A stretch of DNA of 64,000 nucleotides from Alphaproteobacteria bacterium (GTDB taxonomy: Bacteria > Pseudomonadota > Alphaproteobacteria > CAAHEQ01 > UBA3637). Each line of letters starts with the position of its first letter. Position 1 is the first letter of the stretch. Under the pieces are notes generated by a model. That model searched no databases and was not told the DNA's origin. It saw only the letters and a program-made list of their open reading frames with translations. Positions 1 to 64,000 of this stretch are shown here, piece after piece. A program made the position numbers and the translations under genes. The stretch is taken from NCBI GenBank assembly GCA_045605805.1, contig JAZUQR010000010.1, positions 77,372 to 141,371 on the forward strand, in the 5' to 3' direction.

Positions 1-187
1 ACAATTTCAAATCAACGGCGTCTTGGCCAATTTCACGCAAGGCCACAACCGGATTTTTATCCCCTTCTCTGTCCACAACGGGATCTGCCCCAGCATCCAG
101 AGATTTTGCCCGACCTGAGGCCAATAATACCAATTCAAAATGATTTGGAACTCGTTGAATACAATCTTCCACTGTTCTGCGTGCCAT
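1..187 (-). CDS. rpoZ: RNA polymerase omega subunit (5' part; runs off the window)
   Basis: Not in the ORF track. Manual translation from ATG 187 gives [27 protein letters not shown]...[11 protein letters not shown], matching the alphaproteobacterial RpoZ N-terminus. Confidence 0.93.
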
Positions 188-216
188 ATGATTATCCTTT
201 CTGATAAAATTTAACT

Positions 217-248
217 TGTGGATAAGTATATCTTATTTTTTATCCAAA
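217..248. promoter_or_regulatory. Candidate DnaA boxes in the rpoZ/metG divergent intergenic region
   Basis: TGTGGATAA at 217-225 is the perfect reverse complement of TTATCCACA. TTATCCAAA at 240-248 has one mismatch and is in the opposite orientation. Confidence 0.35.
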
Positions 249-334
249 ATCAAGTTTTTAATGAAAAAACATTCTTGCACTTTCGTTTTGTTTCATATAT
301 AATGTGTAAAAAAGTTTTTTTAGAAGGATTAAAA

Positions 335-2032
335 ATGACAAAAAAGAAATACTTGATTACCTCTGCTTTAACCTATATCAACGGCTTGCCCCATATCGGC
401 CATTTGGCCGGGGCCATGCTCAATGCCGATATTTATGCCAGATATTTGCGTGCCAAAGGGGAGGATGTTTTGTTTGTGGGCGGTACGGATGTGCATGGCA
501 CGAAAATTGAAGTAGAAGCCAAAAAAGAGGGCTTATCCTTAGAGGCTTTCATCAACAAATATCATTTGGAACACAAAAAAGTTTATGAAGGTTTTAATTT
601 GTCTTTTGATGCGTTTGGTAATACTGATTCCAAACAAAACGAAGAAATGACCTATCGTATTTTTGAAGGGTTAGACAAAAACGGTTATATCTCAGAAAAA
701 ATTACACAGAGGGCTTATTGTGCTGATGATGAACAATTTTTGGCAGACAGCCAAGTGGGGGGTACTTGTCCTTATTGTGGTTATGAAAAAGCAAAGGGCG
801 ATCAGTGTGAAAACTGCACAAAGCTGTTGGAACCGGAAGAATTAAAAAATCCTTACAGCACCATTTCGGGCAGCAAAAATATCGTTTTCAAAGAAACCAA
901 AAATCTTTTTATTGATGTGGATAAAATGCAAGACAATTTGAATCGCTGGGTGGAAACAAAAAAAGGTATTTGGTCTGACATTGCTTATACAACCGCAAAA
1001 AAATGGCTGAATGAAGGCTTACAGGCTCGGGGCATTACTCGTGATTTGAAAAACGGCTTTACCGTTCCCCGTGAAGGATATGAAAACAAAGTGTTTTATG
1101 TATGGTTTGATGCCCCGATTGGATATATCGGCATTACAAAAGAATGGGTAGATAAAGACCCTTCTAACCGTTCATTGGAAGATTGGTGGTTAAACCCAGA
1201 TGAAGTTATTCATACCGAGTTTATGGGTAAAGACAATATTCCATTTCATTCCATCTTTTTCCCAGCTATGTTATTTGGATCGGGCGAAAAATGGACACAA
1301 GTTCATTTCTTAAAAGCAACAAGTTGGTTGAACTTCCCCGGTGGCAAGATTTCAAAATCCGAACATCGTGGTGTGTTTTTGGATGAGGCTTTGGAAGAGT
1401 TTCCGGCTGATTATTGGCGTTATTGGATTTGTGCCAACTGTCCAGAATCAGACGATTCGTTGTTCTCGTTTGATTCCTTCCAAGCCACCATCAACAAGGA
1501 TTTGAATGATGTGCTGGGCAATTTTATCAACCGTGTTTTGAAGATGACTCATAACAACTTTGGGGATGTTGTGCCACCTTTAGGGGCTTTCACCGAAAAG
1601 GAAACCACTTTGTTTGCCACATTGGATGACTTGATTCAAAAATACACCAAACAGATGGACGCCATTGAGTTTAGAAAATCGTTGGCGCTTTTGCGTGAGA
1701 TTTGGACCGTGGGCAACAACTATATTGCCCAGACAGAACCTTGGAAAGTTGTCAAAGAAGATAAAGAATATGCAGGCACTATTTTGAACATTGCTTTGAA
1801 TTTGATTTGGCTGTTTGCTCAGCTGAGTGCGCCTGTGATGCCACAAACTGCCACAAAAATGTTGGCTCTGTTTAACAAAGAGCCTTCCTTTACATGGCCT
1901 TGTGGCGAGGCAAAAGAATTATTATCCACACTGAAATCCGGTGACGCCTTTACACCAAGCGAACCACTTTTCAGAAAAATTACGGATGAAGAAAAAGAAC
2001 TTTTGAAACAAAAACATCATGAAGGGGTATAA
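335..2032 (+). CDS. metG: Methionine--tRNA ligase
   Basis: HIGH motif (PHIGH), KISKS (KMSKS-like), Zn knuckle CPYC..CENC, YVWFDAPIGY. Start set at ATG 335 after the AAGGA RBS. Confidence 0.97.
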   Translation: MTKKKYLITSALTYINGLPHIGHLAGAMLNADIYARYLRAKGEDVLFVGGTDVHGTKIEVEAKKEGLSLEAFINKYHLEHKKVYEGFNLSFDAFGNTDSKQNEEMTYRIFEGLDKNGYISEKITQRAYCADDEQFLADSQVGGTCPYCGYEKAKGDQCENCTKLLEPEELKNPYSTISGSKNIVFKETKNLFIDVDKMQDNLNRWVETKKGIWSDIAYTTAKKWLNEGLQARGITRDLKNGFTVPREGYENKVFYVWFDAPIGYIGITKEWVDKDPSNRSLEDWWLNPDEVIHTEFMGKDNIPFHSIFFPAMLFGSGEKWTQVHFLKATSWLNFPGGKISKSEHRGVFLDEALEEFPADYWRYWICANCPESDDSLFSFDSFQATINKDLNDVLGNFINRVLKMTHNNFGDVVPPLGAFTEKETTLFATLDDLIQKYTKQMDAIEFRKSLALLREIWTVGNNYIAQTEPWKVVKEDKEYAGTILNIALNLIWLFAQLSAPVMPQTATKMLALFNKEPSFTWPCGEAKELLSTLKSGDAFTPSEPLFRKITDEEKELLKQKHHEGV

Positions 2033-2034
2033 TT

Positions 2035-3243
2035 ATGGAAAAATCACGCAATACCGGTAATTTTTTGTTTATTATTTTTTGGTGGCTTGTGCAACATTTG
2101 AACATTCGTTGGGCTCATAAACTTTTATATTGGGGATTAAGAGATGGTTCTTTCCCTTCGGGGCATATGTCCGATCCGATTTTAGGGATTGATTTATTTG
2201 GTCGCCATTTATCCACGCCTCTTGGTATTTCAGACGGTGTGGATAAACGGGGAAACATTTTAGACACCTTGATGCAGATGGGATATAGTTTTGGTACTTT
2301 TGGACCCTATACTTTGGAAAAAGAGATGCCCCCCAATGAAAAGTTTTTTTTCAAAAAAGATAAGGCTATTATTACTCAATGTACAGGATATCGCAACCCT
2401 GGTATCTTAAAAATGATGCCATGGTTTGTGAAGCGTCGTTATTTACCTCATTTTGTTGGGATTGACATTGCCATTCCTGCGGAAAATGAAGAAAGCAACA
2501 TCAAACAGGGGCGACATTTTGCTTATGTGGATGAATTTGTTTTAATGTCACAACGCATTGCACCTTATTGTGATTTTATCACTTTGGATTTTTCGCACAC
2601 CAACTCGGAACTGTGTGTTTTAATGGTGGATGCTTCAACGATTTTGCCCATTATTCGGGCTGTTAAAGAAACCGTGAAACAGGCCGCCCCTATTCGCCCA
2701 CCAAAGGTTTTTGTTAAAATCCCGTTGGATTTGAATATGATGGAGATTCCGCTTGTTGCTCAAACTCTTTTAGGCGGTGAAGTGGATGGTGTTGTTGTGG
2801 CGGGCCCTATGTCTTTGGCCAAAAATACACGCATTCGCATTCAAGGCGCAAAAGAACATCAAATGTCGGGCATGGTTATTGGTCAACCCACACATGAATA
2901 TACCACCGAACTTATTCGGCGTTTATATACCCATTTGAAAGGCCGGATTCCCATTATTGCTTGTGGCGGTGTGTTTGACGGTAAAAGTGCTTTTGAACAT
3001 ATTGCGGCCGGTGCTTCTTTGGTTTCCGTGGATGAGGCCAGCTTGATTTTTGAAGGCCCTGGCATTATTCACAAGATTCATAAAGAATTGATTGAAATTT
3101 TACACAACAAAAAATTTCATTCTTTTGCCGAAGCCATTGGTTGCGACACCCAAGAGGTTATTGCTGAGACAGCTGTACCTATGACTGCACCGCAACCGCA
3201 ATCAACGCCTATGGAAAATTCTGTACCACCGCATCAAGGTTAA
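2035..3243 (+). CDS. Divergent class-2 dihydroorotate dehydrogenase-like FMN protein
   Basis: PLGISDGVDK, VFVKIPLD and IPIIACGGV resemble PyrD FMN-binding motifs, and there is an N-terminal hydrophobic segment. The catalytic NxSSPN motif is altered to DFSHTN. Confidence 0.7.
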   Translation: MEKSRNTGNFLFIIFWWLVQHLNIRWAHKLLYWGLRDGSFPSGHMSDPILGIDLFGRHLSTPLGISDGVDKRGNILDTLMQMGYSFGTFGPYTLEKEMPPNEKFFFKKDKAIITQCTGYRNPGILKMMPWFVKRRYLPHFVGIDIAIPAENEESNIKQGRHFAYVDEFVLMSQRIAPYCDFITLDFSHTNSELCVLMVDASTILPIIRAVKETVKQAAPIRPPKVFVKIPLDLNMMEIPLVAQTLLGGEVDGVVVAGPMSLAKNTRIRIQGAKEHQMSGMVIGQPTHEYTTELIRRLYTHLKGRIPIIACGGVFDGKSAFEHIAAGASLVSVDEASLIFEGPGIIHKIHKELIEILHNKKFHSFAEAIGCDTQEVIAETAVPMTAPQPQSTPMENSVPPHQG

Positions 3244-3268
3244 GTCATTTCAAAAAAAAGGGGGGGAT

Positions 3269-4837
3269 ATGACTTCACAAGACCTTGTGACAAAACTTTG
3301 GGATGAAGCACGTCCTGTGATTCAAGAAGGGTTGGCCGTTTTGAATAAAACCCTTATTTTGGGTTTGCCGGCTTCTTCCATGCCGCCTGTTTCCAAAGAA
3401 CAAGACACAGGCATTGGCTCTCCCTATGGCGAAGGGGCGGCTCGGGTATGGCGCTTTTGGCACAGTATTATTCACAAAATAATGATTGGACCGATTGGGA
3501 AGACCAGTGCGGTCACTTGGCATTCGCCCTATCTATCTTCATGGGATTACAATCCGTTTTTAATTGATTTGGAAAAATTGGTTCAACGCAAATGGCTTAG
3601 CAAAAAAACTTTGAATAAAATCTGGTACACGCCAAAAAAAGATGGCTATATTGATTTTCATCAGGTTGAGTCCGACTATCTTATGGCGTTATCCGAAGCC
3701 CATCAAAAATCAAAATCTTTGCTTTCTTTTGACAGCTTTTGTAATCAGCTTTTGCGTGAACAAATGCAACGCACTTCTTTTTTATATGTGGGGGATATTC
3801 CCATCAACATTCCCACCAGAGTCAGCACACGCCATCCTGATTGGTTTTTGAAAGATTGGAGTTTGGGGGCCCCTCCTGATCAATATTCGGATAAACCCCA
3901 AAAATGGGGATTTCCTGTCTTAAATCCAAATAAACTTTTTTCATCCGATAAAACGCAGCCGTTGGGGCCGGCCGGCAGAATGTTCAAAAAATTGATGCGT
4001 TTTTATCTTGCCGGCAACAGGGGCGGCATTCGTATTGACCATTTTATCGGGTGGGTTGATCCTTATTGTTTTTATACAGGCAAAAAAAATTATTCCAACG
4101 GCAGGCTTTATTCTTCCCCAAAACATCCCTTATTAAAGGCTTTTTATTTGAAAGATAAAAGACTATTCCAACGGATGACTCAATCTTTTTTAATGCCGTT
4201 TATTGATATTTTTCACCTTTCACCTATGGATATTTTTCCGGAAGATTTGGGTATTCGGCCTCCCCAAATGGATAAGGTTTTGAAAACCTTTCGCTTGGGC
4301 CGAATGTTGCCTGTCCAATTTAACGAACCACAAGACGGTACACATCTTTATCATTTAACTCAGGCACAAAAAGAAGACATTGCGGTGTTGGACACCCATG
4401 ACAATCCACCTTTGTTGGCTTTTTTTGAACAATTACCTTTTGAAAAAAGACGGGCTTTTGCCCAACAACTGGCCACAGATTTACGCTTTCATTATACAGA
4501 TGATTTATGCCAACCGGTTTGGCTTTATCGGATGCAATGGGGGGCCGCTTTGGCCTCGCCTGCCAAGCGGGTGATGGTTTTCTTTCCCACTTTGATGGGA
4601 CAGGAGGGACGATATAATATCCCCGGTACTTTGGATTCGTGGCATCTAAGATGTATAGCCGATTTTGAACGACATTATTTCAATGCCTTAAAACAGGGAA
4701 AGGCTTTTAATCCGTTTGAGGCGATTTGTTTGGCTATTTATGCCAAAGGGGATGCTTTTTATCACCAGCACGAACCATTGGTTCATAAACTGAGAACTTT
4801 GGAAGCCGATTTTTTTAATGCGCTTCAAGCCTCATGA
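3269..4837 (+). CDS. malQ: 4-alpha-glucanotransferase (amylomaltase, GH77)
   Basis: SPY..NPFLID, GAPPD..QKWGFP, RIDH, EDLG, THDN and RYNIPGT motifs; the catalytic D/E/D residues are present. Confidence 0.82.
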   Translation: MTSQDLVTKLWDEARPVIQEGLAVLNKTLILGLPASSMPPVSKEQDTGIGSPYGEGAARVWRFWHSIIHKIMIGPIGKTSAVTWHSPYLSSWDYNPFLIDLEKLVQRKWLSKKTLNKIWYTPKKDGYIDFHQVESDYLMALSEAHQKSKSLLSFDSFCNQLLREQMQRTSFLYVGDIPINIPTRVSTRHPDWFLKDWSLGAPPDQYSDKPQKWGFPVLNPNKLFSSDKTQPLGPAGRMFKKLMRFYLAGNRGGIRIDHFIGWVDPYCFYTGKKNYSNGRLYSSPKHPLLKAFYLKDKRLFQRMTQSFLMPFIDIFHLSPMDIFPEDLGIRPPQMDKVLKTFRLGRMLPVQFNEPQDGTHLYHLTQAQKEDIAVLDTHDNPPLLAFFEQLPFEKRRAFAQQLATDLRFHYTDDLCQPVWLYRMQWGAALASPAKRVMVFFPTLMGQEGRYNIPGTLDSWHLRCIADFERHYFNALKQGKAFNPFEAICLAIYAKGDAFYHQHEPLVHKLRTLEADFFNALQAS

Positions 4838-4843
4838 TTTTAC

Positions 4844-4871
4844 TTGACAAAAGCCTGTAAAAGATTATGCT
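4844..4871 (+). promoter_or_regulatory. Putative sigma70 promoter of the kdsB operon
   Basis: TTGACA-16 bp-TATGCT upstream of the AAGGAG RBS. Confidence 0.45.
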
Positions 4872-4899
4872 AGACTATATATTATAAAAAGGAGATTTT

Positions 4900-5673
4900 A
4901 TGTCAAAAGTTGCTGTGATTATCCCTACTCGTTTAGGTTCTACTCGTTTGCCCAATAAGCCCTTGGCCATTGTGAACGGCAAAACCGTGATTCAACATGT
5001 TTATGAGCATGCTATTCAGGTTCACCCAAAAGAAGATGTGTACATTGCGGCCGGTGATGAAGCTATTGTGGAAGAAGCCAAAAAGTTTAATGCTCAATGT
5101 GTTTTAACGCCTGCCAGCTTACCTTCTGGAACAGACCGTATTGTTTGTGCGTTGAAAACCATTGACCCTGACGGCACAAAATATGACACCGTTGTCAATT
5201 TTCAAGGAGATGGTATCAATGTGGATCCAAAATTAAATATGCGTTTGGTGGAATTGTTGGAAAAAACTGGGGCTGATTGGGTGACTGTCGGTAAAAAAAT
5301 TACCTGCCCAGACGAAATTCAAAATCCAAACTATGTGAAGATTGCAATGGGCTTGAAAGACGGTGAAGATTATGGTCGGGCGCTTTATTTTTCCAGAAGT
5401 GCTGTGCCCTTTAATCGGGATAAAGATCCCCAAAAAGATTTTGCTTATTGGCATATTGGGATTTATGTGTATCGCACCGAGGCCTTAAAACGCTTTGTTG
5501 AATGCCCTGTGGGCATTTTGGAAGCCACCGAAAAATTGGAACAGCTGCGGGCATTGGAAAACGGCATGCAGATTTATGCGCTGATTGTACCAACCATTAA
5601 ACTGATTGAAGATGCGCCCACCGATATCAATACACCCGAGGAATTAGCCGAGGCACAAAAGTTTAATTTTTAA
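4900..5673 (+). CDS. kdsB: 3-deoxy-manno-octulosonate cytidylyltransferase
   Basis: IPTRLGSTRLPNKPL, SGTDR, NFQGD, ALYFSR, HIGIY and EKLEQLRALENG motifs. Confidence 0.96.
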   Translation: MSKVAVIIPTRLGSTRLPNKPLAIVNGKTVIQHVYEHAIQVHPKEDVYIAAGDEAIVEEAKKFNAQCVLTPASLPSGTDRIVCALKTIDPDGTKYDTVVNFQGDGINVDPKLNMRLVELLEKTGADWVTVGKKITCPDEIQNPNYVKIAMGLKDGEDYGRALYFSRSAVPFNRDKDPQKDFAYWHIGIYVYRTEALKRFVECPVGILEATEKLEQLRALENGMQIYALIVPTIKLIEDAPTDINTPEELAEAQKFNF

Positions 5674-5682
5674 GGACATTTT

Positions 5683-7659
5683 ATGTTTTATTTAACCGGA
5701 TTTCATTTAACCAAAGATCATGTTCAACGGCTTGTCAAGCTGACAAAAAGTGCCCCTTGGCCTAACAAAACCGTCCCTTTAATGGATGACCAAATGGGAC
5801 AAAAATTGCCCGATCATACTGCTGTTTTGGTAAAAAATCCATCCGAACAAGAGTTGGTTCAATTGACCCGTCTTGCTCCCACAGCCATTGTAGATGCCAA
5901 TGCATTAGATGCTTCGGTTCAATTTTTCTTAAAACGCATGGATGCCTTGAAAAGCAAAAACAAGATGGGTTTTTTATTGACTTGTCCTGTGATTTATGCG
6001 TGCAACATTGCCCAAAACATTGTATCGGCTTTGCAAGAGTTTATTCTTTTATCGGCCGATCAACAAGAAAGTATTCACTTTGCCCTTCACGAATCCATTG
6101 TGAATGGTTTGGTTCATGGTAATTTACAGATCAACAGTTCTATGCGCCAATCGGCCCGAGATTTTATTGAATATGCCCGTTTATTGCATGACCGGTTAAA
6201 TGATCCTAGCTATGCCCAAAAATCCATCAGTATCATTACCAGCTGGAACACCAAAAAATTGGAAATTAAAATTCGTGATGAAGGGGCGGGCTATGGTTCT
6301 ACCACTTCTTCGGTGCGACAATCTTGTGCCATGCAGCACAAAACAGGCCGAGGCATTCGGATTATTGCAGGGGCGGCCGATTCTTGTACGATTGAAGATT
6401 TTGGACGAGAAATTACTTTATCCTTTTTATTAAAAGAATCCAGCAATCCCCAGTGGACAAGTGGTTATTCAGAAGAAACTTCTTCCCAAAATGCATTGAA
6501 CTTTTCCAAAGATTTATCTTCATCCAAGGTGTTGGTAATTGAAGACAATCCAAGCACACAAACTGTGTTAGGGCGACTTTTGAATTTAATCAGCATTGAT
6601 GATGTCTCTTTTGCCTGTGATGGCGTTGAAGGCCTTAAATTAGCACATGACATCAAACCCGATTTAATTATTTTAGATATTACCATGCCTCGTATGGATG
6701 GTTATGAAGTGATTCAACACTTAAAAAATGATGCCTCAACTGCCACCATTCCTGTTTTAATTCAAACGGCTTCGGATAATCGGGAAACCAGAGAAAAAAC
6801 TTTCAGGGCTGGCGCAACCGACTTTATTACTAAACCCATCAATCCCTTAGAGTTCTTTTCTCGGGTGCGTGTTCATTTGGAAAACCGGTTATTGGTGCGT
6901 CATTTATCCACTCAATTAGAACAGATTGAATCCGAACTTCATTCTGCCAGACGCATGCAAATTGATATGCTTCCGAAAGACGATGTCTTAAAGACCTTGC
7001 AACAAGATTATCGTTTAACGATTGCACATCATTTTGCCCCTTCCTCATTGCTGGGAGGAGACTTTTGGCAAATTATTCCCATATCGGCCAACAAAGTCGG
7101 CTTTTATATTTGTGACTTTTCCGGACATGGTGTGGCCAGTGCCTTGAATACTTTCCGTTTACATGCTTTGGTCAGCCAAAACAACCGCCGTATTCATTCT
7201 CCGGCTGATTTTTTGAAAAAACTCAACAAGCAAATGCACACTCTTTTGCCCCGGGGCCAGTTTGCCACTTTGTTTTTGGGGATTTATGACAAACGCAAAA
7301 AAACTTTGCTTTTTTCGGGGGCGGGTGCGCCAAATCCGATTTGGATTCATCAAAACAAACAACTTTCTTTGAACGCAGAGGGGATGCCTTTGGGGATTGT
7401 GACCAATCCCACTTATCAAGATACAATCATTCGTTTGACAAAAGGGGATTCTTTACTGCTGTACAGTGATGCGCTGACAGAATCTTTAACCACAAAGGGG
7501 TTGCGTTTGGGCGATACCGCCTTTAAGCGGATGGTTAAAAAACATATTGTTGGGACAGATCCCAATGCGGGTTTGGATGAATTGATGCAACATTTTTTCA
7601 AATTAGCCCCTCCGCCCCCCTCGGACGATGTGACAGCCGTGTTATTGAAGTGGGAGTAA
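5683..7659 (+). CDS. Partner-switching regulator: RsbW-like HATPase + receiver + PP2C (SpoIIE) phosphatase
   Basis: ESIVNGLVHGN/DEGAG/GRGI (anti-sigma kinase-type HATPase); IED..PDLIILDITMP..KP (REC); GGDF, CDFSGHG, YSDAL and DDVT (PP2C). Confidence 0.85.
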   Translation: MFYLTGFHLTKDHVQRLVKLTKSAPWPNKTVPLMDDQMGQKLPDHTAVLVKNPSEQELVQLTRLAPTAIVDANALDASVQFFLKRMDALKSKNKMGFLLTCPVIYACNIAQNIVSALQEFILLSADQQESIHFALHESIVNGLVHGNLQINSSMRQSARDFIEYARLLHDRLNDPSYAQKSISIITSWNTKKLEIKIRDEGAGYGSTTSSVRQSCAMQHKTGRGIRIIAGAADSCTIEDFGREITLSFLLKESSNPQWTSGYSEETSSQNALNFSKDLSSSKVLVIEDNPSTQTVLGRLLNLISIDDVSFACDGVEGLKLAHDIKPDLIILDITMPRMDGYEVIQHLKNDASTATIPVLIQTASDNRETREKTFRAGATDFITKPINPLEFFSRVRVHLENRLLVRHLSTQLEQIESELHSARRMQIDMLPKDDVLKTLQQDYRLTIAHHFAPSSLLGGDFWQIIPISANKVGFYICDFSGHGVASALNTFRLHALVSQNNRRIHSPADFLKKLNKQMHTLLPRGQFATLFLGIYDKRKKTLLFSGAGAPNPIWIHQNKQLSLNAEGMPLGIVTNPTYQDTIIRLTKGDSLLLYSDALTESLTTKGLRLGDTAFKRMVKKHIVGTDPNAGLDELMQHFFKLAPPPPSDDVTAVLLKWE

Positions 7660-7661
7660 AA

Positions 7662-8378
7662 ATGATTCGCTTATATGTTTCGGAGCCCTTATTAAAAGAT
7701 ATTGTGATTGCTTTGGATGACAAGGCTCAACACTATCTTTTGCATGTTATGCGCCAACATGACGGTGATGTTTTATTATGTTTTAACGGCACAGATGGGG
7801 AATGGAAATGCCGCTTGACGATGACTGGAAAAAAGAAGGCTGTTTTGCAGGTTTTGGAACAAACTCGCCCGCAAACTCAACCCGAATTTTGTGCCATTTG
7901 TCCGGCTTTGATTAAAAAAGACAATATGGATATTATTCTTCAAAAGGCCACAGAGTTGGGGGTGACAGATATTTATCCCATTTTAAGCGAACACACCTCA
8001 CACCCACACTTTAATATGCCTCATGCTTTGGCTGTGGTGAAAGAGGCGGCCGAACAATGCGAACGCTTGACTCTGCCTGTGATTCATTCTCCTATGCCGT
8101 TAGTGGATTTAAGTAAAAACTTGCCCTCAGATTGTGCTTGTTATTATTTGGCGGAACGACAGGCGGCGTCCTCTTTATTGCCTGAGCGTGGGCCGGTTGC
8201 TTTTGTGGTTGGGCCAGAGGGCGGATGGAGTGAAAAAGAAAATCTGTTTTTCCAAAAGTCCGATTTTATCCCTTTGCACTTTGATGTGGGTATTTTAAGG
8301 GCAGAAACGGCCTGTATTGCGATTTTGTCTTGTTGGCAGATTGGACGCCATTTACAAAAAAATAACTTGCATTTTTGA
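7662..8378 (+). CDS. rsmE: 16S rRNA m3U1498 methyltransferase
   Basis: HYLLHVMR, QKATELGV, EAAEQCER, VGPEGG and ILRAETA motifs. Start set at ATG 7662. Confidence 0.95.
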   Translation: MIRLYVSEPLLKDIVIALDDKAQHYLLHVMRQHDGDVLLCFNGTDGEWKCRLTMTGKKKAVLQVLEQTRPQTQPEFCAICPALIKKDNMDIILQKATELGVTDIYPILSEHTSHPHFNMPHALAVVKEAAEQCERLTLPVIHSPMPLVDLSKNLPSDCACYYLAERQAASSLLPERGPVAFVVGPEGGWSEKENLFFQKSDFIPLHFDVGILRAETACIAILSCWQIGRHLQKNNLHF

Positions 8379-8414
8379 TAAAGGGTTGCTAGTATCAAAA
8401 GAAAGGGAGTTATT

Positions 8415-9296
8415 ATGAGAAAGAAAAAATCTTTTTTTGCTTTGATGGTATTGTGTGTCGGTTTGTTTTCCGCCCACGCCCAAGCCTCGCTTGTTGTTTG
8501 TCAAGATGGATCTTGTCAAAAAGTTTTAGATCAAGCCGATTTTCTGCCTTGGTTAAAAAAACTGCATGCTTATTTCAAAACCCCCAATGCTCGGATTGAT
8601 TTTTGTGAAGCAGAGGCGCAAAAGCGTTCCTGTTTGGCTGAGGGGTTGAATTGGACGGCCCAATCTGCTTTGGCGCCTGTCTCTTTTTCAACAAAGGTTG
8701 CCCGTACGGCCCCCTTTAAGAACACGCTTTTATTGGATTATTTAATTACAGCCAATTCTTCTTGGCCCGATTGTTCATACGCTTTAACTACATTTGACAA
8801 ATCATCGGATAATTCCATCCGTATGGTATCGCATGCATTTGAATGTCAATTGGCAGATTTTAGCAAAACACACCTTCAAAACTCGTTTTTCATTGATTAC
8901 ATCAACTTTGATGATGGTAAAATCGGGGCAAAATATGTGATTCAAATCAATGGGGCGGTGAATGGACAAGCCGCCGGATATGCCGTTATGACTTTCAGAG
9001 ACGGCAACACTTTGCGTCCATTGATTCACCAAACAAATGTTGCGGATATGCCAGCACCACCTTCTTTGGCAGAGGCCAAACAAATTATACATCAACATCA
9101 ATTGAATAACCCCAATCAACAGAAATCTAAATGGGAGATTTTCTCAGATGGTGTGAAGAATTGGTGGGGACAATTGAAAGATTCGTTTAACTTGGATATT
9201 GAAGAAGAACCCATTGAAGCCAAGGAGAATCCTTCTTGGTGGGATAAGTTCACCGATAAGTTTATGAAAATTCTTTATTTAGAACCTCTGGATTAA
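8415..9296 (+). CDS. Secreted hypothetical protein
   Basis: Signal peptide (MRKKK..AHAQA), paired cysteines, Trp-rich C-terminal helices, good RBS. Confidence 0.7.
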   Translation: MRKKKSFFALMVLCVGLFSAHAQASLVVCQDGSCQKVLDQADFLPWLKKLHAYFKTPNARIDFCEAEAQKRSCLAEGLNWTAQSALAPVSFSTKVARTAPFKNTLLLDYLITANSSWPDCSYALTTFDKSSDNSIRMVSHAFECQLADFSKTHLQNSFFIDYINFDDGKIGAKYVIQINGAVNGQAAGYAVMTFRDGNTLRPLIHQTNVADMPAPPSLAEAKQIIHQHQLNNPNQQKSKWEIFSDGVKNWWGQLKDSFNLDIEEEPIEAKENPSWWDKFTDKFMKILYLEPLD

Positions 9297-9307
9297 AAGG
9301 ATAGTAT

Positions 9308-10573
9308 ATGGCAAAAACAATTGAAATTTCCCGTTTATCAAACGGCATTCAAGTTATCACAGACACACAACCTTCGTTAGATTCCGTCACATTGGGGGCA
9401 TGGGTTGGTGTTGGGTCACGCTTTGAAAAAAAAGAAGAAAGCGGTATTTCCCATTTTTTGGAGCATATGGCTTTTAAGGGAACAACCAACCGTTCCACTT
9501 TGCAAATTGCCAAAGAGATTGAACAAGTTGGCGGTTTTATCAATGCCTATACTGGCCAAGATGTGACAGCCTATCATGCTCGGATGCTAAAAAAAGACAT
9601 GGATATTGGGTTGGATATTATTGCCGATATTACCCAACACGCCACGATGAACGAAAAGGAATTAAACACAGAAAAAGGTGTGATTATTCAAGAAATCAAT
9701 ATGTATAAAGATCAACCGCATGCTGTGGCAGAAGAAAACTTTGATGCAGTGGCTTATCCGAATCAACCATTGGGGCGTTCTGTGGCCGGCAATGCCAAAG
9801 TGATTTTGGCTATGACACCCGAAAAAATGTTGACTTATATGAAAACGCATTACACGCCCAACCGGATTGTGGTCAGTGCTGTGGGGGCCATCAAGCATGA
9901 TGCGTTTGTGAAAAAGTGCGAAAAATTGTTTTGTGATTTTGAACAAAAACCGGCCGTAGTGGCCGAACCTGCCCATTACAAAGGCGGTTTCAAATATGTG
10001 AAAAAAGCCAACGAGCAAGTGAACCTTATTTTGGGCTTTGAAGGAGAATCGTATTTTTCAGAAGATATTTGGAAATCAAAATTGTTGTCCATGATTTTGG
10101 GGGGCGGTATGACAAGTCGCTTGTTCCAAGAAATTCGTGAAAAGCGTGGGTTGGTCTACACCGTTCATGCTTATTCTTCGGCCGAAACGGACACCGGTAT
10201 TTTTGGCATTTATGCCGGCACAGGCAAAAAAGAATTGGGTGTTTTGATGCCTGTGTTGTTGAATGAGCTTAAAAAAGTTTCGTGCAAGGTGACGGATGAA
10301 GAAGTGGCACAAGCCCAAACTCGTTTGGAAGCGGCTTTGTTGATGCGCAATGAAGAATTGTCTGACCATGCTGATTTGCATGCCATTGAGCTGTTGCGTT
10401 ATGGCAAGGTGCGTTCCAAAGCCTCGCTTGTGAAAGCCATTCGTTCTGTGACAGCCAAAGACATACAAACCTATGCGGCCAAGATTTTTGCCACAACGCC
10501 CACTGTTTCATGTTTGGGGCCGGTTCAAAATATGATGTCGTATGACGATATTGTGAAAACTTTGAAAGCGTGA
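9308..10573 (+). CDS. M16 family zinc metallopeptidase (MPP-like)
   Basis: Inverted zinc motif HFLEH, plus NAYT and GGGMTSRLFQEIRE. Confidence 0.93.
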   Translation: MAKTIEISRLSNGIQVITDTQPSLDSVTLGAWVGVGSRFEKKEESGISHFLEHMAFKGTTNRSTLQIAKEIEQVGGFINAYTGQDVTAYHARMLKKDMDIGLDIIADITQHATMNEKELNTEKGVIIQEINMYKDQPHAVAEENFDAVAYPNQPLGRSVAGNAKVILAMTPEKMLTYMKTHYTPNRIVVSAVGAIKHDAFVKKCEKLFCDFEQKPAVVAEPAHYKGGFKYVKKANEQVNLILGFEGESYFSEDIWKSKLLSMILGGGMTSRLFQEIREKRGLVYTVHAYSSAETDTGIFGIYAGTGKKELGVLMPVLLNELKKVSCKVTDEEVAQAQTRLEAALLMRNEELSDHADLHAIELLRYGKVRSKASLVKAIRSVTAKDIQTYAAKIFATTPTVSCLGPVQNMMSYDDIVKTLKA

Positions 10574-10574
10574 T

Positions 10575-11195
10575 ATGCCCGATTTTTCCTTTGAACAGCA
10601 ATATGCCGCGGGCGGATTTGTGTTTGGTTTTGATGAAGCGGGGCGTGGCCCTTGGTGTGGCCCAGTGGTGGCCGCCTGCGTCTGTTGGCCTCAGTTGAAG
10701 ATAGATGCCAAATTGGCAAGGCAAATCAATGATTCCAAAAAGTTGACTGCCAAAAAGCGAGAGGTTTTGTTTGATTTGATTATGGCTTCGCCTGCCCTTG
10801 TGGGGGTTGGACAAGCCAGCGCCCAAGAAATTGACCGTTTGAACATTTTACAGGCCACTTTTTTAGCCATGCAACGAGCGTTGGAGCAAGTGCAACAGCA
10901 AGGTCACAAGGTGGATTTTGTGTTGATTGACGGCAACCGTTTGCCCAAATGGGATATGCCTTGCAAGGCTTTGATTAAAGGGGATTCGTTAAGCCTTTCC
11001 ATTGCTTCGGCCAGCATTATTGCCAAAGTGACCCGAGACAGATTGATGTGTGCTTTGGCCAAAGAATGGCCCGCCTATGGGTGGGATAAAAATGCCGGCT
11101 ATGGCACAAAGGAACATCTTTTGGCTCTTGAACAATATGGCGTCACCCCTCATCACAGAAAATCCTATCGCCCTGTTCAAAAGTTATTGGGTTGA
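10575..11195 (+). CDS. rnhB: Ribonuclease HII
   Basis: DEAGRGP, DSKKL, DGN, KGD, ASIIAKVTRD and GYGT motifs. Confidence 0.96.
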   Translation: MPDFSFEQQYAAGGFVFGFDEAGRGPWCGPVVAACVCWPQLKIDAKLARQINDSKKLTAKKREVLFDLIMASPALVGVGQASAQEIDRLNILQATFLAMQRALEQVQQQGHKVDFVLIDGNRLPKWDMPCKALIKGDSLSLSIASASIIAKVTRDRLMCALAKEWPAYGWDKNAGYGTKEHLLALEQYGVTPHHRKSYRPVQKLLG

Positions 11196-14100
11196 TTAAG
11201 GGTCTCTGTTTTCACCGGAGTAGTCACCTGTTTTAACTGTGTTATTTGCGTCACAGTTTGTTGTGTGCTCTAGACTGTTACTGTTTCCACACAGCTTTCC
11301 AGGAGTTGTACAACCGTATTCTCTCCATTTTCTGTCGTGACTTTTCGGCGGGCATATGCTGGTTGGAGCAACCTCCCCCTTCTCAATACATGTTCCATCA
11401 CCTTGTGCCATATCTGTGCACCCACACTGCGTTCTTACAGCACAATTCGCACAGCTTCCATTGTGGCAGTGTTTACCAGGGCCACAATGGTCATGCAAGG
11501 TGCATTGCACACATTGTTGCTTGTTGGTGTCCCACTTTGACGTGTTCGTTGGACAGGCTATACACTCACCATTCTTCCATATTGGCGTGTTCGTTGGGCA
11601 GGGCTCACATGTTTTGTTTGTGGCGTTCCAAACTGGGTTTGTTGGATCTGCTGCGGCACAGGTCGCGCAGGCAGAACCATCCCAAGCTGGTTTGTTTTGA
11701 TATACTGAAACACAAGGCACGCATGTTTTACTTGTGGCGTTCCAAACTGGTCTTGTTGAATCTGCTACGGCACATGACACACATTCTTTCTTTGTGTCGT
11801 TCCAAACTGGTGTGTTCTCATTTGCTGCGGCACAGGTCACGCATGTTTTTCTTGTGGCGTCCCAAACTGGTGTGTCTGAATTGTTATCGGCACAGGTCAC
11901 ACAGGCGTTTCCGTCCCAAAACGGTTCCTCTGATGGGCATTCTGAACAAGAGTTGTTTTCACATTTTGGTGCGGCGCCAGGGCAATGGCTGTGTTCTGTA
12001 CATTGTACACATGTGTTATTATTTGTGTTGTCAGCGTCCACTTTACAAACTCTTTTGTCAATGACCTCCCCACTTGACCTTTTGTTTTGCCGTGGGTTAT
12101 AGCTTGAATGATCTACGGTGCTACCACACCCCAAATCTGTCCAATTGGAGGAAATGGAATCATAACATTTCACACATTTTTCATTATATAGATCCCAAAC
12201 TGGGGTCTCCGCTGGGCAGGCCTCACATGTAGTTCCGTTCCAAACAGGCGTTTTTTCGTTATATCTGAAACACGAAACACAACGATTGCGCCACGCATCC
12301 CAGACGGGCGTTTTGCTATCCTTTGATGGATCTTCGGGATCCTTTGTTTTATCACATTGACAGGTTTTGTCGCCTTCATTTGGTACCATTGTGGTGTTGC
12401 ACCCAGCCACACACAAACCATTTTCCAAATCACACCATTCGCCCGGGCAATCTCCTCCTTTTGTACACGCCACACATTTATTCCCCGCACATAATCCTTT
12501 TTTACAATCCTCATTTTCCAAACATTCCACACAGGCGGTTCCGTTCCAAAATGGTGTGGCTGAATTGTTGGCGGCACAGGTCACGCACTCAAAACCATTC
12601 CAAGCTGGGGTGTTCTCTGGGCAGGCCTCACAGGTAGTTCCATTCCAGTGTTCGCCCTCTGGGCAGGCCTCACAGGTAGTTCCATTCCAAACTGGTGTGT
12701 CTGAATTGTTGACGGCACAGGTCACGCACTCAGAACCATTCCACTTTGGCGTGGCCTCTGGGCAGACCTCACAGGTAGTTCCATTCCAAACTGGTGTGAC
12801 CTCATCTACGTCGGCACAGGTCACGCAGGAAAAACTATTCCATATTGGCCTGTTCGTTGGGCAGGCCTCACATTCTTCTGATGTGGTTGCGCCGGTGCCA
12901 GCGGTGGTTTGATTATCACCACAGAATATACAACCTTCATTACCTGCCGAGATTTTATATGTACCCTTGTCACATGGGGTGCAAGTGCCGTCGTCTTTTA
13001 ATGTATAGCCGGCCTTACACTGGCATTGATCGCCGCTCCATTCACTATTTGTTGGGCAGGCCTCACATGCTTCACTTGTGCTATTCCACTTTGGCGTGTC
13101 CTCTGGGCAGGCCTCACATTCTGTGCCACTCCAAACTGGTTTTTTTTGATCTGCTACGGCACAGGTCACGCATTGTCCCTTTTCTTCTATGACCTTCCAA
13201 ACTGGTGTGTTCTCATTTGCTGCGGCGCAGGTCACGCATGTGTGATAAACTTTATCGCATACTGGTGTATCCTCAGAGCAAGACCATTCGCTTTCGGCAC
13301 CAAAATCTCCATAACATTCCTGACAGGCCGTTCCATGTTTATTTTCATCTTCGCAGCCGCAGGTGTAGTCGGTCTTACAGATTTGATTGCCTTCGCAATT
13401 ATCCTTTTCTGTACATTGCACGCAGGCCTCTCCGTTCCAATATGGCGTGGCCTCATCTACGTCGGCACAGGTCACGCAGTCGTTTCCGTCCCAAAACGTA
13501 TCAGCTTGGCAGGCCTCACATTCTGTGTCATTCCACTTTGGCTTGTCCTCTGGGCAGGCCTCACAGGTAGTTCCATTCCAGTGTTCGCCCTCTGGGCAGA
13601 CGCAGGTGTTGCTTTCACATACTTTCCCCCCTGAACAATCAGCAGTTTGCACACACTCCTCACATTGATTTGTTGTATCATTCCAGTGTTCGTTCTCTGG
13701 GCAGGTACAGCTACATACATTGTCATTCCATGACCGTCCTCCCTCCCCACATGACGCTTGTTTTTGATAACATGTGCCGTCATACCAGCAACCGTTTTGG
13801 GTGGTACAAGCCGTTTTCTCTGTACAGGGAGATGTTGTGCTTCCCGGTACACAGGGGCAGGTGTCCTTTGGCATACACACACCAGCCTCACACCACTCCA
13901 TCCCCTGTGTCTTTGTACATTTGTCTGCATCGCAGTGTAGCTTTCTTAGGTCTGTATCAGCTATTGCACAACCACACAGAGTGTAGTTTTGGGTACTAGT
14001 CTCCATTGCCGTTAAAACTTTACCCTCGTCATCACAACAGACATTCTCATATCCTTTTGAACCATCTGGGCAACCACAGGCATCTGAATCATCACATATT

Positions 14101-14552
14101 TCAATTCCGCCTAACACTGTATAACAGTTCTGTCCATTTTTACAACAAAGATTTTCTTTTGACACGTTGTCCCATGGTAATCTATATCCCTCTGGGCAAC
14201 CACAGGTTGGCATAAAATAAGAACTATAATCCTTTCCGTCATATATTTTCTTATCCTTACAGCAGACATACTGATTACCATGTGGCGTTAGGGTTCCGCC
14301 GTCCGGACAGGTGCATTCTGCTTCCTGAACTGTACCATCCGCATTAACTGTACATTGATTCTCTTCGGCTGTGGTCAAGCCGCCTTGTTGGACAAAGACT
14401 TCGTCTATGGTGGGGGTGGAAACAGAACTTGTGGCCAAATCAACCACCTGCATGTTTTCATTCAATCGGATTTGGATTGAACCAACATCTGCCCATATTT
14501 TATGGGAACACAAAAACGAAAGACAAAAAAGCAACAAATATTTCTTTTTCAT
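11196..14552 (-). CDS. Large secreted cysteine-rich repeat protein (CxxC/furin-like and GCC2/GCC3-like modules)
   Basis: ORF of about 1118 aa with a Sec signal (MKKKYLLLFCLSFLCSHKIWA) and many CVTC/CEAC..PxWN(G/D/A)T repeats. Confidence 0.85.
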   Translation of the reverse strand: MKKKYLLLFCLSFLCSHKIWADVGSIQIRLNENMQVVDLATSSVSTPTIDEVFVQQGGLTTAEENQCTVNADGTVQEAECTCPDGGTLTPHGNQYVCCKDKKIYDGKDYSSYFMPTCGCPEGYRLPWDNVSKENLCCKNGQNCYTVLGGIEICDDSDACGCPDGSKGYENVCCDDEGKVLTAMETSTQNYTLCGCAIADTDLRKLHCDADKCTKTQGMEWCEAGVCMPKDTCPCVPGSTTSPCTEKTACTTQNGCWYDGTCYQKQASCGEGGRSWNDNVCSCTCPENEHWNDTTNQCEECVQTADCSGGKVCESNTCVCPEGEHWNGTTCEACPEDKPKWNDTECEACQADTFWDGNDCVTCADVDEATPYWNGEACVQCTEKDNCEGNQICKTDYTCGCEDENKHGTACQECYGDFGAESEWSCSEDTPVCDKVYHTCVTCAAANENTPVWKVIEEKGQCVTCAVADQKKPVWSGTECEACPEDTPKWNSTSEACEACPTNSEWSGDQCQCKAGYTLKDDGTCTPCDKGTYKISAGNEGCIFCGDNQTTAGTGATTSEECEACPTNRPIWNSFSCVTCADVDEVTPVWNGTTCEVCPEATPKWNGSECVTCAVNNSDTPVWNGTTCEACPEGEHWNGTTCEACPENTPAWNGFECVTCAANNSATPFWNGTACVECLENEDCKKGLCAGNKCVACTKGGDCPGEWCDLENGLCVAGCNTTMVPNEGDKTCQCDKTKDPEDPSKDSKTPVWDAWRNRCVSCFRYNEKTPVWNGTTCEACPAETPVWDLYNEKCVKCYDSISSNWTDLGCGSTVDHSSYNPRQNKRSSGEVIDKRVCKVDADNTNNNTCVQCTEHSHCPGAAPKCENNSCSECPSEEPFWDGNACVTCADNNSDTPVWDATRKTCVTCAAANENTPVWNDTKKECVSCAVADSTRPVWNATSKTCVPCVSVYQNKPAWDGSACATCAAADPTNPVWNATNKTCEPCPTNTPIWKNGECIACPTNTSKWDTNKQQCVQCTLHDHCGPGKHCHNGSCANCAVRTQCGCTDMAQGDGTCIEKGEVAPTSICPPKSHDRKWREYGCTTPGKLCGNSNSLEHTTNCDANNTVKTGDYSGENRDP
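11800..13599. repeat. Dispersed near-identical DNA modules inside the Cys-rich gene
   Basis: 52 bp identical at 12615-12666 and 13548-13599; 47 bp with one mismatch at 11800-11846 and 13195-13241; 29 bp identical at 12800-12828 and 13451-13479. Confidence 0.9.
12992..13109. repeat. 118-bp block shared with the pilin-like Cys-rich gene at 61489-61606
   Basis: Manual alignment gives 113/118 identity, same orientation. Confidence 0.92.
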
Positions 14553-14610
14553 TTCCAAATCCTTTGAATCTATTTTACCGCACTTCTTTGATAAAAATCA
14601 ACAAAAAAGT

Positions 14611-15738
14611 TTATCCCCCACACAAAGCCAACAAAATGCCGGCTGCTATGGCAGAACCGATGCTGCCCGCCACATTTGCCCCCATGGCGTGCATCAGCAG
14701 GTGATTATTCGGGTTGGATTCTTGCCCCAACTTTTCGCTGACTCGGGCAGCCATTGGGATAGCACTGACACCTGCCGATCCGATCAACGGGTTGATTTTA
14801 TTCTTGGAAAACAGATTCAAAAATCTGGCCATTAAAACACCACTTGCCGAACCAAGGCTGAATGCCACAACACCCAAGCCCAACACCACCAATGTTTCTT
14901 TTTTCAAAAACAGGTCGGCCGACAGTTTTGACCCAACGGAAATCCCAAGCAAAATTGTGACGATATTCATCATTTCGTTGCTTGCCCCTTTGGCCAATCT
15001 GTCTGCCACGCCCGATTCTTTTAGCAAGTTCCCAAACATCAACATTCCAATCAACGGAATGGCCATTGGGATAAACAAGGCTGTTAGGACAATCACCATA
15101 ATCGGAAAAATGATTTTTTCCTTTTGGCTGACTTCTCGCATTTGTTGCATCACGATTGTGCGTTGATTTTTGGGTGTGCACAAACGCATAATCGGTGGTT
15201 GAATCACAGGTACAAGTGCCATATATGAATAGGCCGCCACAGCGATTGCTCCCAACATTTCGGGGGCCAATTTACCCGCCAAAAAGATTGAGGTTGGGCC
15301 GTCTGCCCCACCGATGATGGCAATGCTGGCCGCCTGTTTCAAGGTTAAAGCAATTTCGGGAAACAGAGAACTTAAACTCAATGCCCCCAAAAATGTGCCA
15401 AAAATAGCAAACTGCGCTGCGCCCCCTAACAAAGCTGTTTTCGGGTTTGCCAGCATGGGGCCAAAGTCTATCATTGCGCCAACGCCCATAAATATCAACA
15501 GCGGGAAAATGCCTGTTTCTATGCCGGCATGATACATATAATACAACAAACCACCTTCTTCGGTCATCCCTGCCCCTGGGCAATTGGACAACAATCCCCC
15601 AACAGCAATTGGTATCAACAAAAGCGGTTCAAATTGTTTTTTTATCCCCAGATACAACAGCACAAAGCATATCAACATCATAATGCCTTGCCCCAGTGTC
15701 ATGTGCACCAAACCCAAACTGTTTATGATTGCTTCCAT
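14611..15738 (-). CDS. oadB: Na+-translocating decarboxylase beta subunit
   Basis: [37 protein letters not shown] and HAMGANVAG motifs. Start set at ATG 15738. Confidence 0.93.
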
Positions 15739-15739
15739 C

Positions 15740-17521
15740 TTACACCTCCACGACTTTATCGCCCGTTTTGATGTTATCGCCTTTTTTAACAAACAGGTGT
15801 TTTACTGTACCATCTGTGGCGGCTTTGATAGGCGTTTCCATTTTCATCACTTCCACAACCACCAAAGTATCACCCGCTTTTACCGCTTGACCTTCGCTTA
15901 CCAACACTTGCGTCACCATCCCAGGCATGGGGGCCGTTATGATGCCACCCACCCCTGATGCTTGGGCGGGTTGTTCGGCCGTTGGTGTGGCAACTTTTTC
16001 TTCACCAATGGTATATTCTTTACCATTCACAATGGCCTTATTCCCATCCAATTTCACTTCAAACTTTTCACCATTGATGATGATGTTGTCCGTATTTGTT
16101 TTTGGGGTTTGCTTTTCTTCGTTCAAGCGCACAGATACTTTGCCTTTGCCCAACAGGAAATCAATTCCCTTTTGCCCGCAGGCGGCCGCAATAAAGATAT
16201 TTTCATCCGTTGTCGGCAAGTTCGCTTCTTTTAACTCTGCCACATAATGTGCTTTGGCCTTTTGTGGGTTTTTATCGTTTAAGGCCAACACTGTTTGTGT
16301 TGTGGGTTTTAATCCCAATTGTTCCGAAGCCAGCTTCACAATGCGTGCATCCGGTGAAACAGGCGTTTTTCCAAAATAACCCAGTACCATTTTGCCATAG
16401 CCTTCTGCCATTTTTTTCCATTTGCCATACAGCACATTATTAAATGCCTGTTGGAAATAGAATTGGCTGACCGGCGTCACAGAAGTGCCAAAGCCCCCCT
16501 TTTGGACAACCTCCTCCATCGCATTGATGATATCGTTATATTTATCCATAATCCCATTATCACGCAACATTTGTGTGTTGGCTGTTAAAGCCCCACCCGG
16601 CATGGGTGAAAAGGGAATGCGTGGATCGGCATGTAAGGCTTCCGGCGGCAGATAGTATTTACTTAAAGCCTCTTTCAAATGTTCTTCCACCTGCATCACT
16701 TTATCTATATCACAATTCAGTTCGTACGGTTTGCCACGCAAGGCGTGCCACATGGTGGCGACATCCGGTTGGCACGTGCCACCCGATACAGGTGCCAATG
16801 ATAAGTCAACTGTATCAGCCCCTGCTTCAATGGCAGCCAGATAACAGGCCAAACCTGTGCCAGCTGTTTCGTGTGAGTGATATGTGATTGGGCATTTTGG
16901 CCCCAAAATCTTGCGAGCTGCTTTGATTGTTTCATAAACAGTTTGCGGTGTGCCTGTACCACTTGCATCCTTAAACGCCACCGAATCAAACGGTATTTTT
17001 GCTTTGATAAAGGCTTTCAGGCGATTGGCATAAAATTCGGCCGTATGCGCCCCAGATAACGCCGGTGGCAGACTCATCATTGCAACAGCCAGTTGATGTT
17101 TTAAGCCAGCTTTTTTAATACATTCGGCACTGTATTTCAAATTATTTGGATCATTTAATGCATCAAAATTACGAATTGTTGTCATCCCATGTTTTTTGAA
17201 CAGTTCGGCATGCATTTTAATCAGTTCGGAACTCATAGAATCCAACGCCACCACATTGACACCCCGTGCCAATGTTTGAAGGTTGGCTTTTGGGCCGGCC
17301 GCTTTTCTGAAATTATCCATGATATCAAAAGCATTTTCGTTCAAATAGAAAAAAGCCGATTGAAAGGCTGCCCCACCCCCTGCTTCCAAATAAGTCAAAC
17401 CGGCCTTAGCGGCTTCCGATACCACAGGCAGATAGTCTTTACTTTGCACACGCATCCCAAACACAGATTGAAAACCGTCCCGAAAAGCCGTACACATAAC
17501 ATTTATTTTTTTTGGTTTCAT
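15740..17521 (-). CDS. oadA: Oxaloacetate decarboxylase alpha subunit (carboxyltransferase + biotin carrier)
   Basis: RDGFQS, FKDASG, HSH, PGG motifs and a C-terminal biotin site EVMKM; lies between oadG-like and oadB genes. Confidence 0.85.
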
Positions 17522-17679
17522 TTTCCTCTCCTTGCCAAAGAAATTGCCAATGCGATTTTATTCAAATCTTCTTTTTCTTGTACACAACAGGTTAACACTT
17601 TCATTGCCCCAATCAACAGCAATAAAAACGCAAAAACACCGCCCATGCCGGTCACCGTAATAAACAAAACTTGTGTCAT
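17518..17679 (-). CDS. oadG: Decarboxylase gamma subunit (53 aa)
   Basis: Not in the ORF track. Translates as MTQVLFITVTGMGGVFAFLLLLIGAMK..IALAIS, with a GGAGG RBS and an ATGA overlap with oadA. Confidence 0.8.
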   Translation of the reverse strand: MTQVLFITVTGMGGVFAFLLLLIGAMKVLTCCVQEKEDLNKIALAISLARRGK

Positions 17680-17749
17680 AAAATCCTCCCTTTTATGCGT
17701 TTATTTTAAGACATCCTTTTCCAAAAGTCAACGCCAAATAGAGACTGAT

Positions 17750-17778
17750 TTGACAATTTTTAAGTTTTATGGTATAAT
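17750..17778 (+). promoter_or_regulatory. Consensus sigma70 promoter
   Basis: TTGACA-17 bp-TATAAT with a TGn extended -10. Confidence 0.75.
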
Positions 17779-17808
17779 TTTATTGTTCCCATTTCACAGG
17801 AGGTTTTT

Positions 17809-19329
17809 ATGAACAAAAAAGAAACTGTTTTTCACATCGAAACAAAAAACGCAATCAATACTTTACAACCACATCCTAAAACCGCATATCTAACAGAGCT
17901 GGCTGAGGAGAAAAAACGTTCCTTCCAACGCAAAGGTTTGTTGGCTATTGCCACTTCTGCTGTTTTAGGTTTGACGGCTTTCTTTTCTTTTGGTAAAAAA
18001 GGAAATGATACGACCCGACCTGATACACCTGCTTCTTCAAAAATACAAAAAACAGAAAAAGCCAAACGACCAGCAACACCATTGTATGAAACATTGGCTG
18101 CTACACAAACAAATGTGTTGGACAATGCTGCGACCGTGTTGCCCCCTGATCCTTTTAACTATTATACAAATCAATTTTCCAAAGTTTTGTCAAAGGATGT
18201 TTCTCTTGATACGATTCAAACATATGCTTCGGCTATGACAAATTTGCCCCCTAATCCTTTTAACTATTATACAAATCAATTTTCCAAAGTTTTGTCAAAG
18301 GATGTTTCTCTTGATACGATTCAAGCATATGCTTCGGCTATGACAAATTTGACAACCAACCCTAAAACACAACGGGTTGCGCTGGTTTCTTCCGAAACAT
18401 TATTGAAAAAAATGGTTGCCTTGTTTGAGACTATGCCCACACATCAATTGACAGATTTGGCTGAGGGTAAATTAGACACCGGATATTTTTCTTATGACAG
18501 AATCACACAAGCTGTGGTTAAGAATCCAGAAAATACACGGGATATCATCCAACGCACTGTTGAAGTGACACAGGCTTATGCTTTACATCGCCAATGCCAA
18601 TCCCACATTGAAGCAAACGAAGGAAACTGTTTATATCTTTATTGGGACAATGCCACAAAGGATGAAAAACCCAATCCTCAACCCACAGTGGGCATTGGGC
18701 TTAACATCAATGCCAACCCTTCTTTAAGAAATCTTCGTTATAAAAACAGCCCAAAAGTTCAACAGATTTTAGGCACAAATGCTCAAGATGAATATATTAC
18801 TTTATCCTCCGCTCAGATGCGCCGGTTAACGCAATATGTTAAAAATAATCTCTTTGACAAAGATGCTTCCATCTATCAGAAAGAATTAGGTTTGAATATT
18901 CATCCTGAGGATGTGGCAAAGCTGGATGCCTTATTCAAGCAAAAACTTGCCCAGTCTATTCAAAATGCCGAAACTTTTTTACAGACAAAAAAACCAAGTG
19001 CTTCCTCTGTTATGTTTGGGACTTATCACACCCCTGTGCCATTAGAGTTTGCCAGTGTTGCTGTTGATTTGGATTTTAATTTAGGAACAACAAAGTTCCA
19101 AGAATATAACAACTTTGCAACTGCCTATGCCAACAGACAGTGGACTGTAGCCAAACAAGAATGTTCCACAAAACAAGAACGCAAGCAACGCGCATTACAT
19201 CAGTCTGATGCCTCAAAAAGCGATTCTAAACGTCTTATGTGGAAGGAAGCGACTTTTGATAAAGGCATACAGGCAGTAACCAAGCAAAATGCTGAAAGAG
19301 TTTATTCAGATAAGAACGCTGTTCGCTGA
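17809..19329 (+). CDS. Membrane-anchored protein with a C-terminal T4-lysozyme-like (GH24) muramidase domain
   Basis: Single TM near aa 43-61; EG-x7-D...TVGIG and DLDFNLG..F....F..A...W..A..E motifs; AGGAGG RBS. Confidence 0.68.
   Translation: MNKKETVFHIETKNAINTLQPHPKTAYLTELAEEKKRSFQRKGLLAIATSAVLGLTAFFSFGKKGNDTTRPDTPASSKIQKTEKAKRPATPLYETLAATQTNVLDNAATVLPPDPFNYYTNQFSKVLSKDVSLDTIQTYASAMTNLPPNPFNYYTNQFSKVLSKDVSLDTIQAYASAMTNLTTNPKTQRVALVSSETLLKKMVALFETMPTHQLTDLAEGKLDTGYFSYDRITQAVVKNPENTRDIIQRTVEVTQAYALHRQCQSHIEANEGNCLYLYWDNATKDEKPNPQPTVGIGLNINANPSLRNLRYKNSPKVQQILGTNAQDEYITLSSAQMRRLTQYVKNNLFDKDASIYQKELGLNIHPEDVAKLDALFKQKLAQSIQNAETFLQTKKPSASSVMFGTYHTPVPLEFASVAVDLDFNLGTTKFQEYNNFATAYANRQWTVAKQECSTKQERKQRALHQSDASKSDSKRLMWKEATFDKGIQAVTKQNAERVYSDKNAVR
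18139..18351 (+). repeat. 105-bp in-frame tandem duplication (35 aa)
   Basis: Copies start at 18139 and 18244; two differences seen (D/N and T/A). Confidence 0.95.
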
Positions 19330-19345
19330 TTCTTTTTGGCTTTTG

Positions 19346-19380
19346 AAAATCCCTCTTTTTTAAGGGGGATTTTTTCTTTT
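19346..19380 (+). terminator. Intrinsic terminator
   Basis: AAAATCCCTCTT..AAGGGGGATTTT hairpin followed by a T-tract. Confidence 0.7.
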
Positions 19381-19453
19381 TTTTATGCTTGCTTTTTCTT
19401 TTTTTTTATTTTATATTTTTTGTATCATTTATCTTAAAGAAGGGGGAAATCTT

Positions 19454-21262
19454 ATGGCAACAAAATTACCAACAAAAAATAAAAAAGTATTGGACTGGGT
19501 GAAAGAAATGGCCACACTGTGTCAACCGGATAAGGTTTATTGGTGTGACGGTTCCGAAAAAGAAAATACTTTACTGTGTGACGAATTGGTAGACAAAGGA
19601 ACTTTCATTCGTCTGAATCCCAAAAAGCGGCCTCATTCTTTTTTGGCTCGTTCCAATCCCAAAGATGTCGCTCGGGTGGAAGGACGCACTTTTATTTGTT
19701 GCAAAAATGAAATTGATGCCGGACCAACCAACAACTGGGCTGACCCAAAAAAGATGAAATCCACTTTGAAAAAGTTGATGAAAGGCTGTATGAAAGGCCG
19801 CACGATGTATGTGATTCCTTTTTCCATGGGGCCTTTGGGCAGTGAGATTGCCAAAATCGGCGTGGAAATTACAGACAGCCCTTATGTTGTTGTCAATATG
19901 CGTATTATGACACGCATGGGTGAAAAAGTTTGGTCTGTATTGGGTAAGGATGACTTTGTTAAATGTTTCCATTCGGTTTGCTCTCCTCTTAAAAAGGGCG
20001 AACAAGATGTGGCTTGGCCTTGCAATCCAGACAACACTTATGTGACTCATTTCCCTGAAACACGAGAAATTATCTCTATCGGTTCGGGCTATGGTGGCAA
20101 CGCTTTATTAGGTAAAAAATGTTTGGCTTTACGCATTGCCAGCACGATGGCCAAAGAAGAAGGTTGGTTTGCCGAACATATGCTGATTGCCGGCTTTGAA
20201 AACAAAAAGGAAAAGATGAAAACCTATGTAGCGGCCGCTTTCCCTTCTGCCTGTGGCAAAACAAATATGGCTATGTTGATTCCACCAAAGGCTATGGCTG
20301 ATTGGAAGGTGACAACGGTGGGTGATGATATCGCTTGGATTAAACCAGATAAAAACGGTGTGTTGCGAGCCATCAATCCCGAGGCTGGTTTCTTTGGGGT
20401 GGCTCCGGGCACAAATCCCGAAACAAATGAAAATGCCATTTTATCTTGCCGAGCAAACACCATTTTTACAAATGTGGCTTTAACAGATGATGGAGATGTT
20501 TGGTGGGAAGGACTTACGAAAACCGCCCCAAAACATTTGATTGACTGGCAAGGGAACGATTGGACACCCAACTCCAAAACACCTGCGGCGCATCCAAACT
20601 CTCGTTTTACCGCTCCGGCAAAACAATGTCCTTGTATTGACAAGGATTGGGAAAATCCAGCCGGTGTGCCGATTGGGGCCTTTGTATTTGGTGGCCGAAT
20701 GTCCACAAATACCCCTCTTGTTTATCAGGCCTTTAACTGGCAACACGGGGTTTATTTAGCCAGCACAATGGGCTCAGAAAAAACCGCTGCGGCCGAAGGC
20801 ACTATGGGCGAAATCAGACGTGATCCTTTTGCAATGTTGCCTTTCTGTGGCTATAATATGGGTGATTATTGGAAACATTGGTTTGATATGTTTGGCAAAA
20901 TTAAACAACATCCGTTGATTTTCCGTGTGAACTGGTTCCGCAAAGACAAAAAAGGCAACTTTATGTGGCCAGGGTTTGGGGACAATATGCGTGTGATTGA
21001 ATGGATTGTACGCAGAACTTACCAAAAAGCAGGGGCCACAGAAAGTGTGTTAGGTTGGATGCCCACTTATAAAGACTTGTCATGGCGTGGCTTAAAAATG
21101 AGTGAAAAACAATTTAACGACTTGATGTGTGTGGATGCCAATTTGGCCGAACAGGATGTCAATTCTCAAGGGATTTATTTTGAACAATTCCTGAATGGCA
21201 ATCGCTTGCCTTCGGATATTGATGCTGAATTGGTTTTACTGTCCAATCGGTTAAACAGATAA
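19454..21262 (+). CDS. pckG: Phosphoenolpyruvate carboxykinase (GTP)
   Basis: [35 protein letters not shown] and HPNSRF motifs. Start set at ATG 19454. Confidence 0.96.
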
Positions 21263-21275
21263 AATCCTTTTCACC

Positions 21276-21311
21276 AAAAAAATCTCCCGCTTTTCAACGG
21301 GAGTTTTTTTT
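21276..21311. terminator. Bidirectional intrinsic terminator
   Basis: A-tract-CTCCCG-loop-CGGGAG-T-tract between convergent genes. Confidence 0.8.
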
Positions 21312-22842
21312 AGTCACGATCGTTTCCCTTCATTTTTGATTTTTGACGCAGACGAAGTGTTGCACTGCGTTCTTGTTTTGTTGGTTTTCTTATATAGACA
21401 AAATCTTTTTCTTCATCCAACAAGTCGGCCGCCTCGTATTTCAACAAACCTGCTTTTTTCTTAAATAATTTATGCTCTGTTTGTTTTGATTTGTTGTGTC
21501 TTCTTTTATTCTCGCTTTCCTTTGGAATTGGACCAACCGCCTCTTCGCACAATTTTTTATCATCAATCGCAAATGAATAGACTCCGGTGACATTTTCAAA
21601 CAATTGTTTTGGGACACGTGTATTACTGATATCCAATAATTCCACACACACACCGGCATTTTTCATCTGTTCTACGCCCTGCATAAAATCTGTATCCCGT
21701 GACAACAAGTGAACGGTATCTATACTTGAATCAAAACGGGCCAATGCCATGTCATAGGCAATTCTGTCATCCACATCATACTGTTGAATATTCGCATCAA
21801 AGTCAGTTGCTTGGCGTTCTGAGTGTGGCACTTTCCATTTTCTTTCTTTCAAAATTGTATAATAAGGTTCTTTTTGTTGGATTGTTCCTTGACTGATTAT
21901 AGATTTTTTTGGCATCTCATGCGGCACTTCGGACAATAAGAACACCCGACTTTGTCTTTTCGGATTCTTGACTTTGCTGTGCATTTTTGAAGAAGTATAG
22001 CAAATGATTTCCAAATCTTGTGTGTTTATTTTTTCCAAAACTTTTCCCAACAACAAACTTAGATTTTTTTCTGTCAACTTTATTTTTTTTGAATGTAAAT
22101 AAGCACTCATCAAGCCCATATCTATCATCAAGATATTTCTTTTTATGGGATTGTTTTGTCGCATTTGACTTAATACCTCAGGCAACTGTTCTGGTTGAAT
22201 TGAGCTGATTTTGTCTTGTATTTTTTTCAACTCTTCAATGGAAGACAATTTTGGCTCTTGTGCTTCAAATGATGCTTCTATCTTTGGTCTGTTGCCATTA
22301 AACTCTATCCAATCAACATCCACACCTAATGCTGTTGTGACTTTTGCAGCATACGCTAAATCTTTTGAGTCACCCAACACAAATATCTTTTTCACCTGAC
22401 CTTTAACAGCGGTTTCTGCCATGTGGTCCACCAATTTTGTTGTGACCCCTTTTTTTTGAACCTGTAATTCAAAATCATTATCCCTTAGGTCTTTTGGTTT
22501 TTTTTCAAAACTTTCTGGTTTCATAATCCATTTGCCATAATCCATCTTTTGGCTGCGTCCCCAGTCTGTTTCAAAACTTTTTGCATTTGAAACGCCTTTT
22601 TTGTATAGCTCGCTTTTCATATCCTTTTCAAGATATGCTTTTTTACTGATTGGCCATTGCGCATCATAGATAGGGCGGGAACCATAATAGTGTATGGACA
22701 CATCCGCACGAGGATGATTTTGTTTTATTTCCGATACCGCATTATACAAAAACTTGATAATTGATTGCGCACCATAAGGTTGACCAGCCTCTATGATGTG
22801 TTTTTTAAGTGTTTCCCCATCTACAAATAAAATTGTATCCAT
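21310..22842 (-). CDS. Tandem NYN (LabA/DUF88, PIN-like) domain protein
   Basis: Two halves each with FVDG/IDMG, Q(K/Q)..V(T/D) and GDSKD/SRDTDF motifs; basic C-terminal tail. Confidence 0.7.
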   Translation of the reverse strand: MDTILFVDGETLKKHIIEAGQPYGAQSIIKFLYNAVSEIKQNHPRADVSIHYYGSRPIYDAQWPISKKAYLEKDMKSELYKKGVSNAKSFETDWGRSQKMDYGKWIMKPESFEKKPKDLRDNDFELQVQKKGVTTKLVDHMAETAVKGQVKKIFVLGDSKDLAYAAKVTTALGVDVDWIEFNGNRPKIEASFEAQEPKLSSIEELKKIQDKISSIQPEQLPEVLSQMRQNNPIKRNILMIDMGLMSAYLHSKKIKLTEKNLSLLLGKVLEKINTQDLEIICYTSSKMHSKVKNPKRQSRVFLLSEVPHEMPKKSIISQGTIQQKEPYYTILKERKWKVPHSERQATDFDANIQQYDVDDRIAYDMALARFDSSIDTVHLLSRDTDFMQGVEQMKNAGVCVELLDISNTRVPKQLFENVTGVYSFAIDDKKLCEEAVGPIPKESENKRRHNKSKQTEHKLFKKKAGLLKYEAADLLDEEKDFVYIRKPTKQERSATLRLRQKSKMKGNDRD

Positions 22843-22851
22843 TTTGGCTCC

Positions 22852-24117
22852 TTATTGGTTCATTTTATCAAAAAAATCATCGTTGTTTTTGGTGGCTTTT
22901 AATTTTTCAATTAAGAACTCCATGGCATCCGTCACACCCATGGGCATCAAAACTCTGCGCAACATCCACATTTTCGGCAAGCGTTCTTTGCCCACCAACA
23001 ATTCTTCTTTTCGTGTACCAGATTTGGTGATATCAATGGCTGGGAAAATGCGTTTATCAGACACCTTTCTGTCCAAGATAATTTCGCTGTTGCCGGTGCC
23101 TTTGAACTCTTCAAAAATCACTTCATCCATGCGTGAGCCTGTATCAATTAAAGCTGTACCAAAAATGGTTAAACTGCCCCCTTCTTCAATGTTGCGGGCA
23201 GCCCCAAAAAAGCGTTTTGGCTTTTGCAACGCATTGGCATCCACACCACCGGTTAAAACCTTACCGCTGGATGGAATCACTGTATTATAGGCACGAGCCA
23301 ATCGGGTGATGGAATCCAACAAAATAATCACATCTTTTTTATGTTCCACCAAGCGTTTGGCTTTTTCTATTACCATTTCGGCCACTTGCACATGGCGGGC
23401 TGCCGGTTCATCAAAGGTGGAAGAAATCACTTCGCCTTTGACAGAACGAATCATATCCGTCACTTCTTCGGGCCGTTCATCAATCAACAACATAATCAGA
23501 TGAGCCTTTGGATAATTGGCGGTGATGGCATGGGCGATATTTTTTAACATCACTGTTTTACCGGTTCTTGGCGGGGCCACAATCAAACTTCTTTGGCCCA
23601 TTCCTTGGGGACAAATCAAGTCAATAATTCTGGCGGTTAAATCTTTATCATCTTCTTTACCGGTTAAATCATGTTCCATTTTAATTGAGTTTTCGGGATA
23701 CAGCGGTGTTAAATCATCAAAGTTCACACGATATTTTAACTTTTCAGGTTCCACAAAATTGACTGTATTTATTTTTTCCAAAGCAAAATAGCGTTCATTT
23801 TCTTTTGGGGCAGTTATTTCCCCAGAGATAGTATCGCCGGTGCGCAATCCCCAGCGTTTGATATGATATGGTGCCACATAAATATCATCCGGCCCTGCCA
23901 AATAGTTCGCTTCCGGAGAACGCAAAAATCCAAAACCATCTTGCATCACTTCCAAAACGCCTTCTCCATATAAAGTGTTTTCTGATTCAGACAGTTTTCT
24001 TAAAATCGCATACATCAAATCCTGTGTACGCAAACTTGTGGCATTTTCAACATTTAATTCTTCGGCATAGCGCAACAAATCGGCCGGCGATTTCTTTTTC
24101 AAATCCTGTAATTGCAT
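22852..24117 (-). CDS. rho: Transcription termination factor Rho
   Basis: [28 protein letters not shown] and EEFKGTGN motifs. Start set at ATG 24117. Confidence 0.98.
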
Positions 24118-24172
24118 CTTTATCCTTTGGAAAGTTTTTTTATAGAACATAGTCAGAACGACTATGGGTTTT

Positions 24173-24200
24173 ATTATAACATATTTTGTCCAATTGTCAA
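24173..24200 (-). promoter_or_regulatory. Putative rho promoter
   Basis: Minus strand TTGACA-16 bp-TATAAT. Confidence 0.55.
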
Positions 24201-24281
24201 GCATTCTTTATGAAGGCATCTTAGCTCTTGACTTTTTTGTTGCTTTGGGATACATTTTATTTGTTATATGGAGGTTTTTTT

Positions 24282-25100
24282 ATGTATTCAGGCATCCCTT
24301 TTCCAGACATCAATCCTGTGGTTTTTCAATGGGGTTGGTTTGCTGTCAGATGGTATTCTTTAGCCTATATTTTCGGTATTTTGGGTGCTTGGTGGATGGC
24401 CAGAAAGATGTCAGAAAAATCACACAGTACTTTCACTGTTTTGAAGATAGACGACTTTTTAATTTGGGCCACTGTCGGCATCATTTTGGGCGGACGATTG
24501 GGGTATTGTCTGTTTTATAATTTACATTATTATTTAGAGTTTCCTTGGCAAATCCTTCAAGTGTGGCAAGGCGGTATGTCTTTTCATGGAGGGTTATTGG
24601 GTGTGATTGTGGCAACACTTTTGTTTGCCAAAAAGAAACAGATTTCTTTGTTGAGTATGGGCGATATTGTGACCTGCGTGGCCCCTATTGGTTTATTTTT
24701 GGGACGATTAGCCAACTTTGCCAATGGCGAACTTTACGGTCGGGTGACCCACTCTGTGCCATGGGCTATGATTTTCCCAAATGCCGGCTCAGAACCTCGG
24801 CATCCCAGTCAATTATATGAAGCTGGGGTTGAAGGGCTGTTTTTGTTCCTTATTTTGAATCTTTTATGGTGGTTTGCGCCACCCATTCGCAACCGCAGGG
24901 GATTGATTACCGGTTTGTTTTTTATTCTGTATGGCGTTGGGCGTTTCTTTTTAGAATATACTCGTGAACCGGATGCTCATTTAGGATTGGTATGGCATAA
25001 TTTTTCTATGGGACAAGTGTTATGTTTGCCGATGATTTTGTTGGGGATATTTTTTATTTTGTGTTCCAAAAAAAATACTGTTTATCATCAGGAGGTATAG
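24282..25100 (+). CDS. lgt: Prolipoprotein diacylglyceryl transferase
   Basis: RWYSLAY, GGRLGY, GGMSFHGG, GRLANFANGELYGR and RHPSQLYE motifs. Confidence 0.97.
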   Translation: MYSGIPFPDINPVVFQWGWFAVRWYSLAYIFGILGAWWMARKMSEKSHSTFTVLKIDDFLIWATVGIILGGRLGYCLFYNLHYYLEFPWQILQVWQGGMSFHGGLLGVIVATLLFAKKKQISLLSMGDIVTCVAPIGLFLGRLANFANGELYGRVTHSVPWAMIFPNAGSEPRHPSQLYEAGVEGLFLFLILNLLWWFAPPIRNRRGLITGLFFILYGVGRFFLEYTREPDAHLGLVWHNFSMGQVLCLPMILLGIFFILCSKKNTVYHQEV

Positions 25101-25688
25101 ATGGCCAAGCGACATTCGTGGTGTGAAAATATACGGCGTTTATTCAGAAAACAACTTATTGTCCCAATTATTCGTTCACCTCATCCTCCGGAACATACCG
25201 CCAGAGGGGTTGCCATTGGAACGATGTGGGCTATGACGCCGTTGGTTGGCATTCAGATGTGGCTTGTCACCATGACATGGTTGGGCTTTAAGAAGTTTTC
25301 TTCAAAGACTTTTTCTTTGCCATTGGGGTTGGCTTTTACATGGTTGACCAATGTGTTTACACTTGTCCCTGTCTATTATGCCTTTTATGTGACCGGCCAA
25401 ATTATGATGGGGCATTGGGAATCTATCAGCGGTTATGACCATCTTCAAGAAATTATTCGTCAAACCTTTATGGCCAATCTTTCTTTTGTTCAAGAATGGG
25501 CTTTGTTTTTTAAGTTGCTGTTAAAAGATTGGGGCATTGCCATGGTTGTGGGGTGTTTGCCTTGGGCTGTTGTGGGATATTGGCTTGGTTTTCGTTTAAC
25601 TTTACAGTTTTTGAAAGACTATCATCTTTTACGAGAGAAAAGAAGATTAGCCAAACTTCAACGCAGATTAGAGGCAAAACACAAATGA
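25101..25688 (+). CDS. DUF2062-like membrane protein
   Basis: P..TARGVAIG...TPLVG and WLTNVFT..P motifs with TM segments. Confidence 0.7.
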   Translation: MAKRHSWCENIRRLFRKQLIVPIIRSPHPPEHTARGVAIGTMWAMTPLVGIQMWLVTMTWLGFKKFSSKTFSLPLGLAFTWLTNVFTLVPVYYAFYVTGQIMMGHWESISGYDHLQEIIRQTFMANLSFVQEWALFFKLLLKDWGIAMVVGCLPWAVVGYWLGFRLTLQFLKDYHLLREKRRLAKLQRRLEAKHK

Positions 25689-26329
25689 TTTGTCCATTTT
25701 CTTTTCAAAATCTTTCGTTTATTCGGGCCGGCTTTTTGGATAAAGAGGAAAGTTTAACTTTTTCCCAGCCCATTTTGATGACTCAGGTGCACAGTGCGGA
25801 TGTCATTGTTTTGAAAGAGCCACCCTCAGGGGATTTGGTTTGTGATGCATTGGTGACCGATTACCCTGATTTGAAATTGACTGTTAAAACGGCCGATTGT
25901 GCGCCAGTGCTGTTTGTGGATGAAGAAAAGCACATTATCGGGGCAGCCCATGCCGGTTGGAAAGGTGCTTTTCAAGGGGTGATGGAAAATACTGTTTTGA
26001 AAATGATTTCTTTGGGGGCTTCTGTGGATAAAATTAAAGTGGCGATTGGCCCTCACTTGACCCAAAAAAGTTTTCAGGTTTCTGAGTCTATGCGGGCGCT
26101 TTTTCCCAAAACGGAACACCTGTTTTTTCAAGAATCTGACAAAGGGATTTATTTTGATTTTACGGCTTATTTGAAAAATCGTCTTAACAAAATGGGCATC
26201 CAAAATCCAGAAGTGTTTTCTCTTGATACTTTTTCAAAAAAGGCTTATAATAGTTATCGCAGAGAGCCAGACAATCCGGCTCGGCAATTCAGTTTTATTC
26301 AACTTATTAAAGGAGAGTCACATGTATGA
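25685..26329 (+). CDS. pgeF: PgeF/YfiH family protein (laccase-like/purine nucleoside phosphorylase)
   Basis: QVHS, DALVT, TADCAPV, HAGWKG and SYRR motifs; next to lgt as in many alphaproteobacteria. Confidence 0.88.
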   Translation: MICPFSFQNLSFIRAGFLDKEESLTFSQPILMTQVHSADVIVLKEPPSGDLVCDALVTDYPDLKLTVKTADCAPVLFVDEEKHIIGAAHAGWKGAFQGVMENTVLKMISLGASVDKIKVAIGPHLTQKSFQVSESMRALFPKTEHLFFQESDKGIYFDFTAYLKNRLNKMGIQNPEVFSLDTFSKKAYNSYRREPDNPARQFSFIQLIKGESHV

Positions 26330-27221
26330 AAATATAGAGTTTGTTATTTGTGCGGCCGGTGAATGCACTCGCAATTTTCCCCATTCCAAGGCTATTGCAC
26401 ACAAATCTTTGTTGCCGATGGGGGACAAACGCATCATTGATTATACTTTGAAAGACATTGTTCAAATGGGGGGGCGGCATGTGACTTTTGTTTGTTCTAA
26501 TCAACAGGTGGTGGATTCGTTCAAAAAAGCCTTATCCAATACACCACAAGTGGCCGAAAAATTGCGTTCAAAAGGCAAAAATGATATTGCCGAGATTTTG
26601 GAAGATACTTTTTTGCCCGCAGATATGGACTTAAAGTTTGCTATTCAAGACGAGCCTTTGGGAACAGCCCATGTTTTGTATGTTGCCAAAGAGGCCATTC
26701 AAGACCGACATGTTGTTTTGATTTTCCCAGATGATATTATCCTTTCACACGATGTTCACAATTCCCATTTCAAACGCCTTGTGGATGCTTTTTTATCCAA
26801 TCCGAAACAGGTTTTATTGACTGGTTTATGGCGGGAAGATGTCAGCAATAATGCTATTATTGAAAACAATCGCATTGTGGAAAAACCCAAAAATCCAACC
26901 TCGCACATTGCCGGTATGTCCCCCAATGTGTTGCCTAATGAAATTGTGAAGTTTTTATGGCAACAAGCCCCTCAACGCTTGCAAGAGGTGAAACAAAATC
27001 ACAAAGAATGGCTTTACATGGATGCTGTCAATGACTTTTTGGATCAAGGCGGTGAACAAAATGGCTTTTCTGTGGCGATGTTCTTGAAAGACGATGCCGA
27101 TGAAATGTTGGATACCGGCAATTTATTCTTTTATGAACAATGCTGTTTGCAAACACTGCTTAAATGTTCACGCTATAAAGAACAACACACAGAACTTGTG
27201 AAAAAACTTTTGACTCTTTAA
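26322..27221 (+). CDS. GalU-like sugar-phosphate nucleotidyltransferase
   Basis: AAGECTRNFP..K...K.LLP, QDEPLGTAH, IVEKP and DTGN motifs. Confidence 0.75.
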   Translation: MYENIEFVICAAGECTRNFPHSKAIAHKSLLPMGDKRIIDYTLKDIVQMGGRHVTFVCSNQQVVDSFKKALSNTPQVAEKLRSKGKNDIAEILEDTFLPADMDLKFAIQDEPLGTAHVLYVAKEAIQDRHVVLIFPDDIILSHDVHNSHFKRLVDAFLSNPKQVLLTGLWREDVSNNAIIENNRIVEKPKNPTSHIAGMSPNVLPNEIVKFLWQQAPQRLQEVKQNHKEWLYMDAVNDFLDQGGEQNGFSVAMFLKDDADEMLDTGNLFFYEQCCLQTLLKCSRYKEQHTELVKKLLTL

Positions 27222-27682
27222 CGAGAGGTTAAAACCAGTGTGTATCCATCCGCTGCTGAACTACACTCACCTGCCGTCATATTGGCATAGCTCATTGTTC
27301 TTAGGCGGCCACAGGCCAATTCGGTGAGGCCAGTGACGGTGATTTGATATCCGGCTCCCTCATTGGGGTTATCGTATCGGCTTATGTCTATACCACCATA
27401 TTCATCCAAAATGACATTGCCGGTGCTACATTCCGTGACGGCATTTTCACAAACAGCCGTGATCATTGCGCTTCTCTCTGGATACTTTCTTGACCATGAA
27501 TATAAATCTGTCAAACCTTGCGAGATTTCTTCCAATTGATTGAAGGTGGCGTTGATTTTATACATACTGACACCAAAACCAATGCCCGAGATAGCCCCGT
27601 ACATGATGATGCCCATAACGGCCAAAACGCCCAACATTTCCAGCATGGTGCGACCAGATTCATTTTGTTTTATGTTATTCAT
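27218..27682 (-). CDS. Type IV pilin/pseudopilin-like protein
   Basis: Leader NESG|RTMLEMLGVLAVMGII with Glu5 and a hydrophobic helix; 154 aa with cysteine pairs. Confidence 0.75.
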   Translation of the reverse strand: MNNIKQNESGRTMLEMLGVLAVMGIIMYGAISGIGFGVSMYKINATFNQLEEISQGLTDLYSWSRKYPERSAMITAVCENAVTECSTGNVILDEYGGIDISRYDNPNEGAGYQITVTGLTELACGRLRTMSYANMTAGECSSAADGYTLVLTSR

Positions 27683-27697
27683 TTGAAACTCCTTTTT

Positions 27698-28474
27698 TTA
27701 ACTTTTATACCCCGAAAAGCCAAAACTTTCAAGTTTTTTTTCTAATTGTTTTTCTTGGAAGATTTTGCGTTGTTTTTTTGAAAACGCAACATTCAATAAA
27801 TCGGGCGTTAAAACATTTAACTTTTTCATCACTTTCAAGATGTGTGTCGCACAGGGGCCTGTGATAATCTTAAACAATTCATCTCTGCGTCTGTCAACCG
27901 ACAGGTGGCCCAGATGTGGCACAATTTGTGGCAAAACTTTTACCACCTCTTCCGACACTTTTTTTTGCCCCATTTTGCCCATAAAGCGAAAATATCTGAG
28001 GGCTCTTAAATAATCCTCTTGCATCCGTTTTTTAGGCGAGCCGATAAAGCGAACCGTTTTTATTTTCAAATCATCCAACCCGCCTGTATAATCATAGATT
28101 TTACCGTGAATATCGGCATACAGAGCATTGATGGTAAAATCTCGGCGCTTGGCATCCGTTGCCCACGATTTTGTAAAACCAACCACTGCATGGCGGCCAT
28201 CGGTTTGAATATCTTTCCTTAATGTGGTTATTTCAAACGGTGTACCATTGACTTTGGCCACAATTGTCCCGAAGGCTTTACCAATTGCCAAATACGGCAT
28301 GTGATTTTTGATTAAAATATCTTCCACTTCCTGTGGCGTTAAAGGGGTGGCCATATCCCGATCGTTTATTTTTTTGTGCAACAGCCAATCCCGCACACAC
28401 CCCCCCACCAAACGCACTTGGCCGTTCAGTATTTTGTGTAAATAGCGTGCTTTTTCATCCCACAGTTGTTGCAT
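27698..28474 (-). CDS. cca: CCA tRNA nucleotidyltransferase (short form)
   Basis: VGGCVRD, DRD, RRDFTINA and EDYLR motifs. Start uncertain (ATG 28474 or TTG 28504). Confidence 0.82.
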   Translation of the reverse strand: MQQLWDEKARYLHKILNGQVRLVGGCVRDWLLHKKINDRDMATPLTPQEVEDILIKNHMPYLAIGKAFGTIVAKVNGTPFEITTLRKDIQTDGRHAVVGFTKSWATDAKRRDFTINALYADIHGKIYDYTGGLDDLKIKTVRFIGSPKKRMQEDYLRALRYFRFMGKMGQKKVSEEVVKVLPQIVPHLGHLSVDRRRDELFKIITGPCATHILKVMKKLNVLTPDLLNVAFSKKQRKIFQEKQLEKKLESFGFSGYKS

Positions 28475-28533
28475 ATTTTTATCATAATCAAAGATTGCTT
28501 GCAAATCAAGTGAAAAAAGGATATACTCACTTT

Positions 28534-29673
28534 ATGATGATTACAACGACAAAGCAATTACAAGAACTGTGCCATCGCTTTGAAAAGCATCCTTTTATGA
28601 CGGTGGACACCGAGTTTATTCGTGAGAAAACTTATTATCCTCAGGTGTGCCTGATTCAACTTGCCTCACCGGAAGAGGCCGTTTGTGTGGACCCTTTGGT
28701 AGAAGGGCTGGATTTATCGCCTTTATTTGAATTATTCCAAAATACAAATGTGATTAAAGTTTTTCATGCCTGCCGGCAGGATATTGAGATTTTTTATCAC
28801 CTTTCGCATCAGATTCCCGTGCCGGTGTTTGACACTCAGGTGGGGGCTATGGTTTGCGGATATGGGGATAATGTCAGCTATCAACAACTTGTCAATGACT
28901 TTGTGGGTGTTTCTCTTGACAAAACGATGCGTGTGACAGATTGGTCTAAACGCCCGCTATCCGATGCACAAGTTCAATATGCCTTGCATGATGTGGTTGA
29001 ATTGCGCACTGTTTATGAAAAAATGATGACCCGTATTTGTGAACAAAACCGATTGGATTGGTTGGCCGAAGAAATGGCGGATCTTGTCAATCCCAAAACT
29101 TACGAGCCAGATGTTTATTCGCTTTGGAAAAAGGTGCGTGTCCCTTTCAAAAAGCCTTTATTGATTCATGTGTTTGCCAGATTATATGCGTGGCGGGAAC
29201 TGATGGCTCAACAAAAAAACAGACCCAAAAAGTTTTTTATGAAAGACGAGGCTTTGATTGAATTGGCCGTTCAAATGCCCCAAACTGTGGAACAAATTGA
29301 TGGGTTGCGTTCTTTTCCAAATAATTTCAGCAAATCAGACCTTGCCAAAGAGATTATTGCTGTGATTCAACAAGCTAAATCAGACAATCCACAAACCTTT
29401 GAACAACCTTGTGAGCTAAGGCCTTTAACGCCTAAACAACGCAATTTAGCCGATGTTTTACAACTTGTTTTGAACATTGTTGCCGAAAAGTTTGGTGTGG
29501 CCCCAAAGTTGGTTGCCACCAATGCGGATATTCAACAATTTATTCAAACCGGTGATGCGCCGTTCTTAAAGGGATGGCGGCAGAAGGTTTTTGGGGAGGC
29601 TGCCCTTGCTATGCAGGCCGGCACCTTATCCATTTCATTTGATACCTCTTCGGGCAATATCGTTTTACGATAA
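28534..29673 (+). CDS. rnd: Ribonuclease D
   Basis: VDTEFIRE..YYP..CLIQ, HACRQD, DTQV, DWSKRPL..YA..D motifs plus an HRDC region. Confidence 0.94.
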   Translation: MMITTTKQLQELCHRFEKHPFMTVDTEFIREKTYYPQVCLIQLASPEEAVCVDPLVEGLDLSPLFELFQNTNVIKVFHACRQDIEIFYHLSHQIPVPVFDTQVGAMVCGYGDNVSYQQLVNDFVGVSLDKTMRVTDWSKRPLSDAQVQYALHDVVELRTVYEKMMTRICEQNRLDWLAEEMADLVNPKTYEPDVYSLWKKVRVPFKKPLLIHVFARLYAWRELMAQQKNRPKKFFMKDEALIELAVQMPQTVEQIDGLRSFPNNFSKSDLAKEIIAVIQQAKSDNPQTFEQPCELRPLTPKQRNLADVLQLVLNIVAEKFGVAPKLVATNADIQQFIQTGDAPFLKGWRQKVFGEAALAMQAGTLSISFDTSSGNIVLR

Positions 29674-29684
29674 ATGCCAAAAAA

Positions 29685-30479
29685 TTATTTTCCCTTATTG
29701 CTTTTGATGTTTTGCCCCATGTAGACACGCAAAGTATCTGTGTTTTGAATCTCTTGAATGGCCTTGTCATAACTTTGGCGCATTTGGTCACACATCATAT
29801 TGTAAAAAACATGTGGCGTGCGTGTTTCATAATAATTTTCCATCCCGGAGATATAATCTTCCCGATCATAGATGGACAACGGAATGTAGCCATTTTTATC
29901 CAATATCCACGCAGACACCAAACGCCCTGTTCGCTTATTCCCATCGTTAAAGGGGTGAATTGCCACCGTATTGTAGTTGGCCTCAATCGCTTGCATCACC
30001 GGATTATGTGACAGCTTTTGAAACTCTTTATTTGGGGCTTCTTCCCAATAAAATGCCGGAATATGATTTTGGTTGATACCATCCACCAAATTTTCCATAT
30101 GTACGGGGATTTTAATGCTGTTTGACAAGATAATGGTGGAATTACGCCAACGGGCGGGCATTGTTCTGAAAACACCACCGATTCTGGGATTTTCCGAAGC
30201 AATCAATGCCCCATGTATATCTTTAATAAACGGCACTTCTAACACAGTTTTTGGGGCCATCCGAACCATATTATAGGCATTGGTCAAGGCTTGTCTATTT
30301 TCTTGTTGTAATTGAAAGGTCACTTTATCCGGCACAATATCAAAACGGCTTGCCAATTCGGCTGCGCTTTCCCACAATGCCTGTCTTAATTCTTGTTGAT
30401 ATTTACTTTTATTCAACAAAATCTTATAGGTTTTCTTTTGTTTTTCAATTGCTGCCAATTCTTTTGATAAGTGAGTCAT
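29685..30479 (-). CDS. Fic/Doc family protein
   Basis: HPFNDGNKRTGR motif. Start set at ATG 30479 after GGAGG. Confidence 0.88.
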   Translation of the reverse strand: MTHLSKELAAIEKQKKTYKILLNKSKYQQELRQALWESAAELASRFDIVPDKVTFQLQQENRQALTNAYNMVRMAPKTVLEVPFIKDIHGALIASENPRIGGVFRTMPARWRNSTIILSNSIKIPVHMENLVDGINQNHIPAFYWEEAPNKEFQKLSHNPVMQAIEANYNTVAIHPFNDGNKRTGRLVSAWILDKNGYIPLSIYDREDYISGMENYYETRTPHVFYNMMCDQMRQSYDKAIQEIQNTDTLRVYMGQNIKSNKGK

Positions 30480-30505
30480 CACAGCCTCCATATTATATGG
30501 CGGTT

Positions 30506-30534
30506 ATTGTACATTCTTTTTGTGTTTTTGTCAA
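30506..30534 (-). promoter_or_regulatory. Putative promoter of the Fic gene
   Basis: Minus strand TTGACA-17 bp-TACAAT. Confidence 0.65.
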
Positions 30535-30537
30535 GTT

Positions 30538-31647
30538 TTATCCAAAAATCTTACCCAACAGGTTCTTAAAATCATCACACAGGCTGGAATCCGATTTATT
30601 CAGATTCGCAAACTGTTGCAACAGTTCTTTTTGTTCGGTCGTTAAATTGGTGGGTGTTTCCACTTGGAAAGTGACATACAAATCGCCAAACCTGTCTGAT
30701 TTCAAAATCGGCATACCTTTTTTCGCTATTTTCACCTGTGTACCCGATTGAAGTCCGGCTTTGATTGTATAGTTTTCGCCTTTGCCGTCCAAAGTGGGGA
30801 TAAACACCTCTCCACCCAACGCAGCCGTCACCATTGGCACCGGCACTTTGATAAACAAATCATTACCTTGGCGTTCAAACAATTTATGCGGTTTGACATT
30901 CAAAAAGACATATAAATCGCCTGTTGTACCGCCATTTGGCCCCACATCCCCTTCTTCCGAAAGGCGCATTCTGACCCCTGTTTCCACACCGGCAGGAATG
31001 GCTATTTCCAATTCTCGTTTTTTACGCACACGCCCTGTGCCAGCACAATCTTCACACGGATGTTTGATTGTTTGGCCTGTTCCATGACAGATTGGACAGG
31101 TTGTTTCCATCATAAAAACGCCCTGTCTTTGACGCACAACGCCCATCCCATTACATGTGGAACAAGTTTGTAAATCTTCACCGCCTGCGCCTTTACAGGC
31201 GTCACAGGCCACAAATGTGTTGACATTGATTTTTTTCTTTATCCCGTGAAAGGCTTCTTCCAAAGTGATATCCAAATCATATCGCACATCGGCACCATGG
31301 GCTTTTTCAGAACGAGGCCGCCCCCGTGCCATCCCAAACATTTCGGCAAACAAATCTTCAAAGCCAAAGCCGGAAAAATCAAAACCGCCAAAGCCTCCTT
31401 GAAAGCCGCCAGCACCCCCCATTCCTGACTTAAAGGCTTCGTGTCCCACTCGGTCATAGGTGGCCCGCTTATCGTTATCTTTTAACACCTCATACGCTTC
31501 GGCCAATTCTTTGAACTTTTTTTCGGCTTCGAGATCACCTGCATGATGATCAGGGTGACAACTCATTGCTTTGACACGAAAAGCCCGCTTGATTTCATCA
31601 AACGAGGCTGTGCGTTCTACACCCAATGTTTCATAATAGTCTGCCAT
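30538..31647 (-). CDS. dnaJ: Chaperone DnaJ
   Basis: J-domain HPD, G/F-rich region, four CxxCxGxG repeats. Confidence 0.97.
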
Positions 31648-31677
31648 TTACATAACCCTTTATGTGTTGATATGTGT

Positions 31678-31709
31678 AAAAAAGGGGTGGCTTTTTTCCA
31701 CCCCCTTTT
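31678..31709 (-). terminator. Terminator/attenuator between dnaK and dnaJ
   Basis: Minus strand GGGGGTGG..CCACCCC followed by a T-tract. Confidence 0.65.
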
Positions 31710-31721
31710 CGTTGTTTTTAT

Positions 31722-33632
31722 TTATTTTTTCACTTCTTCGTAGTCAGCATCTACCACTTCTTCTTGTGGCTTTTCGCCTTCGGAAGCATTGGCTGTGCTG
31801 TCACCAGCAGAAGCAGATTGTGCTTCTTGGGCCGCTTTATACATGGCTTCGCCCATTTTAATGCTGGCGTTTTGAAGAGCTTCTGTTTTTTCTTTGATAC
31901 GGGCTGTATCATTGGATTCAGAGGCTTCTTTTAATTCTTTGACGCAGGCTTCAATGGCTTCTTTATCAGCCGGTTGCATTTTATCACCATTTTCTTTTAA
32001 CATTTTTTCTGTGCTTGCAATCATCGCATCCGCATGGTTTTTCGCATCAGCTGCTTCTTTGAATTTCTTATCTTCTTCAGCGTGCGCTTCGGCATCTTTC
32101 ACCATTTTTTCAATGTCTGCATCAGACAAACCGCCAGACGATTGAATGCGAATACTTTGTTCTTTGCCAGTTGCTTTATCTTTTGCTGACACATTCACAA
32201 TGCCGTTGGCATCAATATCAAAGCTGACTTCAATTTGCGGCATACCCCGTGGTGCAGGTGGAATCCCCACCAAGTCAAATTGTCCCAACAATTTATTGTC
32301 ACGAGCAATTTCACGTTCCCCTTGGAACACACGAATTGTGACGGCTGTTTGTCCATCTTCTGCGGTTGAGAAGACTTGGGATTTCTTTGTTGGAATGGTT
32401 GTGTTGCGTTCAATTAAACGAGTGAACACACCGCCCAATGTTTCAATACCCAATGACAACGGGGTCACATCCAACAACAGAACATCTTTCACATCCCCTT
32501 TTAACACACCGCCTTGAATGGCTGCGCCCATAGACACAACTTCATCCGGATTCACACCCTTATGGGCTTCTTTACCAAAGAAGTCTTGTACCAATTTTTG
32601 AACAGCCGGCATACGGGTCATCCCACCCACCAAGATGACTTCGTCAATTTGGTTTTTGGACAGACCAGCATCTTTTAAGGCTTTTTCCATTGGACCTTTG
32701 GTGCGTTCCAACAAATCTTCCACCAACGATTCCAATTTGGCCCGTGTCATTGAGATATTCAAGTGCTTTGGACCTGTGGCATCGGCTGTAATAAATGGCA
32801 AATTGATGTCTGTTTGGTTGGCACTGGACAATTCAATTTTTGCTTTTTCGGCTGCTTCTTTCAAGCGTTGCAAGGCCATACGGTCTTGGCGCAAATCAAT
32901 GCCGTTTTCTTTTTTGAATTCATCGGCCAAATAATCCATAATGCGAGCATCAAAGTCTTCACCACCCAAGAATGTATCTCCGTTGGTAGATTTCACTTCA
33001 AACACACCATCACCAATTTCCAAAATGGATACATCAAATGTGCCGCCACCCAAGTCATACACAGCGATTGTGCCAGATTTCTTTTGGTCCATTCCATAGG
33101 CCAAAGCGGCTGCGGTTGGTTCGTTGATAATGCGCAACACTTCCAAACCGGCAATTTTACCAGCATCTTTTGTGGCTTGACGTTGTGAGTCATCAAAATA
33201 AGCCGGCACTGTAATAATTGCCTGTGTGATTTTTTCACCCAGATAGGCTTCGGCATCTTCTTTTAATTTTTGCAAAACGAACGCAGACACTTGACTTGGG
33301 GCATATTTTTTACCGTCCACTTCCACCCAAGCATCTCCATTATCGCCAGAGATAATGTGATATGGCACCATATTTTTATCTTTTTCCACCATTTTATCGT
33401 CAAACCGACGGCCGATTAAACGCTTGATGGAATACAGCGTGCCTTGTGGGTTTGTCACTGCTTGACGCTTTGCCGGTTGTCCAACCAAGCGTTCCCCTTT
33501 GCTTGTGAAAGCCACGATTGAAGGCGTCGTTCTTGCCCCTTCTCGGTTTTCCAATACTTTGGCACTTTTGCCATCCATAATAGACATACAAGAGTTTGTT
33601 GTCCCTAAGTCAATACCTAATATTTTACTCAT
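31722..33632 (-). CDS. dnaK: Chaperone DnaK
   Basis: [23 protein letters not shown] and VVDADYEEV motifs. Start set at ATG 33632. Confidence 0.99.
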
Positions 33633-33662
33633 TTTTGCTCCTTTGTTAAATAACTTGTGAAC

Positions 33663-33693
33663 AGTATATGGGTCATACCATCGTATTTTGCAA
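33663..33693 (-). promoter_or_regulatory. Putative heat-shock (RpoH-like) promoter of dnaK
   Basis: Minus strand TTGCAA-15 bp-CCCATAT, overlapping a TATACT -10. Confidence 0.4.
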
Positions 33694-33762
33694 CAGGCAA
33701 ATGCATTTTTTTCTTTAATTTTTTTATTTTTTTGATTAAACTGATTCAAAAAAGGATGACAT

Positions 33763-35337
33763 ATGAAACAGATTTTAGATATTTTTTCAACACATTTTGC
33801 ACAATATGGTGTGTTTTTTCTTGGGGCTTTATTGGCCGCTATTTCTTTTGGTATATTTTATGGGAAAAATACACAACACATTCGGTTTTATCTTATCAGT
33901 CGTGGCTTTTTTGTTTTGGCCTTTGCCGCATTTGGTCCTTTGATTGCTCCGTTTTTTCCACTTTTGAATCCGGCTTTTGAGGTCTCTTCGGTTTTACAAA
34001 GTGCTTTCGCTTTTTCTTTTTCTTGTGTTGCTGGTGCTTTTTTTATTGCAAGTCTTTTTGTCAAAGCACCCCGCTCTACCTTATTATTGTTGGTTGTTCC
34101 TTTTTTTACCATTGTTTTATTTGCTTTGGCCTATGGCATTTTCTTTGTCAATATCACCCAAGACACCCATTTTGATATTTCTTTTCTTTTAACCGGTCTT
34201 TCTTTGGCTGTGGCTGCCTTTGGATTTTACAGCATTTCTGCCTTATCCCAGAAGGCCATCTTTTTTGCGCCACGCATTGCCTTGTGGTTTTTATCCATTT
34301 ATTATTTATGTCGTGCCACCCATTTAATATCCGATGCACAATGGGTTCCTTTGATTTTATATGCCGTTGCGTCTATTGTTGTTTTGATTGCCCAAATCAG
34401 CTTCACCGAAGCTATGGCTATCTCGTATCATCAGGCCTTGTTAAAAGAACAGAAAAAGAAAACCTTGTTTTGGGATATGGCTCCTTCTCCGATTTTGCTG
34501 ACCAAACTTTTGGATGATTCGGTGGTGTATATGAACACTGCTTGCCAAAAAGTTTTAGGCTTGCGCCAAACTCAGGTTTCAAATATTACTTTTTCAAATT
34601 ATTTTGTCAATGCCACAAAACGAGATGAACTGATTCATCTGACCCGACAAAACGGTATTGTAGATAACTTTGAAGTGGAACTCAATATTCAAAATACTCA
34701 AAATAAAACCGTTTGGATTACTCTCTCTTCTCGTGTGTTTGAAATGGATGGGGATATTTTGCTGTATATCAACTTTACAAACATTACAAACCAAAAAGAG
34801 GTGGAAGAAAAACTTTTTATTCAAGCCTCTACCGATACATTGACCGGCCTTTACAATCGTCGTCAATTTATGGCCCTTTCGCAACAGGTTTTTTTCCTTG
34901 CACAACGAGAAGGAACGCCTTATACCGTGTTGATGGCCGATATTGACCATTTCAAATCTATCAATGACACTTATGGCCATGATGTGGGCGATGTGGTTTT
35001 GAAAGGCTTGGCTTCGTTGATGAAACAGACTTTACGCAAATCAGATATTATTGCCCGTTGGGGGGGAGAGGAGTTTATTATTTTGCTTCAAAATACACCC
35101 CCTGAAAAAGGCCTGTTGGCGGCAGACAAGTTGCGTTTGGCTGTTCAAGATTTTGCTGTGCCGGTTCAAAATGAAATGTTAAAGTTCACCATCAGCATGG
35201 GGGCTTCTGTAAGTCAAATACCTGATGTAGAAAAACTTCAAAAAGAAGCCGATTTAGCGTTGTATTATTCCAAAGAAAACGGCCGAAATCAAGTGACGCT
35301 TTTCAATTCCTCCTTTGGACAGAAAAAACCAGAATAG
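33763..35337 (+). CDS. Membrane diguanylate cyclase (TM-PAS-GGDEF)
   Basis: About 7 TM helices, PAS-like segment, DIDHFK, RxxD I-site (RKSD) and GGEEF. Confidence 0.92.
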
Positions 35338-35350
35338 GAGTTTTGTTATT

Positions 35351-35632
35351 ATGCGTATCAGATTGTTTCCTTTTTTATGCGTTTTGGTGATTGCTTATTT
35401 TTCGTATCACACGGTATGGGGAAATCGGGGCTTTTTTCGCTTATTAGAAATTAAAGACCAGATTCAACAGGCTTCGGCTTTGGCCCAAAAAGTGGCCGAA
35501 GAAAAAAAACATCTTCAATATAAAACAAACGCCCTTAAAAATCCAAAAGCTATTGATTTAGATATTTTGGAAGAAGAAGCTCTTCGGGTTTTGGGCCAAA
35601 CACATCGTGATAATCTTATTTTGTTTGATTAG
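35351..35632 (+). CDS. ftsB: Septum formation initiator (FtsB/DivIC family)
   Basis: TM helix-G.RG-coiled coil-D.D.LEE.A pattern. Confidence 0.7.
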   Translation: MRIRLFPFLCVLVIAYFSYHTVWGNRGFFRLLEIKDQIQQASALAQKVAEEKKHLQYKTNALKNPKAIDLDILEEEALRVLGQTHRDNLILFD

Positions 35633-36861
35633 TCTTTTAAGCCGATTTTGTTTTTATGTATCATATACAATGCCGGCAGCATTATGACCCCTGTGAAGGC
35701 AAAAAACACTGTCCATCCCATTTGTTCGGCCAACCATCCGCTGGTGCCGGCAATGAAGGATAACGGTATCATATTCAAGGCACTTAAAAACGCATATTGT
35801 GTGCCGGAAAAACGACGGTTGCAAAAAGAAGATAAGTACACAACCCACACTGCACCCCCCATACCTGCCAAGATATTATCAAACAAAATCACCATGAAAA
35901 AAGCCGCCACATTTGGCCCTAATTCGGCCAATAAGGCAAAGGCAAAGGAAGTTAAAATCTCTAATCCTCCTAACCAGAATAACAACGGTTTGAACTTAAA
36001 CTTCAACATCAACAGGCCACCAACAAATACACCGGCCATTGTGATAAACACACCAAATGTGCCGGAAACCAGCGATATTTCTTTGGCGGTGAAACCGATT
36101 TGATTATAAAACGGATAGGCCATTGGCCCCAACATACAATTGCACAACCGATACAAGATGATGAACAGGCATAGTGTGCCAAAATGAGATCGTTTTATGA
36201 TATCTTTTAACGGTTCTATAATGGCTTTTTGAAAAGATATGCCTTGTGGTATCAATGCTTTTTCCTTAATGCACAACATTGAGATAAAGCCCACCACAAT
36301 CAAGGCGATAGACACTTTATAGGCTGTTTCCCATGCCACATAATCCGACAGACAAATCATGCCTGCCACGGCTGCCAGCTGCCCCAAACGAGCCCCCACT
36401 TGATAAAGAGCTGTCCCTTCTTTTAACTCGTCTCCCGACAGTGTATCTATACGCAAGGCATCAATGGCAATATCTTGGGTAGCCGAAGCAAAAGCGATGC
36501 CTATACACAGTGCAAAAATCCATGTTATTTGGGTGGCTGGATTCGCCTCGGACAAGAACAACAAAAACAAAATGACAAACAGTTGGGCAAGTAATCCCCA
36601 TGTTTTTTTTCGCCCTATTTTATCCGCCAAGGGCAAGTTGGTTTGGTCAACGAATGGGGCCCACAAAAACTTTAAGCTGTATGGAATCAACACCAAGCTG
36701 AATATGCCAATTTGGCTTAAATCAACCCCTTGTGTGGAAAACCAATACTTTAATGTTCCTCCAACTAAATTGACAGGCGCTTGCGAGGCAAGACCTAATC
36801 CCAAAAACGGCCATACATGCGCATTGGCCAACACTTTTATCAACTTATTTATAAAACGCAT
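35629..36861 (-). CDS. ampG: AmpG-like muropeptide MFS permease
   Basis: PYSLKFLWAP.VD, GRKK.W, SATQDIAIDA and TQYAFLS motifs. Confidence 0.85.
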   Translation of the reverse strand: MRFINKLIKVLANAHVWPFLGLGLASQAPVNLVGGTLKYWFSTQGVDLSQIGIFSLVLIPYSLKFLWAPFVDQTNLPLADKIGRKKTWGLLAQLFVILFLLFLSEANPATQITWIFALCIGIAFASATQDIAIDALRIDTLSGDELKEGTALYQVGARLGQLAAVAGMICLSDYVAWETAYKVSIALIVVGFISMLCIKEKALIPQGISFQKAIIEPLKDIIKRSHFGTLCLFIILYRLCNCMLGPMAYPFYNQIGFTAKEISLVSGTFGVFITMAGVFVGGLLMLKFKFKPLLFWLGGLEILTSFAFALLAELGPNVAAFFMVILFDNILAGMGGAVWVVYLSSFCNRRFSGTQYAFLSALNMIPLSFIAGTSGWLAEQMGWTVFFAFTGVIMLPALYMIHKNKIGLKD

Positions 36862-36927
36862 TTTTACTCCATTTGAAAATAAATATGTCTTTTACTTTAT
36901 ATCCTATTTTGAAATGGATGTCTATTA

Positions 36928-38703
36928 TTATTCCTCAAATAATGCCTTATATTTTTTAAGGCGTTTATAAGTTTTGGAGTTTTCGTTGGCCATCAACTTT
37001 TTCGGACTTCCATCTTCCACAATCTGCCCATTCTCTAACAAAAGGATACGGTTAGCACTGGCAATTTCCGCCGGCACATTGCTGGCAAAGATAACGGTCG
37101 GTTTATGCCCTTTCACTTTGGACAGGTTTTTAATCCCCTCCAACACTTTTGTTTGGGCGTGTGTATCCAAGTTGGCAGTTGGTTCATCCATAATGATAAG
37201 CGGTGTATGGCGCAAAAGCGCTCTTGCCAAAGAGAGCCGTTGTTTTTGTCCGGCAGACAAAGAAGTGACTTTGCTGTCAATTTTCTTTTCTTTTTTCATA
37301 ATTTCATCCAACAGATTGGCCAATTGCAACACTTGATAGAGTTCTGCCTCCGTTGCCTTCGGATTAAACATCAGCAAGTTTTCTTTGATGGTCTTTTGAC
37401 TCCAAAAGGTGGGGTGTTGGTCAATGTAGGTCAGATTATCTCGCAAAGATTCCCTTGAAATCGACTGCACATTTTTACCATTATACAGCACTTTTCCTGA
37501 TTGGATTTCATAGGCGTGTTGCATCACATTGATCAGCGTGGATTTGCCCATCCCTGAGTTCCCGATAATGGCCACCCGTGAACCTGCTTTGATTTTCAAG
37601 GAAAGATTATTCAAAACAGGCTCTTTTTCCTCAGGATAAGTAAAACACACCTTTTCCAAAGCAATCTCTTTAATTGTGGACAGTTTCCCCTTTCCTGATT
37701 TAGGCATTAAGGAGGTATCGTAATTCGTTTGTTTGTCTAGATTGAGATAATCCATGCAGTAAAAATGAAGCCATTTTAAGACTGAAGCAACTTTTGTAAT
37801 ATAATGTAATGTATCAAACCCAAGTCCTGTCAACAGGACATAAGTGCCAATGTTTTTTTGTTGAAGTGCCAAGTGGATGCCTATAAAAACGATTATTAAA
37901 TAACCAATGATATTGACAAAAGCTGGAACAAGTGACAGCAAAACCTCTTTTGTCCTGTACTTTTGATTTAGATCATGGAAAATATTATATTTTTTTTGTA
38001 GCTCATCTAGAACTTTAAATTCTATTCCAAGCGCACGAACATTTCCTGCATTTTCCAGCGTATCCTCACGAATGGCAGCAATCTCTGTTTCCATCCTTGA
38101 AATGTTTTCAATATTTCTGGTTTGTTTTTTATTAATCCAAATGTTTAAAAAGCAATAACATAATGATAATGCTAGGATTGAGAAAGACCACAAGTGAATA
38201 AAGCCAATTAAAAAAATGATTGAAGCAATTAAACGGAATAACGGATAGAAAAGTCGTGTAATATTATAGACCATATTTTCTCCATAACTGCCAATACGTG
38301 GAATCAGACTCACAGCCTTTTGTCGAAAATCAGATAAAAATAGTAAAGGAGGAAGCTTCAAAAAGGATTTTGTTTTTTCTTGGCAGAAGAGAGTATTATA
38401 CCTTCGAAAAACGATTTCCTGAAATGCAGTTGCAATATCATCAAACCAGCGTGAAAATTGCTTGATAAAAATATAAAAAAAGGTCCATGCAACCAAGATA
38501 CCTGTGATCACATTTGAAGAAAGAGAATCTTGCAAGGTGTTCAATACTTGTGCAGACAAAACAGGTGCAAGAGCTCCAAGTGTAGCAGCAATTCCAAAAA
38601 AGACAACAACACCTAAAAGAGCTCTTTTATCCTTTTTCGGGGCGGATAAACAAATCCCCAACACTTCCTTGATAAATTGAAAATTAGATGTTTTTTCTTG
38701 CAT
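36928..38703 (-). CDS. ABC exporter half-transporter (TMD+NBD)
   Basis: About 6 TM segments, Walker A GNSGMGKS, LSAGQ signature and DEPT Walker B. Confidence 0.88.
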   Translation of the reverse strand: MQEKTSNFQFIKEVLGICLSAPKKDKRALLGVVVFFGIAATLGALAPVLSAQVLNTLQDSLSSNVITGILVAWTFFYIFIKQFSRWFDDIATAFQEIVFRRYNTLFCQEKTKSFLKLPPLLFLSDFRQKAVSLIPRIGSYGENMVYNITRLFYPLFRLIASIIFLIGFIHLWSFSILALSLCYCFLNIWINKKQTRNIENISRMETEIAAIREDTLENAGNVRALGIEFKVLDELQKKYNIFHDLNQKYRTKEVLLSLVPAFVNIIGYLIIVFIGIHLALQQKNIGTYVLLTGLGFDTLHYITKVASVLKWLHFYCMDYLNLDKQTNYDTSLMPKSGKGKLSTIKEIALEKVCFTYPEEKEPVLNNLSLKIKAGSRVAIIGNSGMGKSTLINVMQHAYEIQSGKVLYNGKNVQSISRESLRDNLTYIDQHPTFWSQKTIKENLLMFNPKATEAELYQVLQLANLLDEIMKKEKKIDSKVTSLSAGQKQRLSLARALLRHTPLIIMDEPTANLDTHAQTKVLEGIKNLSKVKGHKPTVIFASNVPAEIASANRILLLENGQIVEDGSPKKLMANENSKTYKRLKKYKALFEE

Positions 38704-38715
38704 ATTTACTCCATT

Positions 38716-38919
38716 TTATTTTTTGGATTTTTTTGTGCCTGTTTCTGTGACATGTGAAATGCCTGTGCCTGGGATGGACACCGTTTTGCGAGTTCGGCCA
38801 TTCGCCATTTTTGTGACCCGATAGCCGGGGATGCCAAAGCTGAACCCTATGCCTGACTTGCTGAAATTGATTCTGAACAATCCCAAAATGTCTATTGACT
38901 TACGAAAGCGAAAACCCAT
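38716..38919 (-). CDS. Stand-alone DUF4236-like small basic protein
   Basis: MGFRFRKSI..RINFSKSG.G.S.G..G...T.SIPGTGIS pattern. Confidence 0.75.
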   Translation of the reverse strand: MGFRFRKSIDILGLFRINFSKSGIGFSFGIPGYRVTKMANGRTRKTVSIPGTGISHVTETGTKKSKK

Positions 38920-38941
38920 TTTTCCCCCTTTTTTGTTTTGA

Positions 38942-40759
38942 TTACAACCTTCCCCGTTCAAACTTACGGCGATCGTTTAAGTCCAGATATTTTTTACGCA
39001 AGCGAATGTGTTTTGGGGTGACTTCCACCAATTCATCGTCCGCAATATAGGCTAATGCTGCCTCTAACGACAGGCGGGTGGGTGACACCAATGCCACAGC
39101 TTCGTCTTTACCGGCCGCACGCATATTTGTAAGCTTTTTGCCTTTAATCGGATTCACATCAATATCACCCGATTTGGCATTCGCCCCGATAATCATCCCT
39201 TCATATACATCCACACCGGCATCAATGAACAACGGCCCTCGTTCTTGAATGTACCACAAGGCATAGGCAACAGATTTCCCTGCTTCTGTGGACACTAAAA
39301 CGCCATTTCTGCGGGCTTGGATTTCGCCTTTATAGGGTTGATAGCTGTCAAACAAGCGATTCATCACACCTGTGCCACAGGTATCGGTTAAAAACTCGCT
39401 GTGATAGCCGATCAGCCCACGAGATGGTGCCAAAAATACCATCCGAACTTTCCCACCGCCTGAGGGTGACATACTTGTCATTTCGGCCTTACGCTGGCTC
39501 ATTTTTTCAACCACTACGCCCGAATAATTTTCGTCCACATCCACCACAACTTCTTCAACCGGTTCCAATTTTTGTCCGTCTTTTTCTTGGAATACCACAC
39601 GAGGACGGGACACAGAAAGTTCATACCCTTCCCGCCGCATTGTTTCAATTAAAATGCCTAATTGTAATTCGCCACGACCAGCCACTTCAAACGCATCCGT
39701 TGTGTCGGTTCTGGATATTTTTAAGGCCACATTTCCTTCGGCTTCTTTTTCCAATCTGTCCCAAATCATCCGAGAGGTCACTTTATCACCATCTTTGCCT
39801 GCCAATGGACTTGTGTTGATGGAAAATGTCATCGCCAAGGTGGGCGGGTCAATGGGTTGCGCTTGAATTGCTTCGGTCACTTCGCTGGCACACAAGGTAT
39901 CGGCCACAGTGGCTTTTTGAAAACCGGCAATGCTTACAATATCCCCAGCAACGCCTTCTTCAATGGCTTGATGCTTCAAACCACGAAAGGCCAAAATCTT
40001 ACTGACACGAGCCGTTTCAACTGTTTGTCCATCACGAGATAGGGCTTTAATCATTTCATTTGTTTTAATTTTGCCGGATGTGATGCGTCCTGTTAAAACA
40101 CGCCCCACAAACGGATCCATATGCAAGGTTGTCACCAACATTTTGAACGGGCCATCAGCTTCGCTTGTTGGGGCCGGCACATGTTCAATGATTTTTTTGA
40201 ACAGGGGTTCAATGTCTATATGTTCATCATTTAAGTTTTCAACTGCCCAACCATCACGCCCTGAGGCAAACAGCACAGGATAATCCAACTGTTCATCTGT
40301 TGCGCCCAGATTTGCGAACAGGTCAAACACCTCGTTATTCACTTCCACAGGGCGGGCATCGGCACGGTCCACTTTATTGATAACAACAATTGGGCGCAGG
40401 CCTAACTTTAACGCTTTGCCCACCACAAACTTGGTTTGAGGCAGTGGGCCTTCGGCCGAGTCAACCAGCACAATGACGCCATCCACCATAGACAAGATGC
40501 GTTCCACTTCGCCCCCAAAGTCTGCGTGCCCTGGGGTATCAACGATATTGATGCGATAGCCATGCCATTCCACAGAGGTGCATTTGGCCAAAATAGTGAT
40601 GCCCCGTTCCCGTTCTAACTCACCCGAATCCATCGCACAGGTGGCGACTTGTTGATTTTCACGAAAAGCACCGGATTGACGCAAAAAAGCGTCCACAAAA
40701 GTTGTTTTGCCATGGTCCACATGGGCAATAATGGCAATGTTGCGCATATTATGACTCAT
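38942..40759 (-). CDS. typA: Translational GTPase TypA/BipA
   Basis: [28 protein letters not shown] and [10 protein letters not shown] motifs. Confidence 0.98.
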
Positions 40760-40792
40760 CTTTAATTATTTCCCTTCCAAAAATATGCGCCT

Positions 40793-40821
40793 ATTATAGC
40801 ATAAAATCGCATAAATGTAAA
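40793..40821 (-). promoter_or_regulatory. Putative typA promoter
   Basis: Minus strand TTTACA-17 bp-TATAAT. Confidence 0.55.
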
Positions 40822-40864
40822 GGCAGAAAAAAATCCCCAAAGATTGCTTTCTAAGGATTGTTTC

Positions 40865-41257
40865 TTATTTTTTATTTTTCGCAGATCGGTCGTTCAAGAT
40901 GATGATCAATAAGCCTGCTATATATATGAATTCATATACCAAACCCAACGGCACAAATATCAACAGCAGATGTAGGAATGAGGTTATTGGCCACATGATA
41001 TAAATTGCCGTGCACAGGCTGAGCCACCAAGCAATTTGTTTTAGCTTTTTTGTGTTTTTCACAACAGACTCTGTATCACTTTTGCCCAATTTACCAATCC
41101 AACAAGGCAGTGTTCCCACAGCGAACAATAATGAAAAGCAACCAAGAAAAATAAGCACAGAACAGCCCGTTCTAGACCCAATCGCAGCCATAAATGTTGC
41201 AATCAATCCTGACACACATCCCACAAAGATTGTCCACAGCAGTTTTATGATTTTCAT
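40865..41257 (-). CDS. Hypothetical membrane protein
   Basis: About 4 hydrophobic segments; the ATG directly follows the gyrB stop. Confidence 0.6.
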   Translation of the reverse strand: MKIIKLLWTIFVGCVSGLIATFMAAIGSRTGCSVLIFLGCFSLLFAVGTLPCWIGKLGKSDTESVVKNTKKLKQIAWWLSLCTAIYIMWPITSFLHLLLIFVPLGLVYEFIYIAGLLIIILNDRSAKNKK

Positions 41258-44822
<3,565 letters not shown>

Positions 44823-44823
44823 T

Positions 44824-45930
44824 TTACACCCGCATTGGCATCAAAACAAATAAAGAAGATGTATCGGCCGCATCTTGCAAAATCACCGGTGACACACCGT
44901 CTTGAAGTGTGATTTTTACATTTTGTCCTTTGATTTGCGCCAAAATATCCAACAGATAACGATAATTGAAACCAATATCCAATTCTTCGTTCATATAGGT
45001 GGCATCCAATTCATCTTCCGCAGAACCTTCATCCACCGCTGTGGCAGACACTTGAAGCAGGTTTTCACGCAAAGATAATTTGATACCTTTGGATTTTTCG
45101 CACACAACGGACACCCGTTCAATAACATCGGCCAACACTTTGGCATCGGCTTCTAATGTTTTATCATTTCCGGTTGGAATTACTTTTTGATAATCCGGAT
45201 ATGTGCCATCCACCAAACGGGAAGACAATTCAATTTCGTTCATTTTGAAACGGATTTGATTGGCCGACAAAGCAATGTGCAGATTTTCCACATTATCCCC
45301 TGCCAATTTTGCCACTTCGCCAATTGTTTTTCTGGGTACAATCACACCAGGGATATCTTTTGCCCCTTCCGGCAGTGTTGTTTTAGAACAGGCCAAACGA
45401 TGACCGTCTGTGGCCACAGCAACCAACATGCCTTCTTTTTCATGCAAATAAATACCGTTCAAATTGTAGCGTGTTTCTTCCAAAGAAACGGCAAAACTTG
45501 TTTGGTTGATAAGAGTCAAAAGCTGTTCGGCCGGCAAATCAAACACAAATGGTGTTTCTTCCTTGGCCATGGAGGGGAATCCTTCCGGCGGAATGCTTGC
45601 CAACGCAAACTTAGAACGCCCAGAGGTGAGATTTACTTGATTTGTTTCTTCCGAAAAAGCCAAACAGACTTGCGCCCCAGACGGCAAGCGACGGACAATA
45701 TCATACAACTTATGTGCCGGCACCGTGATTGCCCCTTCTTCTTCCACTTGGGCCGAGATTTTTTCCGAAATCTCCAATTCATTATCGGTGGCTTTTAACA
45801 AAACGCCTTCTGCGGTTGTTTCAATCAACACATTGGCCAAAATGGGAATTGTTTGACGGCGTTCCACAATGCTTTGTGCGTGTGCTAATGCTTTCAATAA
45901 AGCGTCTTGTTCCACTGTAATTTTCATCAT
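44824..45930 (-). CDS. dnaN: DNA polymerase III beta clamp
   Basis: ERRQTIPILAN, ATDGHRL, DGTYPDY and C-terminal LMPMRV. Start is one of ATG 45936/45930/45927. Confidence 0.97.
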   Translation of the reverse strand: MMKITVEQDALLKALAHAQSIVERRQTIPILANVLIETTAEGVLLKATDNELEISEKISAQVEEEGAITVPAHKLYDIVRRLPSGAQVCLAFSEETNQVNLTSGRSKFALASIPPEGFPSMAKEETPFVFDLPAEQLLTLINQTSFAVSLEETRYNLNGIYLHEKEGMLVAVATDGHRLACSKTTLPEGAKDIPGVIVPRKTIGEVAKLAGDNVENLHIALSANQIRFKMNEIELSSRLVDGTYPDYQKVIPTGNDKTLEADAKVLADVIERVSVVCEKSKGIKLSLRENLLQVSATAVDEGSAEDELDATYMNEELDIGFNYRYLLDILAQIKGQNVKITLQDGVSPVILQDAADTSSLFVLMPMRV

Positions 45931-46076
45931 TTTCATTATCCTTTCTTTTAACTTTGTTTTTCTGAGATTATTGTACCTTATTTTTTTGAAAAAAACCACC
46001 GAAAAAACACTTTTTATATATTTTTCTTTTTTTATTTTGAAAAATCTGTATAATAGAAAAAAACAAGGGGGATTTT

Positions 46077-48395
46077 ATGACCATTCAAACGCTTAAAGAT
46101 GATGATTTATATCGGTTCAGTGCGCTGACGGCTGCCGATATAAAGAAAATTAAACCAAAGGCCACTATCTTGGGCCAAAATCGGGCTGTATCTGCCCTTA
46201 ATTTTGGCATCAATATGCCAGCTAATGGTTATCATGTTTTTTCTGTGGGACCAAAGGGTGTGGGCAGAACTTCTTTAAGTTTGAACATTGTAAAACAGAA
46301 TGCCTTAAAGTTTGATGCCCCTAATGATTGGTGCTATGTCACAAACTTTGATGATTATAACCGCCCTCAGCCCCTTTCTTTTCCTGCGGGACAAGGCAAA
46401 CTTTTTGCCCAAGATATGAACAAAGCGGCCTTGGAAATTAAACAAAAACTGGCTGTCACTTTTAATGATGAGGCTTATAAAATTGAGTTGGCTCACATTG
46501 AACAAGAGTTTGCCGCAGAAAAAGAATCTTATTTTCAAAAGCTGCACAAAGTTGTGGCCACAGATTATGTCACTTTATCCCGCCTTCCTTCTGGTTTAGT
46601 GGTGGCGCCTGTTGTTAAAGGACAAACTTTGAATCCAGACCAATTTAATGCCTTGCCCTTAAAAACACGCAAGATGATTTTGAATCAAATGAAGGCTGCA
46701 CAAGAACGATTGGAACAGGCCTTAAAAAATACGCCCGAATGGCAATTGTTGCAAGCCCAAAAAGTGATGGCGCTTAAACAGCATCTGATTGCACAGATTT
46801 TGAACACTCATTTGAAAAAAATTATTAAAACTTATGCGTCTTGCCCTTGTGTATCGGCTTATTTAACGGCTGTTCAAAATTATTTATTGGATAACATTGC
46901 TTTTGTTGTGCCGGATAAAACTGTTCCTGCCGATCAAATACGCCTTTTTTGGTCCAGATTGGCTGTGAATCCTTTTGTTTTGAATGACCCCAAAAAAGGG
47001 GCCCCAGTGGTTCATTTAAGTCGGCCTACCATTCCTCATTTACTGGGGCGCATTGAACGAGTGCCTGTGGGTGGTTCATTGATGACTGATCATTCCATGA
47101 TTCATGCGGGAGCTTTACATCAAGCCAATGGCGGTATTTTAGTGATAGAGGCACAAGAGTTTTTAGATTCCCCCCAATTATGGCCTTTATTAAAGCGGGC
47201 CTTATTTTCGGCTCAGATTAAAATGGATGCCGGTGATGAAACCAGCATTTTTACCAATATGACATTGGATCCCTTGCCCATTCCATTGTCTATTAAAGTT
47301 GTGTTGGTGGGAGATTCTCATTTGTATACCGCACTCAGCAGTAAAGACAGTGAGTTTTCTCAATTATTTAAGTTAGAAGCTCAATTTACCGAAAAAACAA
47401 CACGGACAACCGATTTAGAAAAAGTATATATTGCCTCGTTGATGGATTTTCGTGTGCAACACAAGTTATTGCCTTTTGCACCAACTACATTGAAAATCTT
47501 GGTTGAAATGGCAGCCAGAAAGGCTCAGGATAAAAACAGTTTAACCATGCATGTTGTCTATATTCACGATTTAATGCGAGAGGCCGATTTTGAAGCCAGA
47601 ACTTTGGGTGCTAAAACCGTCACGCCTGCCCATTTGGAACATGCTTTGGTTCAACGCTATTATCGCTTGGGCGCGCCGCAAGAAGAAATGATGAAGGCCA
47701 TTAAAAGCGGCACGCTTCAAATTCAAACAGACGGCTTAAAGGTTGGACAATTGAATTCGTTGGTGATTCATCAATATGGTTCGTTTTCGTTTGGACGGCC
47801 GTCCCGAGTGACCTGTCAAATTCGCTTGGGCAGCGGAAAAGTGACCGATATTGAACGAGAAGTTTCTTTGGGCGGTGCTTTACATACCAAAGGCGTTTTG
47901 ATTTTGGCGGCTTATTTGGCCGGCACCTATGGTCGGGATATGCCTTTGCCTGTGGATGCCAGCTTGGTGATGGAACAATCCTATAACGAAATTGATGGGG
48001 ATTCAGCCAGTGCAGCGGAACTTTATACTTTATTATCTGCTATTTCTGATGTGCCTTTGAACCAATCTATTGCTGTGACGGGAGCCATCAACCAATTAGG
48101 CGAAGTGTTGGCTGTGGGGGCTGTGAATGAAAAAATTGAAGGCTATTTTGATGTGTGTGTTCAAAAAGGCTTGACAGGACATCAAGGGGTGATTATTCCC
48201 AAAGCGGTTGTGCAATCGTTGATGTTGGATGAACGGGTCAGAAATGCGGTTGATAACAAACAATTCCATTTGTGGGCGGTGGATACCGTTGATGAAGGGA
48301 TGCAGATTTTAACCGGATTGACTCCGGCACAATTCAAAAAACGTCTTACCAAACGCTTGGCCGAGTTCACCGCAAAAGCCAAAAAAGCAAAATAA
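46077..48395 (+). CDS. Lon-like (LonC/AAA_32) S16 serine protease
   Basis: GQNRA, GALHQANGG, IERE..LGG, DGDSAS (catalytic Ser) and NEKIEG (Lys). Confidence 0.88.
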   Translation: MTIQTLKDDDLYRFSALTAADIKKIKPKATILGQNRAVSALNFGINMPANGYHVFSVGPKGVGRTSLSLNIVKQNALKFDAPNDWCYVTNFDDYNRPQPLSFPAGQGKLFAQDMNKAALEIKQKLAVTFNDEAYKIELAHIEQEFAAEKESYFQKLHKVVATDYVTLSRLPSGLVVAPVVKGQTLNPDQFNALPLKTRKMILNQMKAAQERLEQALKNTPEWQLLQAQKVMALKQHLIAQILNTHLKKIIKTYASCPCVSAYLTAVQNYLLDNIAFVVPDKTVPADQIRLFWSRLAVNPFVLNDPKKGAPVVHLSRPTIPHLLGRIERVPVGGSLMTDHSMIHAGALHQANGGILVIEAQEFLDSPQLWPLLKRALFSAQIKMDAGDETSIFTNMTLDPLPIPLSIKVVLVGDSHLYTALSSKDSEFSQLFKLEAQFTEKTTRTTDLEKVYIASLMDFRVQHKLLPFAPTTLKILVEMAARKAQDKNSLTMHVVYIHDLMREADFEARTLGAKTVTPAHLEHALVQRYYRLGAPQEEMMKAIKSGTLQIQTDGLKVGQLNSLVIHQYGSFSFGRPSRVTCQIRLGSGKVTDIEREVSLGGALHTKGVLILAAYLAGTYGRDMPLPVDASLVMEQSYNEIDGDSASAAELYTLLSAISDVPLNQSIAVTGAINQLGEVLAVGAVNEKIEGYFDVCVQKGLTGHQGVIIPKAVVQSLMLDERVRNAVDNKQFHLWAVDTVDEGMQILTGLTPAQFKKRLTKRLAEFTAKAKKAK

Positions 48396-48407
48396 GTTTT
48401 CATCTTA

Positions 48408-48456
48408 CAAAAAAACACCCTGTGCGATGACAGGGTGTCTTTGTTTTGTTTTGCTT
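48408..48456. terminator. Bidirectional terminator, copy 1 of a duplicated element
   Basis: ACACCCTGT-GCGATG-ACAGGGTGT hairpin with flanking A/T tracts. Confidence 0.85.
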
Positions 48457-48859
48457 ATTTTTCTGAGGTTTTATCCAGATTCATCATAATATCATTCTCT
48501 TTGAATGTCCACATTGCCCCAGTTGCAGGGTCAACAATTAACGCTCCAATTAATCCACCAAAAATTATATTTCCCCAATACCATCCGTTCATTCGTGTTT
48601 CTAAAACTTTTTCTGTTGGTGTATAACCTTTCTTTTCGGCTTTAATTGTATATGTTTCCCCTGAAAAAAAACCACGTTTTTTATCCAATGACAAAGAAAT
48701 CGGGGCCTGTCCTGAATAAACAGTTTTGTTTTTACTATCTGTGATTTTTAATGAGGTTTTAGGCGCATTACTGTTAAAAGATACTGTTTCATATTGAGAA
48801 TCAACGATTGAACAGCATCCCGACAACAATAATAAGCTGAGAATTAAAGATGTTTTCAT
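48455..48859 (-). CDS. Small lipoprotein (conserved hypothetical, PEGA-like)
   Basis: Lipobox LSGC; NGWYWGNIIFGGLIG..VDPATGAMW motif. Confidence 0.8.
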   Translation of the reverse strand: MKTSLILSLLLLSGCCSIVDSQYETVSFNSNAPKTSLKITDSKNKTVYSGQAPISLSLDKKRGFFSGETYTIKAEKKGYTPTEKVLETRMNGWYWGNIIFGGLIGALIVDPATGAMWTFKENDIMMNLDKTSEK

Positions 48860-48878
48860 TTTCTTCTTCCTTTCTTAT

Positions 48879-48903
48879 AAAAAAAACGCCTTGATGAGAG
48901 GCG
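48879..48903 (-). terminator. Leader attenuator hairpin just upstream of the lipoprotein RBS
   Basis: Minus strand CGCC-TCTCATCAA-GGCG followed by T8. Confidence 0.55.
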
Positions 48904-49055
48904 GTTGGAAGTTAGAAAACTATCAACAGAATAGCGTCACATATTCGGATTAAACCTTATTTTGCAACCTTCCAACCCTTTAAGGTTGGAGTTTTACATC
49001 CTTTCAGATGCTGTTGAGAGGTTTTCTAAGCCTCGGAACAGGAATCGCCTGTTCC
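48900..49055 (-). ncRNA. C4/CI antisense-RNA-like structured element with upstream complementary target
   Basis: Closing stem GGUUGGAAG/CUUCCAACC, two internal hairpins, and loop UCUGUUG plus bulge UUUCUAA complementary to upstream UUAGAAA..CAACAG (49011-49029). Confidence 0.6.
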
Positions 49056-49061
49056 AAAATA

Positions 49062-49090
49062 AGTTTACTCGTTTTCTTCTTAATTGTCAA
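49062..49090 (-). promoter_or_regulatory. Promoter of the C4-like/lipoprotein cassette
   Basis: Minus strand TTGACA-17 bp-TAAACT. Confidence 0.65.
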
Positions 49091-49110
49091 GATGCCCTTT
49101 ATTCTATATA

Positions 49111-49156
49111 ACAAAACACCCTGTGCGATGACAGGGTGTTTTTGTTTTTTTGCTTT
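49111..49156 (-). terminator. rpoC terminator, copy 2 of the duplicated element
   Basis: 27 bp identical to 48412-48438, plus a similar T-rich flank. Confidence 0.85.
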
Positions 49157-52100
49157 TATGCTTCGGCAGGGTTTGCCGTTTCTTTGTTGCGAGCATCCAA
49201 AACCTCTTGGTCTTTGATGGCTGCTTCGGCACGCAAACGCTTGATTTGTGCGCCTGTTCCGGCAGGAATCAAACGACCCACAATCACATTTTCTTTCAAT
49301 CCTTTTAATGGATCTCTGCGTCCGGCTGTTGCCGCTTCCGTCAACACACGAGTTGTTTCTTGGAAGGATGCGCCTGCGATAAAGGATGGTGTTTGCAAGC
49401 TGGACTTTGTAATACCAGACAGCACTGGGGTCACTTTGGCAGGCTTACCGCCAGCGGCCAACGCTTTTTGGTTTTCGTTCAACAATGCGTCTTTATCTAC
49501 TTGTTCACCCAACAACAATGTTGTATCTCCGGCATCGGTGACTTCCAATTTACGCATCATTTGGCGGATAATCACTTCAATGTGCTTATCATTGATTTTC
49601 ACACCCTGCAAGCGATAGACTGATTGAATTTCTTTAATCAGGTATTTTGCCAAGGCTTCCACGCCCAATACACGCAAGATATCGGCAGGCACCAAGTCGC
49701 CTTCAACAATTTCATCACCCTTATGGATTGTATCCCCATCATAAACTGTGGGTGTTTTTCCTTTTGGAATGATATAGCTGTGTTTCTTGCCTTCTTCATC
49801 AATGATGGACATAATGCGTTTTGTTTGGAACTCTTCGCCCAATTCAACTTGTCCGTCTTGTTCGGCAATGATGGCGGCATCTTTTGGACGACGGGCTTCA
49901 AACAATTCACTCACCCGTGGCAAACCACCGGTAATATCTTTTGTTTTTGAATCACGAGGAATCAACGCCAACACATCCCCTTCATGTAATTCTTGCCCAT
50001 CATTCACTGTGATGATAGCCCCTTTTGGTAAGTACACCCGCACATCGGCATTTTTGGCATTTTTCACCACTTCACCTTTTTCATTCAATAAGGTAATATG
50101 CGGACGCAAGGCACGAGCAGAAGCAGATTTTTCGGATTCCATAATCACTTTTTCCGTTAAACCTGTTCCCATATCTGTTCTTTCATCCAATGTTTTACCA
50201 ACAATCATATCTTGGTATTTCACACGACCGGAAGCATCGGCAATAATCGGGCTTGAATATGGATCCCATTCCACCAAGCGAGTGCCTTTTTTCACTTCTT
50301 GTCCGTCTGTCACCATGATTTTGGACCCATAGATGAGTTTATGACGCGCTTTTTCACGGCCGTTTTTATCCACCAACACCATTTCGCAGTTTCTGGACAA
50401 CACAACGGTATCTCCGTTAGAGTTTGTCACATTGTTGGCGTTTTCCAAATGAACTGTGGCTTCAAATGCAGCATCAATGGCTGATTCTGCCCCACGCTGT
50501 GCTGTACCACCAACGTGGAAGGTACGCATGGTCAACTGAGTACCCGGTTCACCAATGGATTGTCCGGCAATTGTCCCAACAGCTTCGCCCAAGCTGACCA
50601 ATGTGCCACGAGCCAAATCACGCCCATAACATTTGGCACAGATGCCATCTTCGGCTTCACAAGTTAAAACAGAACGAATCTTCACTGTATCAATGCCCAC
50701 ATTATCAATGGTATTGACATCTGATTCATCAATCAATTTACCTTTGGCAAGCAACACTTCGCCTGTGGTTGGGTGTTTAATATCTTCTGCCAAAGTGCGC
50801 CCCAAAATCTGATCCCCAGTGGAAGAAATCACATCACCACCTTCAACAATCGGGCGGACGGTAATGCCATTTTCTGTGCCACAATCTTCCATTGTAATAA
50901 CGGCATCTTGTGCCACGCCCACCAATTTACGGGTCAAATAACCAGAGGAAGCTGTTTTCAAAGCCGTATCGGCCAAACCCTTACGGGCACCGTGTGTGGA
51001 AATAAAGTATTCCATCACCGTTAAACCTTCCTTAAAGTTAGAACGAATTGGGGTTTCAATAATGTCTCCGTTTGGTTTGGCCATCAAACCACGCATACCA
51101 CCCAACTGGCGCATCTGGGTTTGAGAACCACGAGCCCCAGAGTCGGCCATCATATACACCGAGTTCACTGGTTTGCCGGCTTCCGATTTGGACATTTCGG
51201 CCATCATCTCTTTACCAACGGCATCATTACAAATTGACCAAGCATCCACCACTTTGTTGTATTTTTCCAAACGAGTGATTAAACCATCTTGGTATTGTTG
51301 TTCGTATTCTTGTGTTTTGGCTTCTGTTTCGGCCATCAATTTCTTTTTGGCAGGTGGCACAATCATGTCATCCTTACCAAACGAAATGCCCGCCAACGCA
51401 GCATATTTGAAGCCCAAATCTTTCACTTTGTCGGCAAAAAGGCATGTTTCTTGCTGACCACAATGATGATAGACTTCGCCAATGATGTCGCTGATATCCT
51501 TTTTCTTCAACAATTTGTTGATCAACTTGAACGGAATCTTATCCGAATCAGGCAAAATTGTGGAGATAATCACACGCCCTGGTGTTGTTTCAACCACTTT
51601 TGTGACTTTTTCCCCGTTTTCTTCCATAATTGGCATCCGAACTTTAATCTTGGCTTGTAAGGAGACTTCGTGATTGAACAAAGCGTGTTCAATTTCCTGC
51701 GGACATGAGAAAATCATCCCTTCGCCTTTTTCACCGTCTTTTTGCATGGACAAGTAATACAAGCCCAGCACCATATCCTGTGACGGTTCAATAATCGGTT
51801 TACCAGATGCAGGAGACAAAATGTTGTTTGTTGCCATCATCAACACACGAGCTTCTAATTGAGCTTCTGTGGACAAGGGTACATGCACCGCCATTTGGTC
51901 ACCGTCAAAGTCAGCGTTAAAGGCTTTACAGGCCAATGGGTGCAATTGAATAGCTTTCCCTTCAATCAACACCGGTTCAAAAGCCTGAATACCCAAACGG
52001 TGCAAGGTTGGCGCACGGTTCAACAATACAGGGTGTTCATGAATCACTTCGGACAAGATATCCCACACCACAGGGATTTCTTTTTCCACCATTTTCTTGG

Positions 52101-53292
52101 CAGCCTTAATTGTATTCGCATGACCGTATTGTTCCAACTTTGCATAGATAAATGGTTTGAACAATTCCAACGCAATGCGTTTGGGCAACCCACATTGGTG
52201 CAGTTTTAATTCCGGACCCACTGTAATCACAGAACGGGCCGAATAGTCCACACGTTTACCCAACAAGTTTTGACGGAAACGACCTTGTTTACCTTTTAAC
52301 ATATCCGCCAAAGATTTGAGTGGGCGTTTATTTGTGCCAGTGACTGCACGACCACGACGACCGTTATCAAACAACGCATCCACCGCTTCTTGCAACATCC
52401 GTTTTTCGTTGCGAATGATGATTTCTGGCGCACGCAATTCCAACAATCTTTTCAAACGATTGTTGCGGTTGATGACACGACGGTATAAGTCGTTCAAATC
52501 AGATGTCGCAAAACGACCGCCATCCAATGGAACTAATGGACGCAATTCCGGAGGAATCACAGGTAATACATCCAAAACCATCCATTCCGGACGAGAACCA
52601 GATTCCAAGAAGGCTTCCACCAATTTTAATTTTTTAATAATTTTTTTGCGTTTCATATCCGATTTTGTTTCAATCAATTCGGCACGCAAGTTTTTGGCTT
52701 CGGTACTTAAATCAATTTGACTTAACAATTCTTTAATGGCTTCGGCCCCAATGCCCACACGGAAAGAATCTTCACCATATTCTTCCAAGGCTTGGTTATA
52801 TTGTTCTTCTGTCAATAATTCCATTTGTTTCAATGGTGTTAAACCTGGTTCAATCACAATGTATTTTTCAAAATATAACACTGCTTCCAATTGTTTTAAC
52901 ATCATATCCAACAAGGTGCCAATACGGCTTGGCAATGATTTTAAGAACCAAATGTGTGTCACCGGTGAGGCCAAGTCAATATGCCCCATGCGTTCACGAC
53001 GCACTTTGGACAATGTCACTTCCACACCACATTTTTCACAGATAATTCCCCGATATTTCATGCGTTTATATTTACCGCACAAACATTCATAGTCCTTCAC
53101 GGGACCAAAGATTTTGGCACAGAATAATCCGTCTTTTTCGGGTTTGAATGTCCGATAGTTGATTGTTTCCGGATGTGTCACTTCACCAAAGGACCAGCTG
53201 CGGATTTTTTCCGGAGAGGCAATAGAAATCCGAATGTCGTCAAACATTTGTGGCGACGGCATTTGACCAAAAGTTTTAATCAGTTCGTTCAT
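49156..53292 (-). CDS. rpoC: RNA polymerase beta' subunit
   Basis: NADFDGD, Zn-finger cysteines and [13 protein letters not shown]. Confidence 0.99.
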
Positions 53293-53309
53293 TTTACTTT
53301 CTCCTCTTC

Positions 53310-56300
53310 TTACTGTTCGTTTTGATTGAGTTCAACATCTAAGCCCAAAGAACGCATTTCTTTGACCAACACATTGAAGGATTCAGGAATACCCGCTTCA
53401 AAACTGGTATCCCCACGGATAATGGCCTCATAGGCTTTCACACGGCCAGACACATCGTCAGACTTGATGGTTAGCATTTCTTGTAAGGTATATGCCGCAC
53501 CATAGGCTTCCAAAGCCCACACTTCCATTTCACCAAAGCGTTGACCACCAAATTGAGCCTTACCGCCCAAAGGTTGTTGTGTGACCAAGCTGTACGGCCC
53601 AATGGAACGAGCGTGAATCTTTTCATCCACCAAGTGGTGTAATTTCAACATATACATATAACCAATTGTCACTTTGCGTTCAAATGGTTCACCTGTACGG
53701 CCATCAAACAATGTCACCTGACCAGAAACATCCAAGCCGGCTTTTTTCAACATGGCATCAATATCTTCTTGATGCGCCCCGTCAAACACAGGGGTTGCAA
53801 TTGGCATTCCGTCTTTCAAGTTAGCGGCCATCTTCATCACATCTTCGTCATTCAATTCAGCCACTTTGGCGTTGTATTCTTTATCGCCATAGACATCTTT
53901 TAATTTGGCACGCAAATCTTCTACTTTGGCAGTGTTCGCTTTTACTTGCTTCACCACTTCGTTGATTTGCTCGCCCAATTTATGACAGGCATAGCCCAAG
54001 TGTGTTTCCAAAATCTGACCCACATTCATACGAGACGGCACACCCAATGGATTCAATACGATATCCACAGGCTTGCCATCGGCTGTGTAAGGCATATCTT
54101 CAATCGGCAACACCCGAGAAACCACACCTTTGTTTCCGTGACGACCGGACATTTTATCACCCAATTGCAACTTCATTTTTGTGGCCACAAAGACACGAAT
54201 CTTTTTCAATTCGCCCGCCATCATATCATCGCCTCGTTGCAATTTTTCAACTTTGTTTTCAAACTTGGATTGCAAGACACGTTCGCCTTCGTCCAATGTT
54301 TGAATCAATTGTTCCATTTCGGCCATTACTTTGTCATCAGCAACATTGATTTTGCGCAACGCTACATCGTTTAATTCTTGTAAATCTTCGGCCGTTAGCA
54401 CATCGCCTTTTTTGAACTTATCGGCTTTGGAAACAGTTTGTCCAACCAACAGCTGACGGGCACGGTATGCAAAGTTGCCTTCCAAAATGGCTTTTTCATC
54501 ATCTCTGTCTTTGGCCAATTTGCTGATTTCAGCTTGTTCAATGGCCAAGGCCCGTTCATCTTTTTCCAAACCACGACGGGTAAAGACACGCACATCCACA
54601 ACTGTTCCGGATACACCAGGCGGCACACGCAACGAGCTGTCACGCACATCAGCGGCTTTTTCACCAAAGATTGTTCTTAACAGTTTTTCTTCCGGTGTCA
54701 TCACTGTTTCGCCTTTTGGTGTCACACGGCCAACCAAAATGTCACCCGCTTTCACTTCGGCACCCACATAAATCACACCTGTTTCGTCCAAGTTGCGCAA
54801 GGCATCTTCACCCACATTTGGAATATCTCGGGTGATTTCTTCTTGACCCAACTTTGTGTCACGAGCTGTTATTTCATATTCACGAATATGAATAGATGTA
54901 AAGACATCATCACGGGCAATGCGTTCAGAAATCAAAATAGCATCTTCGTAGTTATAACCGTTCCATGGCATAAAGGCCACCAACACATTACGACCCAAAG
55001 CCAATTCGCCCATTTCTGTACAAGCACCATCAGCAATGATTTCGCCCTTTTCAACTTTATCCCCAGTATGGACAAGTGGTTCTTGTGTCATACATGTGTC
55101 CACATTAGACCGTTGGAACTTACCTAAACGATAAATATCCACACCCGAAGCATGTGTGTCAACTTCTTCTGTTGCCCGAATCACAATACGGGAAGAATCA
55201 ACGAATTCCACCACACCAGAGCGTTTTGCGGTTAAAGCAGCACGAGAATCTTTGGCAACCATCAATTCCATGCCTGTACCAACCAATGGCGATTGGTTCT
55301 TCAACAAAGGGACCCCTTGCTTTTGCATGTTAGAACCCATCAACGCACGGTTAGCGTCATCGTTTTCCAAGAATGGAATCAAGCTGGCAGCGGCCGATAC
55401 AATCTGGCGGGCAATCAAGTCAATGAAGTCCACTTCTTCCGGACGCACCATTGTCACTTCGCCATCACGACGGGCTGTCACCATTTCTTCAATCAACTCC
55501 CCTTTTTCGTTTTTCAACGAGTTGGCTTGAGCAATTGTATATTTGGATTCTTCCATTGCTGTCATATACACAACTTCATCTGTCACCTTTTTATCAACCA
55601 CTTTGCGGTATGGTGTTTCAATGAACCCATATTCATCCACTTTGGCATAGGTGGCCAACGAGTTAATCAACCCAATGTTTTGGCCTTCCGGTGTTTCAAT
55701 TGGACAGATACGCCCATAGTGTGTTGGGTGTACGTCACGCACTTCCATACCCGCACGATCCCGTGTTAAACCACCAGGACCTAATGCAGACAAACGGCGT
55801 TTGTGTGTAATTTCTGACAACGGATTGTTTTGATCCATAAATTGGCTTAATTGGCTGGACGCAAAAAACTCACGCACTGCGGTGGACAATGGTTTTGCAT
55901 TCACCAAATCAGACGGCATCACTGTATCAATATCGCTGGATGTCATATGTTCACGAATCAAGCGTTCCATACGCAACAAGCCAATACGATATTGGTTTTC
56001 CATCAATTCGCCCACAGGACGCACACGACGGTTGCCCAAGTTATCAATATCATCCACATTCCCCAAACCATCTTTGATTTGTGTCAAGATTTTCATCACG
56101 CCCAACACATCTTCTTTGCGTAAGATACGCATGGTTGGCGGCACTTCTTCGTTGGAAACACCCAAACGAGCATTCAACTTTACACGACCAACGGCCGATA
56201 AATCATAATGTTCCGGATTGAAAATCATATTCCGGAAACGTTGGTCGGCTGTTTCAACAGCAGGTAATTCACCCGGATTCATAATCTTATAGATATCAAT

Positions 56301-57488
56301 CAAGGCTTCTTCTCTGGTTGTGTTTTTATCGGCCACCAATGTGTCACGGATATAGGACCCAACGGTCACATTATCAATAAACAAGACGGGGATTTCTTTT
56401 GTTTTTAACTCATTTAATTTGGCAAAATCGTCTTCTGTCAATTCATCACCGGCTTCCAAAATCACTTCACCTGTTTTTTCATCAATTAAATCAGATGCTA
56501 CAAAACGACCATATAAATCTTCGTCTTTTAATAAGATTTCTTTTAGGCCATCTCGTTCCAACTTTTTGGCTTTGGCGGCAATCAATTTTTCGCCTTTTGG
56601 AGCCACAACTGTCCCATCTTCGGCGTTCACCAAATCATACATCAACTTTGTGCCTTTGATGCGTTCTGCATTATAGGCTGTTTTCCAACCTTTTTTCACA
56701 CGAGTGAATACTGTTGTTTCATAGAAGGCATTTAAGATTTCTTCTTTGCTCATCCCTATCACATCGGATGGATCAATTTCTTTGCCCGCTTTGGCAGCTT
56801 CGGCCCGTTTTTCGGCTGTATACGCACTGTCTAAGGCATACAAGAATGTTGTAGCCGGCAATTTGCGGCGGCGGTCTATACGTACATAGAGCAAGTCTTT
56901 GGCATCAAATTCAAAGTCAATCCATGACCCACGATACGGAATAATACGGGCGCTGAATAAATATTTACCCGAGGAGTGTGTTTCACCGTTATCATGCCCA
57001 AAGAAAACACCAGGGGAACGGTGCATTTGGCTTACCACCACACGTTCTGTGCCATTCACCACAAATGTACCCTTTTCTGTCATCATAGGCAAATCGCCCA
57101 TATAGACATCTTGTTCCTTAATATCACGAATGGAACGGGCGCCTGTATCAGCATCCACATCCCACACAACCAAACGCAATGTCGCACGCACCGGTACGGA
57201 ATAAGTTAAACTGCGTTTCAAACATTCATCCACATCAAACTTTGGCTCATCCAGTTCATATTTGACGAATTCCAAATCCCCCCGTCCAGAAAAATCGTGA
57301 ATCGGAAAGATAGAACCAAATACTGCTTGCAACCCTTTGTCTTCCCGCTTATCTGCCGGAACACCTTCTTGCAAAAAATGTTTATAAGACTGAACTTGGA
57401 CATCAATCAAGTCTGGCATTTCCATAATGCTTTCAATGCGTCCAAAACTTCTGCGGATTCTCCGGCGATTTACTTCAGATTTAATCAT
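53310..57488 (-). CDS. rpoB: RNA polymerase beta subunit
   Basis: [33 protein letters not shown] and GGQRFGEME motifs. Confidence 0.99.
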
Positions 57489-57571
57489 GCACACCCCATT
57501 ATCAAAAATTTCACAAATCTCTTCGGTGTAAAAAGGGCACCGAACCCCTTAAAAACTTTTTTAAGCGCATC

Positions 57572-57602
57572 AAGGTTGCGCCCATTTTTCGGGCACAACC
57601 TT
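57572..57602 (-). promoter_or_regulatory. Hairpin in the rplL-rpoB intergenic region (possible attenuator)
   Basis: AAGGTTGCGCCC..GGGCACAACCTT inverted repeat; a second hairpin TTCGGTG..CACCGAA near 57522-57545. Confidence 0.4.
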
Positions 57603-57620
57603 ATGCAACTTTTTGATGAA

Positions 57621-57989
57621 TTATTTCAATTCAACTTTGGCGCCAGCGGCTTCCAAAACTTTCTTGAAGTTTTCGGCTTCTTCTTTTGTTGCGCCTTTCT
57701 TCAATTCTTTTGGAGCACCGTCAACCAAGTCTTTGGCTTCTTTCAAGCCCAAACCTGTGATGGTACGCACTTCTTTAATCACAGCGATTTTGTTGGCACC
57801 GGCATCAGCCAAGATGACATCAAATTCTGTTTTTTCTTCGGCAGCACCAGCAGCGGCACCAGCGGCAGCAACGGCCACAGGAGCAGCAGCGGAAACGCCC
57901 CATTTTTCTTCCAATTGTTTTGCCAATTCGGCAGCTTCTAAAACTGTCAGAGCAGACAATTCATCAATAATTTTTGCTAAATCAGTCAT
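57621..57989 (-). CDS. rplL: 50S ribosomal protein L7/L12
   Basis: [24 protein letters not shown] and GLKEAKDLV motifs. Confidence 0.98.
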
Positions 57990-58022
57990 TTTCTTTTCCT
58001 TTCTTATGTTAGACTGTTAAAC

Positions 58023-58508
58023 TTAAGCAGCTTGTTCTTTTTCGGAATAAGCTTTGGCCAATCTCGCCAATTGTCCAGCAGGTGCCTGCAACAAACCGAC
58101 CAACTTGCCACGCAATTGATCCAAAGACGGTAAGGCGGCCAATTCTTTGACTTTATTTGCGTCAATGAGTTCACCGTTCATTAAACCGCCAACGATTTCA
58201 AACTTTTCGTTGTCTTTTGCAGTTTTGGCAATAGCACGAGAAGCCGCAATTGGGTCTTCCGAGTATGCAATTGCCACAGGGCCCTTTAACAAATCATTTA
58301 ATGGTTCGCAAGGTGTTCCTGCCAGAGCAATTTTTGCTAAACGATTCTTGGCAACTTTATAACTGGCGCCATCGGCACGCACAGCATTTCGCAAAGCAGT
58401 TGTTTCAGGCATTGTTAAACCTTTATTCAAGGCCACAACGACTAAACCCGCTTTTGTGAACGCATCAGCGTATTCGGCAATCAGTTGTTGTTTTTCTTCA
58501 CGTTTCAC
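58023..58508 (-). CDS. rplJ: 50S ribosomal protein L10
   Basis: KVAKNRLAKIA and LPSLDQLRGKL motifs; operon position; GTG start. Confidence 0.96.
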   Translation of the reverse strand: MKREEKQQLIAEYADAFTKAGLVVVALNKGLTMPETTALRNAVRADGASYKVAKNRLAKIALAGTPCEPLNDLLKGPVAIAYSEDPIAASRAIAKTAKDNEKFEIVGGLMNGELIDANKVKELAALPSLDQLRGKLVGLLQAPAGQLARLAKAYSEKEQAA

Positions 58509-58594
58509 TTTTTTACTCCGTTTCTTTAAGAGTTCGGGGTGTCCCGTTCTCTTGGTTTCTACACAAGGATTGAGAGTGACTCTCTTTCCTTCTT

Positions 58595-58722
58595 AGCCCT
58601 GTCCAGAAACCGTTTTCGCTTATTCCAATTAGGAATATCTAACAACTGTTCTGTCTATATCGGCGGGATGCTTCCCATTAAACCTACCCCGTGGCAGATG
58701 CCCATAGTCTTGGACAGGAATT
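58595..58722 (-). promoter_or_regulatory. L10 leader (ribosomal protein autoregulatory RNA)
   Basis: Minus strand CCTGTCCAAGAC..TAGAC..GGACAGG upstream of rplJ. Confidence 0.6.
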
Positions 58723-58757
58723 TTTCGCCCCACCTTAAAGGCAGGGCAAAACTGGTT

Positions 58758-59444
58758 TTAAGCCAAAATGCTGGCGACAGACACTTTCACGCCCACGCCT
58801 TGTGTGCTGCTGAGAGCAACTTGCTTCAAGAACACACCCGAGGAGGAGGCCGGTTTCAAAGCGGCAATCGCTTTGATGAAGGTCACCACATTTTGTTTAA
58901 TCATATCGTTTTCAAAGCTGGCTTTACCAATACCGGCATGCACGATAGCACCGGCATCCACTTTGAATTGAACTTGTCCGGCTTTGGCGGCTTTCACAGC
59001 ACCAGCCACATCCATTGTCACTGTTCCCAACTTTGGATTTGGCATCAAGCCTTTTGGCCCCAAGATTTTACCCACACGACCAACAGCACCCATCATATCA
59101 GGGGTGGCAATCAAGCGGTCAAATTCAATTTTACCGGCCATAATATCGTTCATTAAATCGTCATCTCCAACAATTTCGGCACCGGCTTCTTTAGCTTCGG
59201 TTGCTTTTGGCCCTTTGGCAAACACGGCCACACGCAATGTTTTTCCAGTTCCGGCAGGCAACACAACGGCACCACGCACCATTTGGTCGGATTGTTTCGG
59301 ATCCACACCCAAATGAACGGAGATTTCAACTGTTTCGTCAAACTTGGCTGTTGCACCGGCTTTTACCAAAGCAATGGCTTCATCCAAGTCATACACTTTT
59401 TTTTCAACGGCTTCATAAGCCTTTTTTAATCTTTTTCCTGTCAT
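58758..59444 (-). CDS. rplA: 50S ribosomal protein L1
   Basis: KFDETVE, DQMVRG and [11 protein letters not shown] motifs. Confidence 0.98.
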
Positions 59445-59447
59445 CTC

Positions 59448-59873
59448 TTACTCCACATCAATACCCATTGAACGAGCCTGACCAGCAACCATTTCCATGG
59501 CGGCTTCCACTGTATGACAGTTCATATCAGACATTTTCTTTGTTGCAATTTCTTTAACTTGAGCTTGTGTCAATTTACCGGCTTTATCACGGCCAGGGGT
59601 TTTGCTTGCTTTTGTTAAATTCAATGCTTTTTTAATCATATAGCTGACCGGAGGCAGTTTTGTTTCAAATGTAAAACTGTGGTCTTGATACACTGTGATT
59701 GTCACAGGAATCGGAGAACCCGGTTCTTCTTGAGCTGTTTTTGCATTAAATGCCTTACAGAATTCCATGATGTTCACACCACGTTGACCCAAAGCAGGCC
59801 CAACTGGGGGAGACGGATTGGCTTTACCGGCTTCAATTTGAAGTTTGATATAGCCTAATACTTTTTTTGCCAT
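59448..59873 (-). CDS. rplK: 50S ribosomal protein L11
   Basis: [13 protein letters not shown] and FCKAFNA motifs. Confidence 0.98.
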
Positions 59874-59917
59874 TTTATAACCTTCTTTTGTTTATAGTGC
59901 CAATCTTTTTTCGGTTT

Positions 59918-59947
59918 CGTGGTATGAAGATGGCTTCTTCTTCCACA
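59918..59947 (-). promoter_or_regulatory. Possible L1-binding leader hairpin upstream of rplK
   Basis: Minus strand GTGG-AA-GAAG..CTTC-ATA-CCAC hairpin with an asymmetric internal loop. Confidence 0.35.
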
Positions 59948-59993
59948 AGAGGTATTTTGTCGGATTGGTTGCGGCTGATACCCCTTAAAACTG

Positions 59994-60521
59994 TTAAACT
60001 TTTTTTACTTGACCATAGTCCAAATCAACAGGGGTGGCCCGTCCGAAGATGGATACAGAGACTTTTAATCTTTCTTTTTCGGCATCTACTTCTTCCACAG
60101 TTCCCACAAAACTTGCAAACGGCCCATCAATCACACGCACCTGTTCGCCAATTTCATAAGTGACAGAAGAACGCACATGTTCCACGCCTTCTTGTACTTG
60201 ATTCAAAATACGATTCGCTTCAGCTTCTGTAATCGGTGTAGGGTTTTTACCCCCCAAAAAGCCTGTGACTTTTGGGGTTTTTGTGACCAAATACCATGTT
60301 TCATCGGTCATTTCCATTTTGGCCAACACATAGCCCGGGAAAAACTTGCGGGTTGATTCTTTTTTTGTGCCGTTTTGAACAGTCATCACTTTTTCCGTTG
60401 GAACAAGCACTTCTTGCACTTTATCCGTTAAACCTTTTTTTTCGGCTTGTTCTTTAATGAAATCAGCCACTTGATTTTCAAACCCCGAATATGCATGAAT
60501 CACATACCAACGAATCGCCAT
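59994..60521 (-). CDS. nusG: Transcription antitermination factor NusG
   Basis: [27 protein letters not shown] and IFGRATPV motifs. Confidence 0.97.
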
Positions 60522-60522
60522 T

Positions 60523-60711
60523 TTATCCTCCAATAATCATACGCATTATCCAAGCAAGGACGCTGTCCACACTGACCAAAAAAACAGCCAAAAGCAAGCT
60601 GACCACAATCACCACAATCGTTCCTTGCATTGTTTCAGAACGAGTTGGCCAAGTAATTTTGCTTATTTCTTGCTTTACTTGACGCACAAATTGTGCCGGA
60701 GTTGTTTTCAT
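60523..60711 (-). CDS. secE: Preprotein translocase SecE
   Basis: F...VKQE..KITWP plus one TM segment, upstream of nusG. Confidence 0.93.
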
Positions 60712-60729
60712 TTGCCTTATCCTTTTGTT

Positions 60730-60805
60730 TGGCAGGGGCAGTAGGCCTCGAACCCACGACCTTCGGTTTTGGAGACCGACGCTCTACCAACTGAGCTATA
60801 CCCCT
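60730..60805 (-). tRNA. tRNA-Trp (CCA)
   Basis: AGGGGTATAGCTCAGTTGGTAGAGC..CTCCAAA..GGTTCGA..CCCCTGCCA cloverleaf, 76 nt, encoded CCA end. Confidence 0.97.
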
Positions 60806-60834
60806 TGCGCCTTATTCAAACTTACGGTGGCGAT

Positions 60835-60863
60835 ATTATACAGGAAAACGCTTTGCTTGTCAA
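60835..60863 (-). promoter_or_regulatory. Consensus sigma70 promoter for tRNA-Trp-secE-nusG
   Basis: Minus strand TTGACA-17 bp-TATAAT followed by a GC-rich discriminator. Confidence 0.8.
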
Positions 60864-60897
60864 CCCCCTTTTTAAGGATTTTTTAGCAAAGCGTTTT
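60845..60897. repeat. Perfect 13-bp inverted repeat bracketing the -35 element
   Basis: AAAACGCTTTGCT (60845-60857) and AGCAAAGCGTTTT (60885-60897). Confidence 0.85.
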
Positions 60898-60910
60898 GAT
60901 ACGGTTTAGT

Positions 60911-62662
60911 TTATTGACAAATATTCACTGTTTCTGTACATGAACCATCACAGTAACAGAAGTGGTGTTCGTGTTCGTAAGACTTCTCATCACATCTAGA
61001 TACTGTTGTTGTGCCACACTTCCTACAGTTGCTATATTTTCTGCTAATCGTAGACTGACTTTCGTGAGAACCATATTTTGTTTCACAAGTATAAGTTCGG
61101 GTTGTTGTACAGCTTATACATTGTGTGCTGGCGGTTGCGCCGGTGTTAGAGGTGGTTTGATTAGCACCACAGGCTTCACATCTTGTTTGCCCTGTTTTGT
61201 CTTGATAGTATCCCTTAGGACAAGCGTCACAGGCTGTATTCCCAGCGCTGGATTTATATGTACCTTTAGCACATTGTTGGCAAGTAGTACCGTTCAATGT
61301 ATAGCCGGCATTGCACACACATTGTGTGCTGGCGGTTGCGCCGGTGTTAGAGGTGGTTTGATTAGTACCACAGGATGTACAACTTGTTTGCCCTGTTTTG
61401 TCTTGATAGTATCCCTTAGGACAAGCGTCACAAGCTGTATTCCCAGCGCTGGATTTATATGTTCCCGTGTCACATGCTTGGCAAGTGCCGTCTTTTAATG
61501 TATAGCCGGCCTTACACTGGCATTGATCGCCGCTCCATTCACTATTTGCTGGGCAGGCCTCACACTGTTCACTTGTGCTATTCCACTTTGGCTTGTCCTC
61601 TGGGCACACACAGTCTGTGCTGGCGGTTGCGCCGGTGCGAGTGGTTATTTGTCCACCATCACAGTCTTTACAACTTGTTTGACCTATCTCGTCTTGATAT
61701 TTACCCACGGCACAGGCTGTACAGGTGTCATTCCCTAGCCAGTCTTTATATGTACCCACGGCACATGGGGTGCAAGTGCCGGCATTTTCATATTCTCCCT
61801 TATTACACACGCATTCTGAAGCCATCCATATTTTTCCGCTGCTGCTGTCACAAACACATGCGTTGCTTTGGCAGATTCGGCCACCATCACAGTGGTCATT
61901 GCTGGTACATTCCACACAGCTATTCGCTGAACAATATGGCCTGTCGGATGGACATTCACATAAATTGCCACACATCTCTGAACAGCATTTTCCGTTTGCA
62001 TCTTCTTTTTTATCAGAGGGGCATTTATGAAACTCCGCTGGTGTGTCTTCATCTGGGGTGTCATACAAATACACTTTACCCTCTTCACCTGCATCTGTTC
62101 TGCCACTTACATTAAAGGCAGCACGGAAACGCCCTGTCGTTTCACAGTTTTGAATTGTCGCTGATGACAATGGGGCAAAAGTTGCTGCTTTCTTATTCTG
62201 TTGTTTAATATCCTGCAACAGGTCTGTAGCTGAGTCTATTTTTGATGTTTGTCCCGTCTTAAACACCGCCGAATATTCGCTAAAGGCATTTATATATTCA
62301 GCGCAGGTGCCAGGTTCAATTTGTAAATCAACAATATATTCTTTGAGCCCCATGGCGGTGACAACCATAAAATGGCCATCTTCTTCCGACAAAATCATCA
62401 CTTCCCCACTGCTCGTTGTTTTTGGACCAGATACAACGGATTTAATGGATATTGGTTCGTTTATGTTGCTTTTCCTAATAATGCGGGAGTTTTGCAAGGC
62501 CGCAATAACTGTGTTCACATGTTTCGCATTTTCTTGCTTTTTAGCCCTTTGTACCAACCAGCTAAAACCAAATACACCACTCAGCGTTATTATTCCCACC
62601 AGAATCAAAACGGCAATCATTTCTAGCATTGTGCGACCAGAATCTTGCTTTTTACTTGTCAT
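60911..62662 (-). CDS. Type IV pilin-like protein with C-terminal Cys-rich GCC2/GCC3 (ephrin-receptor-like) repeats
   Basis: Leader QDSG|RTMLEMIAVLILVGII; CPKGYYQDKTGQTSC-type repeats. Start set at ATG 62662. Confidence 0.82.
   Translation of the reverse strand: MTSKKQDSGRTMLEMIAVLILVGIITLSGVFGFSWLVQRAKKQENAKHVNTVIAALQNSRIIRKSNINEPISIKSVVSGPKTTSSGEVMILSEEDGHFMVVTAMGLKEYIVDLQIEPGTCAEYINAFSEYSAVFKTGQTSKIDSATDLLQDIKQQNKKAATFAPLSSATIQNCETTGRFRAAFNVSGRTDAGEEGKVYLYDTPDEDTPAEFHKCPSDKKEDANGKCCSEMCGNLCECPSDRPYCSANSCVECTSNDHCDGGRICQSNACVCDSSSGKIWMASECVCNKGEYENAGTCTPCAVGTYKDWLGNDTCTACAVGKYQDEIGQTSCKDCDGGQITTRTGATASTDCVCPEDKPKWNSTSEQCEACPANSEWSGDQCQCKAGYTLKDGTCQACDTGTYKSSAGNTACDACPKGYYQDKTGQTSCTSCGTNQTTSNTGATASTQCVCNAGYTLNGTTCQQCAKGTYKSSAGNTACDACPKGYYQDKTGQTRCEACGANQTTSNTGATASTQCISCTTTRTYTCETKYGSHESQSTISRKYSNCRKCGTTTVSRCDEKSYEHEHHFCYCDGSCTETVNICQ
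61118..61510. repeat. 201-bp period tandem duplication (67 aa)
   Basis: Copies start at 61118 and 61319 and are near-identical for about 145 bp; a partial third copy lies at 61616-61637. Confidence 0.9.
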
Positions 62663-62702
62663 ATTTATCCCCTTTTTAGTCAAAAAAAACATTATTTTTG
62701 AC

Positions 62703-62732
62703 AGTATAGGCTTATTTTTTCAGAAATGTCAA
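62703..62732 (-). promoter_or_regulatory. Putative promoter of the Cys-rich pilin gene
   Basis: Minus strand TTGACA-18 bp-TATACT. Confidence 0.55.
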
Positions 62733-62749
62733 GGGATAATTTTGAAAAT

Positions 62750-62782
62750 AAAAAAATCCCCGTCAGGAGGGTGCGGGGATTT
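62750..62782 (-). terminator. rRNA operon terminator
   Basis: Minus strand AAATCCCCG..CGGGGATTTTTTT. Confidence 0.75.
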
Positions 62783-62826
62783 GAAATGTTATTTTTTATG
62801 AAAAGAAGTGTTGAAAGAACATAAAA

Positions 62827-62944
62827 GGTCTGGCAGCGACCTACTCTAGCGCAGCTTAAGCTGGACTACCATTGGCGTAGAAGAGTTTCACGTCCGAGTT
62901 CGGGATGGGATCGGGTGGTTCCTCAACACTATAACCACCAGACC
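62827..62944 (-). rRNA. rrf: 5S rRNA
   Basis: Terminal stem GGTCTGG/CCAGACC and CCGATCCCATCCCGAACTCGG..GTGAAA motifs; ends approximate. Confidence 0.95.
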
Positions 62945-63037
62945 ATTTATGTCCTTTCTAGGTCTTTTATAAACAAAGGCGTATTTTTTAAGATTACATA
63001 TACGCATAGAATTTGAAGATAAATCTTCAAGTGAATA

Positions 63038-64000
<963 letters not shown>

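What the first reader, a model, noticed from the sequence alone, without database searches (positions are those of the whole stretch)
48860..49090. Phage C4/CI-like antisense RNA switch in the leader of a chromosomal lipoprotein gene
Seen on the minus strand, in order: promoter TTGACA-17-TAAACT; hairpin GGAACAGG/CCTGTTCC; target UUAGAAA-N6-CAACAG; a cloverleaf of about 78 nt (48900-48977); and a CGCC/GGCG-U8 terminator just before the RBS. The cloverleaf has closing stem GGUUGGAAG/CUUCCAACC, hairpin GUUGCA/UGUGAC, hairpin GCUAU/AUAGU with loop UCUGUUG, and bulge UUUCUAA. Loop and bulge are complementary to the upstream target. An upstream UCCAACC (48984-48990) can alternatively pair with the 5' arm of the closing stem, so mutually exclusive folds exist. 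Established: this layout resembles P1/P7 C4 and P4 CI RNAs, which control antirepressor or kil operons. Here it precedes a lipoprotein with no phage genes nearby, suggesting a co-opted module, perhaps one that senses C4 RNAs made in trans (inference). Both 7-mers recur inside the gene (48598-48604 and 48612-48618) but in reversed order, which may be chance.
Basis: partly seen in the sequence, partly recalled or inferred. Interest (0 to 1): 0.72.

Follow-up and report, generated by a model that had tools for sequence, protein, structure and literature searches.

The report
Self-pairing C4-like leader RNA family
The stretch encodes a real folded leader RNA, built like the phage P1 C4 antisense RNA together with its own upstream target boxes, and it is one of about 600 privately coded copies placed in front of mostly cell-surface protein genes in small-genome gut Alphaproteobacteria.

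Summary
Observation confirmed. On the minus strand, in order, lie a sigma-70 promoter, a 5' hairpin, boxes a1 and b1, an anti-closing segment, a 75-nt cloverleaf (b' loop, a' bulge), a hairpin with U8, then the RBS of a 134-aa lipoprotein.

It is not a lone module. The genome holds 6 copies. Model R2 finds about 594 matches in 74 of 80 genomes of the order, all uncultured gut or rumen Alphaproteobacteria MAGs.

In 108 of 133 unique copies both b' and a' have a perfect complement of at least 6 nt upstream, in the order a1 then b1. Mismatched controls give 0.5 of 133. The stems covary.

Rfam C4 and c4-a1b1 do not match. The only hit is sRNA-Xcc1, below threshold at 33.8 bits against a cut-off of 53. 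P1-type a2/b2 sites at the RBS are not a trait of this family.

About 74 of 134 downstream ORFs look like exported or envelope proteins.

Best reading: a self-addressed, C4-type antisense leader that gates read-through into its gene. The architecture is shown; the regulatory output is inferred. It is a new variant of a known kind.

The parts
49062..49090 (-). Sigma-70-type promoter, TTGACA-17-TAAACT
   Evidence: 10 of 12 matches. In 85 of 107 related copies the best promoter-like site ends 28-37 nt upstream of a1, and it scores >=10/12 in 59 of 107.
49035..49055 (-). 5'-terminal hairpin H0 (GGAACAGG / CGAUU / CCUGUUCC), starting at about the predicted transcription start
   Evidence: On the unfitted alignment A6, 8 of 8 pairs show changes on both sides and 83.8% of cells are paired. 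RNAalifold recovers it. The loop core GAU is nearly invariant.
49018..49034 (-). Small hairpin GAGG/CCUC that presents box a1 (UUAGAAAAC, 49021-49029) in its loop
   Evidence: The a1:a' helix has 7 of 7 pairs changed on both sides and 92.4% of cells paired, against <=50.5% for slid controls.
49011..49017 (-). Box b1 (UCAACAG), complement of the b' loop
   Evidence: 7-nt perfect complement 39 nt upstream of the cloverleaf. Family-wide, 116 of 133 copies have a b run of >=6 nt, against 31 of 133 in controls.
48997..49010 (-). Spacer hairpin CAUC/GAUG between b1 and the anti-closing segment
   Evidence: Its sequence differs in all three close paralogues while the pairing is kept.
48984..48990 (-). 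Anti-closing segment UCCAACC, complementary to the 5' arm of the closing stem
   Evidence: Mean perfect run to a copy's own arm is 5.7 nt, against 4.3 nt to arms of other classes (64 copies).
48903..48977 (-). C4-like cloverleaf. Closing stem 48969-48977 with 48903-48911; hairpin I 48936-48968; hairpin II 48919-48935 with b' loop 48924-48930; a' bulge 48912-48920
   Evidence: MFE shape, z -3.6; 97.8% of cells paired, 16 of 24 pairs changed on both sides, 0 of 500 shuffles as high. (RNAalifold); sRNA-Xcc1 at 33.8 bits, below its cut-off of 53.
48879..48903 (-). Terminator-like hairpin CGCCU / CUCAUCA / AGGCG followed by U8
   Evidence: 129 of 134 copies have a T run of >=4 within 14 nt after the hairpin, and 112 have >=5. 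The 4 modelled stem pairs all covary. The loop CUCAUCA is nearly invariant.
48857..48870 (-). Ribosome-binding site GGAAG (48866-48870) and start codon (48857-48859)
   Evidence: The median distance from the end of the RNA model to the start codon is 19 nt (134 copies examined; 114 have an ORF), which leaves no room for a second promoter.
48455..48859 (-). 134-aa ORF with lipoprotein signal (MKTSLILSLLLLSGC...), the gated gene
   Evidence: No Pfam family at E<=0.01.
48406..48463 (.). Direct repeat, copy 1 (terminator hairpin plus flanks), at the downstream border of the module
   Evidence: 58 nt, 83% identical to 49107-49164, spacing 701; this hairpin occurs only at these two places in the genome.
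49107..49164 (.). Direct repeat, copy 2 (the rpoC terminator), at the upstream border of the module
   Evidence: A contig of run X1 joins 48412 to 49113, so an allele without the 700-bp module exists.

Best explanation
The stretch is the promoter and roughly 190-nt leader of a lipoprotein gene. It belongs to a large, uncatalogued family of C4/sRNA-Xcc1-type leader RNAs in reduced-genome gut Alphaproteobacteria.

Shown:
- Each copy has its own sigma-70 promoter, a 5' hairpin, boxes a1 (in a hairpin loop) and b1, an anti-closing segment, a cloverleaf with b' (loop) and a' (bulge), and a terminator-like hairpin with a U tract. An RBS follows about 10-25 nt later.
- a'/a1 and b'/b1 are matched within each copy and differ between copies.
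- Both the cloverleaf closing stem and the competing anti-closing pairing are maintained.
- For the whole leader, the self-paired fold (a1:a', b1:b', anti-closing hairpin) is calculated to be the more stable.

Inferred:
- Most transcripts stop at the terminator and yield a small RNA. As with P1 C4 and the Acinetobacter C4-like RNAs, RNase P may trim this to the cloverleaf form with a' and b' exposed.
- That RNA recognises only the a1/b1 boxes of its own leader, in cis or on sister transcripts.
- The choice between the self-paired and cloverleaf folds sets how much transcript is processed, stabilised or read through into the gene.
- Most likely this is a gene-private negative feedback, by analogy with C4 and P4 CI.
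For: Anatomy.

Paralogues: three close paralogues in the genome carry compensated a and b boxes. There are six copies in all, each with matching boxes.

Family size: R1 hits 72 of 80 genomes of the family. R2 hits 74 of 80 genomes of the order, about 594 matches, up to 44 per genome. R2 also hits 10 of 149 genomes from other families of the class.

Long-range pairing:
- 108 of 133 unique copies have both complements in the order a1 then b1; controls give a mean of 0.5 and a maximum of 2 of 133. There are 110 distinct b' and 51 distinct a' sequences.
- On an unfitted MAFFT alignment the a1:a' helix has 7 of 7 pairs changed on both sides and 92.4% of cells paired.

Cloverleaf and terminator: 97.8% of cells paired, 16 of 24 pairs compensatory, 0 of 500 shuffles as high. 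RNAalifold finds 23 of 28 pairs compensatory.

Promoter at a fixed distance in 85 of 107 copies.

T run of >=4 after the hairpin in 129 of 134 copies.

Gene directly downstream: median gap 19 nt. By a crude classification, 74 of 134 downstream ORFs are lipoprotein-like, pilin-like or carry another N-terminal hydrophobic segment.

The self-paired fold beats the best fold with the closing stem enforced by 8.7-13.2 kcal/mol in 6 of 6 leaders.

Within genomes the codes are all distinct: 10/10, 11/11, 4/4 and 3/3. None of 218 cross pairs meets the pairing criterion.

No other a-b composite site in the genome rises above chance.

RNase P RNA is present and Hfq is not found.

The passages of PMC5320573 seen state two things. 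P1 C4 is cut from a precursor by RNase P. Acinetobacter C4-like RNAs are processed from larger transcripts.
Against: - There are no expression data. The only RNA run held contigs at low share, and they show neither ends nor levels.
- I found no structure that competes with the terminator hairpin. How either fold would change termination is therefore unexplained.
- RBS masking has weak support. The a'+CUUCC segment matches the RBS over >=8 nt in 17 of 92 copies, against 6.7% in controls. a' alone matches over >=6 nt in 11 of 85, against 5.8%.
- Zero of 218 cross-reactive pairs is about what random draws from so diverse a pool would give (roughly 0.8 expected's control rate). Orthogonality is seen, but selection for it is not shown. 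Action in trans is therefore an inference.
- The energy comparison ignores pseudoknots and co-transcriptional kinetics.
- 25 of 133 copies fail the strict pairing criterion, although many of these have 5-nt runs at the right place.
Confidence: 0.55

Rival explanations
1. A purely cis-acting structural leader. The a1:a', b1:b' and anti-closing pairings only shape one long folded 5' UTR, for example as a 5' stabiliser or an RNase P or RNase III processing site. That UTR sets a fixed expression level. No small RNA acts in trans and there is no feedback.
For: - The self-paired fold is the calculated MFE in 6 of 6 leaders.
- No targets elsewhere in the genome.
- The observed orthogonality does not exceed chance.
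- A 5'-terminal hairpin H0 is conserved.
Against: - A fixed structural role does not explain why the cloverleaf closing stem, which excludes the self-paired fold, is also kept by compensatory change.
- It does not explain why the a and b boxes turn over almost completely (110 distinct b' in 133 copies) while neighbouring stems stay nearly invariant.
Confidence: 0.22
2. An independent trans-acting small-RNA gene with its own promoter and terminator, as sRNA-Xcc1 is described in the literature. Its real targets lie elsewhere. The downstream gene is simply the next gene and is expressed by leaky read-through.
For: - Own promoter and terminator-like end.
- The closest Rfam family is annotated as a trans-acting sRNA.
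- 20 of 134 copies have no ORF of at least 40 aa starting within 120 nt.
Against: - For all six codes of this genome, the only a-N-b composite sites are the cis a1b1 box, its own antisense strand, and a number of extra sites consistent with chance.
- The RBS follows at a median of 19 nt with no room for another promoter, so the genes depend on this transcript.
- Downstream genes are biased towards envelope proteins.
Confidence: 0.15
3. A remnant of a prophage immunity region of the classical P1 immI or P4 type, or a mobile repeat (MITE-like) with no RNA function.
For: - The 701-bp module sits between direct repeats, and an allele without it exists.
- Contigs break at the conserved core, as expected of a repeat.
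- One divergent copy lies next to a retroelement cassette.
Against: - No phage genes flank it: rpoC, a Lon-like protease and dnaN are the neighbours.
- 0 of 54 pattern hits on viral contigs are confirmed by the model.
- Hundreds of compensated base pairs show selection on RNA pairing.
- No a2/b2 sites and no antirepressor gene.
Confidence: 0.04

Closest known systems
sRNA-Xcc1 (Rfam RF02221), first described from a Xanthomonas campestris integron cassette
   Same: - It is the only Rfam model that aligns end to end (model positions 1-87): 33.8 bits here, and 30.9-39.7 bits in 9 of 20 related loci.
- Both have a 9-bp closing stem, a first hairpin with the AAUA...GAAUA internal-loop motif, a second hairpin with a variable loop, and a 3' bulge.
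- True sRNA-Xcc1 loci also carry upstream a1..b1 boxes (18 of 20), are often multi-copy (PMC12189769, passages seen), and sit upstream of a gene (symE; bioRxiv 10.1101/2025.06.18.660453, passages seen).
   Different: - All scores are below the gathering cut-off of 53 bits.
- 12 of 20 true sRNA-Xcc1 loci have a2..b2 boxes over the RBS. That is not a trait here.
- This family adds an anti-closing segment, a conserved terminator hairpin with loop CUCAUCA, and the 5' hairpin H0.
- Host range differs (gut Alphaproteobacteria MAGs), and the cargo is mostly envelope proteins.
C4 antisense RNA of phages P1/P7 with its a1/b1 and a2/b2 sites (Rfam C4 RF01695 and c4-a1b1 RF03163, clan CL00128)
   Same: - Same topology and same order of parts: promoter, a1 (in a hairpin loop), b1, then closing stem, hairpin, hairpin with b' loop, a' bulge, closing stem, then RCC (P1 record annotation and Rfam alignments).
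- The a/b sequences act as a variable specificity code.
   Different: - No covariance-model similarity in either direction. As a positive control, P1 scores 68.8 and 51 bits.
- No a2/b2 at the RBS and no icd/ant cargo.
- A terminator follows directly after the RNA. In P1, the isrK model's terminal hairpin plus U run matches between b1 and c4 (below its cut-off).
- Chromosomal, with up to 44 copies per genome.
Group 1 C4-like sRNAs of Acinetobacter baumannii (Weiss et al. 2016, PMC5320573; abstract and passages seen)
   Same: A large set of chromosomal C4-like RNAs within one genome. They are made as part of longer transcripts with an upstream region, vary mainly in the a'/b' parts, and appear to be processed at a GG(W) start as by RNase P.
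   Different: - Those RNAs hit the Rfam C4 motif; this family does not.
- They are not described, in the passages I saw, as leaders with matched upstream boxes in front of envelope genes.
CI RNA of satellite phage P4 (seqA / seqB / seqC); recalled, not checked in a call
   Same: The leader of an operon is processed into a small RNA. Its internal sequence pairs with a complementary box upstream in the same transcript, and this is linked to premature transcription termination.
   Different: P4 also uses a downstream box (seqC), has a single pairing segment, and belongs to a phage immunity context. No sequence comparison was made here.

Membership tests
Rfam C4 (RF01695) | Covariance-model score at or above the gathering cut-off (45 bits) | tested here: not met
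   No match at E<=10 on 48400-49200. None at E<=1 in the genome. None at E<=1 in 20 related loci. Positive control: P1 scores 68.8 bits.
Rfam C4 (RF01695) | Topology: long closing stem, two hairpins, b' in the second loop, a' in the 3' bulge | tested here: met
   compared with the C4 consensus structure printed.
P1/P7 immI-type C4 system | a' and b' complementary to a1 and b1 upstream in the same transcript | tested here: met
   Here 9 nt and 7 nt. 108 of 133 copies, against 0.5 of 133 in controls. Formal pair counts.
P1/P7 immI-type C4 system | a2 and b2 target boxes downstream, over the RBS of the first gene | tested here: not met
   a' against the RBS, >=6 nt: 11 of 85 (control 5.8%). b': 7 of 85 (control 6.6%). 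With a looser test, 21 of 133 copies are flagged, nearly all through GGAAG:CUUCC plus A/T-rich runs; only L132 is convincing. In this copy only AGAAAA (6 nt) lies before the AUG.
P1/P7 immI-type C4 system | Controls an antirepressor or kil-type phage operon | tested here: not met
   The downstream gene is a lipoprotein. Neighbours are rpoC, a Lon-like protease and dnaN. Family-wide the downstream genes are lipoprotein-like, pilin-like and other.
P1/P7 immI-type C4 system | 5' maturation by RNase P at the closing stem | not testable with these tools
   Consistent features only. The stem starts GGU, GGC or GAC. It is followed by GCC or ACC in 98 of 127 copies, though these bases also form the terminator stem. 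RNase P RNA is present.
Rfam c4-a1b1 (RF03163) | Covariance-model score at or above the cut-off (46.7 bits) | tested here: not met
   No match at E<=10. P1 control scores 51 bits.
Rfam sRNA-Xcc1 (RF02221) | Covariance-model score at or above the cut-off (53 bits) | tested here: not met
   33.8 bits, E 5.6e-4, full-length alignment. 9 of 20 related loci score 30.9-39.7 bits.
Rfam sRNA-Xcc1 (RF02221) | Shared architecture with true members (upstream a1..b1 boxes, gene directly downstream) | tested here: met
   18 of 20 true members have a1..b1, as do 110 of 133 copies here under the same test.
Intrinsic-terminator leader (attenuator type) | Stem-loop plus U tract between the promoter and the RBS | tested here: met
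   129 of 134 copies have a T run of >=4.
Intrinsic-terminator leader (attenuator type) | An alternative structure that competes with the terminator stem | tested here: inconclusive
   None was evident in the folds, but no dedicated search was run. The alternatives found involve the closing stem; at most its last C, which can also pair as a fifth terminator base pair, touches the terminator.

The most novel reading that the evidence does not exclude
These Hfq-less, 1-2 Mb gut Alphaproteobacteria run a genome-wide set of up to about 44 mutually orthogonal, self-addressed antisense gates. Each surface-protein gene (pilin-like, lipoprotein, glycosyltransferase-like) makes from its own leader a C4-like RNA that talks only to that leader. 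Every envelope gene would then have a private RNA feedback or bistable switch. This would be a chromosomal, cellular use of the phage immunity-code principle, and perhaps a way to vary the cell surface cell by cell.
Probability: 0.3. Interest if true: 0.85.

Novelty: new variant of a known kind. Interest (0 to 1): 0.66.

Why it matters
It adds a large, well-supported structured-RNA family (about 600 copies with hundreds of compensated pairs) that no Rfam model captures. The hosts are an uncultured group of gut and rumen bacteria about whose regulation almost nothing is known.

The C4 design, with a folded antisense RNA and a two-box address, is here used by cells as the standard leader of envelope genes. 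It comes without the RBS targets through which C4 is known to act. That makes the long-unclear role of the upstream a1/b1 boxes directly testable.

In passing, sRNA-Xcc1, which the papers seen here treat as a trans-acting virulence-linked sRNA, turns out to carry C4-type boxes on both sides. This suggests it is a cis-linked gate of its downstream gene.

Tried and rejected
- **Rfam at gathering thresholds over the whole window:** only rRNA and tRNA.
- **Rfam C4, c4-a1b1 and c4-2:** no hits.
- **R2 on phage P1:** nothing.
- **Expression data:** one metatranscriptome run held 9% of the sampled words, and three runs of unknown kind held the region. All are contigs, so no starts, ends or levels could be read.
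- **Viral contigs:** a pattern scan gave 54 stretches, none confirmed by R2. This covers only copies with the exact pattern.
- **Trans targets:** genome-wide a-N(0-20)-b searches for all six codes gave only the cis sites plus chance-level extras (the first version was too loose to read).
- **a2/b2 at the RBS:** rejected as a family trait.
- **RBS masking by the 3' arm:** only weak enrichment.
- **An antiterminator from the H0 hairpin (AGGCG):** present in copies 1 and 2 but not in copy 3, so dropped (read).
- **Formal pair counts for b1:b' and the anti-closing helix on MAFFT alignment A6:** not attempted, because these segments are not in register there. Register-free run tests were used instead.
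- **NCBIfam scan of downstream proteins:** failed on a wrong frame and was not repeated.
- **Papers:** Chen et al. 2011 (PMC3256417) and Hartmann et al. 1995 (PMC41593) are not held. What I say about them comes from passages of papers that cite them. The additional files of Weinberg et al. 2010, which describe c4-a1b1, could not be seen.
- **Earlier scan notes:** none for this genome or this sequence.
Full report
**What is there.** On the minus strand, downstream of rpoC (49156-53292) and its terminator, the sequence reads in this order:
- TTGACA-17-TAAACT (49090-49062)
- a hairpin GGAACAGG/CCUGUUCC at the predicted 5' end (49055-49035)
- a small hairpin GAGG/CCUC holding UUAGAAAAC (a1) in its loop
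- UCAACAG (b1)
- a spacer hairpin
- UCCAACC (48990-48984)
- a cloverleaf (48977-48903)
- CGCCU/AGGCG followed by U8 (48903-48879)
- GGAAG, and then the AUG of a 134-aa ORF with a lipoprotein signal

The consensus scan finds the promoter (10 of 12) and the terminator-like site. The 206-nt leader folds at -63.4 kcal/mol (z -4.56). In both cases 0 of 200 shuffles did as well.

**It is a family, not a single oddity.**
- The genome (1.21 Mb, 31 contigs, 40.7% G+C, 98.85% complete) has three close copies by BLASTN and six by covariance model.
- The two other close copies precede a second lipoprotein gene and a pilin-like gene.
- Among the three, the loop and target read CUGUUG/CAACAG, CAAUUG/CAAUUG and CAACUG/CAGUUG. 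The bulge and target read GUUUUCUAA/UUAGAAAAC in copy 1 and GCUUUCUA/UAGAAAGC in copy 3. The 3' arm and terminator are identical in all three.
- Model R1, built from these three, hits 72 of 80 genomes of the bacterial family, about 499 matches.
- Model R2, built from 51 matches, hits 74 of 80 genomes of the order, about 594 matches and up to 44 per genome. It also hits 10 of 149 genomes from other families of the class.
- One of those, G119 (locus L081), is flagged unpublished.
R2 confirms 79 of the 80.
- Their records are uncultured Alphaproteobacteria MAGs from rumen, rabbit, deer, sheep and human gut. Two are labelled Gastranaerophilales. One Lysinibacillus hit is a chance match that R2 does not confirm.

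**Base-pairing evidence.**
- *Long-range boxes.* I pooled 133 unique copies with at least 110 nt of upstream sequence. In 108, both the b' loop and the a' bulge have a perfect Watson-Crick complement of at least 6 nt upstream, with a1 lying 5-22 nt before b1. When each RNA is paired with another copy's upstream region, the mean is 0.5 and the maximum 2 of 133 over 20 permutations. There are 110 distinct b' and 51 distinct a' sequences. Many of the 25 failures have a 5-nt run at the proper place.
- *Unfitted alignment.* On a MAFFT alignment not fitted to any structure (53 leaders), the a1:a' helix spans about 155 columns. All 7 of its pairs are changed on both sides and 92.4% of cells are paired, against at most 50.5% when slid. 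The 5' hairpin has 8 of 8 pairs changed on both sides.
- *Cloverleaf and terminator.* 97.8% of cells are paired, 16 of 24 pairs are changed on both sides, and 0 of 500 shuffles are as high. That alignment was fitted to the model. RNAalifold on the unfitted alignment recovers the same hairpins independently, with 23 of 28 pairs compensatory.
- *Anti-closing segment.* It follows the closing-stem class: own mean run 5.7 nt against 4.3 nt across classes, 64 copies.

**Constant features of the unit.**
- The best promoter-like site ends 28-37 nt before a1 in 85 of 107 copies, and scores at least 10 of 12 in 59 of them.
- 129 of 134 copies have a T run of at least 4 after the 3' hairpin.
- The start codon follows at a median of 19 nt.
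- A crude classification of the first downstream ORF in 134 copies gives 27 with a lipobox, 22 pilin-like (GRSMVEML...), 25 with another N-terminal hydrophobic segment, 40 without an obvious signal and 20 with no ORF.
- The 40 without a signal include at least 5 lipoproteins that my pattern missed, roughly 14 spurious frames in a conserved spacer of high-copy genomes, and some glycosyltransferase-like starts.
- In this genome the three divergent copies precede an unknown ORF and two SLOG/YspA-like ORFs. One of these lies next to a bAvd-like gene and a reverse transcriptase.

**Two folds.** For six full leaders, the minimum-energy fold is the self-paired form: a1:a' (extended by GAGG:CUUC), b1:b', the anti-closing hairpin and hairpin I. 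It is 8.7-13.2 kcal/mol better than the best fold with the closing stem enforced (no pseudoknots, no kinetics). Yet the closing stem is also kept by compensatory change. The family therefore maintains two mutually exclusive pairings of the 5' arm, which is the mark of a switch. The terminator hairpin forms in both, and I found no competitor for it.

**What it does not have.**
- P1-type a2/b2 boxes over the RBS are not a family trait. a' against the RBS (at least 6 nt) scores 11 of 85, with 5.8% in controls. b' scores 7 of 85, with 6.6% in controls. Under a looser test only one copy, L132, looks convincing.
- The RBS is somewhat complementary to the segment a'+CUUCC: at least 8 nt in 17 of 92 copies, against 6.7% in controls. 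This is weak.
- For the six codes of this genome, the only composite a-b sites are the cis boxes, their own antisense strand and chance-level extras.
- No Hfq gene was found. RNase P RNA is present.

**Comparison with known families.**
- Rfam at gathering thresholds finds nothing here.
- At E<=10 the only relevant hit is sRNA-Xcc1, at 33.8 bits against a cut-off of 53. 9 of 20 related loci give 30.9-39.7 bits.
- C4 and c4-a1b1 never appear, although both score well on P1 (68.8 and 51 bits). R2 finds nothing in P1.
- The topology and order of parts nevertheless equal those of P1: a1 in a hairpin loop, b1, then a closing stem, a hairpin, a hairpin with b', an a' bulge, and RCC after the stem.
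- I then looked at 20 true sRNA-Xcc1 loci from a phylum sample, in which 24 of 151 genomes have hits above the cut-off. 18 of 20 have a1..b1 upstream and 12 of 20 have a2..b2 over the RBS.
- sRNA-Xcc1 is therefore itself a C4-type module. The present family is a distant relative of its a1b1-only form, with three additions: an anti-closing segment, a conserved terminator and a 5' hairpin.
- Multi-copy chromosomal C4-like RNAs processed from longer transcripts have been reported in Acinetobacter baumannii (PMC5320573, abstract and passages).
- Searches of the paper library for 'C4 antisense' with 'Alphaproteobacteria' (0 papers), 'C4 antisense' from 2015 on (22 papers) and 'sRNA-Xcc1' (24 papers) turned up no description of this family.
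- Earlier notes of this scan describe C4-like leaders with upstream boxes and a terminator in phages, but not this family.

**Mechanism.**
- *Shown:* the parts, their order, the two competing pairings, the private a/b codes, and the position directly before an RBS.
- *Inferred:* transcripts mostly end at the U tract and are trimmed to the cloverleaf form. That RNA, or the same segment in cis, pairs with a1/b1 of its own leader only. The fold chosen sets processing, stability or read-through into the gene, most likely as negative feedback by analogy with C4 and P4 CI.
- *Orthogonality:* within genomes all codes differ and 0 of 218 cross pairs would pair. This is about what random draws from so diverse a pool would give, so selection for orthogonality, and hence trans action, is not shown.
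- *Rivals:* a cis-only structural leader, and an independent sRNA gene.

**Setting.** The 701-bp unit (promoter, leader, ORF, terminator) lies between two 58-nt copies of the rpoC terminator region. That hairpin occurs nowhere else in the genome. A contig from another sample joins 48412 to 49113, which is the same site without the unit. The unit therefore behaves as an insertion/deletion cassette.

**Verdict.** This is a real, strongly supported RNA element. It is a new variant (an uncatalogued family) of the C4/sRNA-Xcc1 kind, and its output is not yet known.

Noticed in passing
window 48406-48463 and 49107-49164: The promoter-leader-lipoprotein-terminator unit (701 bp) is bracketed by 58-nt direct repeats of the rpoC terminator region. 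That hairpin occurs only at these two places in the genome. A 313-nt contig from another sample joins 48412 to 49113, so an allele lacking the unit exists.
   Followed up: partly
loci L269-L288 (true sRNA-Xcc1 hits in other Pseudomonadota): Bona fide sRNA-Xcc1 RNAs carry C4-type boxes: a1..b1 upstream in 18 of 20, and a2..b2 over the RBS of the next gene in 12 of 20. Rfam lists the family without a clan, and the papers seen treat it as a trans-acting sRNA. It looks like a cis-linked C4-type gate.
   Followed up: partly
G000 contig C8, about 49.3-51.9 kb (L214 2776-5372), outside the window: The sixth, divergent copy of the leader precedes a YspA/SLOG-like ORF, a bAvd-like ORF and a reverse transcriptase. 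This is the gene set of a diversity-generating retroelement.
   Followed up: no
window 49043-49047 (H0 loop) and 48892-48898 (terminator loop), and the same places in alignment A6: The two terminal hairpin loops are nearly invariant across the family (YGAUK and CUCAUCA). They are complementary to each other over 4-5 nt (UGAU[G] with [C]AUCA). This could be a kissing contact or a shared protein site. Because the loops are invariant, covariation cannot test it.
   Followed up: no
loci such as L063, L066, L068, L093, L114 (high-copy MAGs): In genomes with 30-44 copies, the RNA is followed by a conserved spacer of about 170 nt, which gives a spurious frame MHQKNVRF.... The pilin-like gene starts only after it. 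Contigs often end in these copies, so true copy numbers may be higher.
   Followed up: no
L122 and L145 (records labelled Gastranaerophilales / Avigastranaerophilus): Two good copies (R2 90.8 and 82.3 bits) lie on contigs of MAGs labelled as Melainabacteria. Either the contigs were binned wrongly or the element was transferred.
   Followed up: no
whole genome G000: No Hfq gene was found in a genome estimated 98.85% complete, while RNase P RNA is present (280 bits). Whatever these RNAs do, they do it without Hfq.
   Followed up: partly
window 46077-48395 (+), 44824-45999 (-), 60733-64000 (-): Neighbours: a 772-aa Lon-like protease (LonB-type AAA, LonC helical and Lon_C domains) convergent with the lipoprotein gene; dnaN; and, at the window's end, a tRNA, 5S rRNA and part of 23S rRNA.
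   Followed up: no
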